In this document: in pieces, positions 1-64,000 of the stretch
Numbering within the stretch: position 1 is the first letter of the stretch
Layout of the letters: every line of letters begins with the position of its first letter
Assembly: GCA_963663275.1 (NCBI GenBank)
Contig: OY760183.1
Span: 1,760,001-1,824,000 of the forward strand
Length of the DNA: 64,000 nt
Direction: 5' to 3'
From: Chloroflexota bacterium
Lineage (GTDB): Bacteria; Chloroflexota; UBA11872; VXOZ01
Position numbers and translations under genes: made by a program
The notes under the pieces: model-generated
Databases searched by the model: none
Told to the model about the DNA's origin: nothing
Seen by the model: the letters and a program-made list of their open reading frames with translations, nothing else

Positions 1-533
1 GAAAAGGCGAGTCCGTTTGGCCGGTCGAAGTCGTCCACCAGGAGACGCAGCGCGCCGTCGGTCGCTATCATGTAGACCCCGCGAAAGTCCAGGTCCGGTT
101 CCTGCCCCAGGTCTTCCACGCCGTAGGGCGGGTCGGTGAAGTAGATCGTGCCGTCGCTGCGCACCACCACGTCGTTGGGGCTATTGAGCCGCTTGCCCTG
201 GTAGGAGTCCGCCAGGGTGACGTACGCGCCGCCGGCTTCCTGGCGGCTGACGCGGCGCGCCGAATGCTCGCAGGAGATGAGGCGGCCCTCACCGTCTAGG
301 GTCAAGCCGTTGGCGTTGCCCGACGGCGCGCGGTACGTGCTGACAGAGAAGCCCTCGGACGACTCCTCCCAGCGGACGGTGCGGTTGTTGCGAATATCGC
401 TGAAGAGCAGGCAGCCGCCGCGCCAGACCGGCCCTTCGGTAAACGCGAAGCCGCCCGCCACGCGCTCAAGTTCGGCGTCGGGCGGCACGAGGTCGTGGAA
501 AGCGGGATTGCGAACGTCGAAACTGGTTGCCAT
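1..533 (-). CDS. SMP-30/gluconolactonase/LRE family protein (3' end runs off the window)
   Basis: Own translation from ATG at 533 (GGAGG RBS): MATSFDVRNPAF...GFAFTEGPVW...FSDI...GNANGLTLD...LNSPNDVVVRSDGTIYFTDPPYG...DRPNGLAF, the typical SMP-30 beta-propeller motifs. Absent from the ORF track because it is truncated. Confidence 0.9.
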   Translation of the reverse strand, partial: MATSFDVRNPAFHDLVPPDAELERVAGGFAFTEGPVWRGGCLLFSDIRNNRTVRWEESSEGFSVSTYRAPSGNANGLTLDGEGRLISCEHSARRVSRQEAGGAYVTLADSYQGKRLNSPNDVVVRSDGTIYFTDPPYGVEDLGQEPDLDFRGVYMIATDGALRLLVDDFDRPNGLAF

Positions 534-605
534 GGTTCATTGCCTCCAAGGAGAGCGTAGCGTTACTGTGCCAAACCGGTGGAAATGGGCCGTATTGCGC
601 TGATT

Positions 606-641
606 CCCCCTCACCCCGGCCCTCTCCCCAGGGAGAGGGGG
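606..641 (+). repeat. REP-like palindrome, family A (CCCCTCACCC..CCCTCTCCC..GGGAGAGGG)
   Basis: Hairpin CCCTCTCCC/GGGAGAGGG. Related copies at 34884, 40687, 42096, 44364, 48620-48822 and 49742. Confidence 0.85.
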
Positions 642-698
642 TTTTCCATCAGATTTCCGCAAATGGCTCTGGTCGCTGCCAAGAGTCAATCGTTGCGC

Positions 699-2114
699 CT
701 ACTGCCGGCGGAAGACGTGGACGGCGCGGCGGTCTACGTCCCAGGAGGCTTCCATGATTGCCTCTGCCAGAGTGGGGTGCGGATGGACGTTGAGGCCGAC
801 TTCCAGCGGCGTGGCCTCCAGCAGTTGCGCCAGTCCCATTTCGGCCACGATATCCGTAGCGTTGGGACCGATGACGTGCGTGCCCAGGATTTCACCGGTC
901 CCGGCGTCGCAGACCAGCTTGACGAAGCCTTCGGTCTGTCCCTTGATGAGCGCCTTGCCCAGCGCCGCAAAGGGGAAGCGGCCTACTTTCACGTCCCGTC
1001 CCTGTTCGGCGGCTTCTTGTTCCGACAGGCCGATGCTGGCAATTTCGGGCCGGCAGTAGGTGGCGCGGGGCACGCGGTGGGGGTTCAGCGGATAGGTCTC
1101 CTCACCCGCCAGGTGTTCCATGACCACGTGCCCCTCGGCGGTGGCTTTGTGGGCGAGCAAGTAGCCGCCCGCCACGTCGCCGATGGCGTAGACATGGGGC
1201 ACGTTGGTGCGGCAATACCCGTCAACCGGAATGACGCCGCGCTCCGCCGTTACGCCGACCGCTTCCAGGCCGAGGTCTTCCACGTTGCCGGCGCGCCCGA
1301 CCGCCACGAGCAGCATGTCCGCGTGCAAGGACTCCCGCTTGTCCGCAGTCTCGATGTCCACCACAACGCTGTTGTCCGTGGCTTGCAGGGTCTCCACCAG
1401 CAGTTTGGCGTCAGTCCTGACGGTGATGCCGCGCCGGGTGAACGAGCGGCCAAGCTCTTTGCCGATGTCCTTGTCTTCCAGCGGCACAAGCGTTGACATA
1501 ATTTCCACGACCGTGACCGCCACGCCAAAGTCGTGGAAGAGGCTGGCCCACTCCACGCCCACGGCGCCCGCGCCGAGGATGATGATCGACTCCGGCAGGG
1601 CCGAGAGTTCCAGCGCGTGGTCGCTGTTGATGACGGCCTTTCCGTCGATCTCCAGTCCCGGCAGGCTGCGGGGGCGCGAGCCGGTGGCGATGACGACGTT
1701 GTTGGCGCGCAGTTCGTGAACGCCGTCGCTGCTTGCCACGCGCACCGACTGGGGCGAGGTGAGGGAACCGGCCCCGTAGAATACGTCGATCTTGTTTCGT
1801 TTGAGGAGGCCCTGCACGCCTTTGTGGAGTTGGGAAACCACCTGAGACTTGCGCGCGAGCACTTTCGCATAGTCGAAGGAGACCTCCGGGGCGACCACGC
1901 CGAACGCCGCGCTGTTGTCGCGGGCGTCGTGCAGGCGCTCGGCGGATTCCAGCAGCGCCTTGGTGGGAATGCAGCCTTTGTGGAGGCAGATGCCGCCGAC
2001 TTTTTCTTTCTCCACCACGGCTACTTTCAGTCCGAGTTGCGCGCCGCGAATTGCGGCCGGGTAGCCGCCGGGGCCGCCACCGATGATTGCGACGTCGTAC
2101 GTGTCTTCCGCCAT
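699..2114 (-). CDS. lpdA: Dihydrolipoyl dehydrogenase (E3)
   Basis: GGGPGG FAD motif, GGICLHKGCIPTK redox disulfide, HPHPTLAE C-terminal motif; last gene of the PDH operon. Confidence 0.97.
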   Translation of the reverse strand: MAEDTYDVAIIGGGPGGYPAAIRGAQLGLKVAVVEKEKVGGICLHKGCIPTKALLESAERLHDARDNSAAFGVVAPEVSFDYAKVLARKSQVVSQLHKGVQGLLKRNKIDVFYGAGSLTSPQSVRVASSDGVHELRANNVVIATGSRPRSLPGLEIDGKAVINSDHALELSALPESIIILGAGAVGVEWASLFHDFGVAVTVVEIMSTLVPLEDKDIGKELGRSFTRRGITVRTDAKLLVETLQATDNSVVVDIETADKRESLHADMLLVAVGRAGNVEDLGLEAVGVTAERGVIPVDGYCRTNVPHVYAIGDVAGGYLLAHKATAEGHVVMEHLAGEETYPLNPHRVPRATYCRPEIASIGLSEQEAAEQGRDVKVGRFPFAALGKALIKGQTEGFVKLVCDAGTGEILGTHVIGPNATDIVAEMGLAQLLEATPLEVGLNVHPHPTLAEAIMEASWDVDRRAVHVFRRQ

Positions 2115-2233
2115 TGCTCTTTAGTCCTTCAGGAGTGCCTGCGGGTGGTCTTTCATAGTTGAGCAGCGCGTCAGTCTTGGCTGCCGCCGCGCACGCTATC
2201 CCCATCTTGCCGAATACACGTTACCGGAATCAA

Positions 2234-2262
2234 ATAGGGCGAACCCACAGCGTTCGCCCTAT
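2234..2262. repeat. Intergenic hairpin (REP-like) between pdhC and lpdA
   Basis: ATAGGGCGAAC-ccacagc-GTTCGCCCTAT, perfect 11-bp stem. Confidence 0.6.
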
Positions 2263-2293
2263 GCGCCGGCCGGGAAGGCGACCGCAACGCCGC

Positions 2294-3526
2294 TTAGATC
2301 AGCAGGTTGTACGGATTCTCCAAGAGGTCTTTCAGGTCGCGCAGGAACTCGGCGGCGGGAGCGCCGTAGAGGATGCGGTGGTCGGCGGAGATGCTGAGGT
2401 ACATGATGTCGCGCACGACGATTTCGCCGTCGCGGACGACGGGACGCGGCTCGATCGCGCCCACAGCGAAGATGGCCGATTGGGGCGGATTGACAATGGC
2501 ATAGAAGTCACGCACGCCGAACATGCCCAGATTCGAGACGGTAAAGGTGCCGCCTTCCAGGTCGCCGGGCCGGTTCCTGCCCTGCCGGGTGCGCTCTACC
2601 AGCACTTTCGCTTCCACGGCGAGTTGGCGCAGCGGCTTGGTGTCGCAGTTCTTGAGCACGGGCACCAGCAGGCCGTTGGGCACGGCCACGGCAATGCCGA
2701 TGTTGGCCTCCTGGTGATAGACGAAGCCGCCGTCGCGGTAGGAGCCGTTGGCGTCCGGATGCCGCATCAGCGAGAGCGCGGTGGCGCGGATGACGATGTC
2801 GTTGAAGCTGATATGCTCTTCCTCGCTCCAGGCGGCGTTCACCTGGGCGCGCATGGCCTTGGCGGCGCTCATGTCCACTTCCATGGTGAGGTAGAAGTGG
2901 GGCACGGTGGTCTTGCTCTCCAGCATGCGCCGGATGATGGTGGACTGCATGCGCGAGGGCGACGCCACGTCGGACTCATGCGGCAGCGCGGCGGGGTCCG
3001 CGGCCGCGGCAACGGTGCGCGCCGCGTTCTCCACGTCGTCCTTGACGATGCGGCCGCCGGGGCCGGTGCCGGTGATTTGCGCCAGGTCAAGCCCCTGTTC
3101 GGTGGCGATGCGGCGGGCGAGCGGCGACGCTTTGATACGGGCGGGCGCGCCTTGAGCCGCGGCCGCCGGGGCCGGGGCGGGATGGGCGGCGGCGGGCGCC
3201 GGCGGCGCGCCGCCTTCAGGCTCCGCGGCTTCCGCAGTCGCCGGCTGGGCCGCGGGCGCGGCTGGGGAGGCCGTCTGGCCTAACTCGCTTTCCTCACCCA
3301 CCAGCGCGATCGGAGCGCCCAAGGCCGCCGAGCCGCCTTCAGCCACGAGCACCTGCAGCAGCGTGCCTTCCTCGACCGATTCGAGATCCATCACCGCTTT
3401 ATCAGTCTCGATCTCGGCCAGCAACTCGCCCTTCGCTACGCTGTCACCCACCTGCTTATACCACTGGAGGACCTTGCCTTCCTCCATGGTGTCGCTGAGC
3501 CGGGGCATGGGGACTTCGCGCGCCAT
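2294..3526 (-). CDS. pdhC: Pyruvate dehydrogenase E2, dihydrolipoamide acetyltransferase
   Basis: Single lipoyl domain (IETDKA), Ala/Pro linker, E3-binding domain (ASPLARRIA..GTGPGGRI), catalytic domain with DHRILYG. Confidence 0.95.
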   Translation of the reverse strand: MAREVPMPRLSDTMEEGKVLQWYKQVGDSVAKGELLAEIETDKAVMDLESVEEGTLLQVLVAEGGSAALGAPIALVGEESELGQTASPAAPAAQPATAEAAEPEGGAPPAPAAAHPAPAPAAAAQGAPARIKASPLARRIATEQGLDLAQITGTGPGGRIVKDDVENAARTVAAAADPAALPHESDVASPSRMQSTIIRRMLESKTTVPHFYLTMEVDMSAAKAMRAQVNAAWSEEEHISFNDIVIRATALSLMRHPDANGSYRDGGFVYHQEANIGIAVAVPNGLLVPVLKNCDTKPLRQLAVEAKVLVERTRQGRNRPGDLEGGTFTVSNLGMFGVRDFYAIVNPPQSAIFAVGAIEPRPVVRDGEIVVRDIMYLSISADHRILYGAPAAEFLRDLKDLLENPYNLLI

Positions 3527-3610
3527 GAATTGAACCTCCGGTTCGCTGGAACCTCACACTCGCTCGAACCAAGTCTTTGCTGATTAGAAGTAACTTCCCT
3601 TGCGGCCGGC

Positions 3611-4588
3611 TTAGTGGTTGAGCACCGTCTTGACGGCTTCCACCATTCTTTCCGGACTGGGAATCACGGCCTTCTCCAACGGTTTGGAGTAGGGCATCGG
3701 CACTTCCACGCCGCCAACCCTGCCGATGGGAGCATCCAGGTAGTCGAACGCCTCTTCGTAGATTGTCGCCGCCACCTCGGCGTTCACGCCAAACGAGCGG
3801 TGCTCTTCTTCCGCGATCACGCAGTGGTTCGTCTTCTGCACGGAGTGGACGAGGGTCTCCACGTCCAGCGGGCGGATACTGCGCAGGTCGATGACTTCCA
3901 CGCTAATGCCCTCTTCGCTCAGTTGGGCGGCGGCTTGCAGGGCAAAGAGCGCCATACGGGAGTGGGCGATGAGGGTAACGTCGCTGCCCGCGCGCTTTAC
4001 GTCGGCTTCGCCAAAGGGCACCGTGTGCTCGCCTTCCGGCACCACGCCTTTGGTGTTGTAGAGCGCCAAGTGCTCCAGAAACATTACCGGATTGTCGTCG
4101 CGGATGGCGGACTTCAGCATACCCTTGGCGTCGGCGGGCACGGCCGGCGCGACGACTTTCAAGCCGGGAATATACGCGAACCAGACGTCGAGGCTGTGGG
4201 AGTGCTGGGCCGTGAGTTGCTGGCCGCCGCCGCCGGGCGCGCGAATGACCATGGGGCACTTGAGCCTGCCGCCGAACATGTAGCTGATCTTGGCGGCGTG
4301 GTTGGCGATCTGGTCCATGGCCACCATGCCAAAGTTGACCGTCATCAGTTCGACGACGGGGCGCAGACCCGTCATGGCGGCGCCGGCGCCCAGGCCGATG
4401 AAGCCTTCCTCGGCGATGGGCGTGTCGATGACCCGCTCCTCGCCAAACCGGTCCAGCAGACCCTCGGTGACTTTGTACGCCCCCTGGAAGACGCCGACTT
4501 CCTCTCCCATGACGAAAACGTTGGGGTCGTGATCCATCTCTTCGATGAGGGCGTCCCGGAGGGCTTCACGATACGTGATTTCAGCCAT
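3611..4588 (-). CDS. pdhB: Pyruvate dehydrogenase E1 beta subunit
   Basis: Start MAEITYREAL at 4588; DTPIAEEGFIG and AQHS motifs of the transketolase-like E1 beta subunit. Confidence 0.95.
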   Translation of the reverse strand: MAEITYREALRDALIEEMDHDPNVFVMGEEVGVFQGAYKVTEGLLDRFGEERVIDTPIAEEGFIGLGAGAAMTGLRPVVELMTVNFGMVAMDQIANHAAKISYMFGGRLKCPMVIRAPGGGGQQLTAQHSHSLDVWFAYIPGLKVVAPAVPADAKGMLKSAIRDDNPVMFLEHLALYNTKGVVPEGEHTVPFGEADVKRAGSDVTLIAHSRMALFALQAAAQLSEEGISVEVIDLRSIRPLDVETLVHSVQKTNHCVIAEEEHRSFGVNAEVAATIYEEAFDYLDAPIGRVGGVEVPMPYSKPLEKAVIPSPERMVEAVKTVLNH

Positions 4589-4590
4589 GG

Positions 4591-5652
4591 CTAGGCGTCC
4601 TCCGCGTAGACGAACTGGTGGAGGTCGGCCACGTCGGGGAACGGGCTTTCCTCGGCAAAGTCCACCGCCGCTTGCACCCGGGCCAGCACGTCTTCCTCGA
4701 TGGCGTCGGCGTCCTTCTGGGTGAAGATCTCGCCTTCGAGCAGGCGCTGGCGGAAGATCTCCACCGGGTCTTGGGCGCGCCACCCGGCGATTTCGTCCTC
4801 GGTGCGGTAGTTCTTGCCGGCATCGGCCATGGAGTGGCCCCGGTAGCGGTAGGTGACGCACTCGACGAAGATCGGCTCGCTGGTGCGGCGCACTTCCTCC
4901 ACCAGTTTCTTGGTAAGCTGGTAGACCGCCAGCACGTCCATGCCGTTCACTTTGTAGCCGGGGATATCGTAGGCTACGCCCTTCTTCCACAGTTCGGTGA
5001 CGGCGGAGGCGCGGGCGACGCTGGTGCCCATGCCGTACTGGTTGTTGGTGCAGATGAAGAGATTGGGCAGTTTCCAGAGGGAGGCCATGTTGAGGGCTTC
5101 GTGGAATGCGCCGATGTTGGTGGCGCCGTCGCCAAAGACCGACATGACGATTTCGTCCGTGCCCCGGTATTTGCTGGCAAACGCCACGCCGGTGGAAAGG
5201 GGGATGCTGCCGCCGACGATGCCGTAGCCGCCCATGAAGCGCTGGTCCGGGTCTACCAGATGCATGGAGCCGCCGCGGCCGCGGGCGCAGCCGTCCCGCT
5301 TGCCGAAGAGTTCCGCCATCACGGCCCCGGGCGGCACGCCGCGCACGATTGCCGAGCCGTGCACGCGGTAACTGCCGAAGAAGTAGTCGTCATCCCGCAA
5401 GGCTTTCAGCGTGCCGACGACGGTGGCCTCTTCACCGATGTTGAGGTGACAGTAGCCGCCGATCTTGGCGCGCAGGTACATCTCGGCCACGCGCTCCTCG
5501 AAGCGCCTGACGAAGAGCATGGCGGTGTAGAAGTCGATGAGTTGGTCGTTCTCGAAGTTACCGAGATCTCGGGAGTCTCGTACCGGGATCTCCGTGTCGG
5601 CGACGTGGTCTGACGGATTGTCGCGCGCGCCGCGCGCGCTGTTTCGGCTCAT
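4591..5652 (-). CDS. pdhA: Pyruvate dehydrogenase E1 alpha subunit
   Basis: ATG 5652 preceded by AAAGGAGG; GDGATN...NN TPP motif, RGGSMH, YRYRGHSMAD. Confidence 0.95.
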   Translation of the reverse strand: MSRNSARGARDNPSDHVADTEIPVRDSRDLGNFENDQLIDFYTAMLFVRRFEERVAEMYLRAKIGGYCHLNIGEEATVVGTLKALRDDDYFFGSYRVHGSAIVRGVPPGAVMAELFGKRDGCARGRGGSMHLVDPDQRFMGGYGIVGGSIPLSTGVAFASKYRGTDEIVMSVFGDGATNIGAFHEALNMASLWKLPNLFICTNNQYGMGTSVARASAVTELWKKGVAYDIPGYKVNGMDVLAVYQLTKKLVEEVRRTSEPIFVECVTYRYRGHSMADAGKNYRTEDEIAGWRAQDPVEIFRQRLLEGEIFTQKDADAIEEDVLARVQAAVDFAEESPFPDVADLHQFVYAEDA

Positions 5653-5674
5653 ATCGGCGTTACCTCCTTTAGCT

Positions 5675-5764
5675 GCGTCTGCGGCGAGGCCGGCGTGTGC
5701 CACGATACCGGCGTCTGCGACGAAGTCGACGTCTGCGACGAAGTCGACGTCTGCGGTGAGGCCG
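5675..5764. repeat. Degenerate tandem repeat, 5 x 18 bp
   Basis: Units gcgtctgcggcgaggccg / gcgtgtgccacgataccg / gcgtctgcgacgaagtcg / acgtctgcgacgaagtcg / acgtctgcggtgaggccg. Confidence 0.85.
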
Positions 5765-5936
5765 GTAGTGTGCCGGAAGTGTTGCTGTTCAGGATCCAAA
5801 CTCCTCGCCCGTTCGACAGGCTCTCAGCAGGCTCTTGCGCTCCGGGCACGTGCCAAATCACGGCGCCAGGTGGGCATACGAAACCGCATCGCTCAACCCG
5901 CGCCGCCCGGAGTAGGCAACATTTCATACGCTTACC

Positions 5937-5966
5937 ATTATACCGCAGGGAGAGAAGAAACGTGAA
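5937..5966 (-). promoter_or_regulatory. Putative sigma70 promoter of the pdh operon
   Basis: Minus strand TTCACG-N18-TATAAT. Confidence 0.5.
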
Positions 5967-5991
5967 AACTCGGATGGACGGGACGACCGCG

Positions 5992-6000
5992 TGCTATAAT
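5992..6000 (+). promoter_or_regulatory. Extended -10 promoter upstream of dtd
   Basis: TGCTATAAT (TGnTATAAT) about 47 nt before the dtd ATG. Confidence 0.6.
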
Positions 6001-6047
6001 CTGCAAAGACTTGGTAGCTTGACTAACCCCTCGATAAGGTACCGCGT

Positions 6048-6515
6048 ATGTTGGCTGTGGCGCAACGGGTGAGCGAAGCGCGTGTGGACGTTGGCGAGCG
6101 GACGACCGGCAGCATTGGCCGGGGACTGGTAGCGCTCATCGCGGTGCAGAAAGGCGACACGAGCGCGGAAGCGGCCTATATTGCCGCCAAACTCGCTACG
6201 CTGCGCATCTTTGGCGATGAAGCCGGCAAGATGAATCTCTCGGTGCAGGACATCGGCGGCGCGGTGCTGGCGGTCTCGCAGTTTACGCTCTACGGCGATA
6301 CGCGCAAGGGCCGCCGGCCCAGCTTTACTCGCTCCGCCCGGCCGGAGGAAGCCGAACCTCTGATCGAGCAAATCGTCGGCGACCTGCGAGAGCGAGGCAT
6401 CCCGGTTGCCTGCGGCGAGTTTGGCTCGATGATGCGGTTATTCCTGGTCAACGACGGGCCGGTGACCATCATCCTGGATTCGGACGACCGCCTTACCCCC
6501 CGCCGGCAGGCATAG
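6048..6515 (+). CDS. dtd: D-aminoacyl-tRNA deacylase
   Basis: QRVSEARV, LRIFGD..GKMNLSV, SQFTL and NDGPVT motifs. Confidence 0.96.
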   Translation: MLAVAQRVSEARVDVGERTTGSIGRGLVALIAVQKGDTSAEAAYIAAKLATLRIFGDEAGKMNLSVQDIGGAVLAVSQFTLYGDTRKGRRPSFTRSARPEEAEPLIEQIVGDLRERGIPVACGEFGSMMRLFLVNDGPVTIILDSDDRLTPRRQA

Positions 6516-6645
6516 GCTTTTCCACCGCCGCATGCGCGGTCTCGTTCGTCAACACAAGCGGACGGGGGAGCGCGCCGGCTAATCCAGGCCGATGCGCTCC
6601 CCCGTCTTACACGCGGTCTTTGTCCGCCGCGACGGACGCGCGCGA

Positions 6646-11262
<4,617 letters not shown>

Positions 11263-11284
11263 AGAAGAATACGCCTCCTCTTTT

Positions 11285-11576
11285 GGCGTCCGCGAGGGAC
11301 GCCGCTACATCCTGGATGGCGCCCACCAGGGGCGCCGCTACGTCCTGAATGGCGTCCGCCGGGGACGCCTCTAATCTGACAGATGCGTTGCGTTGTTCCG
11401 GTTTGCGCGCCCACGGGGGGCGCGGCTGCAGGGACAGAAGCGTTGCGTTGTTCTGGCCTGGGCGCCCACGAGGGACGCCCCTACGTCAATCTCGGATGGC
11501 GTCCACGAGGGACGCCCCTACAGGGACAGGTGCGTTGCGCTGTTCCGGCATGGGCGCCCGCGAGGGGCGCCCCTAC
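11285..11576 (-). repeat. Array of about 7 GTAG-type REP-like hairpins in the rpoB-rpoC spacer
   Basis: Repeated GGCG(T/C)CC....GG(A/G)CGCC(C/G)CTAC units interleaved with a tgcgttgcg(t/c)tgttc motif. Confidence 0.85.
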
Positions 11577-11605
11577 GGGGGAAGAATGGGTTGGCCGCAT
11601 GCGCG

Positions 11606-15106
<3,501 letters not shown>

Positions 15107-15328
15107 AGTTTCAATCCTCTCTCGGCGCTGGGGGTCTGACCGCAGCGACTATTCCGCCACGGTACACTAGTTCTATCCTACCAGTTTACGCGAGCGTAAA
15201 CAACCTGCCGAAGCGCCGGTGATGAGAAAGGGCGCGCGCCGCCGGCGCGTTTGACGCCGGGGCCGCGGCGGCGAGGCGCGGGGATTGTGGCTGGGGTTCT
15301 ACTTCAATGCGGTAGCTAAGGGTGCGTT

Positions 15329-15356
15329 GTAGGGGCACGACATGTCGTGCCCCTAC
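15329..15356. repeat. Perfect 28-bp GTAG-type palindrome
   Basis: GTAGGGGCACGACATGTCGTGCCCCTAC; near-identical copy at 29937-29964. Confidence 0.85.
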
Positions 15357-15516
15357 ACCGGTGACGACAGGTCAGGCGCATTAACGGCGCGGATTCCCCA
15401 TGGTTGCATGAGGCAGACTCCAATGCGGCAGCATTGGCGGTCAACTCTCTTCGCGCTTTGAGGCGCGGGGATTGCAGCCGGAGGTTCTACTTTCTCTGTG
15501 CGGTGAGGCCGCGCCG

Positions 15517-17109
15517 CTAGTGCTGCCGCAGTATCTCCATGGCGGCGTTGTGGCCCGGCGCGCCGGTGACGCCGCCGCCCGGGTGCGTCCCCGAGCCGCA
15601 GAGGTAGAGGTTGCGCAGCGGCGTGGCGTAGCGCGCCCAGCCGAGCGCGGGGCGCATGAAGTAGAGTTGGTCGAGGCTCAGTTCGCCGTGGAAGATGTTG
15701 CCGCCGGTGAGGCCGTACTCCTGCTCCAGGTCCAGCGGTGAGAGGGCGTGGACGTGTTCGATGGCCCCGGGCAGGTTGGGGGCGTAGGCCGCCAGGGTGT
15801 CGATGACGCGCTGGGTGAACGTTTCTTTCTCCTCCGGCCACGCGCTTTCCTTGAGACTGTAAGGCGCGTACTGGGCAAAGACGCCCATGACGTGCTTGCC
15901 GGGGGGCGCGAGTGAAGAGTCGTAGGCGGTGGGAATCGTGATGTCCAGCAGAGGATGTTCCGAAGGCGCGCCATATTTTGCGTCGTCCCAGGCGCGCTCC
16001 AGATAGTCCAGATCGGGGCAAATATGGGTGGTGCCCCGGTGCTGGGGGCCGAGCGTCGCGCCGGGGAAGGCGGTGTAATCCGGCAACTCGTTCAGGGCGA
16101 GATTGAGCTTGAACGACGACCCTTCGCACTGGTACGACTCGATCTGCGCGACGAATTCTTCCGGCAGGGCGTTGCGCTCCACCAGGTGGAGAAAAGTGCG
16201 CTTAGGGTCGGCGTTGGAGATGACGACGTTGGCGTGGTACTCGTCGCCGTTTGCCAGGACGACGCCCGTGGCCGCATCGCCCCGCGTCAGCACGCTGGCT
16301 ACCGGCGCGTCGGTGCGAATGACCGCGCCATGGGCCTGGGCCGAGGCCGCGAGCGCTTGGGTGATCGCCCCCATGCCGCCTTCCACGAATCCCCACAAGC
16401 CGCGCACGCCGCCGACGCCGCCCATGACGTGATGCAGCAGCACGTAGGCCGTGCCGGGCGTGCGCGGACCGCCGTTGGTGCCGATGACGCCGTCGGTGGC
16501 CAGGGCGACTTTCAGCGCGTCGGACTCGAACCACTCGTCCAGAATCGACTGCACGCTGCGGGTCATGAGCTTGGCGGCGTCGGCCAACTGGGTGTTGTCA
16601 AGCGCCATCAGCGCGCGTCCCCCGCGCAGGGGCGCCAGCCAGTCGCCGGGCCGTTGCGGCGGAAACTGCGGCGGCGGGTGCAGGAAGAGCGGCTCGACGA
16701 GACGTGCGATGCGCTCGACGTAGGCTTCGTACGCAGGATAGCGTTCCGCGTCTTTGGCCGAAAACCTGGCGATTTCCCGGCAGGTGCGCGCCATGTCCTG
16801 GTACATGAACATGTGGCGGCCGTCGGGGTACGGCGCGAAATAGGCGGGGTCTTTGGGAAATACCTTGTACCCGTAGCGCGGCAACTCCAATTCCCGCGCC
16901 ACCTTCTCTTGCAGCAGGCTCACCAGATAGGAGCACGTGGAAACGCGATAGCCGGGAAAGACCTCCTCCGTCACACACGCCCCGCCCACAAGCGGCCGCC
17001 GCTCCAACACCAGCACCTTCCACCCCGCCCGCGCCAAATACCCGGCCGTAACGAGCCCATTATGCCCCGCGCCGATGATGATGGCGTCGTAGGTAGATTC
17101 CGTCATCAT
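15517..17109 (-). CDS. Phytoene dehydrogenase-like FAD oxidoreductase (COG1233/PYROXD2-like)
   Basis: Start MMTESTYDAIIIGAGHNGL overlaps the upstream stop (ATGA); GGNIFHG and YLCGSGTHPGGGVTGAPG motifs. Confidence 0.88.
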   Translation of the reverse strand: MMTESTYDAIIIGAGHNGLVTAGYLARAGWKVLVLERRPLVGGACVTEEVFPGYRVSTCSYLVSLLQEKVARELELPRYGYKVFPKDPAYFAPYPDGRHMFMYQDMARTCREIARFSAKDAERYPAYEAYVERIARLVEPLFLHPPPQFPPQRPGDWLAPLRGGRALMALDNTQLADAAKLMTRSVQSILDEWFESDALKVALATDGVIGTNGGPRTPGTAYVLLHHVMGGVGGVRGLWGFVEGGMGAITQALAASAQAHGAVIRTDAPVASVLTRGDAATGVVLANGDEYHANVVISNADPKRTFLHLVERNALPEEFVAQIESYQCEGSSFKLNLALNELPDYTAFPGATLGPQHRGTTHICPDLDYLERAWDDAKYGAPSEHPLLDITIPTAYDSSLAPPGKHVMGVFAQYAPYSLKESAWPEEKETFTQRVIDTLAAYAPNLPGAIEHVHALSPLDLEQEYGLTGGNIFHGELSLDQLYFMRPALGWARYATPLRNLYLCGSGTHPGGGVTGAPGHNAAMEILRQH

Positions 17110-17900
17110 GCGGTCAGTCCGAGGACGCGCATGGCGTTGCCGCCGAGGATGGCCTCTTGTTGCGCGGTAGTCAGCTTGCGGCAGTGGCGTTGGATGAGTT
17201 GGGGGCCGAATTCGATGGGCATGTGGGGGGCGTTGGTGGCGTTGAGGACGCGCTCCGCGCCGACGGCGTCGACGAGGTTTTGCACGATGCTGGGGCGCAG
17301 CACACCCGCCAGGTCCGCTACCGTGTTCTCGGCGCGCCGCATGAAGGGGATGACCTCGGGCACGAAGCCCGGTACGCCGGCGTGGGCGATGATGAAGGTG
17401 ATCCGCGGAAAGTCGAGCGCCAGGTCGGCCACCAGCGCCGGGGTGCAGGTGTGGCCGTGCTCCTCGCCGGTGTGGATCATGACCGGCACACCAAGCGGCG
17501 CGACGGCTTCCAGGACCGGCCCCATGAGCGCCCGGTCGGCGAGCGGGTAGGTGCCCGTGCCGCCAACGGAAGCGTCGACGGTGTTGAACTTGACTGCGCG
17601 GAAGCCGCGCTCTTGCAGCCAGTAGCGCATCTCGTCGATGGCGCGCGCGCCGCGCGGCGGCTTGACGCGCGCGCAACCGTAGATGCGGTCGGGATAGGCG
17701 GCGATGGCCTGCGCGATGCGCTCGTGGTCGGCGGCAAAGTGGTCGCCGGTTCCCGCCCCCGGCGGCGCGCACAACGCCCGCGCCACCCCGCCGCGGTCCA
17801 TATAGGCAATCATGTCCGCGCCCCCCATGGTGGCGGGCAGGCCTTGGACTTCCCAAATGGGATTGTGTCCCAGATAGCAATGGGCGTCGAAGATCACCAA
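17106..17900 (-). CDS. Amidohydrolase family (TIM-barrel metal-dependent hydrolase)
   Basis: FDAHCY, PVMIHTG and FIIAHAG motifs of Amidohydro_2-like proteins. Confidence 0.8.
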   Translation of the reverse strand: MVIFDAHCYLGHNPIWEVQGLPATMGGADMIAYMDRGGVARALCAPPGAGTGDHFAADHERIAQAIAAYPDRIYGCARVKPPRGARAIDEMRYWLQERGFRAVKFNTVDASVGGTGTYPLADRALMGPVLEAVAPLGVPVMIHTGEEHGHTCTPALVADLALDFPRITFIIAHAGVPGFVPEVIPFMRRAENTVADLAGVLRPSIVQNLVDAVGAERVLNATNAPHMPIEFGPQLIQRHCRKLTTAQQEAILGGNAMRVLGLTA

Positions 17901-17906
17901 TGTGCC

Positions 17907-18167
17907 TCAGTTACTTGGAGTGAAGAGCGAATCTGGCATTCCTCGGACTAGCGCCTGGATGTCCTCTGCGCTCGACGGGGGTTCAGCCAATTGCTTCTCG
18001 GCTTTGTCCTTGAAGAAATCGTAGAGTTCAGACTGGGGCCGGTTGATTCGAATCTGAATGAGACGTACTTGTCTGGTGTAGAGCCGGTAGTTATAGCCGC
18101 AGAACAGCGCGGTAACGATGGCGCGCAGTCCTGCCGGGGAGTTCAGGTCATAGAATGTCGGCGTCAA
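17907..18167 (-). pseudogene. Short ORF, probable internally deleted restriction endonuclease remnant (CfrBI-like, tentative)
   Basis: TTG start with GGAG RBS overlapping the MTase stop; 86 aa; lower GC; IVTALFCGYNYR is reminiscent, from memory, of CfrBI-family N-termini; too short for an intact REase. Confidence 0.4.
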
Positions 18168-19320
18168 AGTCCGCGCTCCAGAAGTACTCCAGGTCGTCGA
18201 AGTCCACCGCGGCGGCAAACAGCGACTCCGCCCCCAACTCTTGCTTCATGGTCTCGAAGTAATCTATGCGCTTTTCGATGAGCACGAACCGTCTTTCCAA
18301 TTGCGACGCTGCGCGGCCAACCGTGCCGATGCCCGCGAACGGGTCGAGCACGCTATCGCCCGCGAAGGAGTAGTACCGTATGACGCGGCGCGCAAGCTCT
18401 GCGGGAAAGACGGCGGGGTGGCCCCTATGGCTCGACGGCGCTATCTCCCATACGTTGGTTCGGTCGTACTCGCCCAAGATTCTGGAATGCTCTACGAGGG
18501 CCGGGTCGGGGTGATTGCGCAGGTTCCAGTCGATGAGGCGGGACGTCTTCTTGCGATAGACCAAGACGTATTCGGTCACCGTTACCGGCTTGTATTGCAA
18601 CGGCTGCCGGTCGGCGGCGAACCTTCTCCCCCTGCCCAGATGCCAGCCGGCGCCTTCGGGCTTGCGCCAGATGATGTCGTCGATGAATTCGAAACCTATG
18701 CCATCGAGTATGGGATGGAGGTCAAAGGGAATGGGCAGGCGTTTGCTGGCAGTGCTGCGCGAGGTTCGCTTCATCAACACCGGAGAGACGTTGACTATCA
18801 GAAACCTTCCCTCAGAGAGAACGCCGTGGCAGGCGGCGAATGCTTCCCTTAGAAAATCGAGGTATGCGGCGTAATCAACGTATTCCGAGTATTCGGGCTT
18901 GGCATTGAGGTATGGCGGTGACGTAAAGACGAGTTGAACGCTGTCCGGGGGAAAGCTCTCCAATACTGCACGGCAGTCTCCGAGGATCACCTTGTTTGGG
19001 ATTGGCGCGAAGTTTACGGAAGGATTGCTCTTCTTGGCGCTGGACGCCTGTTTCCACCCCTTGGCCTCGCGCAGTCTCCGCTTGATGAGCGCGGCGGGGG
19101 AATTGAAGCAGATCGAGCCGGCCGCGTCGACTCTTACCTCTCCCATGTGATTGTCGGGCGTATCACGCGCAACTATCGCAACGCGCCATACCCGCAGCCG
19201 GTCATCCCACTCCGGCAGCCCCACGGATACGCCATCGGATTGAATTTCCGGCACTGTTTCCGCCAGCCAGTACAAGGCAATCCGGCGCACATCATCGGTT
19301 AGTAGCTTCGCAGTAGCCAT
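18148..19320 (-). CDS. Site-specific DNA methyltransferase, N4-cytosine/N6-adenine beta class
   Basis: FTSPPY motif IV, HPAVFP, VLDPFAGIGT motif I; about 100-aa N-terminal extension. Confidence 0.92.
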   Translation of the reverse strand: MATAKLLTDDVRRIALYWLAETVPEIQSDGVSVGLPEWDDRLRVWRVAIVARDTPDNHMGEVRVDAAGSICFNSPAALIKRRLREAKGWKQASSAKKSNPSVNFAPIPNKVILGDCRAVLESFPPDSVQLVFTSPPYLNAKPEYSEYVDYAAYLDFLREAFAACHGVLSEGRFLIVNVSPVLMKRTSRSTASKRLPIPFDLHPILDGIGFEFIDDIIWRKPEGAGWHLGRGRRFAADRQPLQYKPVTVTEYVLVYRKKTSRLIDWNLRNHPDPALVEHSRILGEYDRTNVWEIAPSSHRGHPAVFPAELARRVIRYYSFAGDSVLDPFAGIGTVGRAASQLERRFVLIEKRIDYFETMKQELGAESLFAAAVDFDDLEYFWSADFDADIL

Positions 19321-19336
19321 GGTCTCGTTAGAATTG

Positions 19337-22042
19337 TCAGCGTCCGTGGCAGCGTTTGAACTTTTTGCCGCTGCCGCACCAGCAGGGGGCGTTGCGGCCC
19401 AGTTTGCGGCCGCCCTGTTTGCGGCGGGAGCGGGTCTGGGGGCGGCGGGAGTCTTCCTCGCCCCGGTTGGTTGCCGTCACCGCCTGGGGTTGCGGTTGCG
19501 TTTCCGGCGCTGCCTGCACGCGGTAGATGATCTGGGCGGTCTGGCGCTGGATGTTGGCCGTGAGTTCCTGGAACATGCGGTAGGCCTCGGCCTTGTACTC
19601 CGAGAGCGGATTGCGCTGGCCCACGGCGCGCAGGCCGATGCCGGTGCGCAGGTCTTCCATGGCCGTCAGGTGCTCGGTCCAGAGCGAGTCGATCGTGCGC
19701 AGCAGCACCCAGCGTTCCACCTTGTTCATGATTTCCGGCGTCATGGCTTCCGCGCGCTCGGCGTAGACCGAGTCCGCCCACGCGGTGAGACGCTCGGTAA
19801 TATCCTCGGTCGATAGATCCGCCAAGGCGTCGGCCGGCGGCGCGGCAGGTTGGTTTACCTGTTGGCGGCAGGCCTCCACCAGGGCCGGCACGTCCCAATC
19901 TTCCTGCGGCTCGGTGGTATGCGCGGTCACCATCTGCGCGATTTCATCGTGGATCATGCTTTGAATCTGCGGTGTGACCGCTTCCAACTCCAGCACCTTG
20001 CGCCGCTCGCTGTAGATGGTGTTGCGCTGGGTGTTGAGCACGTCGTCGTACTCCACCGTGTGCTTGCGCAGGTCGAAGTTATAGGCTTCCAGCTTGGTCT
20101 GGGCCTGTTCCAGGGCCTTGGTGATGAGGTTGTGCTCGATTGGCATGTCGTCGTCCATGCCGAGGCGGTCCATGATGCCGGAGATACGGTCGCTGCCGGC
20201 GCGCTTGAGCAGTTCGTCATCCAGCGAGACGTAGAAGCGCGAGAAGCCCAGGTCGCCCTGGCGGCCGGAGCGCCCGCGCAACTGGTTGTCGATGCGGCGG
20301 GATTCATGGCGCTCCGTGCCGATGACGTGAAGGCCGCCGGCCGCGCGCACGGCTTCCGCTTCCGCCGCGGCGGGCGGGTTGCCGCCCAGCACGATGTCGG
20401 TGCCGCGTCCGGCCATGTTGGTGGCGATGGTGACGGCCCCCTGCCTGCCGGCTTGCGCCACGATTTGCGCCTCTTGTTCGTGGTACTTGGCGTTCAGCAC
20501 CTGGTGTTCGACGCCGCGCCGTTTCAGGAGCATACTCAGCGCTTCCGAAGTCTCGATTGAGGTGGTGCCTACCAGCACCGGCGCGCCTTGGTTCTTGGCC
20601 AACTCTTCGATGGCGTCCGCCGCCGCGTTGAACTTGCCCTTCTCCGTGCGGTAGACGAAATCGGCCTCGTCCTGGCGCACCATCGGCATATTTGTGGGGA
20701 TCTCGACCACGTCCAAGCCGTAGATCTTGCGGAACTCGTCGGCTTCCGTGGCCGCCGTGCCGGTCATGCCGGCCAGTTTGTCGTACATGCGGAAGTAATT
20801 CTGGAAGGTGATGGTGGCCAAAGTCTTGCTCTCGCGCTGGATCTTGACGCCCTCTTTGGCCTCGATCGCCTGGTGCAAGCCTTCGCTGTAGCGGCGGCCG
20901 GTCATGAGGCGTCCGGTGAACTCATCGACGATGACGACTTCCGCGTTGGGGTCGTGGTGCTCGATCACGCGGCCGTCTTTCATCAGCACGTAATCGCGTC
21001 CGCGCTGGTAGAGCGCCCGCGCGCGGAGGGCCTGCTCCATGTAGTGCACCAGTTCGAACGCGCCCTCTTCGTAGAGGTTGCCCACCCCGAGCCACTTCTC
21101 CATCTTGGCGATGCCCTCTTCGGAGATGCTCACGGCCCGTTGCTTGTGGTCGATGGTGTAGTCCTGCTCCTCCCGCAGGCGGGGCACCAGGCGCGTGAAA
21201 CTGCCAAACGTCCCGCCGGGCGCCTCGGCCTGGCCGGAAATGATGAGCGGCGTGCGCGCCTCGTCGATGAGAATGTTGTCCACCTCGTCGATGATCGCGT
21301 AGTTGTGCTTGCCCTGCACGAGTTCATTGAGGTCCACGACCATGTTGTCGCGCAGGTAGTCGAACCCGAACTCGTTGTTGGTGCCGTAGGTAATGTCGGC
21401 GGCGTAAGCTTCTTTGCGCGAGACCGTTTCCAACTCCTCGCCGCTGCCGTGGTGCGTCTCCCGGCCCGATTCCTTGGGCGCGAACACGTAGGCCGTATCG
21501 TGGTTGATGCAGGCCACGGTCAGGCCGAGGGCGTGGTAGACCGGCCCCAGCCACTCGGTATCGCGGCGGGAGAGGTAGTCGTTTACGGTGACCACGTGGA
21601 CGCCCTGGCCGCTGAGCGCATTGAGGTAGGCGCTGAGCGCGGCGACGTAGGTCTTGCCCTCGCCGGTCTTCATCTCGGCAATCTGGCCGCCGTGGAGCGC
21701 GATGCCGCCGTGCATCTGCACGTCGAAGAGCCGATGGCCGCTGCTGTGTCTCTTGACCGCCTCGCGCACCGCGGCAAAGGCTTCGGGCAACAGGTCGTCA
21801 AGGTCTTCGACGCCGTCGCCGCGAAACTCGTCGTCACCGTTCCTCGCCGCTTGCGCCGGGGGTGTGGAAGCATGAACGGCAACCCCCAGGCGGCCGCGGA
21901 ATTCCCCGGTCTTGCCGGCGAGTGCGGCGTCGGAGAGGGTTTCGAACGCGGCTTCCAGCGCGGCGATTTGCTCCACCAGCGGCTCCTGGCGGGAAATCTC
22001 GCGTTCCGAGTGATCGAAGAAGCGTTGGATTACCTTTAACAT
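19337..22042 (-). CDS. secA: Preprotein translocase subunit SecA
   Basis: EMKTGEGKT, IIDEVDNILIDEARTPLIISG, ESRRIDNQLRGRSGRQGD and SEC-C motif GRNAPCWCGSGKKFKRCHG. Confidence 0.99.
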   Translation of the reverse strand: MLKVIQRFFDHSEREISRQEPLVEQIAALEAAFETLSDAALAGKTGEFRGRLGVAVHASTPPAQAARNGDDEFRGDGVEDLDDLLPEAFAAVREAVKRHSSGHRLFDVQMHGGIALHGGQIAEMKTGEGKTYVAALSAYLNALSGQGVHVVTVNDYLSRRDTEWLGPVYHALGLTVACINHDTAYVFAPKESGRETHHGSGEELETVSRKEAYAADITYGTNNEFGFDYLRDNMVVDLNELVQGKHNYAIIDEVDNILIDEARTPLIISGQAEAPGGTFGSFTRLVPRLREEQDYTIDHKQRAVSISEEGIAKMEKWLGVGNLYEEGAFELVHYMEQALRARALYQRGRDYVLMKDGRVIEHHDPNAEVVIVDEFTGRLMTGRRYSEGLHQAIEAKEGVKIQRESKTLATITFQNYFRMYDKLAGMTGTAATEADEFRKIYGLDVVEIPTNMPMVRQDEADFVYRTEKGKFNAAADAIEELAKNQGAPVLVGTTSIETSEALSMLLKRRGVEHQVLNAKYHEQEAQIVAQAGRQGAVTIATNMAGRGTDIVLGGNPPAAAEAEAVRAAGGLHVIGTERHESRRIDNQLRGRSGRQGDLGFSRFYVSLDDELLKRAGSDRISGIMDRLGMDDDMPIEHNLITKALEQAQTKLEAYNFDLRKHTVEYDDVLNTQRNTIYSERRKVLELEAVTPQIQSMIHDEIAQMVTAHTTEPQEDWDVPALVEACRQQVNQPAAPPADALADLSTEDITERLTAWADSVYAERAEAMTPEIMNKVERWVLLRTIDSLWTEHLTAMEDLRTGIGLRAVGQRNPLSEYKAEAYRMFQELTANIQRQTAQIIYRVQAAPETQPQPQAVTATNRGEEDSRRPQTRSRRKQGGRKLGRNAPCWCGSGKKFKRCHGR

Positions 22043-22076
22043 GGCGCTGTTCGTCTCTTGCTCTTGCGTGGGAGGC

Positions 22077-22201
22077 GGGCGCTTCGCGAAGCGCCCCTAC
22101 ATGTTTGGCCCGCGAAGCGGCCCTACGTGTGTGGCTCGCGGGAGCCCCTACGTGTGTGGCTCGCGTTAGCCTCTACCTGTGCGGCTCGTGGTAGCCCCTA
22201 C
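22077..22201 (-). repeat. Tandem array of about 5 degenerate GTAG-type REP units (~25 bp) upstream of secA
   Basis: Repeated ...gcccctacgtgtgtggctcgcg... units; the first is the hairpin GGGCGCTTCGCGAAGCGCCC-CTAC. Confidence 0.8.
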
Positions 22202-22453
22202 GTGAGCGTCCTGCGGGTGGGGGATTTTGGCTGCTTACTTGGGCCGGACGTTTCATTGCTTGCCTTCAGTCTACGTGGGGAAAACGAACGGAGTCAATGA
22301 AGCGATCCGCCGGCCGGTGGGTGGTGCGCCATTTTGCTCGTGCCGGCGGCGGTGGCCGGAGGTGGGCAGGAGCGGACGCGAGGGGTCTGCGGACGCTTGG
22401 GCGAGCGCGCGACGGGTGGGGATGAAGCGGGAGCGCGCCGGTACGGCGCGACT

Positions 22454-22481
22454 TTGCCTCTGCGGGCGGGTGTGCTATAAT
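22454..22481 (+). promoter_or_regulatory. Sigma70-type promoter (for the RNA element / rpsO leader)
   Basis: TTGCCT-N16-TATAAT with extended TG (TGCTATAAT). Confidence 0.7.
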
Positions 22482-22487
22482 GTCCCT

Positions 22488-22638
22488 GTTTGGCTGCAGG
22501 TTCGTCTTAGTCCTTGCAGCATCCTTGCAACTCCCCCGCTCTGGATCTACTCCAGTGATTCTCGCTGCTCAGGCAGCGCGTCCTCGTCCCACTTTATCTT
22601 CCTACCTACAATCACGCCCGACGAACCTGCCGTCAAAC
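22488..22638 (+). ncRNA. Candidate structured RNA or long rpsO leader element (unassigned family)
   Basis: 19-bp closing stem 22488-22506 / 22620-22638 starting at the predicted TSS; three internal hairpins; C/U-rich linkers. Confidence 0.55.
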
Positions 22639-22789
22639 GCTTTGCAGTCCTTTTCCCCAGTGGTTTCCGTGTGACAATTGCGCCCGCCGTCCCGAATCTC
22701 TTTGCGGTTGCGCGCAGAGAGGGAACGTGGGAGTATAGAGAGACGGATTGTTGCCTGCGGGCGCGGGAGTATTAAGAGGTAGGAGCGGC

Positions 22790-23056
22790 GTGCTGACGAC
22801 AGAACAGAAGCAAGAGATAATTACGCGGTTTGGCCGGGGGTCGAAGGACAGCGGCTCGTCCGCCGTGCAGGTTGCGTTGCTGACCGAGCGCATCCGGCAG
22901 ATTTCAGCCCACATGGGCGCGCACAAACGCGACAAGCACTCTGAAATGGGATTGCTCAAGCTGGTGGGGCGGCGGCGGCGGCTCCTGCGGTACCTTCATC
23001 GCCGCGACCCGGAGCATTACCGCACGGTTATTGCCGAACTCGGCCTGCGCGGCTAG
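22790..23056 (+). CDS. rpsO: 30S ribosomal protein S15
   Basis: GTG start after AGGAG; DSGSSAVQVALLTERI..HKRDKHS..GLLKLVGRRRRLLRYL. Confidence 0.97.
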   Translation: MLTTEQKQEIITRFGRGSKDSGSSAVQVALLTERIRQISAHMGAHKRDKHSEMGLLKLVGRRRRLLRYLHRRDPEHYRTVIAELGLRG

Positions 23057-23101
23057 GCGGCCTCATCCGCCTTGGCCGCTTGTGCCACAGGTGGTAAAGT
23101 G

Positions 23102-23141
23102 AAGCGCTGCGACGTACCCGGTCGTAGCGCTTTTCTGTTTT
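23102..23141 (+). terminator. Rho-independent terminator of rpsO
   Basis: AAGCGCTGCGAC-loop-GTCGTAGCGCTT followed by TTCTGTTTT. Confidence 0.7.
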
Positions 23142-23161
23142 CCCGGACACCGCGCCCGCGG

Positions 23162-23458
23162 GAAACCTTTGCATTACTCCGTCATTCCAGCGTAAATCGG
23201 AATCCAGATTGGATTTGCAGCTTAGGATGGCATAGTGTCAATCCTGTTCACCCCATTCCAGGCCTTCTCCTCAAAGGGCGGGCAGGGGTATGTAGGTGTC
23301 ATTCCGAGCGCAGCGAGGAATCTAGGGTTGCAAGTTTTCCAGGGATGTACCCTAGATTCCTCACTTCGCTGCGCTCCGTTCGGAATGACACGATAGGCCG
23401 ATACTAGCCTGCAAATCACTGTCACCCCTCAATGGGGAAAGGGCTAAGCAGAGGTCTC
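23162..23458 (-). mobile_element. MITE family 1 copy (degenerate GAGACCTTTGCA TIRs) with a nested REP doublet
   Basis: Ends gaaacctttgcattac / gctaagcagaggtctc; internal homology to 49769-49908 in reverse orientation; contains family B inverted pair 23296-23391. Confidence 0.7.
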
Positions 23459-23525
23459 TGCGAGGCGCGGAAGGAGCACGGCGATCGTTTGCGCCAGATA
23501 GAAGCACTGCGGCGCTATCATCGCG

Positions 23526-24887
23526 TTAGTCGGAAGATTCGCCGTTCGTCACCGTGCTCCATTCCAGGCGCAGGGCGTAGAAGGTTTCGGCCATGCGTTC
23601 CAGCGCCTCGCGCGGTGGAATTTGCCGCAGGAGCGCGCGCTGGACTTCAAGCTGCGCGTAGTGTTCCCATTGCCTGAACCACGGAACCTCGCGGGCCTCG
23701 TGCGTGCGGGCGACCCGGCGCTGTTCCAGGTAGACTTGCAGATCCAGGCCGCGCTCCAACGCGAGTGACTGCACTTGCGGCTCGGTGTAGAGCGCCTCAT
23801 ACGCGCTGCCCAGCGAGCGGTTTACGAACCAGAAGAGCGGCGTATGGAGGCGGTCCTCGCGGTCGCGGCCTCCCAGGTATTGCAAGAGTTCCCAGGCGGC
23901 GTCTTTCTTCTTGCTTGTTTTGGGAAGCGCGTAGAGCCGCGTCCACATGACCGAACCACTCTGCGAGGGATCGTTGCCGGGAAAGAGCGCGGCCCGGCGC
24001 GTACCCGTGGCGCCGGCGTCCTCTTGCCGGTTTGCGAAGAGGAAGTTGTACCCGGGCTGGATCGTAAACGCGGTAGGATTGCGCAGCGCGGCGCCATAGC
24101 TGCTTTCAAGCACGTTGGGATGGATGATCGCGGTAGTGTGGATGCCCTCCAGGAGCCAGCCAAGGGTCTGTTCGGCGGCTGAGCCGGGAAGGTGAAAAAC
24201 GGGGTTCAGGTTTTCGTCGAAGAAACTGCCGCCCCGGGCGTAGACCATCGACCACCAGTTGATGTTCGTGTTGGTGTGAAAGCGGTAGGTGAGCCGGATG
24301 GGGTGCCGCACGATGCCCAGCCGCTTGATCTCCAGCGCCTGCTGCGTGACCTCGTCCCAGGTCTGGGGCGGGAGCATGATGCCGGCTCTTTGGAGAATGG
24401 CCTCGTCATAGACCCACAGCGCGCACTCTGTAAAGTAGGGCAAGCCGTAGGTCAGTCCTTTGCAGCGGATGCCGGCGGCGGCCTGGGGAACCATGGCCTG
24501 GCGCAACCGGTCCATGCCGCTGTAGCCGTCGAGGGGCTCGAGCCAGCCGGCTTCTACCCACGCGGCGAGGTCCGTCTCCCGCACGTAGGCGGCGTCGATG
24601 GGCTGTCCCGCGTGAAGCGAACGGCTGACGGCGTCCCGGTAGTCCCCGTCGACGGCTTCGGTCGCCACGCGCAAGCCGGCATACTGGGTGGCGAAGCGCT
24701 CCAGATTATGGCGGATCAGATCCGGCTCGTAGCCCCAATGGACGAGGCGCAGGACGAGCGGCTGTCCATCATTGCCGAAGGTTGGGTTGCGGTTGCAGGC
24801 GGCGGCCAGCAGGGCGCTACTGAGGAGGAGATGGCGACGCGACAGCGGATTGCCAGAGAGTTGCGTTGCTTGTGGTCCGCTCAACAC
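23526..24887 (-). CDS. ABC transporter solute-binding lipoprotein (sugar-type, Tat signal)
   Basis: SRRHLL twin-arginine motif, LAAAC lipobox, YGLPY and PPQTWDE motifs, AAWELLQYL. Confidence 0.85.
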   Translation of the reverse strand: MLSGPQATQLSGNPLSRRHLLLSSALLAAACNRNPTFGNDGQPLVLRLVHWGYEPDLIRHNLERFATQYAGLRVATEAVDGDYRDAVSRSLHAGQPIDAAYVRETDLAAWVEAGWLEPLDGYSGMDRLRQAMVPQAAAGIRCKGLTYGLPYFTECALWVYDEAILQRAGIMLPPQTWDEVTQQALEIKRLGIVRHPIRLTYRFHTNTNINWWSMVYARGGSFFDENLNPVFHLPGSAAEQTLGWLLEGIHTTAIIHPNVLESSYGAALRNPTAFTIQPGYNFLFANRQEDAGATGTRRAALFPGNDPSQSGSVMWTRLYALPKTSKKKDAAWELLQYLGGRDREDRLHTPLFWFVNRSLGSAYEALYTEPQVQSLALERGLDLQVYLEQRRVARTHEAREVPWFRQWEHYAQLEVQRALLRQIPPREALERMAETFYALRLEWSTVTNGESSD

Positions 24888-25068
24888 GTGACTCCTCGCG
24901 CCGCCAAACGGCGCGCCACCGATAGGCCGCCTGGAACTGTGCCGCGACAGGGGCGTAGGTCAGCGCGCCGTAGACGGCACACGTCGGCGGCGAGCGAGTC
25001 TGCGCCAACTCTGCCGTCGCGCGGGAGCGCGGTGGCGGTGCGTACGCGCCGCCGCCCGGCGCCGAGAT

Positions 25069-25326
25069 CTAGCGCGGCACTAGCTCAAGCGCCACCACTA
25101 CCACAGTGAGCAAGCCGGCCGCCGCGAAGACCATTGCGCCAAAGCGTATCGTCAAGTCCCGCGCCAGTAGTTCCAAGCGAGCGTCCATGCGTTGCTCCAG
25201 CGATTCCGAGCGGGCAACCATGCGAAGTTCCAACGCATCCAATTCAGCTTTGAACGCTTGGGCGAACGCATCTAAGTCAGCCTTCGTAGCTTGCGAGTAT
25301 GCATCCAGGTCGGCTTTGGTCGGCAA
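25069..25326 (-). CDS. Small coiled-coil membrane-anchored protein (DUF1640/CCDC90-like)
   Basis: TTG start after GAGGAG; TKADL repeats, coiled coil, LTIRFG followed by a C-terminal TM helix. Confidence 0.7.
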   Translation of the reverse strand: MPTKADLDAYSQATKADLDAFAQAFKAELDALELRMVARSESLEQRMDARLELLARDLTIRFGAMVFAAAGLLTVVVVALELVPR

Positions 25327-25659
25327 GGCGTCTTGCTCCTCTCGTGCGCTTGCGATGCGGGAATTGTTGGATGAAGAGAGGATAAGAATGCTGTACTCTA
25401 CTCTAGCAGATTCACGGGCGCGTGTCTCTTTTGTGAGCCGTCCGGAGAGAGTCACCGGCGCCGTGATTCGCGAGATTCCCAGAGACTCAATGCGCGATGG
25501 GATTGTGTACCGCTTCGCGCGCGGCGCGGTATCTCAAGGCGTTGCTTCGAATGCGGCAGCCGTGTAGGTTCACCCTTTGAACGGTAAGGTCTATGGCCGA
25601 TTCTATTCCGCAAACGCACTGAGAGTCGAGAATGCATTAGTTCAAGAGAGGGTTGTGAG

Positions 25660-25938
25660 ATGGCAGAGAAGATCATGACGTTGCATCCAGCGGGTAAGGC
25701 CGGTGTGAACATTGATAGGGGAAAGTACGATACGGTCCGGGAGGCGATTCTGCAATCGCTCCACGAACACGGCACGCTGACGTTCGGCGACCTGACCGAG
25801 GAGGTGCGCGGGAAGCTGGAAGGGACGTTCGCGGGGTCGATCTCGTGGTACGTGACCACGGTGAAGCTCGACCTGGAAGCCCGCGGCGAGATCGCGCGGG
25901 TGCCCAAGAGCCGCCCCCAGCGGCTGGGGCTCGCGTAG
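25660..25938 (+). CDS. Small conserved hypothetical protein (DUF6958-like, winged-helix-like)
   Basis: TLHPAGKAGVNI..KYD and GSISWYVTTVKLDLEARG motifs; RBS present. Confidence 0.75.
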   Translation: MAEKIMTLHPAGKAGVNIDRGKYDTVREAILQSLHEHGTLTFGDLTEEVRGKLEGTFAGSISWYVTTVKLDLEARGEIARVPKSRPQRLGLA

Positions 25939-25944
25939 GGAGAT

Positions 25945-26091
25945 CTGACAGAGGTATGTACGTGTCATTCCGAACGGAGAGAGGAATCTAAAGCACAGCC
26001 CTGCAAATCCAGCAATTCCAGATTCCTCTCTCCGCTCCGCTCCGTTCGGAATGACATGCTAAGCCGAGTGTAGATTGTCTACCCGTGTCAG
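25945..26091. mobile_element. MITE family 2 copy (CTGACA.. ends) enclosing a family B REP doublet
   Basis: Both ends match the ends of 48637-48796 in reverse orientation; internal TGTCATTCCGA...CGGAATGACA pair at 25963-26056. Confidence 0.6.
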
Positions 26092-26181
26092 CCGGGGAGA
26101 GGGGTGATCTCTTGCCAGGGAAAGGGGTAATCTCTTGCCGGGGAGAGGGGAGAATCTCTTGCCAGGGAGAGAGGGTAATCC
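26091..26181. repeat. Tandem repeat 4 x ~23 bp (family A REP half-sites)
   Basis: gccggggagaggggtgatctctt / gccagggaaaggggtaatctctt / gccggggagaggggagaatctctt / gccagggagagagggtaatcc. Confidence 0.8.
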
Positions 26182-26346
26182 GGCCACGGAGTTAGAGTGG
26201 CGCCCCCTGGCCGCGCGGGGTGGGGGGCGCGCCGGTTAAGCGCACACAGTCGCGGATCTCTTGATCCGCGACTGTGTGTTTTCGGCTACGTTGCTGAAGC
26301 CGGCGTCTTGCGAGTCACGCGCCGTGACCCAGCGCCGTTGGTCGAT

Positions 26347-27789
26347 CTACGGCCAAGAGCCGAGCTTCTCGCGGATGATCTTGAGGCCGTCGTCCACGAT
26401 TGCCTGCATGGTCGGCTGGATTTCCTTGAGGAACGTCGCCGCGTCCTGCTCGCCGGTCCAGAGCCTGGCGTCGCCAATGTCGTTCAGCAGCGTCGTCACC
26501 TGGCCGCTTGTGGGCAAGGAGCCGACGTTCCACTGCGGGACGGCCGTGGCGAGCGCGTCCTGGGCCACCGAGATGCGCGGGTTGCTGTAACCCTGGAACG
26601 CCTCATTGATGAACGGCTCGATCTCGGGGATCCACGCCGGGATACGGCGCACGAACTTGCCGAGGCGGCCTTCATGCAGCAGCCAAGCCATGTAGTCAAA
26701 GGCCGGTTCGCGCTTTTCGCTGCCGTAAACCAAACCGAGCTTGTGCTGGTTGGCGTCCGGCGTCGAGCGCACCACGCGCGGCATGGGCGCCATCACGAAG
26801 TCCACGCCCTGCTCCAGCGCCTTGTCGGCGTAGGTGAGGGGCAGACTGCGCGGCGCGGAGATCATCAACGGCACCTGGCCGCTGAGGAACGGATTCTGGC
26901 CGCCGAAGTACGTGTTGTTGCGATCGGCCTGCGGCGGAATCACCTGGTGCTTGTGGATCAGGTCGAAGAAACTCGTGTAGCAGTCGATCATCGCTTCAGA
27001 GTCGCAGGTGGCCGTCGTCAGGTCCTGCGACACCCAGCTACACTCGTCGCCCCAGAGCAATTGCCAGGAGCACCAGTCGTGCGCGTGGTTGCCCATCGCC
27101 CACTGGCTTACCTGGTCGCCCTCGAACTTGCGCAGCTTGACCATCACGTCGAGCCACTCGTCCCACGTCCACGAGTTCGCCACGTCGGCCGACGGATAGT
27201 CGAGACCCGCCGCCTCGAAGTAGTTGGGGTTGATCATGACCACGTGGGCGTTGCCGCCGTGGCCCATGGGCAGCAGATAGACCTGCCCCTGGAACATGGC
27301 GTCGCGCTCGAGGAGATTCGGGTTGTAGACGCTCAGGTCGAGACCGCGCGCCTTGACCAGATCGTCCATGTTCTGGGCGAGGTCCTGCATCACCTGCGCG
27401 AAAGCGCGGCGCGGGAACTCGGAGATGTCCGGCGGGATGCCGCCGGCCTGCATGGTCTTGATCTTGGCCACGCGGTCGGCCGTGCCGCCCACCTGCGAAA
27501 CGAGCTCGATGGTCGTGCCCTCGTTCTCGGCGATGTAGGGGTCGGCCATGTTCTGCATGAACTCTTGCTCGAGCTCGGTCGGCACCTTGAGGAAAGCGAC
27601 GATGTTGACGCTTTCGGCTTCCTGCGGCTGGGCCGCTTCCTTCTGCTCCGGCTCGGCCGGCTTCTCTTCCATCGTGCCGGAGTCCGCCGGCGCGGCTCCG
27701 CCGCAGGCGGCAAAGACTACGGACGACGCCCCCACCATGGCCGAGCCTGCCAATAGGCGACGTCGGGACAGTAACTTGCTATCGAGCAT
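26347..27789 (-). CDS. ABC transporter solute-binding lipoprotein (Tat signal)
   Basis: ATG 27789 after AAGGAGG; SRRRLL, VFAAC lipobox, FEAAGLDYP..SWTWDEW. Confidence 0.88.
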   Translation of the reverse strand: MLDSKLLSRRRLLAGSAMVGASSVVFAACGGAAPADSGTMEEKPAEPEQKEAAQPQEAESVNIVAFLKVPTELEQEFMQNMADPYIAENEGTTIELVSQVGGTADRVAKIKTMQAGGIPPDISEFPRRAFAQVMQDLAQNMDDLVKARGLDLSVYNPNLLERDAMFQGQVYLLPMGHGGNAHVVMINPNYFEAAGLDYPSADVANSWTWDEWLDVMVKLRKFEGDQVSQWAMGNHAHDWCSWQLLWGDECSWVSQDLTTATCDSEAMIDCYTSFFDLIHKHQVIPPQADRNNTYFGGQNPFLSGQVPLMISAPRSLPLTYADKALEQGVDFVMAPMPRVVRSTPDANQHKLGLVYGSEKREPAFDYMAWLLHEGRLGKFVRRIPAWIPEIEPFINEAFQGYSNPRISVAQDALATAVPQWNVGSLPTSGQVTTLLNDIGDARLWTGEQDAATFLKEIQPTMQAIVDDGLKIIREKLGSWP

Positions 27790-27871
27790 TGCGCTACCTC
27801 CTTCTTGATACAAACAGAACAGCGCTGCCGGCGCGCAATTCGCGCCGGCGCCACCCCAGATAGCTGGGGCA

Positions 27872-27900
27872 ATTCTATTGTGTATGCCTGAGTCTGTCAA
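27872..27900 (-). promoter_or_regulatory. Near-consensus sigma70 promoter of the 26347-27789 gene
   Basis: Minus strand TTGACA-N17-TAGAAT. Confidence 0.8.
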
Positions 27901-27959
27901 GTGTGCGCTGCAACGAAATTTGTAGCACCAGACTTCGTAGCTTTACAGTGCTGTGTTTC

Positions 27960-28090
27960 TGTCATTCCGAGCGCAGCGAGGAATCTATAGTCCCCGCACA
28001 CGAGATTCTTCGTCGCTGCGCTCCTCAGAATGACAGATGGCTGCTCTCCTCAGAATGACAGATGGCTGCTCTCCTCAGAATGACAGATGG
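27960..28090. repeat. Family B REP doublet with triplicated right arm (25-bp unit)
   Basis: TGTCATTCCGAGCGCAGCGAGGAATCT ... then ctcctcagaatgacagatggctgct twice plus a partial third copy. Confidence 0.85.
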
Positions 28091-28225
28091 AGAAGCCGCC
28101 TTGGGTGTCGCCGCGAGCGACAATCTGCTTGTCTCCGCAAAGTAAGTCCGAATCTACTAAAGCCGCGCTGCAATGCGGCGCGGCCGCTCGTAAATTGCGT
28201 TTGAAGCGTGTGTCAAGGGGGTCTG

Positions 28226-28254
28226 ATGACAATTCCCGTTAAACGTGCTATATA
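28226..28254 (+). promoter_or_regulatory. Putative sigma70 promoter of the 28498 gene
   Basis: ATGACA-N17-TATATA with extended TG. Confidence 0.5.
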
Positions 28255-28497
28255 TCCTTATACCATCACCGCTTACGCGGTTAATGGACAGTGTGACTAT
28301 GCTGCGGTGTCGCGGTAAGGAGGGGGAAGCGCGCAGACGCTCAGCAAACGCGGTACGCTCTCGCGTCTTGCGGTGGCGCATTTGCGCTGGTTGCGAAGTG
28401 AGCGAGAGCGTCTTGTGCCGGTATGCTGCGGCATACGGCCAACGGGGCTTGTCCCCGCGAATTGAGAGTGAGAGATCAGGAGCTAAGGAGTACGAAA

Positions 28498-29892
28498 GTG
28501 TCCAAGGATCTAACGCGACGTACCTTTCTCGGCGGCAGCGCGGCGGTCGGTACCGGCCTGCTGCTGGCGGCCTGCGGGCAAGCCATGCCCGCAGCTACGC
28601 CCGCAGAGGGTGAAGCTCCGGCGGCTGAGGAAGAGGCCAAGTCGGCTGAGCAGCCCAAAGCTGCAGAGCAGAAGACGGTGCGCTACCTCCATTACACCAC
28701 TACGCAGGCGGTGTGGGACGAAAGCTTCGGCGGGCTCTTCGATACGTTCCGGGCGCAGAACCCCGACGTCAACCTTGAGGTGGACCCGGTTACCGGCGGT
28801 TTCAACGTGCTCATCGATAAGGCCGTGGCGTCGTTTGCCGGCGGCATCGTCTTCGATGTCTATTACGGCCACTTTTCCTACATCAGCCAGTTCGCGACGG
28901 CAGAGATGATCCAGTCGCTGGAGCCGTTCTTGTCGGCAGACCCCGAGGTCAGCAAGGGCGACTACCACGTCTGGGCCACTGAGCGCATCCAGGGCCAAGT
29001 GTACAGTATTGCCTGGTTCACGAACGGCAAAGAGTATTGGTACAACGCCGATCTCTACGTCGAGGCCGGCCTCAAGACGCCCAAGGAGCATGAAGCCGAG
29101 GGCACGTGGACCTGGGATACCGCGCTGGAAGGCGCAAAGAAGCTGACGAAGGTAGAGGGCAATAACGTCACGCAGTGGGGTTTGTTCACGCCCTCTTACT
29201 CATTCGGCTGGCACTGGATCCACCTGATGGCGTGGGGCGCGACGTGGTGGAACGATGACTTCTCCGCACCGGCCATGCTCACACAGGAGTTTGCCGAGGG
29301 CACGCAGTTTGCCGTGGACTTGGTAACGAAGCACCGCGTCATGCGCAGTCGCAGCGCCCCGAGTGAGGACGATGTGGCGCCTGACTTCAACACGGAACTC
29401 TTGGCGGCCCGCACCTGGGGTTCGTACGGCACGCGGACGATCCAAGAGAAGATCATGTCCCAGGAGGAACCGTTCACGGTAGAGATGGAAATGCTGCCGA
29501 AAGGCCCGGCCGGACGCCAGATCGTGCAGTCCATCAACGCGAATTGGATCTCCAGTTCGTCGGAGCATCCGGACAGCGCCTGGGACTTCTACAAGTTCTG
29601 GCTGAGCCAGGAAGGCCAAAGTTTCATCGTGCCGCTGGGCGGTGGACGCTACGTAGCGAACAAGAACTTCGAGGGCTTTACGGTCTACGACTACGAAGAC
29701 CCCGCAGTCTACGCGCATGCTGCCGAGATCAGCGTGGAGCAGCGCCAGGTGGTGAAGCAGTCCGACGTCAACTCGGCATGGTCCGAGAACTGGGCAGCTT
29801 TGGAGCAAGGGACCAAGACGGTCCAGGAGGTCCAGGAAGAAATGCAGAAGGTTGCCGAGAACGCGCTGCGCGAGGGCGGCTGCCTCTGCTAG
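28498..29892 (+). CDS. ABC transporter solute-binding lipoprotein (Tat signal)
   Basis: GTG after AAGGAG; TRRTFL, LLAAC lipobox, YNADLYVEAGLKTP..WTWD, AWDFYKF. Confidence 0.88.
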   Translation: MSKDLTRRTFLGGSAAVGTGLLLAACGQAMPAATPAEGEAPAAEEEAKSAEQPKAAEQKTVRYLHYTTTQAVWDESFGGLFDTFRAQNPDVNLEVDPVTGGFNVLIDKAVASFAGGIVFDVYYGHFSYISQFATAEMIQSLEPFLSADPEVSKGDYHVWATERIQGQVYSIAWFTNGKEYWYNADLYVEAGLKTPKEHEAEGTWTWDTALEGAKKLTKVEGNNVTQWGLFTPSYSFGWHWIHLMAWGATWWNDDFSAPAMLTQEFAEGTQFAVDLVTKHRVMRSRSAPSEDDVAPDFNTELLAARTWGSYGTRTIQEKIMSQEEPFTVEMEMLPKGPAGRQIVQSINANWISSSSEHPDSAWDFYKFWLSQEGQSFIVPLGGGRYVANKNFEGFTVYDYEDPAVYAHAAEISVEQRQVVKQSDVNSAWSENWAALEQGTKTVQEVQEEMQKVAENALREGGCLC

Positions 29893-29928
29893 CCTGTTTA
29901 CGCGCCGATCGGCGGCATGCTTGTCCGC

Positions 29929-29972
29929 AATACCGCGTAGGGGCACGACACGTCGTGCCCCTACGCGGTATT
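29929..29972. repeat. 44-bp near-perfect palindrome around a GTAG-type REP (possible terminator)
   Basis: AATACCGCGTAGGGGCACGAC-AC-GTCGTGCCCCTACGCGGTATT. Confidence 0.8.
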
Positions 29973-30036
29973 ATGTGCATGGAGGGAGAGCAACGGCTCT
30001 CTCAGACATGCATTGAAGTGGGCCGGGAGGGATACC

Positions 30037-30855
30037 GTGGCAACCGAAAGGACGACGGCGTTGCGTCTCTTGGGCACGCATTGGGCGACGCCGAATTTGC
30101 AGGACGCCGGTTGGGTAGAGGAAGAGTTCAATCTCAACCCGGCGGAGACCGGCTTCGTGGCGCTCCATCTCTGGAACATGGGCGACGTGAACGGGCCGTC
30201 CGTGCCGGATGGCTACTTTGTGGACATGGGCACGCTGGAGAACCAGGGTGAGTCCGTGCGGATTGCCGACAACTATATCCGCCCGGCGATTGACGCGGCC
30301 CGCGCGGCGGGTATGCAGATCTTCCACGTGGAGCCCGGGAACATCGCCATGAAGTACGACTCGGTCCACTACATGCTGGAAGACGAGGACGTGAACCCGC
30401 CGCCCGGCCCGCCGCGCCCGCCGGAGGCCAACCCGGGCTGGAACGTAGAGCGCGCCGACCGCAGCCACGGCGCCGGCTACCGCGATTGGGAAGGCTGGCA
30501 GCAGATGCGCATCATCCAGTCCTGCGACGCCGAGCCCGGCGACCAGGTGATCCTCACCAGCGCCCAGTTCGACCGCATCTGCCGCAGCAAGGGCATCAAG
30601 AACCTGATCTACACCGGCTTTGCCACGAATATGTGCATCCTGGGCTCCGCCGGCGCTACCCAACCTATGCTCGGCTACGGCTATAAGGTCTTCCTCATCC
30701 GCGAGGCCACGCTGGCGGTGGAGTATCCGGATACATTCCCCGAGCGGCTGATGACGCGGTCGGCCCTCAAGTATTTCCAACAAGCGGTGGGCGATACAGT
30801 CGGGTACGAACAGTTCATCGAGGCGTGTCAAGCGGTTACGGCAACTCGAGGGTAG
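30037..30855 (+). CDS. Isochorismatase/cysteine hydrolase family protein
   Basis: GTG after GGAGG; GIKNLIYTGFATNMCI nucleophile motif, GYKVFLIREAT. Confidence 0.8.
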   Translation: MATERTTALRLLGTHWATPNLQDAGWVEEEFNLNPAETGFVALHLWNMGDVNGPSVPDGYFVDMGTLENQGESVRIADNYIRPAIDAARAAGMQIFHVEPGNIAMKYDSVHYMLEDEDVNPPPGPPRPPEANPGWNVERADRSHGAGYRDWEGWQQMRIIQSCDAEPGDQVILTSAQFDRICRSKGIKNLIYTGFATNMCILGSAGATQPMLGYGYKVFLIREATLAVEYPDTFPERLMTRSALKYFQQAVGDTVGYEQFIEACQAVTATRG

Positions 30856-30954
30856 ACTCGTACGATAAACGTCGGTAACGCGAACAGGCCCGCGAGTGCG
30901 GGCCACTTCAGGATTGGCAAGTCTATTGCAGTCAGACAAGGGAGTTGGACGCAA

Positions 30955-32244
30955 ATGCGACGGAGAACCGGCAAGCGCATCGCAAGTTTAGTGTGGGCCT
31001 GGTTTCTGGCTCTGGTGCTTATCCTGGCAGCAGCGTGCGGCGGTGATGACGAGAGGGATGTGACGCCGTCCGACGAACCTGCGGCGCCGCAGGCGGTGAT
31101 TCGTGTCGTGACGACGTCGAATATTCTCGCGGACTGGGCTAGAGTGATCGGTGGCGATCACGTTGAAGTGGTCAGCCTGATGCCGGTTGACGTCGACCCT
31201 CATACCTTCCAGCCCGGACCCCGGGACGCCGCGCAGATTGCGGAAGCGGATGTGATTCTGGCAGTCGGACTGGGCATGGAGGGATTCTGGCTGGAAGACC
31301 TGCTGCGCAGTTTGGCGCGGGACCCGGGCATCGTATTGGCCTTGGGCGACTCAATAGACCCAATCCACTCCCACGCCGACGATGAAACTGCCAACGATGA
31401 AGACCACGAACATGATGAAGACGAAGACGAGCATGCCGACGACGAAGAGAATGGGCATGACGAAGACGATGCTGAGCATGCCGACGATGAAGAGGATGGG
31501 CATGACGAAGACGATGACGAGCATGCCGACGACGAAGACCACGAACATGATGAAGACGGAGACGAGCACGCCGACGACGAAGAGAACGGGCATGACGAAG
31601 ACGATGACGAGCATGCCGACGACGAAGACCACGAACACGATGAAGATGAAGACGAGCATGCCGATGACGAAGAAGAAGATCACGCCGACGAGGAAGATGC
31701 GCACGGACACGTCCACGGTCCTGAGAACCCGCACTTCTGGTTCGACCCCATCCGCGTGATGAGCGCCGTCAATGCAATAGCGGCGCGGTTTTCAAAGCTG
31801 GATCCTGCGCATGCCGACGTCTACTTCACAAACGCGGCTGCGTACAATGAAGAACTCGATGAACTGCACCACTGGATCGAGGATCAGGTCAACCAAGTGC
31901 CTCAGGATCGCCGATTTCTCGTAACCTCTCATGACAGCTTCCGCTACTTTGCCGAACGCTACGGATTCGAGGTGTTGGGTGTGATCCTGGGTGTAACGAC
32001 CGATGTGGAAGCTTCAGCAGAGCATCTGGCGCAACTCGTGGAGGAAATGAAGGAGCACAACGTGCGGGCGGTCTTCGGTGAGACGATCACGAGCGAACGC
32101 TTGGCGCAGAGCCTGGCAAACGAAACCGGCGCCACGCTGGTGCGCCTCTACTCGGATTCGCTGGGAGCCGAGGGCAGCGGCGCCGAGACATACATCGGTA
32201 TGGTGCGGGCCAATGTGAAACTGGTTGTAGAGGCGTTGCAATGA
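30955..32244 (+). CDS. Zn/Mn ABC transporter solute-binding lipoprotein with a long His/Asp/Glu loop (ZnuA/TroA family)
   Basis: Lipobox LAAAC; DPHTFQP, NPHFWFDP, TSHDSFRYF and LYSDSLG motifs. Confidence 0.93.
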   Translation: MRRRTGKRIASLVWAWFLALVLILAAACGGDDERDVTPSDEPAAPQAVIRVVTTSNILADWARVIGGDHVEVVSLMPVDVDPHTFQPGPRDAAQIAEADVILAVGLGMEGFWLEDLLRSLARDPGIVLALGDSIDPIHSHADDETANDEDHEHDEDEDEHADDEENGHDEDDAEHADDEEDGHDEDDDEHADDEDHEHDEDGDEHADDEENGHDEDDDEHADDEDHEHDEDEDEHADDEEEDHADEEDAHGHVHGPENPHFWFDPIRVMSAVNAIAARFSKLDPAHADVYFTNAAAYNEELDELHHWIEDQVNQVPQDRRFLVTSHDSFRYFAERYGFEVLGVILGVTTDVEASAEHLAQLVEEMKEHNVRAVFGETITSERLAQSLANETGATLVRLYSDSLGAEGSGAETYIGMVRANVKLVVEALQ

Positions 32245-33014
32245 TGAGCGCCAGCGGCGAAACGGATGGTTCAGAGCCGGCGCTTGTCGTTGAAGACCTG
32301 GTTGTCGATCGGGGCGAGACTCAGGTCTTGAACGGTGTGACCTTTTCCGCCAAGAGAGGTCACATCATGGGCGTCATCGGCCCCAACGGCGCCGGCAAGA
32401 GCACGCTCTTCAATACCCTCACCGGTCTGCTCCCGGCACGGGAGGGCCAGGTGCTCATTAACGGCAAGTCGATTGCCGAATCCCGTGGTTCTGTGGCATT
32501 TGTGCCGCAACGGCAGAACATCAACTGGGACCTGCCCATGACCGTGTGGGACATGGTGATGCTGGGCCGCACACGGCGCATCGGCTGGTTTCGCCGTCCG
32601 GGACGCGCCGACAAGCAAGCCGTGGAGGACGCCCTGAACCAGGTCTGGATGTGGGACCGGCGCGACGCCCTGATCAGCGAACTCTCCGGCGGACAGCAGC
32701 AGCGCATCTTCGTCGCCCGGGCCCTGGCCCAGGGCGTGGACGTGCTGATCTTGGACGAGGCTTTTCGGGGCGTTGACTTTACCTCCCAAGAGGTCATGAC
32801 GCTGGTCTTGCAGGAGATGCGCGACGCCGGAAAGACCATCCTCCTGGCCTCACATAACATCAGCTACGTGCGGCGGTTGTCCGACGAGTGCCTCTGCCTC
32901 AACCGCGGCGTCGTCGCCTGCGGCCCCACGGCGGAGGTGCTGGTGCCGAAAGTTATGGAGGAACTATACCGCTCGTTGGAAATCTATCGCGCCTACGAGA
33001 GCGAGCAGGTCTAA
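32241..33014 (+). CDS. Zn/Mn ABC transporter ATPase (ZnuC-like)
   Basis: GPNGAGKST, LSGGQQQR, LILDE. Confidence 0.93.
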   Translation: MMSASGETDGSEPALVVEDLVVDRGETQVLNGVTFSAKRGHIMGVIGPNGAGKSTLFNTLTGLLPAREGQVLINGKSIAESRGSVAFVPQRQNINWDLPMTVWDMVMLGRTRRIGWFRRPGRADKQAVEDALNQVWMWDRRDALISELSGGQQQRIFVARALAQGVDVLILDEAFRGVDFTSQEVMTLVLQEMRDAGKTILLASHNISYVRRLSDECLCLNRGVVACGPTAEVLVPKVMEELYRSLEIYRAYESEQV

Positions 33015-33836
33015 GTGGATGTCCTGGCAGACATCTTCATCGCGCCGTTCCAGTACGGCTTCATGCTGCGGGCATTGGTCGTATCGGTGCTGGTGGGGGT
33101 GATGTGCCCGATGCTGGGCGCGTACGTGGTTACTAAGGGCCTGGGGTTCATGGGCGACGCGCTTTCCCACGCGGTGCTGCCCGGCATGGTGGCGGCGTTC
33201 GTGATCGGCGTCAATCCCTTCCTGGGCGCGATGCCCATGGGCATCGTGGTGGCGCTGCTCAGCGGCTACCTCATCCGGCGGGCGGGCGTCAGCGCCGATA
33301 CCTCCGTGGGCATTCTCTTTGCCGGGCTCTTTGCCCTGGGCGTGGTGATGCTCTCGTTTACCCGGGGATTGCGGGTGAGCCTGGAGGACATTCTGCTCGG
33401 CCAGGTGCTGGGCGTGAACGGCCTGGACGTGCTCTTGACCGCGGTCCTGGCCGCCTTGGTGCTGGCGGTCCTGTATCTGCTCCATAAGGAACTGGTCTTT
33501 GCCAGTTTCGACCCGGCGGGCGCTACGGTCATCGGCCTGCCGACCCAGGCGCTGGACTATCTCCTGTTGGCGCTGCTGGCCGTAGTAATCGTGTTGGCCA
33601 TCCAGGCGGTGGGCATCGTGCTGGTGCTGGCCATGCTTATCACACCCGCCGCCACGTCGTTCCTGCTGGTGCGCAACTTCGTCGGCGCTATGCTCACGGG
33701 GGCGCTCCTGGGGGCAATCTCGGCCGTGGCGGGACTCTATCTTTCGTTCCACTACAACCTGCCGTCGGGGCCGGCGATGGCGCTGGTCGCTACGGTGATA
33801 TTCGCAATCGTGGTGTCGGTCAAGAAGGCACGCTAG
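33015..33836 (+). CDS. Zn/Mn ABC transporter permease (ZnuB-like)
   Basis: GDALSHAVLPG motif and multiple TM helices. Confidence 0.93.
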   Translation: MDVLADIFIAPFQYGFMLRALVVSVLVGVMCPMLGAYVVTKGLGFMGDALSHAVLPGMVAAFVIGVNPFLGAMPMGIVVALLSGYLIRRAGVSADTSVGILFAGLFALGVVMLSFTRGLRVSLEDILLGQVLGVNGLDVLLTAVLAALVLAVLYLLHKELVFASFDPAGATVIGLPTQALDYLLLALLAVVIVLAIQAVGIVLVLAMLITPAATSFLLVRNFVGAMLTGALLGAISAVAGLYLSFHYNLPSGPAMALVATVIFAIVVSVKKAR

Positions 33837-33848
33837 GAGAGATTGACA

Positions 33849-34766
33849 ATGTATCCAAACGGCGCGCAATTCTGCCTGAGCCTGACGTTCGACGTGGAGA
33901 TGTGCACCAACTTCCCCTACTGGACGTCGGTGTGGGACCATCACAAGGGCGCGATCGACTCGGATTGCAAGCAGTACATCCTGAAGCTGAACGCGGTGGC
34001 GGAGAAATTCGGCGTCAAGTTGCACTACTTCCTGGTGGGCAGCGCGCTGGAAGACCCGGACCTGGACTACCTGAAAGCCAGCGTGGACGCTGGGCACGCC
34101 CTGGGCAACCACACCTACACCCACGTCAACGTGCGGGCGCGGGACATCCCGCAGTTGCAGGTGACATACGCCGCCGCGCCCTGGCGCGCGCATGGCCGTT
34201 CGGCGCTGGCGTGCATCCGGGACGAATTGCGCCAGACCAGCCACGCCATGCGCGCGACGCTGGGCGTGGATCCAGTCGGCTTTCGCACGCCCGGCGGGTT
34301 TGTGGACGGTCTCAGCGGCGTTCCCGCGGTGCAGGATGTGTTGCAAGACGAGGGGTTCGGCTACGCCTCTTCGCACTACCGCTTTCCGGTCGATCCCACG
34401 CGCAAGCGGCCGCCGCGCGCGCACTTGGAAGCGGCCATGCGGGAGAGCCTCGATACCTTGCAGCCGTATCGCTACCCCAACGGCCTGCCGGAACTGCCGC
34501 CCACGGGCATCACCGACATCTGGGGATTCCGCTACCTGGATCTGGATCGCTGGGAGTTCATCGACGTGCTCAAGCACGGCATCGATCACGCCCACGCTCG
34601 CGGCCAGGTGTTTACTATGACCTTCCATCCGCCGGTGCTGGCAGCGAGAGATCCGCACTGCGACGTGCTGGAAACGGTCTTGCCCTACGCATTGGAGAAG
34701 CCCGGCGGCTGCTGGGTCGCCACGAACGACGAGATTTACGACCGCGTCGTGCCGCATATCGCTTGA
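33849..34766 (+). CDS. Polysaccharide deacetylase (NodB homology) family protein
   Basis: LTFDVE, GNHTYTH, GFRTPGG, FHP motifs. Confidence 0.85.
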   Translation: MYPNGAQFCLSLTFDVEMCTNFPYWTSVWDHHKGAIDSDCKQYILKLNAVAEKFGVKLHYFLVGSALEDPDLDYLKASVDAGHALGNHTYTHVNVRARDIPQLQVTYAAAPWRAHGRSALACIRDELRQTSHAMRATLGVDPVGFRTPGGFVDGLSGVPAVQDVLQDEGFGYASSHYRFPVDPTRKRPPRAHLEAAMRESLDTLQPYRYPNGLPELPPTGITDIWGFRYLDLDRWEFIDVLKHGIDHAHARGQVFTMTFHPPVLAARDPHCDVLETVLPYALEKPGGCWVATNDEIYDRVVPHIA

Positions 34767-34883
34767 GCGCCGCTGGGTAAGGCAGTCTCCCCGCAGCGGT
34801 CATTGGGCGTAGCGAGACAGGGCGTTTCGTCGTTCTCTCCCTCGGGGAGCTTTGCACAGTCCCAACTGGTAAGCGAAAAGACT

Positions 34884-34918
34884 CCCTCTCCCCGGGGAGA
34901 GGGCCGGGGTGAGGGGGG
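34884..34918 (-). repeat. REP-like palindrome, family A
   Basis: CCCTCTCCCCGGGGAGAGGGCCGGGGTGAGGGG. Confidence 0.85.
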
Positions 34919-35044
34919 AATCGCCGCCGCTCCAGCCCAATTCCGTGTGTTTGGCAGACTTACGCACAACTCTCCCTGGGTAGAATAGAATTATCGTGAC
35001 GTGATGTTCGCGCAAGCCGCGCACGTAATGCAAGGATACGCCTC

Positions 35045-36817
35045 TTGACCATTGACGTTGCCACGCTCACCGCGCTGCGCCGGGAGTTCGCCGATACCAT
35101 CGTGGGCGGACGGATACAGCGCGTGCTGCACCCGGGCAATCTGGCGGTGGCCTTTGAAATCTACGCCCGGGGCGAGACCTGGTGGCTCATCATCGACGCC
35201 GCGCCCCAAGCGCCCCATTGCTATCTGACCCGCGAGCGGCCGGCGCGCGCCGGTGACAACGTGACCCCGTTGCTGCTCCTGCTGCGCAAGTACGCCCGCA
35301 ACGGACGCCTCATCGCGGTGGAACAGCCGCCGTGGGAGCGGGTGCTGCAATTCACCCTCCACGCGCGGGTGGACGACGATATTGTGGAAACCACGCTCAT
35401 CGCCGAGATCATGGGGCGCACGAGCAACCTGGTGCTGGTGGATGCCGACGGCGTGATTCTGGAAAGCCTGAAGCGGGTGGACGCCTCCATCAACCGCTAC
35501 CGGCAAGTGCTGCCCAGACTGCCCTATGTCCCGCCGCCGCCGCTGGCGCGTCCCGATCCCCTTGCGGCGCAGGCGTCGCTGCTGGAAGCCGCGGCCCAGT
35601 CCGAGAAGAAACAACCCGCCTGGCGCGTGCTGATGGGGCAGACCAGCGGCATCGGGCCGCTGCTCGCCCGGGAGGCGGTCTATCGCGCGGCGGGTGATGC
35701 CGCAGCGCCGGCGGCGGATTCGGATTGGCCAGGGGTGTTGGGAGCGGCGCGGGACGTGTTTACGCAGGTGGCAAGCGGCGAACTCACGCCGTGCGTGGCG
35801 CGTGCTGCGGAAGGCGCAATCACCGCCTACGCCCCCTATACATTGAGCATGTTTCCGCAGCGCGATGACGTGGAGTCAATGAGCGCCGCCATCGAGATGT
35901 TCTACCGGGAACAGGGCAAAGCGCCGCCGCGCCGCCAAGCGCAAGACCTGGGCCAGAAGCCGCTTCTAACGGCGCTCCAGGAGCGCCTGGGCCAACTCCG
36001 GCAGCGGCGGCGCGCTCTGGAACGGCAGCGGGCCGAGGCCGCCGACGCGGAGGAGTGGCGGCGCAAAGGCGACCTGGTGCTGGCCTACGGCTACAGTGTT
36101 CCGCCGGGCGGCGACGCGATTGAGGTGGACGGCGAGACGATTTGGATCGATCCGCAGGAACCGGTGGCCGCGAACGCCGATACCTACTTTGCCGCATACA
36201 AGCGCAAGAAACGGGCGCAGGAGGAAGTGCCGGGGCTGCTGCGCAAGGTTGAGAATGAACACGCCTACTGCGAGCAGGCGGAGTCGCTGCTGGAATCCGC
36301 CGAGACGCCCGGCGACGTGCGCGCGCTGCGCGCCGAACTGCGCGAACAGGGCATCGTGGGCGGCGGCCAACCGAAAAAGGGCGGCCAGGCGGGCAAGGGC
36401 AAGGGAAGAGGCAAGGGACGCGCGAGCAAGCGGGGCAGGGACGCGGACGAGGGCGCGCGGCCGGTCTCGTTCTGGCTCGACGGCGTGCAGGCGCTGGTGG
36501 GGCGCAGCGGCGCGCAGAACGACGCGGCCCTGCGCCTGGCCGACCCGAACGACCTGTGGCTGCACGCCCGCAACGTGCCCGGCGCGCACACGGTCCTGCG
36601 CTCCGGCGGCCGCGACGTGCCGGACGAAATCATCCACCAGGCCGCCCAAGTCGCCGCCTACTACAGCAAACTCCGCGCCGCCGCCAGCGCCGAGGTGGAC
36701 GTCACCCGCCGCCGCTACGTCCGCCGCATCCCCGGCGCCCATCCCGGCCTCGTCACCTACCGCAACGAGTACACCATCCGCGTCAAACCTATGCCGCTAC
36801 CGCTGCCGGAACGGTGA
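35045..36817 (+). CDS. rqcH: Ribosome quality control protein RqcH/Rqc2 (NFACT/FbpA family)
   Basis: NFACT-N (LIAEIMGRTSNLVL), HhH, coiled coil, NFACT-R (VGRSGAQND, WLHARNVPGAH, AAYYSK). Confidence 0.9.
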   Translation: MTIDVATLTALRREFADTIVGGRIQRVLHPGNLAVAFEIYARGETWWLIIDAAPQAPHCYLTRERPARAGDNVTPLLLLLRKYARNGRLIAVEQPPWERVLQFTLHARVDDDIVETTLIAEIMGRTSNLVLVDADGVILESLKRVDASINRYRQVLPRLPYVPPPPLARPDPLAAQASLLEAAAQSEKKQPAWRVLMGQTSGIGPLLAREAVYRAAGDAAAPAADSDWPGVLGAARDVFTQVASGELTPCVARAAEGAITAYAPYTLSMFPQRDDVESMSAAIEMFYREQGKAPPRRQAQDLGQKPLLTALQERLGQLRQRRRALERQRAEAADAEEWRRKGDLVLAYGYSVPPGGDAIEVDGETIWIDPQEPVAANADTYFAAYKRKKRAQEEVPGLLRKVENEHAYCEQAESLLESAETPGDVRALRAELREQGIVGGGQPKKGGQAGKGKGRGKGRASKRGRDADEGARPVSFWLDGVQALVGRSGAQNDAALRLADPNDLWLHARNVPGAHTVLRSGGRDVPDEIIHQAAQVAAYYSKLRAAASAEVDVTRRRYVRRIPGAHPGLVTYRNEYTIRVKPMPLPLPER

Positions 36818-36940
36818 TGCCCAGTTCATTTGAGAGTATGCTCACTTCTTCGACTTCGTGCTAACCGTTCACATTGAAGATGCCGATAGGCAAGTTGCGG
36901 AGTTGGAAAGACCAAATTCGTGCACGTATGACACTCCATG

Positions 36941-36963
36941 CTTCGACAGGCTCAACACGAACG
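36941..36963 (+). repeat. REP-like element, family C (CTTCGACAGGCTCAGCACGAAC)
   Basis: Related copies at 55611, within 61686-61884, and a partial copy near 5811. Confidence 0.75.
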
Positions 36964-37010
36964 AGCGGCAATCACTCGGGCGCGGGTGAATACCGCGTTA
37001 GCCGTTGGCG

Positions 37011-39290
37011 CTAGCAATTGCGCGGCGTCCAGTTCAGGTGCTTATCGAGAAACGGAAACGTCCCCGCGCTTTCGATCATGTGGCCGCCGTCGAAGTAGTG
37101 GATGGTGGCGCGGTCGGGGATTTTGAGGTCGGCGTAGCGGCGTTGGACGCGGGCGTATTCGTAGGCGCACCATTCGTCGGAGGCGACGCCGTCGCGGTGG
37201 CCGCGCTCGACCATGAAGGGGCGCGGCGCCATCAGGTAGGCCATTTCGGCGTAGTTGAAGGTCTGGCCCAGGTTGAACTCCTGCATCTCCCACTCGTGGT
37301 TGAACATGTAGCCGGAGAAGTAGTCGGTGCTGGCGCACTTGCGCGCCCACTCGTTGAAGTCGCCTGAGCAGATTGACAGCGCGTACTGGGTGAGCACCGT
37401 GGGGATGCGCATGGCCGCCTTGCCGCCGTAGGAGAGACCGTAGAAGCCGATGCGGTCGGGAGCGACAAACGGCAGCGTGGCGAGCCAGTCAAGCGTCTGT
37501 TGGTGCTGGGCGATGGCGAACGTGAAGAGCGTCCAGCCCAGAGGATTCGCCTTGCGCTGGAGCGTGCGGAACTCGTGGTAGCCGATGTAGGGATTCTGCG
37601 GCGCGTACGTGACGTAGCCGCGTTCGGCCAGCCGGGCGGCAAAGGCATGGTACGGGCCGTTTCCTTCCTTGATGACGTCCTCCGGTCGGCCTTCCAGACC
37701 GTGCTGGCAGACCACGACCGGCCGCTTCTCTCCCGGCTCTACGTTCTTGGGCACCAGCAGGATGCCGTGGGCAAAGATGTCGGGCAGCACGTCCAGCGTA
37801 ATCTCGTAGCCGTTCCAGGCGTCGTTTTCGCCCCAGGGACGGCTCTGCGCGTTGAAGGGCAGGCTGGGTTCCGGGCAGCGGCCGATGAGGTCTTCCCAGA
37901 AGCGATTTCTGTAAGTGGCGGCGGACTCTTCCCACGCCTCCAGCGAAGATGTGTCGGCTTCCGACCAGAAGTCTTCCCGCGTGCGCCACGCCACTTCAAG
38001 GCGTTGCTGAACGTGGGTCACAATCTGGTTGAACTGCCGCTCTAGGCGCGCATCGGGGTCAAAGGCAGTACGAGCGTCACGCGGCGCGGTTGCCGTTGCT
38101 TCCCCGCGCGATTCGACGCCCAGGCCGTGCAGCAAGGCCGCTAGCGCGGCAGTCGAACCCGGGCCGGCATCCTCCGCCGGTGGTTCAACCAGAATGAGGC
38201 GATCTGCGGCATCGTGCGCGGCGTAGGCGGGACGGGCGCGTTCCACTTCAGCCGCCACTTCCGCTAGCGGTGCGGGGGCGATCGCGCCGGGCGCGGCCAC
38301 CTGACCGCGCGCGTTCTCCAGACCGCGTATCGGCGGCTTGCCGGGGACGTCGGGCGCGGGCGCCGCCTCGATTATCAAGGGGCGCGGCGCAATCATGCTC
38401 GCCAGTTCCGCGTCGCTGAAGCCGCGCAGCAGCCGCCAGACGTTGCGGTAGAGCGGCTCCTGCCACAATTGCGTGCGGTTGCGGAAGTAGCCGCTTACGC
38501 CGACCGCGGCAATGCGCTCGTCCAGCGCGCCGCTGTAGAGCGCCAGCAAGCCGCCCTCGCCGTAGCCAAACACCGCCACCGGCGCGTCCTCCGGCGCGGG
38601 TTGCGCCGAAAAGTAGTCCACCAGCGCCAGAATCTTCTGTACCTCGTAGCCGATGACGTGGCGTCCCATCTCGCAGGCCATGCGGTAGATGAACTCGCGG
38701 TGGGGCTGGTCGGTCATGCGAATGGCCGGATTGCCGGAAAAAGCGTGCGCGCGGTCGATGAGCGTGGGCACGACCACCTGGCAGCCTTGTTCCACCAAGC
38801 GCCGGGCGAACTGCCGCTCCGGTTCCAGGCCGGGCGCGAGACCGGCCAGCGTCTCCGGCGTCCAATCGGCGTCGGGCAGGGCGATCACGTGGGCGATTGG
38901 CGGCTGCTTGGGCCGCAGCAGCAGGCCCTCGCCCTCCACGCCGTCCAACACCGGCCAACGAATCGCGTGCACGTCGTACGCGCGGGTGGCGGCGACGCGG
39001 AACGGGTCGCGGGTGGAGCAGACGAACTCCAGCGCGGAGACCGGTTTGCGTTCGTCGATCACGCCAACGTTGCGCGCGAATTCCTGCCGTTTATCGTCAA
39101 CGCGGGATTCCAGTGACGCACCGGAATCTCCCAGCGACCGCAGCGCGGTCTCCGCCTCCCGGTCGGCGGCGTCAAGTTCGCGGTCCAGATAGCGATGGAT
39201 GCCGGCGATCATCTGGGCGGCAACGTCGCCTTCACGTGTCAGCGCCGCCGTTCCCGGCAGACGGGAGGCAGCGCGCTCGATTTGACCCAT
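37011..39290 (-). CDS. Tandem alpha/beta-hydrolase (dienelactone hydrolase / acetyl xylan esterase-like)
   Basis: Two homologous hydrolase modules, with elbows GYGEGG and GLSYGG; C-terminal D and GGH. Confidence 0.78.
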   Translation of the reverse strand: MGQIERAASRLPGTAALTREGDVAAQMIAGIHRYLDRELDAADREAETALRSLGDSGASLESRVDDKRQEFARNVGVIDERKPVSALEFVCSTRDPFRVAATRAYDVHAIRWPVLDGVEGEGLLLRPKQPPIAHVIALPDADWTPETLAGLAPGLEPERQFARRLVEQGCQVVVPTLIDRAHAFSGNPAIRMTDQPHREFIYRMACEMGRHVIGYEVQKILALVDYFSAQPAPEDAPVAVFGYGEGGLLALYSGALDERIAAVGVSGYFRNRTQLWQEPLYRNVWRLLRGFSDAELASMIAPRPLIIEAAPAPDVPGKPPIRGLENARGQVAAPGAIAPAPLAEVAAEVERARPAYAAHDAADRLILVEPPAEDAGPGSTAALAALLHGLGVESRGEATATAPRDARTAFDPDARLERQFNQIVTHVQQRLEVAWRTREDFWSEADTSSLEAWEESAATYRNRFWEDLIGRCPEPSLPFNAQSRPWGENDAWNGYEITLDVLPDIFAHGILLVPKNVEPGEKRPVVVCQHGLEGRPEDVIKEGNGPYHAFAARLAERGYVTYAPQNPYIGYHEFRTLQRKANPLGWTLFTFAIAQHQQTLDWLATLPFVAPDRIGFYGLSYGGKAAMRIPTVLTQYALSICSGDFNEWARKCASTDYFSGYMFNHEWEMQEFNLGQTFNYAEMAYLMAPRPFMVERGHRDGVASDEWCAYEYARVQRRYADLKIPDRATIHYFDGGHMIESAGTFPFLDKHLNWTPRNC

Positions 39291-39432
39291 GGTAGCGGCT
39301 TTCCTTTGTTCCCTACGAGTATTCACTAGCACGGTAGCGCGGCAACGTAGTGTTGCGCAAGCGCGGTTAGGCTTCAGTATAATCGGATGCAGTGGCAAGG
39401 TAGCTTCACAGGCAGGAATTTTCAGGCCCGGT

Positions 39433-40656
39433 ATGAGCGAGAATCCCGTACTCGACATTGCCATCGTTGGCGGCGGCATCGTCGGTCTCTCCACGGCCTT
39501 GACATTGGCTCAACGCCACCGGGGTTTGGGCATCACGGTCTTCGAGAAGGAGACCGACGTCGCCCAACACCAGACCGGCCACAACAGCGGCGTGATACAC
39601 TCCGGCATCTACTACCGGCCCGGCTCGCTGCGGGCGCGCATGGCGGTGGCGGGATCCGAGCGCATGGTGGCCTTTTGCGCGGAGCACGGCATTCCCTACG
39701 ACCGCTGCGGCAAGGTGATTGTGGCCACTGCGGAGGCGCAGATTCCCGCGCTGGAGGAATTGGCGCGCCGGGCCGCGGCCAACGGCGTGCCGGGTACCCG
39801 CTTGATCGGCCCGGAAGAACTGAAGGAACTGGAGCCTTACGCCACCGGCGTGCGCGCGCTTCACGTGCCCAGCGCCGGCATCGTGGACTACAGCTTGGTG
39901 GCGCGGAAATACCGGGAACTCTTCGAAGCTGCCGGCGGCCGGGTGCGCACCGGCGCGGAAGTGACCGCTGTCGCGGACGAATCTAACGGGCTGCGGCTGG
40001 AGATTCGCGGCCAAGCTGAGGCGCGGAGTAGGCGCGTCATCACGTGCGGCGGGCTGTTCGCGGATCGGGTCAGCATTGCCGCCGGTCTCAGGCCGCCGCT
40101 GAAGATCGCGCCTTTTCGCGGCGAGTACTCCGCGCTCGTGCCGGAGAAACGCTACCTGGTGCGCAACATGATCTATCCCGTCGCCAATCCCGCCTTTCCT
40201 TTTCTGGGCGTGCACTTCACGCGGCGCATCGACGGCGCCATTGAAGTGGGGCCGAACGCCGTGTTCGCCTTCAAGCGCCAGGGCTACCGCTGGCGGGACG
40301 TGAGCCTCGGCGACACGCTGGACATTCTGGGCTACGTGGGGTTTTGGCGCATGGCGGCCCGCTACTGGCGCACGGGACTGGGGGAAGTGTACCGTTCGCT
40401 GCACAAGCGGGCCATGGTGAAGGAGTTGCGGAAGTTGGTGCCGGACGTCACGGCGCCGGACCTGGTGCGCGCGGGGTCCGGCGTGCGGGCGCAGGCGCTT
40501 GACCGGCAGGGGAAGTTGATCGAGGACTTCCACATCGTGCGGGAACCGCGCGTGATCCACGTGCTGAATGCACCCTCGCCGGCGGCGACGGCGTCGTTGA
40601 GCATTGGCGAAGCCGTGGCGGACATGGCGGCTGAGTGGCTGTCGTCGGGGAAGTAG
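39433..40656 (+). CDS. lhgO: L-2-hydroxyglutarate oxidase family FAD oxidoreductase
   Basis: GGGIVG, HQTGHNSGVIHSGIYY, FLGVHFT, NAPSPAATASL. Confidence 0.92.
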   Translation: MSENPVLDIAIVGGGIVGLSTALTLAQRHRGLGITVFEKETDVAQHQTGHNSGVIHSGIYYRPGSLRARMAVAGSERMVAFCAEHGIPYDRCGKVIVATAEAQIPALEELARRAAANGVPGTRLIGPEELKELEPYATGVRALHVPSAGIVDYSLVARKYRELFEAAGGRVRTGAEVTAVADESNGLRLEIRGQAEARSRRVITCGGLFADRVSIAAGLRPPLKIAPFRGEYSALVPEKRYLVRNMIYPVANPAFPFLGVHFTRRIDGAIEVGPNAVFAFKRQGYRWRDVSLGDTLDILGYVGFWRMAARYWRTGLGEVYRSLHKRAMVKELRKLVPDVTAPDLVRAGSGVRAQALDRQGKLIEDFHIVREPRVIHVLNAPSPAATASLSIGEAVADMAAEWLSSGK

Positions 40657-40686
40657 GCGCGGCGCGTGTGCGCGGATGAAGATTTG

Positions 40687-40719
40687 CCCTCACCCTAACC
40701 CTCTCCCACGGGAGAGGGG
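40687..40719 (+). repeat. REP-like palindrome, family A
   Basis: CCCTCACCCTAACCCTCTCCCACGGGAGAGGGG. Confidence 0.85.
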
Positions 40720-40759
40720 ATTGCCGATTCTAAACAGGAAGAAGCGCGCCAGGTCCACA

Positions 40760-40968
40760 TTGCCGCGCGCGCGGCGAAAGCGTTATACTGTTTTAGATAG
40801 GCGAAGAGCCGTCGCGCGGGGCGATGCGCGCGGCGACAAAACACAAGCAGAGTAGCAGCAAGCCTCAGCGCGTGCAGGCGTAAGTGGCGCATGTTCCCAA
40901 GCATGAGTTTCACTTGGAGCAAGTTGAAGCGCGCGTAGGCGCAGGAGTGCGGAAGGGGTCGCGAACGA
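40760..40968 (+). promoter_or_regulatory. rpsB promoter and long 5' leader (probable S2 autoregulatory leader)
   Basis: TTGCCG-N18-TATACT followed by an ~170-nt leader with hairpin potential; S2 leaders are known in other phyla. Confidence 0.5.
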
Positions 40969-41847
<879 letters not shown>

Positions 41848-42095
41848 CGCCGTTTCAGGTTGAAAGCGGCGGCCGCGCGGCGCGGCGGCAGTGTAACGAT
41901 CAGGTTGGCATTGGCGGCAGCGAGAGGAGGCGGCGCGCGTTGTGCGCATCCGACGAGGGATGTTCCATCGAAACGGCCGCCGCCCATGGCGCCGGCGCGT
42001 TGAACCGTTGGGTTCAGTTCCCTGCTTTCAGGATGAGCGCCAGGTTTCGCGTTGGCCCCCATTCCTGGGGGACTCGGCTGAATTCCGTCTTGTTT

Positions 42096-42128
42096 CCCTC
42101 TCCCTCAGGGAGAGGGCCAGGGTGAGGG
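42096..42128 (-). repeat. REP-like palindrome, family A
   Basis: CCCTCTCCCTCAGGGAGAGGGCCAGGGTGAGGG. Confidence 0.85.
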
Positions 42129-42219
42129 TGAACGAGCAGGGCAGAAACACGTTGATGTGGCAATAAGCGCCGCCGTTCCGGCATTGGGCGGCCGCGCAAA
42201 GGGAGATTGAATTCAAGCA

Positions 42220-42726
42220 ATGGCAACCGTGACGATCGGGGACATCAAGGCGCTGCGCGAGCAAACCGGCGCGGGCATCATGGACTGCAAGCGGGCGCTG
42301 GAGGAAGCGGACGGCGACCAAGCCGCGGCCAAGAAACTGCTGGACGAGCAGGGCCTGGCGAAAGCCGCGAAGCGCGCCGACCGCGAGGCTTCGCAGGGTT
42401 TGGTGCATTCCTACATCCACGGCGATGGGCGCGTCGGCGTGCTGGTGGAAGTGAATTGTGAAACCGACTTCGTGGCGCGCACCGACGAGTTCAAGCACCT
42501 GGTGCACGAGATCGCGCTGCACGTGGCCGGTATGAACCCCGAGTTCGTGAGCGAAGCGGATTTGCCGGAGGACTACGAGGGCAATCCGGAGGAAGCGGTG
42601 CTGTTGGCGCAGCCGTTCGTGCGCGACCCGTCGCTCACCGTCGCGGACCTCATCAAGCAGACCATTGCCAAGACCGGCGAGAACGTCGTCATCCGGCGCT
42701 TCTGCCGCTACGAGCGCGGGATGTAG
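42220..42726 (+). CDS. tsf: Elongation factor Ts (short form)
   Basis: LREQTGAGIMDCKRAL, EVNCETDFVA, GENVVIRRF. Confidence 0.97.
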   Translation: MATVTIGDIKALREQTGAGIMDCKRALEEADGDQAAAKKLLDEQGLAKAAKRADREASQGLVHSYIHGDGRVGVLVEVNCETDFVARTDEFKHLVHEIALHVAGMNPEFVSEADLPEDYEGNPEEAVLLAQPFVRDPSLTVADLIKQTIAKTGENVVIRRFCRYERGM

Positions 42727-42782
42727 CGCGCGCTCATTAGCTTTAGCGCCGGCGGCCGGCGCCCCGCGAGCAGAGAGGACCC

Positions 42783-43529
42783 ATGGCTGACCTACGCTAT
42801 CGGCGCGTGCTGCTCAAGATTGGCGGCGAAGCGCTCATGGGCAAGGGGAAGGGCGAATATGGCATAGATCTGGCGATTGCGCGCAACATCGCCAAGCAGA
42901 TCGCCTCCGCCCGCCGCTTGGGCACCCAGATTGGGGTCGTAATCGGCGGGGGCAACATCTGGCGCGGCGAACTGGCGGCCGACCAGGGCATGGATCGGGC
43001 AACGGCGGACTACATGGGCATGCTCGCCACGGTCATCAACGCCTTGGCTTTGCAGGACGCTCTGGCGCGGGAAGGCCTGGACGCCCGCGTGCAGACCGCA
43101 ATCGAGATGCGGGAAGTCGCCGAGCCGTATATTCGCGCCCGCGCCATCGACCATCTGGAGCAGGAGCGCGTCGTTATCTTCAGCGCGGGCACGGGCAATC
43201 CTTTCTTCACGACGGATACGGCCGGCGCCCTGCGCGCCATGGAGATCAACGCGGAAGTGTTGATAAAGGCCACCAAGGTGGACGGGGCGTATGACAGCGA
43301 TCCCATAGAGAATCCGAGCGCCGTAAAGTTCGACTACCTCACCTACCTGGACGCGCTCAACATGGGCCTGAAGGTGATGGATAGCACCGCGATTTCACTC
43401 TGCATGGAGAATAATCTCCCCATTGCGGTCTTCAAGCTGGAGCACTCCGGCGCACTGGAGCGGTTGCTGCAAGGGGAGCCGGTGGGCACCTTGATAGGAG
43501 ATAGGGACGATGCTGGAGCCGATTCTTGA
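42783..43529 (+). CDS. pyrH: UMP kinase
   Basis: [29 protein letters not shown]. Confidence 0.97.
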
Positions 43530-44064
43530 GGAAACCGAAATGGCGATGGGCCTGGCTACCGAGGCCCTGGAGCGCGACATTGCGCGCATTCGAACCGGGC
43601 GGGCGTCCACGGCGCTGGTAGAAGACATCCCGGTGGAATACTACGGCACGGAATTGCCCCTGAACCAGGTTGCCACCATCATCGTGCCGGAGCCGCGCCT
43701 CATCGTTATCCAGCCGTGGGACAAACAGTCCATCCCGGCGATCGAGCGGGCGATTCTCAAGTCCGAACTCGGCATTACCCCGGCGAACGACGGCACGGTA
43801 ATCCGCATCGCGCTGCCGCAGCCGACCGCGGAGCGGCGCGAGGAACTGGCAAAGCTGGTGCGCCAGCGAGCCGAAGAGGCTCGCGTCGCCATCCGCAATA
43901 GCCGCCGCACTGCCCAGGACGCGCTGCGCAAGCAGAAGAGCGGCAGCGTTTCCCAGGACGACGTGCGCCGCGCCCAAGGCGAGTTGCAGAAGCTCACCGA
44001 CGCCGAGATCGAGCGCGTCGACGCCGCGCTGGCCGATAAAGAGCAGGAAATCCTGACCATCTAA
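43510..44064 (+). CDS. frr: Ribosome recycling factor
   Basis: [30 protein letters not shown]. Confidence 0.97.
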
Positions 44065-44079
44065 CGTGGTTGCCGATTT

Positions 44080-44349
44080 GAATGCGGCACATCGGACGAA
44101 AGCGGCAGACCGGACTGGTACGGAAGACTGGACGGATGCGCCACACTGGCCGGACGCGGCAATCCGGGTGGATGCGGCATCCAGGACGGACGCGCTAGAC
44201 GGGACGGAAGCGGCAGACCGGATGGCTCCGGTTGACGAGACGGATGCGCCACCCCGGGCGAGTGCGGCACACGGGACGGATGCGGCAAACCGGACAAGTG
44301 CGGCACTCCGGACGGGTGCGGCAAACCGGACGAGTGCGGCAGAATAGAA
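44080..44349. repeat. Degenerate tandem repeat, 15 x 18 bp (overlaps the 93-aa hexapeptide-repeat ORF 44066-44347)
   Basis: Consensus about gGATGCGGCAnACCGGAC, uninterrupted 18-bp period. Confidence 0.9.
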
Positions 44350-44363
44350 GGCTCCGCATGAGT

Positions 44364-44396
44364 CCCCTCTCCTGGGGGAGAGGGTTAGGGTGAGGG
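44364..44396 (-). repeat. REP-like palindrome, family A
   Basis: CCCCTCTCCTGGGGGAGAGGGTTAGGGTGAGGG. Confidence 0.85.
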
Positions 44397-44436
44397 CGAA
44401 ACAGCAGACCGGCAAGAAGCTGACTGGGCGCTAACC

Positions 44437-45219
44437 ATGGAACCGACGCCTTCCAAGACCTCGAAGACGGCGACGGCGGAGGAGAGGAAATTCCCCCCGC
44501 TGCCCGTTACGCCCGTCCACGTCGGCATCGTGATGGACGGCAACGGACGCTGGGCGGCCCAGCGCGGGCTGCCGCGTTTGGAGGGACACCGGGCCGGCGC
44601 GCGCGGGGTGCGCGAGGTGGCGGAAGCCGCCGTTGACTTTGGCGTCAGAATTCTCACGCTCTACGCCTTTTCCACCGAAAACTGGGCGCGCCCGGAAGAG
44701 GAAGTCAGCGGTCTGATGGCGCTGCTGGAAGAGACGATCGAGCGCGAACAGGGCGCGATTGTGGAGAATGAGATTCAGGTGCGCTCCATTGGGCGGCGCG
44801 AGGCCGTGCCTTCCACGTTGCAAGTGGCGATCGAGCACCTGGAGGAAGCGACCCGGGGCAACGAGCGCCTGACGATCAATTTCGCGTTCAACTATGGCGG
44901 ACGCGGCGAAATCGTCGACGCCGTGCGCGAAATCGTGGCCGAGGGCGTGCCGGCCGCCCACATCTCGGAAGAGACGATCGCGCGGCATCTGTACACCCGC
45001 GACCTGCCCGACCCCGATCTGGTCATCCGCACGGCCGGCGAGATGCGGCTTTCCAACTTCCTGCTCTGGCAAGCCGCCTACGCCGAGTACTACGCCGCGC
45101 AGGTCTACTGGCCGGACTTCGGGCGCAAAGAGTTCTACGCCGCGCTTGCCAACTACAGCCGCCGGGACCGCAAGTTCGGCGGCCTTTCCGCGCGCCGCAA
45201 TGGCCAAGCGCAGCGGTAA
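44437..45219 (+). CDS. uppS: Isoprenyl transferase (undecaprenyl diphosphate synthase)
   Basis: HVGIVMDGNGRWA, YAFSTENW, RTAGEMRLSNFLLWQ. Confidence 0.96.
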   Translation: MEPTPSKTSKTATAEERKFPPLPVTPVHVGIVMDGNGRWAAQRGLPRLEGHRAGARGVREVAEAAVDFGVRILTLYAFSTENWARPEEEVSGLMALLEETIEREQGAIVENEIQVRSIGRREAVPSTLQVAIEHLEEATRGNERLTINFAFNYGGRGEIVDAVREIVAEGVPAAHISEETIARHLYTRDLPDPDLVIRTAGEMRLSNFLLWQAAYAEYYAAQVYWPDFGRKEFYAALANYSRRDRKFGGLSARRNGQAQR

Positions 45220-46108
45220 GCGCGGCGAGGCGAGCCGCGCGACGCAACGTCCCCGCTGGCAGGATCTTGCCACCCGCGCCCTCTCCGCGCTCGTCTACGC
45301 GCCGCTCCTGCTCGTGCTGGCCTACTTTGGCAATCCGTGGCTGCTGGCGGGCATGCTGGCGTTTGGCGGGCTGGCGCTGTGGGAATACTTCCACCTGGCG
45401 CGCCGCATGGGCCTGCCCGCGCACCGCGTCACCGCCGCCGCGTTGGGAATCGCGTTCTTCCTGTGGCCGTATAGCTTGATCTGGGCCGGCTACGCGGAAC
45501 TCGTGATCCTGCCGCCGCTCATCTTTACGTCGATCGTGCTCTGCTCGCTCTGGCTCTTGCTGCTGCCCCGGTCGGGCGACCTTGCCCAGGCGTTCACCGG
45601 CTGGAGCATGGCGGCGGCCGGCGCGATCTACGTCGGCTGGCTGCTCGGCCACACCGTGGCGCTTCGCGACTATATCTACGTGCGCGGCGAGTGGTGGCTC
45701 ATCTTTGCCTTGGTGGTCACGTGGGCCTATGACACGGGCGCGTATCTGGTGGGCCGCGGCATCGGCAAACGGCGCATCTTCCAGCGCCTGAGCGCGGGCA
45801 AGACCCTGGAGGGCACGCTGGGCGGCGCGTTCATCGCGGTCACGGCCGCGGCGCTCTACGCGCAGTTCACGCCGTTCCCCCTCAATCCGCTGGCCGCCGG
45901 TCTGGTCGGACTGGGCGCGGCGGTCGCGGCGCAACTGGGCGACCTGGTGGAATCGTTGCTCAAGCGCGGCGCGGACGTGAAAGACACCGGTACCCTCATC
46001 CCCGGCCACGGCGGCATCCTGGACCGCATCGACAGCCTGCTTTTCACAGGCCCCTACATGTTCTACGCGGCCCTGATCTGGGCTAGCCTGCAACTGGGCG
46101 CGCAGTAG
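45200..46108 (+). CDS. cdsA: Phosphatidate cytidylyltransferase
   Basis: DTGAY..G, KTLEG, GDLVESLLKR..VKD.G.LIPGHGGILDRIDS. Confidence 0.95.
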   Translation: MAKRSGKRGEASRATQRPRWQDLATRALSALVYAPLLLVLAYFGNPWLLAGMLAFGGLALWEYFHLARRMGLPAHRVTAAALGIAFFLWPYSLIWAGYAELVILPPLIFTSIVLCSLWLLLLPRSGDLAQAFTGWSMAAAGAIYVGWLLGHTVALRDYIYVRGEWWLIFALVVTWAYDTGAYLVGRGIGKRRIFQRLSAGKTLEGTLGGAFIAVTAAALYAQFTPFPLNPLAAGLVGLGAAVAAQLGDLVESLLKRGADVKDTGTLIPGHGGILDRIDSLLFTGPYMFYAALIWASLQLGAQ

Positions 46109-46118
46109 AGCCCCAGCC

Positions 46119-46955
46119 TTACTCCCCAACCGCCATTTCCACCACCGGCCGGCCGTCTTCTTCCACCCACACGCCGCAGGGGCCGCCGCGCTCGCTGTTG
46201 CCGAGGGCTACCACGCTGCCGTCCATGCGCAGCACCGGATGGTAGTACTTCGAGACTTTCTCCGCGCTGCCCATGATGTAGTGGCCGATGAGCGAGCGGC
46301 GGAAGCGGTCGCTGGTCCGGTTGGGAAAGCTGCCGTGAATCAGTTGGCCGTTGAAGAAGAGCACGTCGCCGGCGTCCATGAGCACCGGCACGGTCCGCAT
46401 CTGCTCCGGCAGCGGCACCGTAACGTCCGTGAAACTCTGGGAGGTGTCGGCCTCTTCGATGCAGAGTTCCGGCAATATGTGGCTGCCGGGCACCACCTGC
46501 AAACAGCCGTTCGCCTCATCGCAGCGGTCAAGGGCCAGCCAGGCCGCCATGCACGTGCCGGGCTGCACCTGCAAGTAGAACTGGTCCTGGTGCAGGGCTT
46601 GACCGCGCGCGCCGGGCGGCTTGAAGTAGATCATGGACTGCACCGCAAACGGGTCTCCGCCCAGGAGCGCCGCCAGCCCCTCCCGAAAGCGGTGATCCAG
46701 CATCCATCGCAGGCTCAGGTCGTCCCAGCGGTGCATGTGGATCATGCGGGGAAACTGCTTCAGTGGGTCCGCCGCCGGATCGCCGTTTGGCGCTTCCACA
46801 CCGGCGGAATCGCCTTTGTACGTGCCCGACGTCCGCAGGTGCATGTAGTGCGCGGTGAGCGCCGCCACCTCGTCCGGCGGAAACAAGCCGCGCGCTACCG
46901 TATAGCCGTCTTGCTCGAAGGAATCCCTGAACGCTTGATCGAACATTGGCATCAT
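46119..46955 (-). CDS. Phytanoyl-CoA dioxygenase (PhyH) family Fe(II)/2OG dioxygenase
   Basis: HQD...H facial triad, NGCLQVVPGSH, HGS.PN.S..FRR. Confidence 0.9.
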   Translation of the reverse strand: MMPMFDQAFRDSFEQDGYTVARGLFPPDEVAALTAHYMHLRTSGTYKGDSAGVEAPNGDPAADPLKQFPRMIHMHRWDDLSLRWMLDHRFREGLAALLGGDPFAVQSMIYFKPPGARGQALHQDQFYLQVQPGTCMAAWLALDRCDEANGCLQVVPGSHILPELCIEEADTSQSFTDVTVPLPEQMRTVPVLMDAGDVLFFNGQLIHGSFPNRTSDRFRRSLIGHYIMGSAEKVSKYYHPVLRMDGSVVALGNSERGGPCGVWVEEDGRPVVEMAVGE

Positions 46956-47142
46956 CCTTACGTTCCCAATTTACGCGCCGTCAGCGCCGCTGTGTTCAGT
47001 CCATAGTGTACTCCAGCGAGGTCGATAAGACTATGCCCGCGCGCCGGCTGATCGGAAAGCTAACCCATCACTGCACGTGAGCAAGAGAAGACGTACAATA
47101 GTGCGTGTACAGACTTGGAGCAGCGGGGGAGTGATCGTCTTG

Positions 47143-48342
47143 ATGGTAAAGCAGCCGGAAAACTACCGCCTGGTCTGGGGCGACCTGCACATTCATTCGT
47201 ACTTTTCGTCGTGCTACTGGGGCGAAGACACGCTGCCGGACGGGTTCGACGGCTCGCCCGCCGACTGCTACCGCTACGCCCGGGACGTGGCGGACATGGA
47301 CTTTGGCGCGGTGACCGATCATACCTGGTCGGGCAACGGCCGGATGCTGGTGGAGGACGAGTGGGCGGAGATTCTCGACGCCAACCGCCAGTACCACGAG
47401 CCGGGCCGCTTTGTGTCCATTCCCGCCTACGAGTGGAACGCGCCCAAAGACAGGCAGTGGGGGCACCGCAACACCATCTTCAACCACGACGAACCGCCAA
47501 TTCTAACCAGCGGCGCGGCGGTTACGGACTTGGCGCAACTCTGGCGGCAGCTAGACGACTTGCCGTACGATTCTCTGAGCATCCCGCACCACCTGGCCCG
47601 CGACGCCACGCCCTACGACTGGTCGCAGCATCACGCCCATTGGGAGCCGGTGGTGGAAATCACGTCGCTCTGGGGCAATTACGAGTACCAGGGCAACCCG
47701 CACGAGTGCGATCCGAATTGGTCGCCCAGCGCCACAGGCAGTTTTCTGCAAGACGGCTTGGCGGGGGCGCGGCGCGTGGGCGTGATCGGCGGCGGCGACA
47801 ACCACACCGGCCACGCCGGCGGACACTACTACAACTCCCAGCAGCCGAACGCGGCAAAGTCCAAACGCCTGGGGCGGCTGAGCCAACTGCGCATGAACGC
47901 CCTGGGCACGGGCCTGGGCGGCCTCTATGTGACGGAGTTCACGCGGGACGGCATCTTCGAGGCGCTGCGCGCCCGGCGCTGCATCGCGGCGTCGGGACGC
48001 AAGATCGGCCTCTGGACGGAGACGAACGGCCTGCCCATGGGCGCGGAAGGCCCCGCGCTGGACGATAACCCGCGCACGATTGCTTTCACCGTATCCGGCA
48101 ATGAGCGCATCCAGAGTGTCACGCTGGTGCGCAACGGCGTGGACGTTAAGCGCTTCTACGCCGACGACTACTACCACGAGGGCGCGTTCGAGGACGCCGC
48201 CCCGCTGGAAGACCTGCTGAAGATTTCGCCGAGCGCCGGCGACGGCAACGGCGCGGAGTGGGTCTACTACTACGTGCGCGCGGTGCAGGAGGACAGTCGC
48301 ACCGCCTGGTCGAGCCCGGTCTGGTTTCCGCTCGGCGGCTGA
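47143..48342 (+). CDS. PHP-like metallohydrolase (DUF3604 / CehA-McbA-like)
   Basis: WGDLHIHS, AVTDH, GHRN, IPHH, GGGDNH, and C-terminal YYYVRAVQED..AWSSP. Confidence 0.75.
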   Translation: MVKQPENYRLVWGDLHIHSYFSSCYWGEDTLPDGFDGSPADCYRYARDVADMDFGAVTDHTWSGNGRMLVEDEWAEILDANRQYHEPGRFVSIPAYEWNAPKDRQWGHRNTIFNHDEPPILTSGAAVTDLAQLWRQLDDLPYDSLSIPHHLARDATPYDWSQHHAHWEPVVEITSLWGNYEYQGNPHECDPNWSPSATGSFLQDGLAGARRVGVIGGGDNHTGHAGGHYYNSQQPNAAKSKRLGRLSQLRMNALGTGLGGLYVTEFTRDGIFEALRARRCIAASGRKIGLWTETNGLPMGAEGPALDDNPRTIAFTVSGNERIQSVTLVRNGVDVKRFYADDYYHEGAFEDAAPLEDLLKISPSAGDGNGAEWVYYYVRAVQEDSRTAWSSPVWFPLGG

Positions 48343-48393
48343 AAGGTCGGCCTCTTCCTGGTCGGCAATGCTCTCCAGCGTTATCGCATTAAC

Positions 48394-48553
48394 GTAGCGC
48401 GGGGGCTTGTCCCCCGCCGGTGTAGCCGGAACCGCGTCCAGTCAGCAGGACGCAGGTTACGCGCACATCCCGTGCGAACCTACGCTACCGGAGTCCAAGT
48501 TTCGGCGGATGCGGGTTACGCGCACATCCCGCACGAACCTGCGCTACCGGAGT
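48394..48553. repeat. Cluster of GTAG-type REP-like elements
   Basis: GTAGCGCGGGGGCTTGTCCCCCG (also at 49938 and 51199) plus two copies of gc(a/g)ggttacgcgcacatccc..gaacct.cgctaccggagt. Confidence 0.8.
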
Positions 48554-48636
48554 GGCGGGACAGTGTGCTCACCGTGCCCCATGCCACGAAGGCTGATGCT
48601 GCATCATTGACGATGCTCACTCTCCCAGGGGAGAGT

Positions 48637-48796
48637 CTGACAGGGGTAGACACTCTACATCCGACATTTCGTGTCATTCCGAGCGGAGCGCAGCGCAGAG
48701 TCGCTAAGAGCGCGGAATCTAAGGCATAGCCTCGCAAATTCAGCACTCTCTAGATTCCTCGCTCCGCTCGGAATGACACTTGCCTATCCCTGTCAG
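48637..48796. mobile_element. MITE family 2 copy inserted in a family A REP
   Basis: Ends ctgacaggggtag / ctatccctgtcag; encloses family B doublet 48671-48779; flanks resemble the two halves of a family A palindrome. Confidence 0.6.
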
Positions 48797-48980
48797 CCGG
48801 AGAGAGGGCCGCGGTGAGGGGGAAAACAGGCCCCGAACGCCGCCCTGCCGACCCGAGCACACGGGTAACACCTCCAAGTCAGCTTGTTGAGGCGATTCGC
48901 GCAGCGTAGAATGGACGTAGCCCCTGCGGAGCGCGGATTGATGCGCCGAGCGGCGCGCCAACTGAGCGGAGAAACGCTTC

Positions 48981-49715
48981 ATGGTCGAAACAACGGCGGA
49001 CGAATCCCAGGCCGGAGTCGAATCCGTCTTCTCGCCGGTGCGCAACCTGGTCATGCCCGCGCTGGAGATTCCCGATCACTTCGCGTTCAACTCGCGGTTG
49101 AAGCTGGATGGACTGGAGTTCCTCGCGCTCTTGCCCGAGGACAAGATTCCGGTAGCGTTCCTGGACCCGCAGTACCGCGGCCTGCTGGACAAGATGTCCT
49201 ACGGCAACGAGGGCCGCACCAGAAACCGGGGCCGCTCGGCGCTCTTGCAGATGGACGAGGAGAAGATCGCCGCCTTCGTTCGCGGCATCGACCGCGCCCT
49301 GATGCCCAGCGGACACCTGTTCCTCTGGATGGACAAGTTCCACCTCTGCACGGGTTTCTCCCATTGGCTTGCGGAGACGAAACTCGCGGTGGTGGATCTC
49401 GTAACGTGGGACAAGGGCCGCATCGGCATGGGCTACCGCACCCGGCGCAAGAGCGAACATCTGGTCGTCCTGCAAAAGACGCCTCGCCGGGCCAAGGGCG
49501 TGTGGAAGATACACAACATCCCGGACGTGTGGGAAGAGACGGTGCCGCGGGACGCGGTGACCCACCGCAAGCCGGTGGAACTGCAAGGGGCGCTGCTGTC
49601 GGCGGTGACTAATCCGGGAGACGTGGTGATCGACCCGGCGGCGGGCAGTTTCTCCGTGCTGGAAGCCTGCCGCCAGCGCAACCGCGTCTTCCTGGGCTGC
49701 GACGTGGAAGGCTAG
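48981..49715 (+). CDS. Orphan DNA methyltransferase, N6/N4 beta class, DPQY variant
   Basis: FLDPQY motif IV, HRKPVEL, VVIDPAAGS motif I. Confidence 0.85.
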   Translation: MVETTADESQAGVESVFSPVRNLVMPALEIPDHFAFNSRLKLDGLEFLALLPEDKIPVAFLDPQYRGLLDKMSYGNEGRTRNRGRSALLQMDEEKIAAFVRGIDRALMPSGHLFLWMDKFHLCTGFSHWLAETKLAVVDLVTWDKGRIGMGYRTRRKSEHLVVLQKTPRRAKGVWKIHNIPDVWEETVPRDAVTHRKPVELQGALLSAVTNPGDVVIDPAAGSFSVLEACRQRNRVFLGCDVEG

Positions 49716-49768
49716 CGTCCCAACGCTTCGACGCGCGGGCGCCCCCTCACCCTAACCCTCTCCCCCAG

Positions 49769-49908
49769 GAGACCTTTGCATAACCCCTTCCCCATTGAGG
49801 GGGAAGGTTGGGATGGGGGTGTAAAGGATTGAAAACAGGCTATTTTTAGTTGTAAATGCGGTCTGGATTCCGGCTTTCGCCGGAATGACAGAGTTATGCA
49901 AAGGTCTC
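49769..49908 (+). mobile_element. MITE family 1: 140 bp, perfect 16-bp TIRs, 5-bp target duplication
   Basis: CCCAG-[GAGACCTTTGCATAAC...GTTATGCAAAGGTCTC]-CCCAG, splitting a family A REP (49742-49921). Confidence 0.88.
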
Positions 49909-50077
49909 CCCAGGGAGAGGGAACCGGAGAGGGATACGTAGCGCGGGGGCTTGTCCCCCGTCGGGGCAACTGTAGACGAGTTGCCAGGCCCATCACCTCT
50001 CCCCAGGCAGAATGGATTTGGGGTGGGAAGGCCTTACGCGCGTAATCTATCGAAATAACACGTAGAGGCAAGAAACA

Positions 50078-51109
50078 ATGAACACAGAACCAATCCGCGT
50101 TGGCATCATCGGCGCGGGGGCGAATACGCGCGGCAAGCACATTCCCGGCTTGCAGGCGATCGAGGGCGTGGAAGTCGTCAGCGTTTGCAACCGCAGCGCC
50201 GAGTCCAGCGAGCGCGTGGCGCGGGAGTTCGGCATTCCGCAGACGTATGACAACTGGGACGAACTGGTGAGCGCGCCGGACACGAATGCCATCGTCATCG
50301 GCACGTGGCCGTATCTCCACTGCCAAGCCACGCTGGCGGCCGTGGCGGCCGGCAAGCACGTGCTCTGCGAGGCGCGTATGGCGATGAACGCCGCCGAGGC
50401 GTGGGAGATGCACGCCGCGGCGCAGGCGAACCCGCAGTTGGTAGTGCAGATCGTGCCGTCGCCTATGACGCTGCGGGTGGACACGACGCTGAAACGCCTG
50501 CTGGCGGAGGGCTACCTGGGCGAGTTGCTTGCCATCGAGGTGCGCGTGGGCGGCGAATTCCTGGGCGCAGCCGCGCCGCTGCACTGGCGGCAGGACTTCG
50601 ACCTGAGCGGCTTCAACATCATGAGCATGGGCATCTGGTACGAGGCAGTCTTGCGCTGGGTGGGCGAGGCTACCCGCGTGCAGGCCATGGGGAAAATCTT
50701 CACGAAGATGCGCCCGGACGAGAACGGCGCGCTGCGGACGGTGCGCGTGCCGGAGCACGTGGACGTGACGGCCGACATGGCCTGCGGCGCGCAACTGCAC
50801 ATGCAGGTCTCCGGCGTTACCGGCCTGGCCGGCGCGCCGGAAGCGTTGCTCTTCGGCAGCGCGGGCACGCTGCGCTTCTGCGACAACCGGCTCTACGGCG
50901 GCCGGCGCGGGGATTCCGCCCTGCAGGAGATTGCCATACCGGATGAGGAAGCCGGCGGCTGGCGGGTTGAGGAAGAGTTCGTGAATGCCATTCGCGGCCA
51001 AGAGCCGGTTACGCACACCACGCCCGAAACCGGCGTGAAGTACATGGAGTTCACCGAGGCGGTCACGCGCAGTATGCAGACCGGCCAGGCGATTGCCCTG
51101 CCGTTGTAA
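50078..51109 (+). CDS. Gfo/Idh/MocA family oxidoreductase
   Basis: VGIIGAG Rossmann motif; AGKHVLCEARMA (variant of EKP). Confidence 0.9.
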   Translation: MNTEPIRVGIIGAGANTRGKHIPGLQAIEGVEVVSVCNRSAESSERVAREFGIPQTYDNWDELVSAPDTNAIVIGTWPYLHCQATLAAVAAGKHVLCEARMAMNAAEAWEMHAAAQANPQLVVQIVPSPMTLRVDTTLKRLLAEGYLGELLAIEVRVGGEFLGAAAPLHWRQDFDLSGFNIMSMGIWYEAVLRWVGEATRVQAMGKIFTKMRPDENGALRTVRVPEHVDVTADMACGAQLHMQVSGVTGLAGAPEALLFGSAGTLRFCDNRLYGGRRGDSALQEIAIPDEEAGGWRVEEEFVNAIRGQEPVTHTTPETGVKYMEFTEAVTRSMQTGQAIALPL

Positions 51110-51198
51110 GGCCTAATGAATATCCCGGCGTGTCGGTTGGGTGGTTGCGGGACTCTGTCCGTATCGGCGCGCGCTCTTTCCGCTTTTGCTGAATAGCC

Positions 51199-51296
51199 GT
51201 AGCGCGGGGGCTTGTCCCCCCGCCTCTTGGCGCAGAGAAGGGAAGAGCTAGTCACACGCTACCGGGAAAGCAGGTTGCAAACCTGCGCTACCGGAG
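51199..51296. repeat. GTAG-type REP-like elements between convergent genes
   Basis: 51199-51222 GTAGCGCGGGGGCTTGTCCCCCCG; 51270-51296 GCAGGTTGCAAACCTGCGCTACCGGAG. Confidence 0.8.
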
Positions 51297-51353
51297 AGGA
51301 AGCCATCCAGCGGACGAGCGCAAAGTCTTACCGCTTTCGCGAAGATAGATAGC

Positions 51354-52025
51354 CTATAAGATGCCGTGCCGCTCGAACACCGTCCTCATGCGTTCACCGG
51401 CGGCAAGTTCGGCGCGCACGGTGTTTTCGCCTTGCACCTTCTCCTCGGCGGGCCGCAGAACGTCCTCGATATGTTGGTGGGGGACGACCACCACGCCGTC
51501 GTAATCGGCCAGGATGTAGTCGCCGGGCTGCACCAGCACGCCGCCGCACGTAATCGGCACGTTGTGGGCAATCCCCTCGGCGCGGCCGGCGGCGTCGGCG
51601 GCGCAGAAGGCCGCCGCAAAGACGGGATAGGGCATACCGATGATCTTGTCCGTATCCCGCACCGGGCCGTCGATCACCGCCCCGGCGGCGCCCCGGGCCT
51701 GGGCGCACGTGGAAAAGAGTTCGCCCCACAGCGCGCACGGCGGCGCGTCGCCCAGAGCGGCGACGTAGACCTCCCCCGGCAGCAGGCTGTCCATCGCCTC
51801 GATCTCCATGTAGTGGTACTCCTCCTGGGAGGGAACGCGCTCCGCCGGACGGAAGTGGATGGGATGAGCGCGGCCCACGATGCGCGCCTGGGCATAGAGC
51901 GGCCGCACGCGGGGGGCCATCACCTGGTGCCGCAAGTCCAGGGCGTCAAGCGCGTCTGAGACCACGGCCACGTAGACGCGCCGCAGGCGTTCCAGATACG
52001 GGTCTTGGGGAGAAGCAGGGGGCAT
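51354..52025 (-). CDS. RraA-family / HMG-CHA aldolase-like protein
   Basis: ATG after AAGGAG; VSDALD, ALWGEL, GAVIDGPVRD, PGDYILADYDGVVVVP. Confidence 0.88.
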   Translation of the reverse strand: MPPASPQDPYLERLRRVYVAVVSDALDALDLRHQVMAPRVRPLYAQARIVGRAHPIHFRPAERVPSQEEYHYMEIEAMDSLLPGEVYVAALGDAPPCALWGELFSTCAQARGAAGAVIDGPVRDTDKIIGMPYPVFAAAFCAADAAGRAEGIAHNVPITCGGVLVQPGDYILADYDGVVVVPHQHIEDVLRPAEEKVQGENTVRAELAAGERMRTVFERHGIL

Positions 52026-52071
52026 GGCGCGGCGCTCCTTTCGCTGTGGGGCAGGTATCGGGTCTGGCGTA

Positions 52072-53241
52072 CTATTCGCGCCGGTCTTCCCAGGCGTGCC
52101 AGTAGAGCGTCTCGATCTCCGCCGGCGTCGGTTGGCGGGGATTGGTGGCGGCGTTGGGGTCACGAGCGCCGTTGGCAACCATTTGGGGGAGCGCGTCGGA
52201 CAACTGCTCTTTGGTGACGCCGGCATCCTGCAAGGAGGCCGGAATACCGGCTTGGGCGCGCAGCTTTGCCAAGGCGTCGACCAGGGAGGCAACCGGTTGG
52301 CCGCCGTTCAGGCCGAGGCGCGCCGCAAGGTCGGCGTACCGCGCCGCGGCCGCCGGCCCGTTGAAGGCCACAACATAGGGCAGAAGCAGCGCGTTCGCCC
52401 GTCCGTGGGGGATGCCGAAGGCCGGAGTGAGTTGGTGGGAGAGCGCGTGGCACAGGCCCAGCCCCGCGCGCATGGTGGCGCCGGCAATGGCCGCGGCTAC
52501 GTGCATCTCGGCGCGGGCCGCCGTCTTGCCGGACTCCTGCACGGAGGCCGGCAGGTGCGCGAAGATTGCGGCGACGGCCCCGGCCGCCAGCGCCTGGGTG
52601 ACCTGATGGGATTCTACGGAGGCGATCGACTCTACCGCGTGCGCCAGCGCGTCGTAGCCGGTATCCGCCGCCACGTGGGGCGGCATGGTGGCCGGCAGCG
52701 CCGCATCGAGAATGGCGGCGTCGGGCGCGCCGGTAAAGAGGATGCGCTTGACCGGCGGCTGGGCCGTGGTCTCGGTAATCACCGCCCCCCGGCTGACTTC
52801 CGAGCCGGTGCCGCTGGTGGAGGGAATGGCGATGCAGGCAATCTGCCCGGTCTCGCGCGGCGGCGGACTATAGCCCGCGGCAACCTGGTCCGCCACCGTG
52901 ACGCCGGGCGTCTCGCACGCGGCGCGAATGGTCTTGGTGACGTCCAGCGTGGAGCCTCCCCCCAGGCCGATAATGGTGTCCGGCGCAAACTCCTCGGCCA
53001 GTTCTACGCCCGCGGCGCAGGTTTCCTGGGATGGGTCCGGTTCGACCTTATCGAATACGGTCGTGGCTGCCCCCGCTTGCTGCGCCAATCCGCACACCCG
53101 CTCGGTGAAGCCCAGCCGCGTCATCGCCGGGTCCGCCACCACCAGCACTCGCTCGCCGCACAGCGTGGGCAAGACCGCGAGCGCGCCGTCGCCAAGGTGT
53201 ATTTCGGTGGGCATTGAAAACGACCGGATTTCCACGAGCAA
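52072..53241 (-). CDS. Iron-containing alcohol dehydrogenase family protein
   Basis: GLGGGSTLD, PSTSGTGSEV, DALAHAVE, GLCHALSH, IPHG. Start uncertain (53241, 53235 or 53214). Confidence 0.92.
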   Translation of the reverse strand: MLVEIRSFSMPTEIHLGDGALAVLPTLCGERVLVVADPAMTRLGFTERVCGLAQQAGAATTVFDKVEPDPSQETCAAGVELAEEFAPDTIIGLGGGSTLDVTKTIRAACETPGVTVADQVAAGYSPPPRETGQIACIAIPSTSGTGSEVSRGAVITETTAQPPVKRILFTGAPDAAILDAALPATMPPHVAADTGYDALAHAVESIASVESHQVTQALAAGAVAAIFAHLPASVQESGKTAARAEMHVAAAIAGATMRAGLGLCHALSHQLTPAFGIPHGRANALLLPYVVAFNGPAAAARYADLAARLGLNGGQPVASLVDALAKLRAQAGIPASLQDAGVTKEQLSDALPQMVANGARDPNAATNPRQPTPAEIETLYWHAWEDRRE

Positions 53242-53640
53242 TGGCTCCTCATTTCAGGAAGTGTCTTTGCGGGGCTGTGAAGACGTCTGCGCGCGTTGGG
53301 AATGCCTGCGCATCCGGTCGCGCTGCGCGGAACAGGGTGCGACGAGGCTGTTCGCTCTCCGTAGTATACGGCATTTCTTGGTGGCAAGGAGAACAGGTCA
53401 CACACGGCGGGACTTCTGGCAGGTCTAGCACAGCGGGACTAACGGGTACGGAGAGAAAGGCTGCGCTCCGTTTGCCTGCTCTGTTACGATAGAATTAGCA
53501 GAACACAGCGGCGTTTGCGCGCTATGCGCTTCCAGGCCGGACGAACGAAAACAGGCCGTGGCGCGCATAGGAAGCCAGCGCATGGGCTATGACTCTGCCT
53601 ATACTGACGGGAAGCATGTTCCCAACAACAGAGAACCTTC

Positions 53641-55008
53641 ATGATTAAGTCGCTTCGCCTCGAGAACTTCAAGAACTTCGCCGACGAGACCCTCCACCTC
53701 GGCCCGTTCACCCTCATCGCCGGCGCCAACGCCAGCGGAAAGAGCAACATCAGGGATGCTTTTCGGTTCTTGAACGGCGTCGGCCGCGGCTACACCCTGG
53801 CGGAAATCTTCGGCGGCAAGTACGGCGCGGATTGGCAGCCTATCCGCGGTGCGCCCGGTGAGATTGTCCGCCATAAACAACGAGCGTTTTCGCTCGAAGT
53901 TGAAATGCAGATTAGCAGGCCTGAAGGGCCTGACTTGGATAGCTTTAGCTACTCAATTCAATTGGACCGCGGCGATGAAGGCGGCGACGGATTTCGCGTC
54001 GTGGCGGAGTCACTAACCAGAATCCCGGAGCCTTTGGGTTCATCAGACTCGAGGGTATTGTTTTCAAGTGAGTCACTCCCGGGTTCTGAAACTGGCACGC
54101 AAGCAGGGGACTCTAAGTTGCGTCTTCGAGTGCCCTTAATTGATGAACTACCCCAAATTGATGAACTAGTGAAGGTAACAGCCGACAAGCCTGGCCTCAG
54201 CCAAGGCCTTACAACTCTTGATGAACACTCATTAGAGGAAGTACTTAAGACCGCAAGCAGGGAGTGGCTAACTGAAGAGATCTACAGGTTTGTCATCAAC
54301 ACTGAGATGCTGCGGGTAGAGGTAAAGCTTGGATTGATGCGCTTCCTAGAGTTCTCGCCGGAGCGATTGCGCGCGCCCTCCACGCCAGACGAGAGCGCAT
54401 TGGGAGACACGGGCGATCACCTGCCTGCAGTATTGAAAGCAATCTGTGCCAGTCCTCAGCGCAAGGCAGTGCTCCTGTCGTGGTTGCATGAACTTACCCC
54501 AATGGACGTTAGCGACTTGGAGTTTCCAGTCGATCTCAACGGAAGGGTAAACCTTAGAATTGTTGAGGCAAGCGGGCAACAGATTTCGGCTTACAGTGCG
54601 TCTGACGGCACGCTGCGCTTTCTTGGCATGTTAGCCGCGCTGCTGAATGAGGACTTCGAGGGGATCTACTTCATCGAGGAGATTGACAACGGTATTCATC
54701 CGTCACGGCTGCATCTCTTGCTCGAACTCATCGAGCGGCAAACGGCGAAAGGGAAGATTCAGGTTGTCGCTACTACGCATTCGCCGGACGTGTTGAATCT
54801 CATCAATGACACAACGTTCGAGAATGCCGTAGTGGTGTACCGCGACGAAGATGCGGCGGACGCCGTTATTCGCCGTGTAGCGGAGTTGCCCAACGCCGGA
54901 GAGTTGCGGCAGTCCCAGGGCTTGGGAAGACTTCACGCGTCCGGATGGATGGAACACATTCTGGCGTTCTCCGAGATAGACGATGAAGATGTGAGAGGCG
55001 GAGAGTGA
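53641..55008 (+). CDS. ABC-type (AAA_21-like) ATPase, putative defence/TA component
   Basis: LENFKNF, Walker A GANASGKS, signature SDGT, Walker B IEEIDNGIHP, H-loop TTHSP; no TM partner. Confidence 0.88.
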   Translation: MIKSLRLENFKNFADETLHLGPFTLIAGANASGKSNIRDAFRFLNGVGRGYTLAEIFGGKYGADWQPIRGAPGEIVRHKQRAFSLEVEMQISRPEGPDLDSFSYSIQLDRGDEGGDGFRVVAESLTRIPEPLGSSDSRVLFSSESLPGSETGTQAGDSKLRLRVPLIDELPQIDELVKVTADKPGLSQGLTTLDEHSLEEVLKTASREWLTEEIYRFVINTEMLRVEVKLGLMRFLEFSPERLRAPSTPDESALGDTGDHLPAVLKAICASPQRKAVLLSWLHELTPMDVSDLEFPVDLNGRVNLRIVEASGQQISAYSASDGTLRFLGMLAALLNEDFEGIYFIEEIDNGIHPSRLHLLLELIERQTAKGKIQVVATTHSPDVLNLINDTTFENAVVVYRDEDAADAVIRRVAELPNAGELRQSQGLGRLHASGWMEHILAFSEIDDEDVRGGE

Positions 55009-55568
55009 ACGTACTAATCATTCCGGAAGACTTCCTCAAAGACCAGTACATACTCAAGCCAATCTTTGAGCGGTTATTTCGCTCATTTGGGAAGAAGAGA
55101 GTAAAGATTCGGGTTTGTCAAAGACCGCGTCTCCGTGGGGTGAGTCAGGCGCTGGATCCAAGCCAAATCACGGCAATCGTAGAGCGGTATAAGAGCAAGA
55201 TGGATGTCTTCATACTCTGTGTGGATCGCGATGGAAATAAGCACAGGCGTCGCAGACTTGATGGTCTGGAGTCGCAGCACGCCGGTCAATGGGTTTTCCT
55301 GGCGGCAAACGCTTGGGAAGAGCTTGAAACGTGGGTGCTGGCGGGCTTGGACTTGCCTGCTGAGTGGAACTGGAGAGACGTGCGGGATGAACTCCATGTC
55401 AAGGAGCAATACTTCGAGCCGCTTGCCGCCGAACGTGGCTTGGCCGATGCCCCCGGCGGCGGGCGAAAAGAGCTAGGCAAAGAAGCTGCGCGCCGGATCG
55501 ACGCGATACGGCAGAAGTGTCCCCAGGATTTCGATACGCTTGCGCGGCGTTTAGAGGCCGTAGTCTGA
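55005..55568 (+). CDS. TOPRIM-like protein (DUF4276/RloB/AriB-like), partner of the ATPase
   Basis: GTGA overlap with the ATPase stop; VLIIPED, ILCVDRD (DxD) and ELETWVLAG motifs. Confidence 0.7.
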   Translation: MNVLIIPEDFLKDQYILKPIFERLFRSFGKKRVKIRVCQRPRLRGVSQALDPSQITAIVERYKSKMDVFILCVDRDGNKHRRRRLDGLESQHAGQWVFLAANAWEELETWVLAGLDLPAEWNWRDVRDELHVKEQYFEPLAAERGLADAPGGGRKELGKEAARRIDAIRQKCPQDFDTLARRLEAVV

Positions 55569-55610
55569 GCGGAAGACATCTCACTATCCGGCTCGACGCG
55601 CTAAGTGGTG

Positions 55611-55634
55611 CTTCGACAGGCTCAGCACGAACGG
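55611..55634 (+). repeat. REP-like element, family C
   Basis: CTTCGACAGGCTCAGCACGAACGG followed by a T-run. Confidence 0.75.
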
Positions 55635-55646
55635 GTTTTTTCGCGA

Positions 55647-55718
55647 TAGCTTCACTGCCGCATTGAGTACGACCGCCGTATCGAGTACGACTGCCGTATC
55701 GTGTTTGCCTGCCGCATT
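55647..55718. repeat. Degenerate tandem repeat, 4 x 18 bp
   Basis: tagcttcactgccgcatt / gagtacgaccgccgtatc / gagtacgactgccgtatc / gtgtttgcctgccgcatt. Confidence 0.75.
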
Positions 55719-55806
55719 CAGTGTGCGGCAGGCTCAGGCGAACGAGAATCGACCAGCGGCGGCGCGTATACTGGCAGTCATCAAGGATTTACTGAAAGGA
55801 CGGGCC

Positions 55807-57651
55807 ATGGCTACAGCTACACCGCATAATCCCACGGTTGAACGCGATAACGCTAGTGAGAACGGACTGCTCAGGGTCTCCAGTCTCGCGGAGTTGCGGG
55901 AGCAGGGCGTGGTGACGGCGGCGGGGCGAGGGCATACGCTTGCCGTGTTCTGGCACAACGAGCGGGCGTATGCCGTGGACAACCGCTGTCCGCACATGGG
56001 TTTTCCGTTGGCGCGGGGCATCTGCGAGGACGGCGTGTTGACCTGCTACTGGCACTACGCCCGTTTCGACCTGGATTCCGGCGGCGCGTTCGACATCTGG
56101 GCCGGCGACGTGCGCACCTATCCGGTGAGCGTGCGCGACGGCGCCGTGTGGGTGGACGTGCGCGAGACCCAGAGCGCGGACGAGCGTTACGCGCAGGAAG
56201 CGCCGCGCTTGCAGAAGGCCTTGGACCAGGGCATTGCGCTCAATCAGGCCAAGTCCGTGTTGGCGTTGCTCGACCTCAAGCCCGCGGCGGCGACCAAGCG
56301 GATCGTGGCGACCACGGCGGAATTCGGACTGCGGCGGGGCTCAAGCCGCAATCCGGGCGGTTGGGGCGACGGGCTCACCATCCTCACGGCCATGGCGAAC
56401 CTCCAGCCGCACCTCCTGGCGGACGACCGGCCGCTTTCCCTCTACCACGGCACGCGCCGGGTGAGCGACGACGCCATGGGCCGCCAGGAACGCATTGTGC
56501 TCGATCCGCTGCCAACGAAAGCGATACCGGACGACCGCCTGAAGCGGTGGTTCCGGGAGTTCGTCGAGGTGCGCGACGCGGATGGCGCCGAACGCACGCT
56601 GCGCACGGCGATTGCGGCCGGCTGGCCGCCGGCGCGGTTGCTGGACATGCTGGCGGCGGCCGGCACCGATCACTACTACCGCGATTTCTCCCACGTGATG
56701 GATACGCTGGCCAAGGCCGCGGAACTGCTGGACATCATCGGCTGGGAGCAGGCCGCGGACGTGCTGCCGGCGCTCACCAGCCAGTGGGCCCAGGCCACGC
56801 GGGAAGAAGAACGGAACGCCTGGCTGCGGCCGGAAAACCTGGTAGCACTCGTAGAGGCGGCGGTGCCGGAACTAGGCGCTGCGGTCGATCTCGCGGCGCG
56901 GCCTACGGGCGGATGGGATGAGAGCCTGGTGGAGGCGCTGCTTGGCGAAGACCCGCAACGCAGTATCGACGCGCTCCTGGCGGCGTTCCGTGAAGGATTG
57001 GCGCTGGCCGACGGAGCGCAGGCGCTGGCGTATGCTTCCACCCTGCGTCTGACGCGCTTCCCCACCAGCAACGAGTTCGGCGATTGGGATACGGCGCTCC
57101 ACCACTTCACGTACTGCGCCTCGCTGGCGCAAGTGGCCAAGCGCGCCCCGTCCTTCGAGTTGGCGCGGGGCGTGCTGCACGGCGCGATGGTGGTCTACCA
57201 GGCGCGCTTCCTCAATATGCCCGCGGCGCGCCTGCCGGGAGCACAGGCGTTGGCGGCGCTGCCGGCGGACCCGACCGTTTTGCGGGAGCAACTCCTGCAG
57301 TATTGCGAACGCCAAGGCGGCGTGGACGAGGCCGGCGCGGTCACCTATCGCTACCTGACCCTCGGCCACGACCCGGCGCCGCTGATCGGCACGCTCGGCC
57401 ACGCGGTGCTGCGGGAAGACCCCAGCTTCCACGACTTTCAGATGCTGGAGGAAGGCGCGCGCCTGGCGCAAGACCTGGCGGCGGCCGGCCATGCCGAGGC
57501 TTCGTACCAGACGTTGGTCGCGATTGCCCGCTGGCAGGCGGCCCACGCGCCTACCCGCCGCGCCACGACCCAGACCTACACCATCGCCCGCCGCCTCCAC
57601 CGGGGCGAGGCGGTGTACGCCGATGGCGAGGACGGCGAGGGCACGTACTGA
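55807..57651 (+). CDS. Rieske [2Fe-2S] domain fused to a large helical domain of unknown function
   Basis: ATG after AAAGGA; NRCPHMGFPL...TCYWHYARFDL Rieske motif; about 490-aa helical C-terminal region. Confidence 0.85.
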   Translation: MATATPHNPTVERDNASENGLLRVSSLAELREQGVVTAAGRGHTLAVFWHNERAYAVDNRCPHMGFPLARGICEDGVLTCYWHYARFDLDSGGAFDIWAGDVRTYPVSVRDGAVWVDVRETQSADERYAQEAPRLQKALDQGIALNQAKSVLALLDLKPAAATKRIVATTAEFGLRRGSSRNPGGWGDGLTILTAMANLQPHLLADDRPLSLYHGTRRVSDDAMGRQERIVLDPLPTKAIPDDRLKRWFREFVEVRDADGAERTLRTAIAAGWPPARLLDMLAAAGTDHYYRDFSHVMDTLAKAAELLDIIGWEQAADVLPALTSQWAQATREEERNAWLRPENLVALVEAAVPELGAAVDLAARPTGGWDESLVEALLGEDPQRSIDALLAAFREGLALADGAQALAYASTLRLTRFPTSNEFGDWDTALHHFTYCASLAQVAKRAPSFELARGVLHGAMVVYQARFLNMPAARLPGAQALAALPADPTVLREQLLQYCERQGGVDEAGAVTYRYLTLGHDPAPLIGTLGHAVLREDPSFHDFQMLEEGARLAQDLAAAGHAEASYQTLVAIARWQAAHAPTRRATTQTYTIARRLHRGEAVYADGEDGEGTY

Positions 57652-57794
57652 AAAAGCAGGACTGTGGCCGGAGAGCGAGGGTGGCGCGTTGCATTCGCGT
57701 CAAGGAAAGTGGAACGGCATAGAGAAACGGGAAGTGTAAGGAGAAGGCAGCCACAAGGCGTTGGGCAGGCATTAGGAGCGGGTAGCCGCAAGGA

Positions 57795-57819
57795 GGGCAG
57801 CCACAAGGGCTGCCCCTAC
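57795..57819 (-). repeat. GTAG-type REP-like hairpin
   Basis: GGGCAGCCACAAGGGCTGCCCCTAC. Confidence 0.75.
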
Positions 57820-57947
57820 GGTGGGGGTGAAGAAAAAACAATCCCTACACCGGTTGGTTGCAAGTGGGTTAGAATAGGTGAAGAAGAGCGGGCCGGAGGA
57901 TGGCCCGGCTCTGTGTGTATTGAATCGCCGCAAAGTGAGAGACAGGC

Positions 57948-59348
57948 ATGGCTGGAAAGACGCTGTTCGAGAAGATCTGGGAGAGTCACGTGGTGCACGA
58001 GGAGCCGGGCGGACCGGCGCTGCTCTACGTTGACCTGCATCTGGTGCACGAAGTTACGTCGGCGCAGGCGTTCGAGGGGCTGAGGCTGAGCGGTCGTTCC
58101 GTGCGGCGGCCGGCGCTGACCGTAGCGACGGTCGATCACAACGTGCCCACGACGGAGCGCGGGCAGCCGATTGAGGACGACATTTCCCGCCGCCAGATCG
58201 AGGCGATGGAACAGAACGCCGCCGAGTTCGGCCTCACGTTCTACGGCTACCGGAACCCAAATCAGGGCATCGTGCACGTCATCGGGCCGGAACTGGGCTA
58301 TACCCAACCCGGTAAGGTGATCGTCTGCGGCGACAGCCATACCTCCACCCACGGCGCGTTCGGCGCGTTCGCGCTGGGCATCGGCACCTCCGAGGTGGAG
58401 CACGTGCTGGCCACCCAGTGCCTCATTCAGAAGAAACCCAAGACCATGGAAGTGCGGGTGGACGGCGCGCTGCCCCAGGGCGTGACGGCTAAGGACATCA
58501 TTCTGGGCATCATTGGGCACATTGGCGTGGACGGCGGCGTGGGCTACGTGATCGAGTACACCGGCGAGGCTATTCGCGCGCTCTCCATGGAAGGGCGCAT
58601 GACCGTGTGCAACATGTCCATCGAGGGCGGCGCGCGGGCCGGTATGATCGCCCCCGACGAAAAGACGTTCGCGTACTTGGAGGGGCGCAAGTACGCGCCA
58701 GAAGGCGCCAACTGGGAAGCGGCGCTGGCCTACTGGCGCACGCTGGCAACCGACGCCGACGCCAGCTATGACAGCGTGGTGACAATCGACGCCGCGTCGC
58801 TGGCGCCGCACGTGACGTGGGGCACGAATCCCGGCCAAGTGGTCCCGGTGACCGGCGCGGTGCCCAACCCAGGAGACTTGGCTACGCCGGAAGAGCAGGC
58901 CACCGCCGAGCGCGCCCTGACGTACATGGGTCTGGAAGGCGGCACGCCGATCCAGGACATTCCCATTGACCGCGTCTTTCTGGGGTCGTGCACCAACGCG
59001 CGGCTGGAAGACCTGCGGGCGGCGGCCGGCATCGTGCAAGGCAGGCGGGTGCATCCCGACGTGCGGGCGCTGGTGGTGCCCGGCTCGACGCTGCTCAAGC
59101 AGCAGGCGGAAACCGAGGGCCTCAACGAGGTCTTTCAGGCCGCAGGCTTCGAGTGGCGCGAGGCCGGTTGCTCCATGTGCCTGGGCATGAACCCGGACAT
59201 TCTGGCCCCCGGCGAACGCTGCGCTTCAACCTCCAACCGCAATTTCGAGGGCCGCCAGGGCAAAGGCGGCCGCACCCACTTGGTCAGTCCGCAGATGGCC
59301 GCCGCCGCCGCGATCGCGGGACGCTTCGTGGACGTGCGGGAATGGTAA
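57948..59348 (+). CDS. leuC: 3-isopropylmalate dehydratase large subunit
   Basis: [47 protein letters not shown]. Confidence 0.98.
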
Positions 59349-59414
59349 GGAGCGCAGGCGCAGGTCGACTCCTGCAAGTTATACCGATAGGCGCAATTGA
59401 ATAAGGAAAGCACG

Positions 59415-60023
59415 ATGGAGCCATTTGTCAAGCACACCGGCAAGGCAGCGGCGCTTGACCGCGCGAACGTCGATACCGACCAAATCATTCCCAAGCAGTT
59501 CCTCAAGCGGATCGAGCGCACGGGCTACGGGCCGTTCGCGTTCTTCGACTGGCGCTACTTCGAGGACGGCGCGACGCCCAATCCGGACTTTGAGTTGAAT
59601 GACGCGCGCTACGACGGCGCGACGATTCTCGTCACCGGCAGGAATTTCGGCTGCGGCTCCTCGCGCGAGCACGCGGCGTGGGCGCTGAAAGAGTACGGCT
59701 TTCTGGCCATCATCGCGCCCAGCTTTGCCGACATCTTTGCCAACAACGCGGTGGAGAACGGCATGCTCACGGTGGTCTTGCCGCCGGCGGACGTGGCCGA
59801 GTTGACGCGGCGGGCGCAGACTGTTGAGGACTACCGGCTGGCGGTGGACTTGGCCAAGACGACGGTCAGGGACGACCACGGCTTTGCGGTGGCGTTTGCG
59901 GTGGATCCCACCGTCCAACACCGCCTGCTCAACGGGCTGGACGCGGTGGGCCTGACCTTGCAACAGGAGTCCGCCATTACGGCGTTTGAAGAGCGGCGTC
60001 CCGGCTGGCTTGCCGCATCCTGA
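59415..60023 (+). CDS. leuD: 3-isopropylmalate dehydratase small subunit
   Basis: NVDTDQIIPKQFL, NFGCGSSREHA. Confidence 0.98.
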   Translation: MEPFVKHTGKAAALDRANVDTDQIIPKQFLKRIERTGYGPFAFFDWRYFEDGATPNPDFELNDARYDGATILVTGRNFGCGSSREHAAWALKEYGFLAIIAPSFADIFANNAVENGMLTVVLPPADVAELTRRAQTVEDYRLAVDLAKTTVRDDHGFAVAFAVDPTVQHRLLNGLDAVGLTLQQESAITAFEERRPGWLAAS

Positions 60024-60118
60024 ACGCGGCCGGCGGGGCAATGGGCTAACGCCTGGCTCCATGCACATTGCGCCGTAATCTCTTTGTCGATTGGCGCAAT
60101 TGGGGATGAGCGCCCGCG

Positions 60119-60589
60119 CTATGCGTCGGCAAAGTCACCGAGAGTGGGCCGTTCGACGGCGATGTAGTCCCGGCAGTTCATGATGATCGAGGCCGAGCGG
60201 CTGCCGGCGTTGAATGAGATGCGCTCATTCTCCAGCAGGCTGCGGTCCACATACGTGGGCAGGTCGAGCACGCTGCCAAACGGCGGCACCGCGCCGACCG
60301 CCAAGCCGGTGCGCTCGCGCAGTTCGTCCGGCGCGATCATGCGCAGGTCTTTGACGCCGAACGCACGCTTGAAGGTCCGCGTGCCCACGCGCTTGTGGGC
60401 CGGCACAACCGCCAGAATCAACTCCCCGTCCGCCGCGAAAACCAGCGCCTTCGCGCCTTCGCGCAAGGGCGTGCCGCGCACCGCGGCCGCTTCTTGGCTG
60501 GTCTTGACCGGCGCGTGCTCCTTGAAGTCAAAGATGACGCCGCGACTGCGGAGCAACTCTTGGATGCGTGCGGTTACTGACATTGTCAT
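60119..60589 (-). CDS. YbaK/ProX-family aminoacyl-tRNA deacylase
   Basis: GAKALV, GAVPPFG, FNAG motifs. Confidence 0.88.
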   Translation of the reverse strand: MTMSVTARIQELLRSRGVIFDFKEHAPVKTSQEAAAVRGTPLREGAKALVFAADGELILAVVPAHKRVGTRTFKRAFGVKDLRMIAPDELRERTGLAVGAVPPFGSVLDLPTYVDRSLLENERISFNAGSRSASIIMNCRDYIAVERPTLGDFADA

Positions 60590-60655
60590 ACGTGACCTCA
60601 TTGCTCGCTACAGGCTATGGGGGGTTGGAACGTGAATCCGCCGCTGGAATGCACG

Positions 60656-61081
60656 CTATACGCCGTCCACCAACTCGATGCGGTCACCGTAACGGCGAAA
60701 GTCCGCGGTATTGAACGTCAACAGTCTGCGCTCCCCGTGCGCCAGCATGGTCGCGACGATGTTGGCGTCGTGAATTTGCCGCCCGCCTACCGCAACTTCG
60801 CGGCACAGCGCAAGCAACGTCTCGGTTACCCCGGGACCATCCTCGAGTATCTCGAAGTTGCTCGTCAACCGGTCCGCGTCGGCGAGCGCCTCCTCCCGTG
60901 TAATGGCAATCGGCCACGTCTGCGGGCGCGTGACCACGGACAGGTATTCGCGCACAACCTGCCGGCTGATCCGCAGCGGTTCACGGTCTTGCAATGCGCG
61001 TTCCAGTCTTGCTCTGGCGCGGTCGTGGTGCGGGGCTTCGAGAATGCGGGCAGTCACGAGAACGTTGGTGTCAATGAACAT
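60656..61081 (-). CDS. PIN-domain (VapC-like) toxin
   Basis: MFIDTNVLV, QVVREY, IHDANIVATM, LLTFNTADF. Confidence 0.92.
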   Translation of the reverse strand: MFIDTNVLVTARILEAPHHDRARARLERALQDREPLRISRQVVREYLSVVTRPQTWPIAITREEALADADRLTSNFEILEDGPGVTETLLALCREVAVGGRQIHDANIVATMLAHGERRLLTFNTADFRRYGDRIELVDGV

Positions 61082-61088
61082 GCGAGAG

Positions 61089-61493
61089 CTAGATCCTGTC
61101 CTCGTAGATGTCCTCTCGCCCGAGGATCGATCCTTGCGGCCACGCCCCGGCGCGGTGGACGGGCCAGACCGCATCGAGCGAGCGCGGGCGCATGGCTTCC
61201 GCGCGCTGCCGCCGCAGCAGCAGCGTCTCAGAAACCATGTCCACCTCGGCTGTCTCCCAGCCGGCGGCGCTCCAGGCAAGCGCCTGGCTGTGACCGCCAC
61301 CCCCGCGTTGGTTGGCCCACCAGGGCCGGTGCAGGCGCGCGGACGTGGGCAGCGGGAAACCTAAGACGGATTCAATTTCGCTGAAAGATGCCCGCCATTC
61401 CGCGGCCCGCAGACGGCAGAGATACGTGTACAGTCTCTGATACTTGCCGCGGCTTGCCATCTCCCGATACTTCCGGTCTCGGTCTAGCTCCAT
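61089..61493 (-). CDS. Putative antitoxin (DUF7662-like domain plus REDIYED tail)
   Basis: KYQRLYTYL..SFSEIESVLGFPLPTSA..WWAN..AW..AGW domain; acidic C-tail; 7 bp upstream of the PIN gene. Confidence 0.65.
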   Translation of the reverse strand: MELDRDRKYREMASRGKYQRLYTYLCRLRAAEWRASFSEIESVLGFPLPTSARLHRPWWANQRGGGGHSQALAWSAAGWETAEVDMVSETLLLRRQRAEAMRPRSLDAVWPVHRAGAWPQGSILGREDIYEDRI

Positions 61494-61685
61494 GCTGGGA
61501 CCGCCTCCGCGTCACGAATTGGAAACGCGATTTCTCAGGTAGTATTGTAGGTAGTTAGTGTATGCCGCGCAAGAAGGGGAGGCGGTTTCGCGAGCAAGGA
61601 CGCCCCCGCCGTGGGTAAGCAGACTGTGACGCGGAGCGTCGCTCCGTCGTCCACCCGCTTTGAGGTCGCCTACTAAAACAACAAG

Positions 61686-61884
61686 AACCGTTCGTACTTC
61701 GACAGGCTCAGCACGAACGGTTCCTGATAGGTGGCACTACAATCCGTTCGCCCTGAGCGTGTCGAAGGGTGATTGGAACCGTCGCACGTTGGCAAACAAC
61801 CGTTCATGCTTCGACAGGCTCAGCACGAACAGGTCCTGATAGGTGGCAATGCAATCCGTTCGCCCTGAGCGTGTCGAAGGGTGA
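61686..61884. repeat. Two direct ~87-bp copies of a family C REP doublet
   Basis: 61686-61772 and 61798-61884: CTTCGACAGGCTCAGCACGAAC ... GTTCGCCCTGAGCGTGTCGAAG. Confidence 0.88.
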
Positions 61885-61924
61885 GCGGATGAAAGCGCCC
61901 AGCAGCACTCTTGCATACACCTGC

Positions 61925-62683
61925 TTAGAGCAAGCCCGCGGTCAGGCCGCCGTCGACGTGGATGACTTGGCCCGTGATATACGACGCGGCGTCGCCGGTG
62001 AGGTATGTTACCAGCGCGGCGATCTCCTCCGGCGTGCCCGCGCGCTTGATGGGCAGTTTCTGCATCAGGCGGTCCATCAGGTGCGGCGGAATGTCGTGGG
62101 TCAGGTCGGTGGGGATGTAGCCGGGGGCAATGGCGTTCACCGTGATGCCCCGGCTGCCCATCTCCACCGCCGTGGAGCGGGTGAGAGCGACCACGCCGGC
62201 CTTGGCGGCCGTGTAGTTCGCCTGGCCGGGGTTGCCGACCAGCCAGCCGACCGACGTAATGTTGACGATGCGGCCCCAACGCTGCGCCAGCATGGGACGC
62301 AGCGCGGCGCGGGTGCATAGGAACGCCCCCCGCAGGTTGGTATCCACCACCAGGTCCCAGTCTTCGTCGCGCATCTTGAGCACCAAGGTATCCTGGGTGA
62401 TGCCGGCGTTGTTTACCAGCACGTGGAGGTGGCCGAACGTCTCCAGAGTGCGCCCGACGACGGCCTTCACCGCTTCAGCGTCCCGCACGTCCCCGCTGAC
62501 GGCCAGCGCGCTGCCGCCCTGGTCTTGGACGTGGGCTACCGCCTCCAGCGCGGCTTCTTCGTTCACCTGGTAGTTGATCGCAATGTTCGCGCCCGCGGCG
62601 GCGAGGTGCAGCGCGATGGTGCGCCCGATGCCGCGCGAAGCGCCGGTCACGAGCGCGGTCTTGCCGGCGAGGTGTTGTTCCAT
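61925..62683 (-). CDS. fabG: 3-oxoacyl-ACP reductase-like SDR
   Basis: TGASRGIG, NNAGIT, GNPGQANYTAAKAG, YITGQVIHVDGG. May be a paralogue, as there are no fab neighbours. Confidence 0.8.
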   Translation of the reverse strand: MEQHLAGKTALVTGASRGIGRTIALHLAAAGANIAINYQVNEEAALEAVAHVQDQGGSALAVSGDVRDAEAVKAVVGRTLETFGHLHVLVNNAGITQDTLVLKMRDEDWDLVVDTNLRGAFLCTRAALRPMLAQRWGRIVNITSVGWLVGNPGQANYTAAKAGVVALTRSTAVEMGSRGITVNAIAPGYIPTDLTHDIPPHLMDRLMQKLPIKRAGTPEEIAALVTYLTGDAASYITGQVIHVDGGLTAGLL

Positions 62684-62840
62684 AGTCTCGCTGCGTTGTG
62701 AATGCGTACCATGCCGCTGGCGAGTAGCGCGCGGGTCGCGACGAGGTTGCGTCCGATGCACGGGCGCACCGCCATGCGCCGCGTCGTGCACGAAGTCCGT
62801 CTACGCCTGGCGGGCGCCCTGGCGGCCGCGCCGCCGGGCG

Positions 62841-63683
62841 TCACGTCTTCTGCGCGACCACTTGCAGCCAGTAGCGGGGCACCGTCTTCAGTTTCAACTC
62901 GCGTAGCGCTTCCCGGATGCCGTGCTTCAGCACCTCCGCGCCCACGTCCAGCGGCACGCTGGGCAAGACCCCTTCGATGAAGAGCGAATAGTCGCTGATG
63001 TCTTCCAGGCTCGCCTGGGTCATTTCGACCTGGCGGCATTCCAGGTGGGTGACGGTAAAGCCGCTCTCGCCCAGCAAGGCTTCATACTGTTCCGGAGAGA
63101 GCCAGCGCATGGCGGTGGTCTTGGCGTCTTTCACCACCTTGACGTTGGGGTATTCGCGCCGCATCTTCTGCACGGCGCGGACCACCCACAGGCGGTTGGC
63201 CTTCTGGGTGATCGGCAGGTACGCGCCGTCGAAGAAGGTAGTATTGAAGGCCACGACACCGCCGGGATTCAGCGACTTGCCAATTTCCCTGAAGACGGCG
63301 TGCTTATCCTCAATCAGGTGAATGGCGTTGCAGAAGAAGAGCGCGTCCGCGGACGAAACCAACTGGGAGACGTTCTCCGCGCTGCCATGGAGAAACTTGA
63401 CCATGGCGTTGGCGACGCTCTGCCGCGCTTTATCCAGCGCCAAGGGAGAAGGATCGATGCCGAGAATCTGCGCCTTTAGTCCGACACGCTGCACCTTGCC
63501 GAGGATGAGGCGGGTGATGGCGCCGGTGCCGCAGCCGAGATCGACGATGCGCCGCTGCACGTTCGGGTCGAGCCGCTCCAGGAAGCCCAGGGCGGATTCC
63601 ACCAGATGGGTGTTGGTCTCTCGATAGAACTCGTGCCGAGCGAACGGCTCGAAGGAGTAATCTGAACTATCTGTCGTAGCCAT
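62841..63683 (-). CDS. Class I SAM-dependent methyltransferase
   Basis: IVDLGCGTG, GIDPS, LNPGG motifs. Confidence 0.88.
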   Translation of the reverse strand: MATTDSSDYSFEPFARHEFYRETNTHLVESALGFLERLDPNVQRRIVDLGCGTGAITRLILGKVQRVGLKAQILGIDPSPLALDKARQSVANAMVKFLHGSAENVSQLVSSADALFFCNAIHLIEDKHAVFREIGKSLNPGGVVAFNTTFFDGAYLPITQKANRLWVVRAVQKMRREYPNVKVVKDAKTTAMRWLSPEQYEALLGESGFTVTHLECRQVEMTQASLEDISDYSLFIEGVLPSVPLDVGAEVLKHGIREALRELKLKTVPRYWLQVVAQKT

Positions 63684-64000
63684 AGAAGACCTTCCTCTTT
63701 GCCGGCGCGTTCACTCGCGCTTTGCGGTCACGCGCCGCCCACGTCCTCGCGCAACCCGCGCCGCTAAGCGCACACAGGAGCATCATCCCCATTATACGGG
63801 TTTTAGCAAGCGCGGGTAGCCTGTCCGGCGTTAGCCCGCTACACCCGACGGAGGTATAAGCGAAACCTCGCAGAGAGGCGAGAAGTCTCCGCCGCGCGCG
63901 GCAGCCTGTCGCGGAACGCAGTGCTACAATAGGCGGAGAAGCGCCGCCGAGCGCGGTATAGAGGCAAGCGGCCCAGACGCCGCGTTTGCGGTCAATGTAC

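Follow-up and report, generated by a model that had tools for sequence, protein, structure and literature searches.

We analysed a 64-kb stretch of a Chloroflexota genome, referred to below as the window, in which secA (19337..22042, minus strand) and rpsO, the gene for ribosomal protein S15 (22790..23056, plus strand), are divergent neighbors separated by 747 nt. Both genes were identified from the sequence and its open reading frames, and Pfam confirms both. The rpsO Shine-Dalgarno sequence AGGTAGGA lies on the plus strand at 22777-22784, and a terminator-like hairpin follows the gene at 23101-23133. secA also diverges from the element that concerns us here, a putative non-coding RNA core on the plus strand (22488..22638) whose 5' end is predicted and which measures 151 nt in this genome and 131-134 nt in its relatives.

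Promoters and conserved blocks in the secA–rpsO gap

The RNA core is preceded by a plus-strand promoter (22454..22481) composed of a -35 element, TTGCCT (22454-22459), a 16-nt spacer, and a -10 element, TATAAT (22476-22481). This promoter, TTGCCT-16-TATAAT, matches the consensus at 10 of 12 positions and carries a TG (22473-22474) one base 5' of the -10, as in extended -10 promoters. A consensus scan returned three promoter-like sites in 1.4 kb, compared with 0.2 expected. The predicted start, G22488, falls 7 nt past the -10, and 6 nt separate the promoter from the stem that begins the RNA. In both relatives that were scanned (L016 and L014), TTGCCA-17-TATACT with a TG was called at the equivalent site. 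The promoter could be aligned in 16 of 16 genomes, and its distance to the stem is fixed at 6 nt.

Alignment of the gap revealed three alignable blocks: a secA promoter-like site, the RNA with its promoter, and a block just upstream of rpsO. The secA site, TTGACT-18-TAGACT (22297-22268, minus strand), is conserved and was found by both the promoter scan and the alignment. The rpsO block (22708..22736, plus strand) is promoter-like and reads TTGCGC, a 17-nt spacer, TG, and GAGTAT; the form in most relatives is TTGCGY, 17 nt, TG, and GACTAT, and the block is kept in 16 of 16 genomes. Its identification rests on our reading of the alignment, and the consensus scan of the window did not call it. 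The CTATAG core of the block is palindromic, and the minus strand also reads TATAGT/TATACT; the promoter scan called this minus-strand site in L016 and not in L014, and the minus-strand reading has no conserved -35. By our own reading of the loci, a promoter-like site 85-110 nt ahead of rpsO is also present in other families of the class. A motif similar to the stem arms of the RNA, CGAACGTGC, recurs in the rpsO block of relatives. Between the RNA and this block lies a poorly conserved spacer (22639..22707, plus strand), which is 69-74 nt long in 14 genomes and is the site of an insertion in G010 and in G011. The RNA core ends 152 nt before the rpsO start codon.

Structure and composition of the RNA

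The two ends of the RNA form a long-range stem, P1, whose 5' arm (22488..22506) and 3' arm (22620..22638) were returned by a repeat finder as a 19-nt repeat, 89% complementary, with 113 nt between the arms. P1 comprises 17 Watson-Crick pairs, one G:U pair, and one U.C mismatch. Promoter, stem coordinates, pairing, and a predicted start at about G22488 had all been put forward in the original prediction, and all hold in the sequence. Across the 16 genomes, the 5' arm shows no variation at positions 5-19; the 3' arm is constant at CGAACCUGC, and changes in its outer part are all compatible with wobble pairing.

Three hairpins had been proposed within P1, and all three are present in the minimum-energy fold of this genome's RNA. 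P2 (22514..22530, plus strand) is nearly invariant (UGCAG, a CAUCC-type loop, CUGCA), and its UGCAGC stem bases and the CC of its loop do not vary at all. It is followed by an unpaired linker with a run of five C (22531..22540, plus strand), where the alignment also places the C-run of the relatives, and by P3 (22541..22555, plus strand), which has the form CUGGW-N5-WCCAG here and in G011. The third hairpin, which is GC rich (22564..22577, plus strand), is an insertion specific to this genome and is absent from 15 of 15 relatives, so that only two of the three proposed hairpins belong to the shared structure. The remainder (22578..22619, plus strand) is a C/U-rich, G-poor, mostly unpaired tail that holds UCCUACCU at 22600-22607 and in which the conserved AUCGUCCU has the equivalent AUCUUCCU in this genome. 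The tail sequence of this genome and G011 differs from that of the other 14 genomes, which is awkward for a fixed seed.

The plus strand of 22488-22638 folds at -49.5 kcal/mol (z = -5.55), and 0 of 200 shuffles were as good; the minus strand gives z = -3.09. The C/U-rich interior that had been described was borne out. The 113 nt enclosed by P1 are 68% C+T, which places them in the top 0.03% of 113-nt windows across the 64-kb window, and they hold the predicted seven UCC motifs (TCC in the DNA) in this genome, compared with three or four in most relatives. Across 16 of 16 genomes the interior is 63-70% pyrimidine with 13-20% G (the genome is 64% G+C) and a C/G ratio of 1.7-3.2. The enclosed region has four or more consecutive C in 16 of 16 genomes, predicted to be unpaired in most, and GUCCU, also predicted to be unpaired, is present in 15 of 16 genomes (TTCCT in this genome). 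Besides the two small hairpins, the single-stranded, G-poor, C/U-rich part inside P1 amounts to about 60-70 nt. An additional helix was considered in which AGUCAUG, immediately before the P1 3' arm, would pair with CAUGACU further downstream. Its pairing energies marginally beat shuffles in 12 genomes (fraction 0.008-0.11) and were not above shuffles in this genome, G004, G010, and G011 (0.32-0.80), and the helix was dropped.

Conservation and distribution

A 261-nt query found one full-length copy in the 3.53-Mb genome, all other matches being at most 26 nt long with E of at least 0.4. The element is unlike the REP families, as originally noted, and its single copy is not what a MITE would show. 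To examine its distribution we built a covariance model from an alignment of 16 rows, 15 of them distinct (A1), and ran it over 98 genomes of the class. The model found a single copy in 16 of the 98, namely, the genome itself and 15 of its 16 genus relatives, and none in the 81 genomes of the five other families. The one genus genome without the RNA (G014, 69% complete) is also without an S15 match, and the absence is therefore simply a locus that is unassembled there. In all 16 genus genomes with the locus assembled, the RNA sits at the equivalent place between secA and rpsO, which are divergent neighbors in all 16 loci. In 13 genomes the gap spans about 555-565 nt; it is longer in this genome (747 nt), in G010 (1308 nt), and in G011 (1424 nt).

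Mean column identity on A1 is 77%, and identity is distributed unevenly along the locus. Among 14 genomes, mean pairwise identity is 0.98 (0.977) for the P1 5' arm, 0.90 for the 3' arm, and 0.76 for the interior, compared with 0.68 for the promoter, 0.51 for the spacer, and 0.56 for the rpsO 5' untranslated region. The S15 proteins of the relatives are only 70-83% identical to that of this genome, yet no change is seen in 11 bp of P1 or in the P2 stem.

Pattern searches gave a matching distribution. An exact two-part pattern run against genome contigs found 14 loci, all in the genus. A looser pattern run against metagenome contigs found three loci, of which one is a real copy (153 bits), identical to the G009 type; the other two are chance matches in GC-rich, coding-like sequence and have no covariance-model match. 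Within the genome, 561 long-range stems of at least 16 bp were found, and the interior is strand biased (at least 65% or at most 35% pyrimidine) in nine. The other eight of these are REP/MITE-like hairpins, a tandem repeat, or stems lying under long open frames, and none of the eight has a promoter-like site at its 5' edge.

We also scanned for analogues upstream of rpsO, defined as stems of at least 12 bp around interiors of at least 60% pyrimidine. The scan covered 17 loci (17 genomes and 14 genera, drawn from 96 genomes with an S15 match), together with L026, L027, L028, L036, and two positive controls. It returned three matches within 300 nt of rpsO, none of which looked like the RNA described here: one seemingly falls within coding sequence, and all three lack a comparable promoter ahead of them. 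In the comparison with other genera, only genus g5 shows a comparable element, about 1 kb upstream of rpsO.

Evidence for the fold and the strand

All 16 sequences have P1 in their minimum-energy fold. On A1, 98.9% of P1 cells are paired, and sliding the partner strand by 1-3 columns reduces this to 17-44%. Eleven pairs are constant, and six vary one-sidedly, always to another standard pair. In G010 the base opposite the U.C mismatch is lost, and the P1 helix still forms. The stem is thus kept in all 16 genomes, as had been expected of a structured RNA, but the covariation that had been expected alongside it was not found: neither P1 nor P2 has any double compensatory change (A1, 15 distinct sequences), and the covariation score does not exceed its shuffle control, 183 of 500 shuffles reaching the observed value. 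Given these two results, formal covariation support is absent, and the structure is supported instead by its conservation, by variation compatible with wobble pairing, and by the slid-partner control.

P3 varies in a different manner. By direct motif count, which we used because alignment A1, made with MAFFT, shifts the P3 register between clades, the hairpin is GAUUGC-loop-GCARUC in 14 genomes and CUGGW-N5-WCCAG in this genome and G011, at the equivalent position. Even the latter two differ in the innermost pair, which is A:U here but U:A in G011. P3 is therefore built from two unrelated sequences, a replacement at the level of the whole helix. The inner 11 bp of P1, on the other hand, are invariant in sequence and not merely in pairing, which points to recognition by a protein rather than to a passive clamp.

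Of 345 stem cells, 46 are G:U. Read from the minus strand, or as DNA, these would be A.C, and a fold of this quality is therefore open to the plus strand only. The plus strand, which the original prediction had favored, is fixed by these G:U pairs and by the conserved promoter with its 6-nt distance. The region does not code for protein: no reading frame is conserved, all six frames of G004 contain stops, and alignment indels are not multiples of three. This genome does have an open frame of 182 codons (22227-22775) that spans the region.

Relationship to rpsO and the 3' end of the RNA

Two genomes carry insertions between the RNA and the rpsO block, of 744 nt in G010 and 968 nt in G011, and in both the block stays with rpsO. 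The G011 insertion carries a 159-codon gene of the Phage_VG64 family. G010 and G011 are not each other's closest relatives, and the insertions are independent. With a promoter-like block that belongs to rpsO and two insertions that part it from the RNA, the RNA looks like a separate gene rather than an S15 operator.

The original prediction had drawn attention to TCCTACCT (22600-22607), the exact reverse complement of the rpsO Shine-Dalgarno sequence AGGTAGGA (22777-22784). The 8-nt match is indeed exact in this genome, but it is not conserved, and 15 of 16 genomes do no better than shuffles. Pairing was compared for the two neighboring genes, rpsO and secA; the RNA interior beat composition-matched shuffles (fraction < 0.05) against its own rpsO start region in 1 of 16 genomes and against the secA upstream region in 0 of 16. 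We concluded that any purine-rich Shine-Dalgarno sequence will find a match of this kind in an RNA so rich in C and U.

Downstream of P1, neither the window nor the two relatives scanned show a hairpin plus U tract of the terminator type, and the 69-74-nt spacers of the 14 insertion-free genomes hold neither an intrinsic terminator nor a conserved fold. Given this lack of an intrinsic terminator, read-through into rpsO is possible. The composition of a rut site (at least about 80 nt of C-rich, G-poor, weakly structured RNA) is found in 16 of 16 genomes, and Rho is present in the genome analysed here.

Known RNA families and partner proteins

The RNA matches no known family. Rfam 15 has no match in the whole window at gathering scores, nothing overlapping 22454-22700 at E up to 10, and nothing at the RNA in the loci of three relatives at E up to 1. 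The novelty claimed at the outset therefore withstood the covariance-model check against Rfam. ARAGORN found no tRNA-like gene or module at the RNA. Identity with SRP RNA was rejected, the SRP RNA of this genome lying elsewhere (G000:C1:3359878-3360142). A literature search found no study of regulatory RNAs in Chloroflexota and none of such an RNA.

The 6S RNA model RF00013 has no match in the genome itself at E up to 10, nor in any of 16 genus relatives at E up to 0.01. Within the class it matches 18 of 98 genomes, all belonging to family f4 (18 of its 19 genomes), and none in the other five of the six families. None of six f4 6S loci has an S15 or SecA match, and one of them lies, judging by translated frames, between ABC-transporter-like and aspartyl-tRNA-synthetase-like genes. 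With no RF00013 match here or elsewhere outside f4, a place for a 6S RNA is therefore open. Among possible partner proteins, CsrA (PF02599) and TROVE/Rsr (PF05731) have no match in the genome at E up to 1, and Hfq was not found in it; Rho is encoded.

Discussion

Comparison across genomes suggests a non-coding RNA gene that is conserved, confined to one genus, and without a match in Rfam, and we consider it very probable that the element is a separate gene for a small RNA. A strong sigma-70-type promoter would start transcription at or next to G22488, and the first 19 nt of the transcript would pair with nt 133-151 into a clamp, P1, that hides both ends. Within P1 would lie two small hairpins and about 60-70 nt of single strand, poor in G and rich in C and U, which would offer the conserved GUCCU and, in every genome, four or more C in a row. 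Such C-rich segments could then pair in trans with purine-rich sites in mRNAs, for example, Shine-Dalgarno regions, independently of Hfq. Given that no intrinsic terminator is present, that the interior resembles a Rho-loading region, and that Rho is encoded, the 3' end would presumably arise by Rho-dependent termination or be set, by trimming or cleavage, at the base of P1. The stand-alone RNA with unpaired, anti-Shine-Dalgarno-like C-rich segments was among the readings first proposed, and it is the one that the genome comparison favors. The trans-pairing mechanism, which draws on analogy, is a plausible but tentative suggestion; gene and mechanism taken jointly have, in our estimate, slightly less than an even chance of being right.

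The analogy is to small RNAs of Gram-positive bacteria that act through C-rich regions. RoxS and FsrA contact their targets in B. subtilis through such regions (PMC8216469). The likeness of our RNA to RoxS/RsaE and FsrA extends to a promoter of its own of the sigma-A/sigma-70 type, a length of about 100-150 nt, several unpaired C-rich motifs (predicted here), and action without Hfq (presumed here), and it is this likeness in C-rich motifs that favors a trans-acting, Hfq-independent RNA. The actinobacterial 6C RNA is a further small RNA with C-rich regions, and RNAs of the RoxS/RsaE/FsrA type end in a terminal hairpin. Compared with RoxS/RsaE and 6C, the RNA described here has no Rfam similarity to them, joins its ends in the P1 clamp, and has no intrinsic terminator. 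It also resembles Rho-dependent leaders and rut sites, with about 95-113 nt of C-rich, G-poor, weakly structured sequence in a genome that encodes Rho. A rut site, however, needs no conserved sequence, clamp, or hairpins, all of which are found in this RNA.

Of the other explanations we weighed, one ties the RNA to its neighbor: it could belong to a long rpsO leader as its distal part, with rpsO transcribed from the strong upstream promoter as well and the interior serving as a Rho-loading site or as a site for S15 or another protein that sets transcription into rpsO. Its place directly upstream of rpsO, in shared orientation, in 16 of 16 genomes is what such a leader would show, as are the lack of an intrinsic terminator between the two and the rut-like composition in the presence of Rho. 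The RNA also has a multi-helix junction, and P1 holds a G.U beside a G-C pair, a motif that S15 reportedly needs and that its leaders carry in a pseudoknot or three-way junction. The S15 operators covered by a review of S15 regulation work at the stage of translation initiation and require a U-G/C-G motif (PMC10931766); this RNA, by contrast, neither overlaps nor adjoins the ribosome-binding site, ending 152 nt upstream of the start codon, and the register of its G.U is not conserved, lying at pair 5 in eight rows and at pair 6 in five. Moreover, a conserved promoter-like block stands between the RNA and rpsO and stays with rpsO, the RNA is kept despite the independent 744- and 968-nt insertions, one of them with a gene, and no S15 leader in Rfam matches it. 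The S15-type leader first proposed thus fares poorly, and we consider a leader in the broader sense unlikely. We hold it improbable, too, that the RNA is a stable decoy or scaffold whose inner P1 and junction, or whose pyrimidine strand, is read by a protein, possibly in replacement of the undetected 6S RNA. The invariance of 11 bp of P1 and the P2 stem while S15 is only 70-83% identical would suit a bound protein, as would the strong promoter and the burial of both ends in a helix, and RF00013 leaves the role unfilled here and in five of six families, compared with 18 of 19 genomes in f4. Like 6S RNA, the element has a promoter in the style of abundant RNAs and a closing stem in which the 5' end pairs with the 3' end, and it lacks its own terminator; the E. 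coli 6S RNA is cut from a longer transcript. It nevertheless has no RF00013 match, and both halves of its interior are pyrimidine rich and mostly unpaired in all 16 folds, without the rod and central bubble that define 6S RNA, so the 6S/Ms1-like architecture suggested earlier does not hold. Y RNAs and YrlA, whose ends pair in a long stem around a large pyrimidine-rich internal loop, share that plan with this RNA, but the genome has no TROVE/Rsr gene, which rules out a Ro/Rsr-associated Y RNA, and the element has neither a tRNA-like module by ARAGORN nor an Rfam match to this group. With TROVE/Rsr, CsrA, and Hfq not found in the genome, no candidate partner is at hand, and restriction to a single genus would be unusual for a housekeeping RNA.

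The arms of P1 could instead be an inverted repeat acting in DNA, such as paired protein-binding sites or a recombination site. Both are highly conserved as sequence, and the similar motif CGAACGTGC recurs in the rpsO block of relatives. Yet the 46 of 345 G:U cells would be mismatches in DNA, all variation in the stem is compatible with wobble pairing, a conserved promoter lies at a fixed distance from the first arm, and the interior is conserved as well, with a strand-specific composition; a DNA-level repeat is very improbable. Still harder to credit are a minus-strand, multi-GGA CsrA sponge, a dispersed repeat of the MITE or REP type, and a small protein gene, all of which are refuted as far as sequence analysis goes. 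The minus-strand fold does beat shuffles (z = -3.09), but the genome has no CsrA, the conserved promoter is on the plus strand with no conserved counterpart on the minus strand, and G:U pairs would become A.C mismatches there, which removes the sponge put forward in the original prediction. The element is single copy, unlike a MITE or REP. The open 182-codon frame of this genome (22227-22775) would fit a small protein gene, but in G004 all six frames are interrupted by stops, and indels throw the frame out of register.

As a separate gene, then, the RNA would be one genus-restricted small RNA among the many found in bacteria, with no sign so far of an unusual mechanism. It is quite improbable that it is the first protein-binding, end-clamped, pyrimidine-rich stable RNA in Chloroflexota, a stand-in either for the 6S RNA that goes undetected in five of the six families or for a Ro-independent Y-like RNA; the clamp RNA upstream of rpsO in g5 may be a second example, unrelated in sequence. 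The genus is known only from metagenome-assembled genomes, and within it the element is a clean candidate, with a promoter, a fixed start, a conserved fold, a single copy, and a syntenic position. If it is expressed, it would offer a way into the post-transcriptional control of this lineage and could serve as the basis for a new Rfam family.

Insertions and a promoter-like block between the RNA gene and rpsO

In two genus relatives, G010 and G011, independent insertions have entered the secA-rpsO gap, each of them between the pyrimidine-rich RNA gene and the rpsO promoter block. The G011 insertion carries a gene of 159 codons (1967-2446 of its locus, L010) whose product is lipoprotein-like and belongs to the Pfam family Phage_VG64, while that of G010 is 744 nt long (about 760-1500 of locus L018) and contains repeated units starting GTCATTCTG. 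The promoter-like block itself (22708-22740 in the window; 1455-1484 in L016, a locus from a scanned relative) has a palindromic core, CTATAG, which on the minus strand reads as a good -10 element (TATACT/TATAGT). A minus-strand promoter-like site was called there by our scan in one relative only (L016). An antisense transcript across the RNA gene is conceivable.

Repeats and hairpins around secA and rpsO

Tandem-repeat and inverted-repeat searches of the window identified a tandem array of REP-like hairpins at 22077-22204, between secA and its promoter-like site, with 3 to 4 copies at a period of 25 to 26 nt and an internal inverted pair of 12 nt (22077-22088 and 22111-22122). When the gaps of the 16 genus genomes with an assembled secA-rpsO locus were aligned, this array was present in our genome alone and made up most of its extra gap length. 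Perfect copies (100% identity) of the 24- to 25-nt palindrome at about 22077-22101 occur at other positions in many members of the genus, and some genomes from other families carry them too. On the far side of secA, directly downstream, lies a minus-strand gene for an N6/N4 DNA methylase (18148-19320; PF01555).

At 23029-23136, a stretch that covers the rpsO terminator hairpin, Rfam gave weak, sub-threshold matches to ar7 (23.3 bits, against a gathering score of 60) and RcsR1 (17.5 bits), which are most likely chance matches to a terminator shape. Separately, a genome-wide stem scan returned two copies of a hairpin element (G000:C1:495657-495744 and 2714579-2714677, G000 being our genome), with stems of 18 and 27 bp and common arms that start AATGCGACAGCATTGG; this element looks MITE-like.

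A second RNA-like element and the distribution of 6S RNA

A second RNA-like element was kept in all five loci examined from g5, a genus of another family (f5) in the class (L027, 340-490; also L025, L028, L029 and L030). It is positioned about 1 kb upstream of rpsO, from which it is separated by an open frame (408-1139) whose 5' start it overlaps. Its layout is a 7-bp hairpin followed by a 16- to 17-bp clamp that encloses a C/U-rich loop of 44 to 46 nt, and a promoter, TTGACA-17-TATCAT, was seen in four of the five loci. The sequence of this element does not align with that of the secA-rpsO RNA.

Covariance-model searches of 98 genomes of the class matched 6S RNA (RF00013) in 18 of the 19 genomes of family f4 and in none of the 79 genomes from the other five families, our own included. 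In those five families, 6S RNA has either been lost or has diverged past the reach of the model.
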